Shown here piece after piece: positions 1-13,299 of a DNA stretch of 13,299 bases. The notes beneath the pieces were generated by a model, which saw nothing but the letters and a program-made list of their open reading frames with translations, searched no databases and had not been told where the DNA came from. The DNA is from Elusimicrobiota bacterium. GTDB taxonomy: Bacteria; Elusimicrobiota; Elusimicrobia; Elusimicrobiales; UBA9959. Each line of letters opens with the position of its first letter. The stretch's first letter is position 1. The stretch covers positions 1-13,299 of the forward strand of contig JBAXKK010000072.1 in the NCBI GenBank assembly GCA_037137395.1, given 5' to 3'. The position numbers were made by a program, and so were the translations under genes.

Positions 1-55
1 CGATCGTACCCACGTTCACATGCGGTTTCTTTCTGTCGAATTTAGCTTTTGCCAT
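1..55 (-). CDS. tuf: Elongation factor Tu, 5' fragment (continues beyond window start)
   Basis: Reverse complement from ATG at 55 reads MAKAKFDRKKPHVNVGTI, the canonical EF-Tu N-terminus. AAGGAG Shine-Dalgarno at 64-69. Follows fusA as in the str operon. Confidence 0.97.
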   Translation of the reverse strand, partial: MAKAKFDRKKPHVNVGTI

Positions 56-77
56 TGTTTGTTCTCCTTGCGTATAC

Positions 78-166
78 AGGATTAAGCGGTAAGTTATAAG
101 GATTAAGCTAGACCTTAATCCCTGCTCCCTTTAATCCTTAATCCTTAATTCTTAATACTTACTTCT
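78..166. repeat. Heptamer inverted-repeat element 1 (GGATTAA/TTAATCC family), fusA-tuf spacer
   Basis: Left arm ggattaa gcggtaa gttataa ggattaa g (79-107). Right arm ctttaat ccttaat ccttaat tcttaat acttact (129-163). An extra ccttaat lies at 113-119. Confidence 0.9.
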
Positions 167-173
167 TTGCTCA

Positions 174-2270
174 CTAAACGGCTTCGGCCGCGGCCTGGGT
201 CCGTTTTTCAATAACGCCCTTCGCGACATTCGCCGGCACTTCTTCGTAGTGACTGGGCTCCATGCTGAAAGAAGCGCGGCCCTGCGATATAGATCTTACC
301 ACCGTGGCGTATCCGAACATTTCTGACAGCGGCACGGTGCCGCGCACAAAACGCGCGTTGCCCCTGTTGCCCATTTCAGATATCTTGGCGCGTCTTGAGT
401 TAAGATCGCCGATGACGTCGCCCACGTTAGCTTCCGGAGTTGTGACATCAACCTTCATAATGGGTTCCATCAGATACGGACCGGCCTTACGGCAGCCGTC
501 TTTGAACGCCATAGCGCCGGCTATCTTGAAAGCGATTTCGGAAGAGTCAACATCGTGGTAGGAACCGTCAAAAAGCGTAACCTTCACGTCCACCACGGGA
601 AATCCGGCCAGCACGCCGGAGTCCATAGCCTCTCTGCAGCCCTTTTCCACGGCTGGAATGAATTCCTTGGGAACGCGGCCTTGCTTGATGCCATCCACGA
701 ACTCAAAACCTTTACCCATCGTCTGCGGCTCAACCTTAAGCCACACATGGCCGTACTGTCCGCGACCGCCGGACTGCCGGATAAATTTACCTTCTATATC
801 GACAGCCCTTTTGATGGACTCGCGGAAAGCAACCTGCGGGCGACCCACATTGGCCTGCACATTGAATTCGCGTTTAAGACGATCCACGATGATATCCAGA
901 TGAAGTTCGCCCATACCGGAGATGATGGTCTGGGAGGTCTCCTCGTCAGTCTTGATCCTAAAAGTCTGGTCTTCCTCGGCAAGGCGGCCCATCGCTATAC
1001 CCATCTTCTGCTCGTCCTCTTTGGACTTGGGCTCGATGGAGATTGAGATGACCGGCTCGGGGAAATTCATACCCTCAAGCATTATTGGGCGCTCGGGATC
1101 ACAAATGGTCTCGCCCACAGTTGCGCTCTTGATGGCCACGGTGGCGGCGATGTCGCCTGCACTGATCTCTTTAATCTCTTCGCGCTTGTTGGCGTGCATC
1201 CGCAGGATACGGCCTATGCGCTCCTGTGTATTCTTGCGTGAGAAGTGCACGGTATCGCCCGGTTTAAGGGTGCCTGAATACACGCGGAAGAATGTCAGCT
1301 TGCCCACGAAAGGGTCAGGCTGGATCTTAAACAGCAGCGCGCAGAAAGGATCTTTCGGGTCGGCTTTGCGCACGACCTCTTCGCCGGTGTGGGGATCGGT
1401 GGCGGTCAGGGGCGGGACATCCAGCGGGGACGGCAGGTAGTCAATAATAGCGTCCAGCATCGGCTGCACGCCCTTGTTTTTATAGGAGGAACCGCACAGC
1501 ACAGGGAAGAACTTTGTGGTGAGCGTGCCGCGGCGGATGGCGGCCTTCAGTTCCGCCTCGGTAAAGTTGGTGTCGCCGGCCAGGTACTTCTCCATGATAT
1601 GCTCGTCAAAATCGGCCAGTTTTTCCACAAGCAGGTCACGATACTTCTTTGAAATCTCCACCATATCGGCGGGGATCTCGACCTCGTCGAAATGAGCGCC
1701 CAGGTCGTCGCCGACCCAAATCAGCGCCTTCATCTTCACAAGGTCAACAAGGCCCTTGAAAGTTTCGGTCACGCCTATCGGAATCTGTATAGGCGAGGCG
1801 TTAGCGCCCAATTTCTCTATTATGGAATGAACGCACATAAAGTAGTCAGCGCCTATGCGATCCATCTTGTTAATGTAGGCCACGCGGGGCACATGGTAGC
1901 GGTCGGCCTGGCGCCACACTGTCTCAGACTGCGGCTCCACGCCCTGAACTCCGTCGAAAACTGTTACGGCGCCGTCCAGAACGCGCAGGGAACGCTCAAC
2001 CTCGGCGGTGAAATCAACGTGTCCGGGGGTGTCGATAATATTGACGATATGCTCGCGCCAGGTGGTGCTGATGGCAGCCGCGGTGATGGTTATACCGCGC
2101 TCGCGCTCCTGCGGCATCCAGTCCGTGGTAGTATTGCCGTCGTGCACCTCTCCGATCTTATGTGACTTTCCGGTGTAATAAAGTATGCGCTCGGTGGTCG
2201 TGGTTTTGCCGGCGTCAATGTGAGCGATAATGCCGGTGTTGCGTACCTTAGTTAAATCAAAGTCTGCCAT
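174..2270 (-). CDS. fusA: Elongation factor G (698 aa from the probable start MADFDL)
   Basis: Motifs [44 protein letters not shown] and SYHDVDSS. Start placed at ATG 2270 (AGGA at 2279-2282) rather than 2297, which lies inside a repeat arm. Confidence 0.98.
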
Positions 2271-2282
2271 AGTGTTTTTCCT

Positions 2283-2373
2283 AGATTCCGGATTCAAGAT
2301 TTAAGATGGAAGATTAGAGGTGTTTCCTTAATTCCAGTATCCCCAAATCTTGAATCTTGAATCTTAAATCTTA
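2283..2373. repeat. Heptamer inverted-repeat element 2 (GATTCAA/TTGAATC family), rpsG-fusA spacer
   Basis: Left arm gattccg gattcaa gatttaa gatggaa gattaga (2284-2318). Right arm aatcttg aatcttg aatctta aatctta (2346-2373). Confidence 0.9.
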
Positions 2374-2387
2374 AATTTTCTCCCTTG

Positions 2388-2867
2388 TTACCAGCGGTAA
2401 TGGGCGAAAGCGCGGTTGGCTTCGGCCATCCTGTGGGCGTCCTCTCTTTTCTTGAAAGCGGTGCCCTCTTTCTTGAAAGCCAGGAGAAGTTCTTCGGCCA
2501 GGTGCACATGCATAGGCGCGCCCTTGCGGTCGCGCGCGGCATTGAGTATCCAGCGCATCGCCAGCGAAGAGCCGCGGCTGGGCTTCACTTCTATCGGCAC
2601 CTGGTAGTTGGCGCCGCCGACGCGGCGGGCCTTCACTTCCACCATGGGGCGGACGTTCTCAATAGCCTTGGTAAGCACCACAAGCGCGTCTTCCTTGGTT
2701 TTTTCCTTTAAGATATCCATCGCTCCGTAGAGGATGCTTTCAGCGGCAAGCTTCTTGCCCTGGAAATTTATTTTATTCACGAACCTGGAAACCAGCACGG
2801 AATTATATCTGAAATCCGGCGGCGGGAGTTCCCTTCTGTCGCGAGGTCTTAAACCTTTTCTTGGCAT
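2388..2867 (-). CDS. rpsG: 30S ribosomal protein S7 (uS7)
   Basis: MPRKG start, [15 protein letters not shown], and C-terminal [19 protein letters not shown] at 2876-2879. Confidence 0.98.
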
Positions 2868-2904
2868 ACATTTATCTCCAATTGACTAATTTAAATATTT
2901 CGTT

Positions 2905-2978
2905 CAGTGGCTAGTGATTAGTGGGTAGTGGTTAAAATATAAGGAACTCCTTCACTAACCACTATTCACTCACCACTG
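2905..2978. repeat. Heptamer inverted-repeat element 3 (TAGTGGT/ACCACTA family), rpsL-rpsG spacer
   Basis: Left arm cagtggc tagtgat tagtggg tagtggt (2905-2932). Right arm ttcacta accacta ttcactc accactg (2951-2978). Confidence 0.9.
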
Positions 2979-2984
2979 CTGTTG

Positions 2985-3380
2985 TTACTTCTTCGCTTCC
3001 GTCTTTCCTGCCTTTGGGCGCTTGGCGCCGTAAAGCGACCGGCCCTGCCTGCGGCCTTCAACTCCGGACGCGTCCAGCGCGCCCCTGATAATATGGTACC
3101 TGCAGCCGGGAAGGTCTTTTACTTTCCCGCCCCTGACCAGAACAATGGAGTGTTCCTGGAGGTTGTGACCTACTCCGGGGATGTAGGCGGTGACTTCCTG
3201 CTTGGAGGTCAACTTGACCCTGGCTACTTTCCTGAGGGCGGAGTTGGGTTTCTTGGGGGTCGTGGTATAGACCCTGGTGCAAACGCCCCTTCTCTGCGGG
3301 CAAGACATCAACGCGGGCGCCTTGCTGAACTTCCTTAAAGATTCTCTTCCGTGCCGTATGAGCTGATTAATTGTTGACAT
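2985..3380 (-). CDS. rpsL: 30S ribosomal protein S12 (uS12), 131 aa
   Basis: MSTINQLIR start, [33 protein letters not shown] and KDLPG motifs. Start placed at ATG 3380 because it matches the family N-terminus (M-x-T-I-N-Q-L). Confidence 0.98.
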
Positions 3381-3389
3381 AATTTCCAA

Positions 3390-3474
3390 AGGGTGTAGGT
3401 TATAAGATGGAGGGCAGAGTAATAAGCAATAACTTTCTTAAACCCTGATCCCTGAACCCTAAACCCTGAACCCT
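3390..3474. repeat. Heptamer inverted-repeat element 4 (AGGGTTY/RAACCCT family), rpoC-rpsL spacer
   Basis: Right arm aaaccct gatccct gaaccct aaaccct gaaccct (3440-3474). Degenerate left arm agggtgt aggttat aagatgg agggcag (3390-3417). Confidence 0.85.
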
Positions 3475-3478
3475 ATTT

Positions 3479-7672
<4,194 letters not shown>

Positions 7673-7706
7673 GGTTGTTTTCTCCATTCAACTGTTGCGT
7701 AAGGGC

Positions 7707-7792
7707 AGATTCAAGATTCCGGATTCAAGATTTAAGATTAAGAAGGCAACTTCTGCCAATCTTGAATCTTAAATCTTGAATCTTTAATTCTA
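7707..7792. repeat. Heptamer inverted-repeat element 5 (GATTCAA/TTGAATC family), rpoB-rpoC spacer
   Basis: Left arm gattcaa gattccg gattcaa gatttaa gattaag (7708-7742). Central mini-hairpin ggca-acttc-tgcc (7745-7757). Right arm aatcttg aatctta aatcttg aatcttt aattcta (7758-7792). Confidence 0.92.
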
Positions 7793-7796
7793 ACGC

Positions 7797-10700
7797 CTAG
7801 TTCACAGCCTTGGCCGCCGCTTTCTTCTTGGCCTTTTCCTTCACGCCTTCAGCGCGGGCGGTTTCCTCTTCGGCCTTGATCAGGTCGACATCGAGGGCAA
7901 GGGCCTGCAGTTCCTTAACAAGCACCTTGAAGGATTCAGGCACGCCGGGCTGCGGCGGGAAATCACCTTTGATGATAGCTTCATACATCTTGGTCCTGCC
8001 GGAGAAGTCATCTGACTTGACGGTAAGCATCTCCTGCAGGGCGTAAGCGGCGCCGTAGCCTTCCAGTGCCCAGACTTCCATTTCGCCGAAGCGCTGGCCG
8101 CCGAAAAGGGCCTTGCCGCCCAACGGCTGCCTGGTGATGAGGCTGTACGGGCCCGTGGAGCGGGCGTGCACTTTATCTTCCACCAGGTGGATGAGCTTCA
8201 GAATGTACATGTAGCCTATCGTCACTTTTTCGTGGAACTGTTCGCCGGTCCTGCCGTCGTACAGCGTGATGCGGCAATAATCGTCGGGGAGATATTCCTC
8301 CGCCACGCCCTGCCGCTTCAAATGATCCTTGGCCAGCTGCACCATCTGGATGACGCCGGGTTTTTCCGCGTTCGGATGCGCGGAAAGGTCGTTTACGATC
8401 TCAGAAACCGTGATATCGGAGCGTTTTTTCTTGCGCTTGTCTTCCCAGTATTTCCAATAGCCGGGGTTATCCTCGGCCGCGCCGTCAAAGACCGGACAGA
8501 TCATCTGTGTGTTCAACTGTTTGCCGGCCCAGCCCAGCATGGTCTCAAGGATCTGGCCGATGTTCATACGGGACGGGACGCCCAGCGGCGAAAGCACCAT
8601 ATCCACCGGCGTGCCGTCGGGCAGATACGGCATATCTTCTTTCGGCAGAATACGGGCAACCACGCCTTTATTACCATGGCGGCCCGAGAGCTTATCTCCC
8701 ACGCGCAGCCGGCGCTTAAGGGCTATATACACCTTAACCACTTTATTGACGGTGACGGGCAGTTCGCCGGTGGCTTTCAGCAGCTCTTTTTCCCTGGCGT
8801 ACTTGTCCTTGATCTTTTTTTCCATCAGCTTATAAAACTCTTCAATGTCGGAGCCTTTTTTCTCGTCCTTCATGGCTTCCTTGCGGAAGTTTTTAAGGGC
8901 CTCGAGATTCTCCTTCATCTCTTCGTTGATCTCGTCCATGCGCCGCTTTTCTTCGGGCTTGGAGAGCTTCTCGCGGCGAACGAATACGCGGGTGCCTATA
9001 ATTTTGCCGTTTACGCCGGGCGGCACGCGCAGCGATGTGTCGGTAACATCTTCCGCTTTTTTGCCGAAGATGACCTTAAGCAGCCTTTCCTCGGGGGAAA
9101 GCTGCTGCTCGCCCTTAGGGGAAACCTTACACACCATTATGTCGCCGGGGCGGACCATGGTTGACGGCACTACAACGCCTTCGGAATCTATGTGCTCGAG
9201 GGCGTCGGAACCGACATTCGGAATATCGCGGGTGATCTCTTCCGGTCCAAGCTTCGTATCGCGGGCTTCCACTTCAAACTCTTCGATGAAGATGGAGGTT
9301 AGCGCGTCTTCTTCAACGAGCTTTTCGGAGACAAGGATGGCGTCTTCGTAGTTAAAGCCTTCCCAGCTCATGAACGCGACCAGCAGATTTTTGCCAAGGG
9401 CCAGCTGTCCGTCGCCGGTGGCGGGGCCGTCGGCTATAACATCGCCCTTCTTAACATAATCGCCGCTTCTGACGGTAGGCTTCTGATTTACGCAGGTATC
9501 CTGGTTGGACCTTCGGTATTTAATAAGGTGATAAAGATCGGGATCCTTGGAATTATCCGACTTTATTGAGATCATCTCTCCGGAGGAATAGATGACGCGG
9601 CCGCTTGTGCGCGCTGTAACGCAGGCGCGCGAATCTCTGGCGATGGCCGACTCCATTCCGGTCCCTACCAGCGGAGGTTCGGTCACCAGCAGAGGCACGG
9701 CCTGGCGCATCATGTTGGAACCCATCAGCGCGCGGTTGGCGTCGTCGTGTTCAAGGAACGGCACGCAGGCTGCCGAGATGGAAACCACCTGCATCGGGGA
9801 CACATCCATGTAGTTGACATCGCTGGAATCCACGAACACATACTCGTCCTTGGCACGGCCGTACACCCGGTCGGAGGAGAGACGTCCGCTGTCTATAGGA
9901 GTGTTGGCCTGGCCGACGAAAATGTCGTCTTCAAGGAAAGCGGTCAGGTATTCAACCTCATCCGTCATTTTCTTTGATGAGACCTTCCGGTAGGGCGTTT
10001 CGATAAGGCCGTACTGGTTAACCTTGGCGTACGCGGCCAGAGAAACGATAAGGCCGATGTTCGGGCCTTCGGGTGTTTCGATGGGACAGACGCGGCCGTA
10101 ATGGGTATAGTGCACATCGCGGACCTCGAAGCCCGCGCGCTTTCTGTTAAGACCACCGGGCCCGAGGGCCGAGAGGCGGCGCTTGTGCGTCAGTTCGGCC
10201 AGCGGGTTGATCTGGTCCATGAACTGCGAGAGCTGGGAAGTGCCGAAGAACTTCCTCATGATAGCCACCACGGGCGCGGCGTTAACCAGCGTGCGCGGGG
10301 TGATGGTTTTGTCTTCCTTATTCATGCGGTCGCGCACGTTGCGCGAGATCTGGACCAGCGCCACGCGGATCTGGTTCTCAAGAAGTTCGCCGATGGAACG
10401 CACGCGCCTGTTGCCCAGGTGGTCGATGTCGTCCACTTTATACTCGAATTTCTGCCCTTTATAATCGAAGCCGGGCGCGCCTGAATTCATCGCCATTAGA
10501 TACTTCACGGTGACGATAATATCTTCTATGCAGATATTGCGTTTGTTCTCGGCGGGCACTTTGAATTTTTTATCCTGCCTGGCGAGCTCTTCATACACGG
10601 GGGTGAGCTTTCTGGCGGCCTTGTAACGCCCGACTATGGAAAAGTCGTAGCGGCGCAGGCTCTTGAAAAGTATGTTGTCAAGATATTCGTCGGCCTGTTC

Positions 10701-11678
10701 CTTGACGATAAAGTCCTGACCCCGCATCTTCTTATAGATTTCGTAGCGGGCCTCGGCGGCGCTCTTGGGCTGGTTCTTACCTTCCAGCGCCAGAATGATA
10801 CCGGGGTTGTCCTCTTTGGGACTGCCTTTTATCAGGCGGACCTTGGTGATCTTGCGCTCAAGCATGATCTTCACGGTCTTTTCATCAAGGGGCTGGGCAG
10901 CTTTCTCTTCCAGATTCCAGACGACCTCTCCGGTCTTGGTGTCCACGATGTCTTCTATGGCGTAGTGGCCGACGATATTGGCGGCGTTATCCGCGGTGAC
11001 GGCGGCGTCAACGGAGGGATAAAAGATCTGGAGAACTTCGGCGTTGGTCTCGATGCCGGCAGCCTTAAGGAACGTGGTCGCGAGAATCTTTTTCTTGCGG
11101 TCAAGCCTCACCCACAGGACATTGTCCAGGTCAAATTCAAATTCCACCCAGGCGCCGCGATACGGAATAATGCGGGCGTAATAAAGCGATTTACCCAGTA
11201 CGGACTGCTTTTTCTCGTCATCATCTTCAAAGATTATGCCGGGAGAACGATGCAGCTGGCTGACGACAATGCGCTCGGCGCCGTTGAAAATAAAGGAACC
11301 GGTATCGGTCATCAGGGGGAGGTCGCAGAGCGTGACATCCTGGTCGATGATGTGCTTAAGTTTGCCGCTCTCCTGTTTGGTGCTGAGCGAAAGGAAGGCT
11401 TTTAGCGGAGCCGCGTAGGTGCCGCCGCGAACCAGCGCCTCTTCAGGGCTGTGATATTTGGGAGTGCCGAGTTCAAATTTAAGATAGTCCAGAACCATGG
11501 AACCGTCGGCCGACTCTATCGGAAACACGTCGACAAATGAGGCCTGGAGGCCCTGTATTTTTCGCTGTTCCGGCTCCTTGTCAAGCTGAAGGAACCATTC
11601 GTAAGACTGCTTTTGCATGTCCAGCAGGTCGGGTACTTTGAGGATTTGGGATATACGGGAGAAGTTAAGTTGTTTCAT
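7797..11678 (-). CDS. rpoB: DNA-directed RNA polymerase subunit beta (1293 aa)
   Basis: Motifs SQLSQFMDQ...THKRRLSALGPGG, CPIETPEGPNIGL, GDKLSGRHGNKG and GGQRFGEMEVWALE. Start placed at ATG 11678 (MKQLNFSRI) with SD GAGGTGA at 11681-11687; the track's extension to 11756 runs through a structured leader. Confidence 0.98.
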   Translation of the reverse strand: MKQLNFSRISQILKVPDLLDMQKQSYEWFLQLDKEPEQRKIQGLQASFVDVFPIESADGSMVLDYLKFELGTPKYHSPEEALVRGGTYAAPLKAFLSLSTKQESGKLKHIIDQDVTLCDLPLMTDTGSFIFNGAERIVVSQLHRSPGIIFEDDDEKKQSVLGKSLYYARIIPYRGAWVEFEFDLDNVLWVRLDRKKKILATTFLKAAGIETNAEVLQIFYPSVDAAVTADNAANIVGHYAIEDIVDTKTGEVVWNLEEKAAQPLDEKTVKIMLERKITKVRLIKGSPKEDNPGIILALEGKNQPKSAAEARYEIYKKMRGQDFIVKEQADEYLDNILFKSLRRYDFSIVGRYKAARKLTPVYEELARQDKKFKVPAENKRNICIEDIIVTVKYLMAMNSGAPGFDYKGQKFEYKVDDIDHLGNRRVRSIGELLENQIRVALVQISRNVRDRMNKEDKTITPRTLVNAAPVVAIMRKFFGTSQLSQFMDQINPLAELTHKRRLSALGPGGLNRKRAGFEVRDVHYTHYGRVCPIETPEGPNIGLIVSLAAYAKVNQYGLIETPYRKVSSKKMTDEVEYLTAFLEDDIFVGQANTPIDSGRLSSDRVYGRAKDEYVFVDSSDVNYMDVSPMQVVSISAACVPFLEHDDANRALMGSNMMRQAVPLLVTEPPLVGTGMESAIARDSRACVTARTSGRVIYSSGEMISIKSDNSKDPDLYHLIKYRRSNQDTCVNQKPTVRSGDYVKKGDVIADGPATGDGQLALGKNLLVAFMSWEGFNYEDAILVSEKLVEEDALTSIFIEEFEVEARDTKLGPEEITRDIPNVGSDALEHIDSEGVVVPSTMVRPGDIMVCKVSPKGEQQLSPEERLLKVIFGKKAEDVTDTSLRVPPGVNGKIIGTRVFVRREKLSKPEEKRRMDEINEEMKENLEALKNFRKEAMKDEKKGSDIEEFYKLMEKKIKDKYAREKELLKATGELPVTVNKVVKVYIALKRRLRVGDKLSGRHGNKGVVARILPKEDMPYLPDGTPVDMVLSPLGVPSRMNIGQILETMLGWAGKQLNTQMICPVFDGAAEDNPGYWKYWEDKRKKKRSDITVSEIVNDLSAHPNAEKPGVIQMVQLAKDHLKRQGVAEEYLPDDYCRITLYDGRTGEQFHEKVTIGYMYILKLIHLVEDKVHARSTGPYSLITRQPLGGKALFGGQRFGEMEVWALEGYGAAYALQEMLTVKSDDFSGRTKMYEAIIKGDFPPQPGVPESFKVLVKELQALALDVDLIKAEEETARAEGVKEKAKKKAAAKAVN

Positions 11679-11701
11679 CGTCACCTCGTTAGTGGTTGGA
11701 C

Positions 11702-11832
11702 TACACTTAAGTCTTGGCCGCAGGAAATACAGATAGCAGATAATCCCGACGGACATTGCGTCCGCCGGGATAAATCTACGGCCTTCCTACATTACTGTCG
11801 TAATTAAGACTATTATTTCAGTTTCCGGTGTA
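11702..11832 (-). promoter_or_regulatory. Candidate structured rpoB 5' leader (nested stems)
   Basis: mRNA-sense pairings: UACAC/GUGUA, AGUCUU/AAGACU, side hairpin AUUAC-GACA-GUAAU, GUAGGAA/UUCCUGC, GUAGAU/AUCUGC, and a 12-bp AUCCCGGCGGAC/GUCCGUCGGGAU stem with a GCAAU loop. Confidence 0.6.
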
Positions 11833-11839
11833 TACATCG

Positions 11840-11942
11840 AGAAGCACAGCCATCCGGCAACTCAGCCATTCAGCAGTCAACAATCTTAAGACTAGACTGC
11901 CTTACCTCTAAACGGCTTTGCATCCGGACAGGCTTTGCCTCT
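11840..11942 (-). other. Long irregular RNA hairpin just downstream of rplL
   Basis: Nested mRNA-sense pairings: AGAGGCA/UGCUUCU, AGCC/GGCU, UCCGG/CCGGA, AGCCGUUU/GAAUGGCU, GCAGUC/GACUGC, and UAGUC-UUAA-GAUUG. Confidence 0.6.
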
Positions 11943-11952
11943 TATATTAAAG

Positions 11953-12351
11953 TTACTTCAGTACGACGACGCCGCCGGCTTCGGTAAGCCTCTTGTTCAT
12001 GTCGTCAGCGGTTTTCTTGTCGACGTTCTCTTTTACAATCTTAGGGGCGCCTTCAACCAGATCCTTGGATTCTTTTAAACCCAGGCCGGTGAGTTCCCTG
12101 ACAACTTTGATGACGCCGATCTTTTTGGCCGGGTCGGATATGGCTTTGAGTTCGACGGTGAATTCGGTCTTTTCCTCGGTGGCGACGGCGGCGGCGCCGG
12201 CGGCGGGGGCGGCGGCCATGGCCATGCCCATAGCGGGGGCGGCCTTCACGCCGAATTTCTCCTCGATACCCTTAACGAGGTCGGAAAGTTCCATCACCGT
12301 GAGGGTGGAAATGGCTTCAACTATCTGGTCTTTATTGAGTTTTTCTGACAT
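11953..12351 (-). CDS. rplL: 50S ribosomal protein L7/L12 (bL12)
   Basis: [19 protein letters not shown], an Ala-rich hinge, EEKTEF, and [33 protein letters not shown] at 12360-12365. Confidence 0.98.
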
Positions 12352-12374
12352 GTTATTGTCTCCTTGTAGTCATG

Positions 12375-12443
12375 AATAGCCCGCTTAACAGCAGTCACTC
12401 GCCGTTTGTTAACCGGTTTATCCCCTAAACTTCGGGGGCTATC
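12375..12443 (-). promoter_or_regulatory. Candidate three-way-junction RNA upstream of the rplL ribosome-binding site
   Basis: P1 GAUAGCCC/GGGCUAUU; P2 CCG-(AA)-GUUUA/UAAAC-CGG; P3 UUAACA/UGUUAA with an inner CGG/CUG stem. Confidence 0.5.
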
Positions 12444-12468
12444 AGGATTTTAGTTAATTACTGCAAAA

Positions 12469-13008
12469 TTATTTTGCTTCGGAAGATTTCTTCTCTCGCA
12501 CGGCCTCAACGGCGTAAGCGAGGTTAGTGGTCGGAGCTTCAAGAACCCACCTGATCTGAGCCAGGTTAGAGTAAAGAACCCCGGCCAGCTGCGTAAGCAG
12601 TTCGGCCTTGGTTCCGATCTTGGAAAGTTTTTCCAGATCCGCGGGCGTGAGCCAGCGGCTTGAAGTAAAACCACCCTTTATCTTTAAAGCGGGATTTTCC
12701 TTGGCAAAAGCCAGGAGGGCCTTGGCGGCCTTGGCGATGTCGTCGGCGCTGTCGATGGTGATAACGCCGGTAGGACCCTTAGCCACGCGGGCGTCTTCGG
12801 ACTTAAGCGCGGCGTTAGCCAGAGCGTGCGATACAACGGTGTTACGCATTACTTTAAATTTGGATTTAGCGGGGCGCAGATTCTCTTTAAGGGTATTGAT
12901 ATCCTTAAATTTGAGGCCCTGGAACGAGGCAAAAAACACATCTTTCGCCTTAAACTCGTCGCCGAGCTTCTTAGCGAGTTCGATTTTATCGTTTTTGCTG
13001 AGTTTCAT
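12469..13008 (-). CDS. rplJ: 50S ribosomal protein L10 (uL10)
   Basis: 179 aa directly upstream of rplL. Contains FQGL...FKVMRNT, GPTGV and LKIKGG segments matching L10 motifs, plus a C-terminal amphipathic helix region. Divergent but positionally unambiguous. Confidence 0.93.
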   Translation of the reverse strand: MKLSKNDKIELAKKLGDEFKAKDVFFASFQGLKFKDINTLKENLRPAKSKFKVMRNTVVSHALANAALKSEDARVAKGPTGVITIDSADDIAKAAKALLAFAKENPALKIKGGFTSSRWLTPADLEKLSKIGTKAELLTQLAGVLYSNLAQIRWVLEAPTTNLAYAVEAVREKKSSEAK

Positions 13009-13013
13009 AAAAA

Positions 13014-13113
13014 GATAAGTAGTAAGTTGTAAGGATTAAGTGGTAAGTTGTCAGCGATAATAAGAAGTAAGAAATTTTAAAAACTTAATCCTTAACACTT
13101 AATCCTTAATTCT
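13014..13113. repeat. Heptamer inverted-repeat element 6 (GGATTAA/TTAATCC family), 5S rRNA-rplJ spacer
   Basis: Left arm gataagt agtaagt tgtaagg attaagt ggtaagt tgtcagc (13014-13055). Right arm acttaat ccttaac acttaat ccttaat (13083-13110). Confidence 0.9.
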
Positions 13114-13163
13114 GGTCCTTTGAAAATTATTGCGCGATTCTAAAAACCTCATGTGATTTGTAA

Positions 13164-13283
13164 GACCGGCAGCGACCTACTCTGCCAACACCGGATTGGG
13201 TGTTAGTACCATCGGCCCTGGAGCCCTTAACTGCCGTGTTCGGAATGGGAACGGGTGTTACCTCTCCGGAATAACCACCGGTC
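13164..13283 (-). rRNA. rrf: 5S ribosomal RNA
   Basis: Reverse complement contains the 5S hallmarks CACCCGUUCCCAUUCCGAACACGGCAGUUAAG, GCCGAUGGUAC and AGAGUAGG. Terminal helix GACCGGUGG/CUGCCGGUC; about 120 nt. Ends uncertain by a few nt. Confidence 0.97.
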
Positions 13284-13299
13284 TAACAAATCACACGAA

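What the first reader, a model, noticed from the sequence alone, without database searches (positions are those of the whole stretch)
78..13113. Heptamer-array inverted-repeat elements occupy six of eight spacers of the core ribosomal/RNAP operon
Seen: elements at 78-166, 2283-2373, 2905-2978, 3390-3474, 7707-7792 and 13014-13113 share one architecture. Each has 4-6 degenerate 7-nt units, a spacer of about 15-30 nt, then 4-5 reverse-complement units, always with the G-rich arm first and the C-rich arm second. Four different unit families are used (GGATTAA, GATTCAA, TAGTGGT, AGGGTTY), so architecture is conserved while sequence is not. Known: heptameric STRR repeats are described from filamentous cyanobacteria, and REP/BIME elements fill spacers in Proteobacteria, but neither matches this layout well. 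Inference: a dispersed non-coding system (protein-bound RNA/DNA module, or empty non-autonomous mobile cassette) tolerated or selected even in highly expressed essential operons. From memory, and unverified, similar heptamer arms flank four-helix-bundle (23S rRNA IVP-like), GxxExxY and DUF559 genes in other genomes. These could be cargo-less versions.
Basis: partly seen in the sequence, partly recalled or inferred. Interest (0 to 1): 0.85.

Follow-up and report, generated by a model that had tools for sequence, protein, structure and literature searches.

The report
Gene-less heptamer hairpins after stop codons
Six gaps in the ribosome/RNA-polymerase operon of an uncultured bacterium hold hairpin repeats built from 7-base units; they are fast-changing members of a genome-wide repeat class that is known but unexplained, they are related to small cassettes carrying a 'four-helix-bundle' gene, and many share one fixed 12-base centre whatever their arms.

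Summary
All six elements are real. They belong to a genome-wide class: 332 of 1350 spacers carry an arm, against 4-15 after shuffling. The layout is already described (Xanthomonas inverted heptamer pairs, Geobacter paired sites, heptamers in Beggiatoaceae ribosomal operons), but its function is unknown. The elements are not conserved regulators. In relatives the same spacers are bare or hold another unit family, and G-U versus A-C mismatches show no RNA-strand bias. This genome has one intact armed cassette and a truncated one. At 7 of 11 sites where relatives carry a cassette it has a gene-less element, with different arms. GxxExxY and DUF559 cargo are not supported here. New here: an invariant 12-bp quasi-palindromic loop core (window 2941-2952) shared by unrelated 7- and 8-nt arm families. 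It reaches 7-59 exact copies in 8 of 61 family genomes, all PF05635-positive. Best reading: non-autonomous mobile hairpins that lodge at stop codons of transcribed operons and are tolerated; the mobilising enzyme is unknown. This scan has reported the class and the cassette link before, on this genome and many others.

The parts
78..166 (.). Element 1, fusA-tuf spacer: arms about 78-110 and 113-167, same unit family as element 6; begins a few bases after the fusA stop in transcription direction
2283..2376 (.). Element 2, rpsG-fusA spacer: arms 2283-2315 and 2345-2376, same unit family as element 5; loop holds a degenerate copy of the 12-bp core near 2317-2329
2905..2978 (.). Element 3, rpsL-rpsG spacer: arms 2906-2934 and 2951-2978; most significant fold (z -6.6)
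2941..2952 (-). Invariant quasi-palindromic loop core AAGGAGTTCCTT (5-bp inverted halves around 2 nt), shared by gene-less elements with unrelated arm families
3390..3474 (.). Element 4, rpoC-rpsL spacer: clear arm 3441-3474 next to the rpoC stop, degenerate partner about 3390-3417
7707..7792 (.). Element 5, rpoB-rpoC spacer: arms 7707-7743 and 7758-7788
13014..13113 (.). Element 6, 5S rRNA-rplJ spacer: arms 13016-13048 and 13083-13110, ending just before the rplJ start

Best explanation
The six elements are gene-less, non-autonomous members of a family of small mobile foldback elements. The gene-carrying members hold a four-helix-bundle gene (PF05635/TIGR02436) between the same kind of inverted short-unit arrays. 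Shown: they are multicopy, sit at stop codons of co-directional genes, avoid divergent (promoter) spacers, are gained, lost and replaced between close relatives, and share arm families with cassette genes. Inferred: they are tolerated in essential operons because the first arm supplies stop codons in all frames and the downstream start signal is left intact; slippage and arm-to-arm template switching vary and homogenise the units; empty forms spread on their own, one lineage of them carrying the fixed 12-bp core. The mobilising chemistry is not shown. My preferred route (about 0.35 given mobility) uses an RNA intermediate: the Avd-like pentamer binds the arms of the transcribed hairpin and a reverse transcriptase acts in trans. 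A single-strand-DNA, REPIN-like route is nearly as likely.
For: Position: 97 of 138 first arms start within 15 nt of the upstream stop, 29 of them inside the gene end. 117 of 228 first arms have stops in all three frames, against 41 shuffled. Arms occur in 291 of 1062 co-directional and 17 of 163 divergent spacers (Fisher p 9e-7). Turnover: each operon spacer carries an array in only 3-10 of 26-35 genomes, and families differ at the same spacer within the genus. Cassette link: G000:C76:12003-12350 is a TIGR02436 gene (closest solved structure 2gsc, five chains) between inverted arms of this genome's commonest unit family. G001 has it too, while G004 and G006 have a bare spacer of about 20 nt there. 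41 of 56 cassette genes have arrays on both sides, 30 of those 41 matching, and protein clades tend to share arm units across genera. At 7 of 11 G000 spacers orthologous to a relative's cassette there is a gene-less array (background 17%). A 5'-truncated cassette survives at C8 about 18500-18690. Genomes with three or more strong PF05635 genes have arrays in 33 of 43 operon spacers; genomes with none in 8 of 95 (my tally; kin are not independent). Core: within one mismatch in 18 of 332 arm spacers against 5 of 1018 others; 35 of 40 sites read in relatives adjoin arrays of several unrelated 7- and 8-nt families; all 8 genomes with 7 or more exact copies are among the 21 with a strong PF05635 gene, and none of the other 40 exceeds 2 copies.
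Against: No mobilising enzyme was identified. IS110 is missing from G000 and from four other core-rich genomes. Y1 transposases occur in 49 of 61 genomes and are not flanked by these arms. The only RT in G000 belongs to a DGR-like locus. There is no target-site duplication signal. Near-identical copies are rare: 4 of 332 spacers match another over 80% of their length, so there is no recent burst. G000 has about 300 element-bearing spacers but one intact gene. No cargo gene was seen in these eight spacers in 35 relatives. The core lies near only 3 of 57 cassette genes, and only 1 of the 6 window elements has it intact. Several PF05635-rich genomes (G010, G012, G033) have 0-1 exact cores. Most protein pairs above 50% identity still differ in arm unit (11 of 88 match).
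Confidence: 0.6

Rival explanations
1. Host-selected RNA modules: long hairpins just after stop codons that act as RNase III sites, exonuclease barriers or translation insulators and tune gene ratios within operons, as REP RNAs do.
For: They abut stop codons in transcribed spacers. Four of six fold significantly. They are twice as frequent after genes with translation-machinery-like codon use (97 of 405 top quartile against 47 of 405 bottom). RNase III is present. The related Coxiella IVS stem, with heptamer repeats, is cut by RNase III (PMC4990558, passages).
Against: G-U and A-C mismatches are equal (96:94 in 54 pairs; 48:47 in 35 pairs). The sense strand is only marginally more stable (42 against 31, p 0.08). 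22 of 74 pairs have non-matching arms. Core orientation is random relative to transcription (10:8). Congeners run the same operon with 15-30-nt bare spacers. The codon score also separates native from foreign genes.
Confidence: 0.2
2. Mutational by-products made in place: polymerase slippage expands a stop-codon-containing 7-mer and template switching copies it into an inverted arm, with no mobile unit.
For: Units are degenerate and of variable number (mostly 4-6). Whole-element identity between loci is low and there is no target duplication. The G-U/A-C symmetry points to DNA-level homogenisation. Slippage at 7 nt is the published default idea (as summarised in PMC4692102 and PMC4679880).
Against: The same few unit families recur at many loci and across genera. 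An invariant 12-bp core recurs up to 59 times per genome. A whole arm-gene-arm unit is present or absent at one site within the genus.
Confidence: 0.12
3. DNA sites for a host regulator or nucleoid protein, as proposed for the Geobacter paired sites, with the palindromic core as an operator.
For: The core has a dyad shape (5-2-5; a spacer of 2 gives 14 sites, against 1-10 for other spacings) and lies in either orientation. The arms are convergent tandem arrays.
Against: The elements are depleted in divergent promoter spacers. The core is enriched in only 8 of 61 family genomes and reaches at most 3 copies in every genome sampled outside this family. Occupancy is not conserved at orthologous sites.
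Confidence: 0.08

Closest known systems
Xanthomonas GGGAATC heptamer repeats in convergent inverted pairs (Rehm et al. 2015, PMC4692102; passages and Discussion read)
   Same: About four 7-nt units per arm, inverted pairs, mostly intergenic between co-directional genes, close to the upstream stop codon, under-represented between divergent genes, function unresolved.
   Different: One unit family with G4 potential there; many families here, most without G-tracts. Positions were largely kept between the two Xanthomonas species; here they turn over within a genus. The passages read mention no cargo gene or loop core.
Geobacter metallireducens class 1-3 'putative global regulator binding sites' (PMC2700814; methods and supplement-legend passages only, supplement files not opened)
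   Same: Several classes of 3-5 tandem 7-9-nt units, paired on opposite strands at variable distance.
   Different: Interpreted as regulator sites, with IS elements at fixed distances. Unit sequences differ. The unopened supplementary alignments may show loop cores or neighbouring four-helix-bundle genes.
Beggiatoaceae TAACTGA direct repeats (MacGregor 2015, PMC4679880; first two parts and passages read)
   Same: Intergenic heptamer arrays of 2-6 units, including sites inside ribosomal protein operons and upstream of fusA.
   Different: Almost all single direct arrays next to start codons, one unit only, not inverted pairs.
ORF-bearing 23S rRNA intervening sequence (Coxiella burnetii IVS with S23p; PMC4990558, passages read)
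   Same: A PF05635-type ORF in the loop of a terminal stem, with 3-4 tandem heptamers upstream of the ORF; same protein family as the G000 cassette.
   Different: Lies in rRNA and is excised by RNase III. The elements here lie in mRNA spacers, mostly lack the ORF, and processing is untested.
REP/REPIN elements with RAYT transposases (recalled; PMC3116915 and PMC3733652 seen as search listings only)
   Same: Abundant intergenic palindromic non-autonomous elements near stop codons, without obvious target duplication.
   Different: Arms here are period-7/8 arrays of unrelated families, and no Y1 transposase gene examined is flanked by them.

Membership tests
Inverted heptamer-array pairs (Xanthomonas/Geobacter type) | Tandem arrays of about 4-5 units of 7-8 nt in convergent inverted pairs | tested here: met
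Inverted heptamer-array pairs (Xanthomonas/Geobacter type) | Intergenic, close to upstream stop codons, rare between divergent genes | tested here: met
   342 of 365 arms intergenic
Inverted heptamer-array pairs (Xanthomonas/Geobacter type) | The published unit sequences and G-quadruplex G-tracts | tested here: not met
   The leading unit families differ; of the window families only element 4's has three-G runs
Four-helix-bundle (PF05635) armed cassette | PF05635/TIGR02436 gene between the arms | tested here: not met
   Window loops are 15-40 nt with no gene; met for G000:C76:12003-12350
Four-helix-bundle (PF05635) armed cassette | Arm families shared with cargo-bearing cassettes | tested here: met
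   Elements 2 and 5 match cassette locus L055 arms (E to 6e-8); element 3 matches L041 weakly (E 0.005); element 4 matches L127 weakly, in a flank that holds an adjacent empty element; elements 1 and 6 match only L063, not a stand-alone cassette
23S rRNA intervening sequence (IVS) | Located inside an rRNA gene | tested here: not met
   All six lie between genes; element 6 is downstream of the 5S match
23S rRNA intervening sequence (IVS) | Excised from the transcript by RNase III | not testable with these tools
   RNase III gene present; no RNA holder listed
REP/REPIN-RAYT | Cognate Y1 (RAYT) transposase gene flanked by the same repeats | tested here: not met
   The four G000 Y1 genes are flanked by other, longer repeats; 0 of 12 Y1 loci from relatives have a period-7 array over threshold
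MITE / IS-derived miniature element | Target-site duplication and near-identical copies | tested here: not met
   Flank word sharing equals the reversed control in 81 pairs; 4 of 332 spacers near-identical
Curated RNA family (Rfam) | Match at gathering score | tested here: not met
   Only 5S rRNA and a chance miRNA-precursor hit at 27.5 of 100 bits
Cyanobacterial STRR | Published STRR unit sequences and layout | not tested
   Recalled only; the paper search gave no defining paper

The most novel reading that the evidence does not exclude
A minimal, undescribed mobile-element system. The Avd-like four-helix-bundle pentamer reads about five 7-nt units per arm, one per subunit, each protein clade having its own unit. 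With an enzyme supplied in trans (a reverse transcriptase or a host recombinase) it plants hairpins at stop codons of highly transcribed genes. The invariant 12-bp dyad core is the cis-acting priming or crossover site, around which arms of different families are exchanged. This would explain bacterial heptamer repeats and give PF05635 a function.
Probability: 0.15. Interest if true: 0.85.

Novelty: new variant of a known kind. Interest (0 to 1): 0.58.

Why it matters
Heptamer repeats in bacterial spacers have been noted repeatedly without a mechanism, and PF05635 proteins have a structure but no function outside the DGR protein Avd. This locus gives three states of one site class (bare, empty element, gene-bearing cassette), protein clades paired with arm units, and one invariant core. 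That turns both questions into direct binding and mobility assays. It also warns against reading such hairpins in core operons as conserved regulators.

Tried and rejected
RNA evidence: no RNA holder listed; laid contigs cannot show processing, and the joints in X4 come from a related organism. Shine-Dalgarno relic in loops: 8 of 58 against 4.8 shuffled, not significant. Start-codon relics in loops: 13 sense against 12 antisense of 38. Protein relics: a profile of the cassette proteins hit only 2 of 332 arm spacers, the intact C76 gene and the C8 fragment. IS110 and Y1 transposases as mobilisers: no co-distribution and no flanking arms. GxxExxY and DUF559 as cargo in this genome. Intrinsic terminators: 14 found against 19 in shuffles, one weak hit inside element 5. 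Target-site duplication. The arm-plus-core pattern in viral contigs: 0 matches. G001's copy of the operon: not found with these queries. A finer classification of arms into named families was not completed; arm matching was measured without named families, where orientation by purine content mislabels one large family, so its left/right counts are noisy. Gene calls come from my own simple caller (it misplaced the rpsL and rpsG starts), so spacer counts are approximate. One mis-paired site (L043) and the self site were dropped before the 7-of-11 count. Literature: no paper linking PF05635 cassettes to intergenic heptamer pairs in general, or naming the core, turned up; the library lacks most subscription papers.
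Full report
Setting. The window is G000:C72 (2.70 Mb, 174 contigs, 98.9% complete, 7.7% contaminated by the tool's figures). It carries, on the minus strand, 5S rRNA, rplJ, rplL, rpoB, rpoC, rpsL, rpsG, fusA and the start of tuf (gene names from recalled sequence features). All 39 hits of an arm-plus-core pattern in 185,579 species genomes are titled Elusimicrobia, and earlier notes on this genome say the same, so I infer that phylum.

Observation. All six elements are at the stated places. Four fold well above shuffles and two weakly. The two spacers without arrays, rplJ-rplL and rplL-rpoB, hold other conserved sequence. The class is genome-wide. Period 7 gives 358 arrays against 5-60 for periods 4-12. 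A motif scan found 365 arms, 342 of them intergenic, against 8 in the reversed genome, with a fixed order of arms (85 of 98 against 10 of 86 neighbours within 120 nt). A motif-free scan found arms in 332 of 1350 spacers against 4-15 in shuffles. Arms occupy 299 of 1760 co-directional spacers (17%). Six of eight is above that (binomial p 5e-4, or 7e-3 for spacers of 40 nt or more; window chosen after the fact), while the S10-spc region has 5 of 23.

Anatomy. In transcription direction the first arm hugs the stop codon (97 of 138 within 15 nt, 29 starting inside the gene). It usually has stops in all three frames (117 of 228 against 41 shuffled). Arms are mostly 4-6 units, with a median loop of 15 nt. 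Ribosome-site words before the next start are as frequent with an arm as without (79 of 181 against 355 of 771). Divergent spacers are avoided (17 of 163 against 291 of 1062, p 9e-7). The two arms match in 52 of 74 pairs (21 expected by permutation), so 22 pairs are hybrids. G-U and A-C mismatches are equal, which gives no sign of selection on the RNA strand.

Relatives. I read this operon in 35 other genomes. Each spacer has an array in only 3-10 of 26-35 genomes (the threshold admits a few false positives). Within the genus the rpoC-rpsL spacer is 17 nt in G002 and the rpsL-rpsG spacer 24 nt in G003, and other congeners carry different unit families there. Some genomes in other genera are as loaded as G000 (G031 8 of 8, G037 7 of 8, G016 6 of 8); many have none. 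Relatives also have arrays in the two spacers that are bare here. No cargo gene was seen in these spacers. So the operon is a permissive, repeatedly occupied target, and the elements are not conserved parts of it.

Link to four-helix-bundle genes. G000 has one intact PF05635/TIGR02436 gene (C76:12003-12350), 1e-30 to the five-chain structure 2gsc. It lies between inverted arms of the genome's commonest unit family, and its first arm supplies the upstream gene's stop. G001 shares it; G004 and G006 have a bare spacer. A 5'-truncated cassette with 8-nt downstream arms follows a gene end on C8. In 61 family genomes, 21 have a hit of 90 bits or more (my count). Of 56 such genes, 41 have arrays of period 6-9 on both sides, 30 of them matching. 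Supported protein clades often share a unit across genera, although most pairs do not (shared ancestry alone could give this). Where a relative's cassette could be mapped to a G000 spacer, 7 of 11 spacers hold a gene-less array and 4 do not. By eye none of the seven has the arm family of the relative's cassette, and loops hold no gene remnants as a rule. Empty elements are therefore kin of the cassettes that occupy the same favoured spacers, not in-place deletion scars. GxxExxY and DUF559 cargo are not supported in this genome.

The core. The loop of element 3 holds a 12-bp dyad (2941-2952). Within one mismatch it occurs in 18 of 332 arm spacers against 5 of 1018 others. There are 11 exact copies in G000 against 1 for the reversed control, 59, 45, 38, 35 and 30 in G016, G008, G031, G044 and G037, and 9 and 7 in G043 and G007. 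All eight genomes are PF05635-positive; the 40 genomes without a strong hit have at most 2 copies; outside this family no sampled genome exceeds 3. Of 40 sites read in relatives (regions chosen around known core hits), 35 adjoin arrays, against 126 of 2000 random G000 positions. The arms belong to several unrelated 7- and 8-nt families while the core does not change. In G000, 19 of 34 sites within one mismatch pass the same threshold. The core lies in either orientation (10:8), is near only 3 of 57 cassette genes, and is intact in one window element and degenerate in another. It marks one lineage of empty elements, not the whole class.

Mechanism. Shown: multicopy, stop-codon-anchored, transcription-spacer-biased, fast turnover, kinship with PF05635 cassettes. 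Inferred: non-autonomous mobility and tolerance through built-in stops (0.6). The homologous DGR protein Avd is a positively charged pentamer similar to S23 proteins, all five protomers of which contact an RNA stem-loop (bioRxiv 10.1101/2023.10.23.563531, passages). The Coxiella IVS has heptamers before its S23p ORF and is cut out by RNase III (PMC4990558, passages). These make an RNA route plausible, and G000 has RNase III and one RT. Against it: no mobiliser co-distributes with the elements, there is no target duplication, near-identical copies are few, and no RNA-strand bias is seen. Rivals are host-selected RNA modules (0.2), in-place slippage (0.12) and DNA regulator sites (0.08).

Known and new. 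The layout is in print: Xanthomonas inverted heptamer pairs near stop codons (PMC4692102, passages and Discussion), Geobacter paired 7-9-nt sites (PMC2700814, passages; supplements not opened and may bear on loop cores and neighbours), and heptamer arrays inside Beggiatoaceae ribosomal operons (PMC4679880, two parts and passages). None of the text I read gives a mechanism. My searches found no paper generalising the PF05635 link or naming the core. This scan has noted the class and the cassette link before: 99 findings held my search words, including notes on this genome. I tested the link here independently. Verdict: real, a new variant of a known but unexplained repeat class, interest 0.58.

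Noticed in passing
window 12352-12468 (rplJ-rplL spacer): A conserved three-way-junction RNA just upstream of rplL, seen in nearly all relatives read, including another family. In 8 aligned copies, 7 of 15 predicted pairs show compensatory changes. No Rfam hit. Possibly an L10-leader-like autoregulatory site lying after rplJ rather than before it (recalled comparison).
   Followed up: partly
window 13009-13299; L028, L033, L038: rplJ-rplL-rpoBC-rpsL-rpsG-fusA-tuf lies directly downstream of the 23S-5S rRNA genes in this family and nearby in G019. The 5S gene is enclosed by a 21-nt inverted repeat (13149-13169/13278-13298). Co-transcription with rRNA is untested.
   Followed up: partly
G000:C4:35198-35527, C17:9668-9997, C46:6146-6475, C47:4631-4954: Four Y1 (RAYT-like) transposase genes, each flanked by several copies of its own 15-30-nt repeat in both orientations; a separate REP-like system.
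   Followed up: partly
G000:C52:11795-14803: DGR-like locus: RT, an AAC-rich template-like repeat and an Avd-like gene without heptamer arms.
   Followed up: no
L049 (G044), L127 (G008), L153 (G010); fragment at G000:C4:24697-24816: Four-helix-bundle domains fused to the N-terminus of 370-440-aa proteins; in L049 and L127 a complete empty element with a near-intact core lies just upstream.
   Followed up: no
L035 rplL-rpoB spacer (G010, 2.2 kb) and L106 rpsL-rpsG spacer (G033, 6 kb): Foreign-looking ORFs inserted inside the core operon, including a 909-aa and a 298-aa putative surface protein pair in G033.
   Followed up: no
L249-L263: GxxExxY genes of relatives are flanked by 8-9-nt arrays, a parallel class of armed cassette.
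   Followed up: partly
G000 arm spacers, e.g. C27 near 23760, C8 near 18120: Other short GC-rich words recur inside arm spacers, suggesting further loop cores or nested small repeats.
   Followed up: no
window 11679-11952 (rplL-rpoB spacer): Partly conserved hairpins within the genus, possibly an attenuator; no Rfam hit.
   Followed up: no

Follow-up and report, generated by a model that had tools for sequence, protein, structure and literature searches.

Heptamer-armed hairpins in the rplJ-tuf gene cluster of an Elusimicrobiota bacterium as putative gene-less members of a REPIN-like family linked to IVP four-helix-bundle genes

Six hairpins, each built from mirror-image runs of 7-base words, occupy six of the eight intergenic gaps of a ribosomal-protein and RNA polymerase gene cluster (the rpoB-rplL and rplL-rplJ gaps have none) and raise the question of what these elements are and whether a protein reads their words. 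The window is the whole stretch analysed, 13,299 nucleotides of contig JBAXKK010000072.1; its host genes were named by recognition of the ORF translations alone. The features are the following:

78 to 166, no strand assigned: hairpin A (TAAG family), AG arm 78-112, CT arm 132-166, in the fusA/tuf gap (fusA stop at 174, tuf start at 55)
2283 to 2378, no strand assigned: hairpin B (AGATT family), AG arm 2283-2324, CT arm 2344-2378, in the rpsG/fusA gap
about 2318 to 2330, no strand assigned: degenerate loop palindrome in hairpin B
2906 to 2977, no strand assigned: hairpin C (AGTG family), AG arm 2906-2933, CT arm 2950-2977, in the rpsL/rpsG gap
2941 to 2952, no strand assigned: exact copy of the loop palindrome AAGGARYTCCTT within hairpin C
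3390 to 3474, no strand assigned: hairpin D (AGGG family), degenerate AG arm 3390-3424, CT arm 3440-3474, in the rpoC/rpsL gap
7707 to 7783, no strand assigned: hairpin E (AGATT family), AG arm 7707-7741, CT arm 7756-7783, in the rpoB/rpoC gap
13018 to 13113, no strand assigned: hairpin F (TAAG family), AG arm 13018-13059, CT arm 13079-13113, in the 5S rRNA/rplJ gap
174 to 13008, minus strand: host genes rplJ-rplL-rpoB-rpoC-rpsL-rpsG-fusA, followed by tuf, which is cut by the window start
13164 to 13282, minus strand: 5S rRNA gene (RF00001, 80.4 bits)

In an Rfam 15 scan of the window, the 5S rRNA gene alone exceeds the gathering score and no hairpin matches a curated RNA family; hairpin E reaches 27.5 against a microRNA model that requires 100. 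A preliminary description of this DNA had placed an AG in one arm and a CT in the other every 7 nt. Its 55 coordinates (28 AG, 27 CT) are all right and the 7-nt phase is unbroken across the listed runs, but the spacing holds at 55 of the 58 in-phase positions, with 2290 (GG), 3404 (AA) and 7721 (GG) having been skipped. The pattern is not due to chance: the window contains five 7-point AG/CT lattices in hairpin order, whereas 300 dinucleotide shuffles give 0.007 on average and 1 at most. The same description held that the other five positions vary, whereas four to five columns are near-fixed in each of the four window families and only two to three are free: the TAAG, AGTG and AGGG cores stand at 95% or more, as does the GATT core, whose preceding A is at 79%. 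These values are inflated by family profiles trained on the same genome, and an unbiased arm set gives the same column pattern with some columns at lower values. Of the two arms of hairpin D, only the CT arm passes the profile scan.

Genome-wide, 230 arm pairs fall into 11 word families with the G-rich arm first, against 17 in the reverse orientation, and the arms are tandem, non-palindromic words. Mixed-family pairs make up 56 of the 230, and chimeric arms occur. The modal number of units per arm is four (109/230 left, 105/230 right) and five is found in 54 left and 59 right arms, so that the "about five units" previously taken to fit a pentamer are not the rule. Of 2210 units, 1436 carry an in-register AG; its share is 87-100% in seven families, 74% in an eighth, and 28%, 39% and 53% in the remaining three, which together hold more than half of all units; the two largest stand at 28% (the largest, N-G-C-Y-D-T-W) and 53%. 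In the CGTAAAG family, C precedes the fixed G in 409 of 492 units. Conversely, one G column is at 94-100% in all 11 families, and in most of them the fixed core spans three to five bases rather than two.

TRAP and bAvd are ring-shaped nucleic-acid binders, and the preliminary description envisaged a TRAP-like ring protein whose subunits each contact one unit of a universal 7-nt AG lattice, with five units matching a pentamer. The high AG content of seven families, the depletion of off-register AG in three, the five chains in each of the IVP homologues 2GSC and 2RLD, and the standing of AG as the sole dinucleotide with a period-8 lattice (23 hairpins; no other dinucleotide exceeds 2) speak for this model. 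At period 7, however, GC and TA lattices match AG (70, 66 and 65 hairpins, respectively), the three AG-poor families and the modal number of four do not comply, and no invariant dinucleotide is shared across families, either genome-wide or across phyla, an outcome that the preliminary description had itself named as refuting; what all have in common is a G and the order of the arms, G-rich first. As a universal (AG-N5)n code, this model is thus largely refuted and, as a whole, very unlikely; AG is the most frequent spelling of the family core. Two other sources of the pattern were considered. Stop codons in all three frames explain the 7-base period only in part (they occur in 41 of 54 arms of one family and in 0 of 25 of an 8-base family), and an origin of the variants by adenine-specific (DGR-type) mutagenesis was rejected because fixed A and T columns are present on inspection.

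The gene found enclosed by such arms is IVP, and no transposase is linked to them. The sole intact IVP gene of the genome (locus C76; PF05635, 126 bits; homologue of the five-chain 2GSC, E 1e-30) sits between CGTAAAG arms, with no adjoining reverse transcriptase or template repeat. A genome search with a profile of 78 IVP proteins (E<1) recovers only this gene, a 3' remnant at locus C8 and the Avd of a DGR; the GxxExxY family gives no match above the cut-off in the genome. One intact gene and one remnant face 11 word families, therefore one-to-one cognate recognition cannot be current for most of them. Paired arms occur at 60 of 80 IVP loci from many phyla (51 with period 7, eight with period 8, one with period 9). 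Among 96 IVP (PF05635) loci with concordant arms, AG is kept in 47, which again disagrees with a universal AG, a G is kept in 86, and the upstream arm has more G than C in 93. AG-lattice hairpins are present in 12 of 31 genomes, all 12 with IVP, and in none of the 16 IVP-less genomes, although kin are not independent in these counts; one genome of 68% completeness (G005) has heptamer hairpins and yielded no IVP. The four-helix-bundle link, put forward before as speculation together with co-occurrence as its check, is therefore supported. On a quick IVP tree that leaves 60 of its 105 inner branches open, the AG labels are clustered (2/500 shuffles) and 27 AG changes are needed, a further point against a universal AG; kin share these labels, and therefore the clustering shows no co-evolution.

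The six window hairpins are gene-less and none encloses IVP; word families that are gene-less here enclose IVP genes in relatives, so that the enclosure belongs to the family and not to the window copies. The best reading, with a probability of about one in two, is that the six are gene-less members of a dispersed REPIN-like family whose gene-carrying form encloses IVP (PF05635/TIGR02436), with a putative binding of IVP to the repeats. It draws on an anatomy shared throughout (G-rich arm first, about four 7- or 8-base words per arm, a family core of 3-5 bases including a G), on co-occurrence with IVP, on fast turnover at gene junctions and on imperfect stems, all of which are observed.

Facing words carry 2.085 mismatches per pair, against 1.963 ± 0.036 with swapped partners (0/500 controls). 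The excess recurs in a second genus: in genome G016 the comparison with swapped partners gives 0/500 when aligned from the inner end and 13/500 from the outer end. In the present genome the two largest families do not show it, and an offset-free comparison is weak (27/500). That the two arms match each other less well than random partners points to retention of the words for recognition, with avoidance of perfect pairing. The earlier idea of selection on register over helix stability is supported, with the addition that the word core is also under selection. Moreover, in arms of up to eight units, neighbouring words are identical in 35 of 1053 cases against about 63 expected from the family pool (13 against 25.6 in G016), therefore the hairpins are not simple slippage products, a possibility that the preliminary description had named as fatal to its proposal.

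In an unlikely alternative, no protein reads the words: slippage and template switching would make the arms, these would drift by in-register gene conversion among copies, and IVP genes would be passengers. Fixed columns would, in this alternative, reflect recent common descent and the loss of perfect repeats. Several observations are compatible with it: a long arm, in some cases a perfect run, is present in 12 of 174 same-family pairs; one family of genome G002 consists of nearly perfect arrays that look like slippage; chimeric arms and mixed-family pairs occur; and word families outnumber IVP genes. Moreover, polymerase slippage has already been suggested for heptamers (cited in PMC4692102). 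Nevertheless, slippage predicts the identical neighbours that are depleted here, columns at 97-100% adjoin a free column with the same profile in two genera, and neither the polarity across phyla nor the co-occurrence with IVP is explained.

The genomic placement of the hairpins brings in a second alternative. They lie between co-directional genes in 193 of 219 cases (background 925/1216, p 1e-5), the first arm begins a median of 7 nt past the stop codon, and, among 161 hairpins with a start found, 53 end within 12 nt upstream of an ATG, 52 of them without a local Shine-Dalgarno (genome background 654/1586). Hairpin F stops 9 nt short of the rplJ ATG (13008), its spacer lacks a Shine-Dalgarno, and the end of hairpin D is 9 nt from the rpsL ATG (3380), on its upstream side. 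These two cases prompted the idea of an upstream Shine-Dalgarno brought to the start by folding, which was rejected: such a Shine-Dalgarno is present at 9/53 start-proximal hairpins, against 10/66 and 5/42 of the others. Host-selected RNA elements could act at these junctions in translational coupling or mRNA processing, with a binder or RNase III on the transcript and mismatches that tune cleavage. An RNase III gene is present in the genome, RNase III cuts the Coxiella intervening sequence at its first heptamer (PMC4990558), and translational regulation has been proposed for the TAACTGA repeats (PMC4679880). However, insert tolerance predicts the same placement, facing G-U and A-C pairs are balanced (234:222), which indicates DNA-level symmetry with no mRNA G-U bias, and the junctions do not retain their elements: orthologous gaps in relatives hold other word families or nothing, even within the genus, the rpsG-fusA gap is 12-18 nt in ten genomes of a sister family, and hairpins C and F are replaced wholesale in contigs about 95-97% identical. 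An RNA role of this kind is accordingly judged improbable as the main explanation. The sense strand folds slightly better (120/193, p 0.0014), an observation that fits an RNA role and counts against the REPIN-like reading.

The loops add a further element. The 12-base palindrome AAGGARYTCCTT recurs in loops of several word families and genera, in both orientations relative to the mRNA (13:6 here, 10:8 in G016), which again does not favour selection on the transcript. In G016 and G008, many copies among those listed are about 70-75 bases long with AAGGARYTCCTT at the centre. No IVP remnants are found in the loops with the profile of 78 IVP proteins, and only 18 of 124 loops resemble another (at least 18 nt shared), therefore there is no clear sign that whole elements are copied. 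No three-word string is found more than three times, and the near-identical copies across loci typical of MITEs are not seen. As candidate target-site duplications, direct repeats of at least 6 nt flank 18 of the 230 elements, where controls give 8.5.

If the hairpins act like REPINs, an IVP oligomer may read the repeated family core of an arm that is single-stranded or extruded, and copies would be placed, replaced or inverted as DNA at stop-to-start junctions. Since perfect repeats, direct or inverted, would be deleted or cleaved, the two to three free columns would be filtered for words that differ from their neighbours and from those they face. A wider proposal, tentative and rather doubtful, is that of a transposase-free mobile or diversifying system spread over many phyla, in which an Avd-like pentamer would recognise a G-anchored 7-8-base lattice, and a host polymerase or reverse transcriptase would write new hairpins into gene junctions word by word from the family vocabulary, each copy recombining words afresh within a fixed frame. 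Many bacterial genomes contain an excess of heptamer repeats for which, to our knowledge, there is no accepted cause; likewise, we know of no function for the IVP family, in spite of its solved pentameric structures. The present data join the two, which, if the wider proposal is true, would be halves of one machine. Meanwhile, a loose AG code gives way to testable rules: a G-anchored core, fixed polarity, avoided pairing and a loop palindrome.

A literature search that covered main texts and few subscription papers returned no general account of the IVP-repeat link or of heptamer hairpins, and the single case of a heptamer-armed IVP cassette in print is the Coxiella burnetii 23S rRNA intervening sequence, whose IVP/S23p gene lies in the loop of an inverted repeat (PMC4990558). 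GACAGAT heptamers in variable number precede its gene, in keeping with the inverted 7- or 8-base word arrays described here, but it resides inside rRNA and is excised by RNase III (PMC4990558), whereas the present hairpins separate protein genes and seldom enclose a gene. The published inverted GGGAATC pairs of Xanthomonas (Rehm et al. 2015, PMC4692102) are also intergenic and convergent (70 in Xcc), mostly of four units with some conserved columns, close to their 5' neighbour and different between species. They form one G-rich family read as a G-quadruplex, in contrast to the 11 families of this genome, their unit has no AG (against a universal AG), and the main text of that paper does not mention four-helix-bundle or S23 genes. 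Similarly, the TAACTGA heptamers of Beggiatoaceae stand just 5' of start codons with rare Shine-Dalgarno sequences and within ribosomal-protein operons including fusA (MacGregor 2015, PMC4679880); their word may be read as a CT-type second arm, but they are described as direct repeats of one word rather than as paired arms, and the main text draws no four-helix-bundle link. IVP resembles Avd (PMC10053308) and matches PF22296 at E 6e-7; TRAP and bAvd bind nucleic acid whereas binding of IVP to the repeats is putative, and, unlike bAvd, the C76 cassette is not accompanied by a reverse transcriptase or template repeat. A further parallel is with REPINs and RAYTs, which share the many-copy extragenic inverted doublets with a spacer that form hairpins and the gene flanked by the same repeats (PMC3116915). 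REPIN arms are single short palindromes served by a tyrosine transposase (Bertels and Rainey 2011, PMC3116915), whereas the arms here are arrays of non-palindromic words that go with a four-helix bundle, for which no catalytic activity is known. To these systems, the present family adds the mismatch excess of facing words, the depletion of identical neighbours and the recurrent 12-base loop palindrome.

The window encodes on its minus strand, with protein names recognised from translations, 5S rRNA-rplJ-rplL-rpoB-rpoC-rpsL-rpsG-fusA-tuf, on a contig of a 2.7-Mb assembly (174 contigs), and six of its eight intergenic gaps hold a hairpin, namely two inverted runs of 7-base words. The features referred to below are:

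2906-2977: hairpin C, AGTG words
2941-2952: exact palindrome AAGGARYTCCTT, loop of hairpin C
13018-13113: hairpin F, TAAG words
13008-13282: rplJ directly 3' of the 5S rRNA gene, same strand

The 5S rRNA-rplJ junction is also spanned by contigs of two other studies, with a different spacer. The hairpins are real: all 55 AG/CT positions of the preliminary description are correct (the three in-phase positions that it skipped read GG, AA, and GG), and the hairpin-order AG/CT lattice pattern occurs five times, far above chance (mean 0.007 over 300 shuffles). Conversely, its statement that the other five positions vary does not hold, as the cores TAAG, AGTG, AGGG, and GATT are fixed at no less than 95% in the four families of the window, leaving two or three free columns.

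A genome-wide finder without sequence assumption, which sought inverted pairs at periods 5-10, detected 122 with period 7 and 10 with period 8, whereas periods 5, 6, 9, and 10 gave none; profiles trained on these pairs yielded 787 arms in 11 families, with the AG-type arm first in 230 pairs and second in 17. AG is in register in 1436 of the 2210 units of this set, specifically in 87-100% of units in seven families, 74% in AGATT, and only 53% in CGTAAAG, 39% in RGTAACC, and 28% in the largest family (N-G-C-Y-D-T-W), whose first column is free. The profile step inflates column invariance, and an unbiased arm set shows the same split (AG in 627/899 units). At period 7, AG lattices (65) are no commoner than GC (70) or TA (66) lattices, while AG alone is prominent at period 8 (23). 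A G column reaches 94-100% in every family (2178/2210 units, with the best G column picked per family). In the CGTAAAG family, C precedes the fixed G in 409/492 units and the nearest IVP relatives (IVP, four-helix-bundle protein, PF05635/TIGR02436) carry TCGGGAA-like arms, so its AG probably does not lie in the register shared with other families. The AG code was thus overstated, and a ring-shaped binder reading AG universally, which the seven AG-rich families would suit and the three poorest would not, is very improbable.

The genome also holds 327 arms left unpaired, 216 of them between co-directional genes, with both types about even on the mRNA (119 vs 97). Similar junctions also harbour inverted arrays whose period is longer, about 9 bases or more, in the rpsL-rpsG gap of another genome (L018, G020) and at G000:C62:1369-1610 in the window's own.

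Arms pair less well with their own partners than with swapped ones. Over 147 co-directional elements with arms of one family, 74.6% of positions in the best register are Watson-Crick pairs, under all 300 swapped-partner controls (76.5±0.4%). The comparison in fixed registers covered 151 of 174 same-family pairs, leaving out 12 whose arms are long and 11 from small families; here too mismatches are more numerous with the own partner than with a swapped one (0/500 for outer- and inner-aligned, 27/500 for offset-free registers); the excess is seen in five AG-fixed families and is absent from the two largest in the same test. It is repeated in the compared genome G016 (50 elements in 580 kb; 0/500 inner-aligned and 13/500 outer-aligned), while 220 kb of G002 yielded too few elements for the comparison. 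Moreover, identical adjacent words number 35/1053 against about 63 expected, word identity returns to the pool level at longer lags, and no string of three words recurs more than three times. G-U and A-C oppositions are about equally frequent on the mRNA (234:222), though the sense strand folds slightly better in 120/193 elements. The mismatch excess and the depleted identical neighbours support the earlier view that register matters more than helix stability, and indicate that the words do not stem mainly from simple slippage. Long perfect runs do exist, as a neutral origin would allow, and such an origin is unlikely given the avoided identity; a host RNA role, for which the slightly better sense-strand folding speaks and the even G-U:A-C ratio does not, is likewise unlikely.

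According to gene calls made in this analysis, 193 of the 219 elements that could be classified are flanked by co-directional genes (background 925/1216). The first arm begins a median 7 nt past the stop codon, and of 161 elements 53 terminate no more than 12 nt before an ATG, 52 of them lacking a Shine-Dalgarno. The palindrome AAGGARYTCCTT, which resembles a Shine-Dalgarno read in either direction, recurs with up to two substitutions in 38/230 loops of five families (shuffled loops 1.6, maximum 6), both ways round on the mRNA. Exact copies number 82 in G016, 53 in G008, 13 in the window's genome, and only 3 in G010, rich in hairpins as it is; in G016, the largest family keeps the column profile of the window's genome, often around this core.

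Orthologous str-operon gaps in relatives contain the same family, another family, a single arm, or nothing, and the rpsG-fusA gap is 12-18 nt in ten genomes of a sister family. Hairpins C and F appear to be replaced by different sequence in contigs of two other studies about 95-97% identical in the genes. In the rpsL-rpsG gap of G002 (L011), the word family of hairpin C is kept and an 11-base loop stretch is reversed, which may reflect either inversion between arms or independent insertion. For 14 of 28 IVP loci of relatives, the syntenic site was found in the window's genome: it holds the gene once, a gene-less heptamer hairpin of another family three times, a longer-period hairpin once, a lone arm once, and no heptamer arms eight times.

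The single intact IVP gene of the genome, on contig C76, is enclosed by CGTAAAG arms; its product has the five-chain structures 2GSC and 2RLD among its homologues, and its two best relatives come from the phylum Elusimicrobia. The second IVP-family match is the Avd of a retroelement, without heptamer arms; at G000:C52:12186-15482 lies what looks like a complete diversity-generating retroelement, with an Lcl_C target gene, an Avd-like gene, a template-like repeat, and a reverse transcriptase. TRAP and Avd are nucleic-acid-binding proteins. The proposed co-occurrence with four-helix-bundle genes was borne out: among 31 genomes, which include non-independent relatives and in which counts are overlapping matches, TIGR02436 matches occur in 15 and AG-lattice hairpins in 12, all within those 15 and in 0/16 of the others. 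The three remaining IVP-positive genomes are G003 (8-base arms), G015, and G012, which has no AG-lattice hairpins in a genome-wide pattern scan and carries heptamers in which another pair is fixed (46-48 matches to GA/TC control patterns, 7 IVP matches). In G005, hairpins of another family are present and no IVP was found in the 68% complete genome.

Among the best 80 IVP loci from a single scan of named genomes, arms are paired at 60 (AG invariant in 28), a single clear arm is present at 14, and arms are absent from 6. With 28 loci from the window's genome and relatives added and a looser arm rule, 96/108 have concordant arms; in the upstream arm, G exceeds C in 93 loci, a G is invariant in 86, and AG is invariant in 47. 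In L032, L035, L043, and L044, the IVP frame continues across the second, C-rich arm and joins a long frame downstream, in open frames of 452 to about 1200 codons; the arm would accordingly be translated as a Leu/Pro/Ser-rich linker.

Gene-less hairpins and IVP cassettes very probably form one family. The analysis establishes the anatomy and polarity of the elements, their enclosure of IVP and co-occurrence with it, their turnover, and the avoidance of identical words. Beyond this we favour, at a probability of roughly 0.5, a reading in which IVP would recognise the family core of the words, element copies would be placed or converted as DNA, and a survival filter would hold the stems imperfect. 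Its main difficulty is that one intact IVP gene faces 11 families, which demands either a broad G-lattice reader or recent loss of other cassettes. Such loss fits an IVP remnant on contig C8 (L005:1350-1690), where the 3' half of the gene follows an apparent alaS end, with an entire 8-base hairpin and a tRNA-like gene behind it; G001 has a partial match over the same span.

The main-text literature searched gave no overall description of IVP cassettes with heptamer arms; repeat tables in supplements could bear on AG counts in other taxa. In published work, Xanthomonas GGGAATC pairs are convergent and mostly of four units, with no IVP link in the main text (PMC4692102); the Coxiella IVS has heptamers ahead of its S23p gene and is cleaved by RNase III (PMC4990558); TAACTGA runs precede start codons without a Shine-Dalgarno (PMC4679880); REPINs are defined (PMC3116915); and PF05635 is said to resemble Avd (PMC10053308). 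The hairpins represent a new form of a kind of repeat that is known but unexplained; what matters most here is the link to IVP and the selection against pairing.
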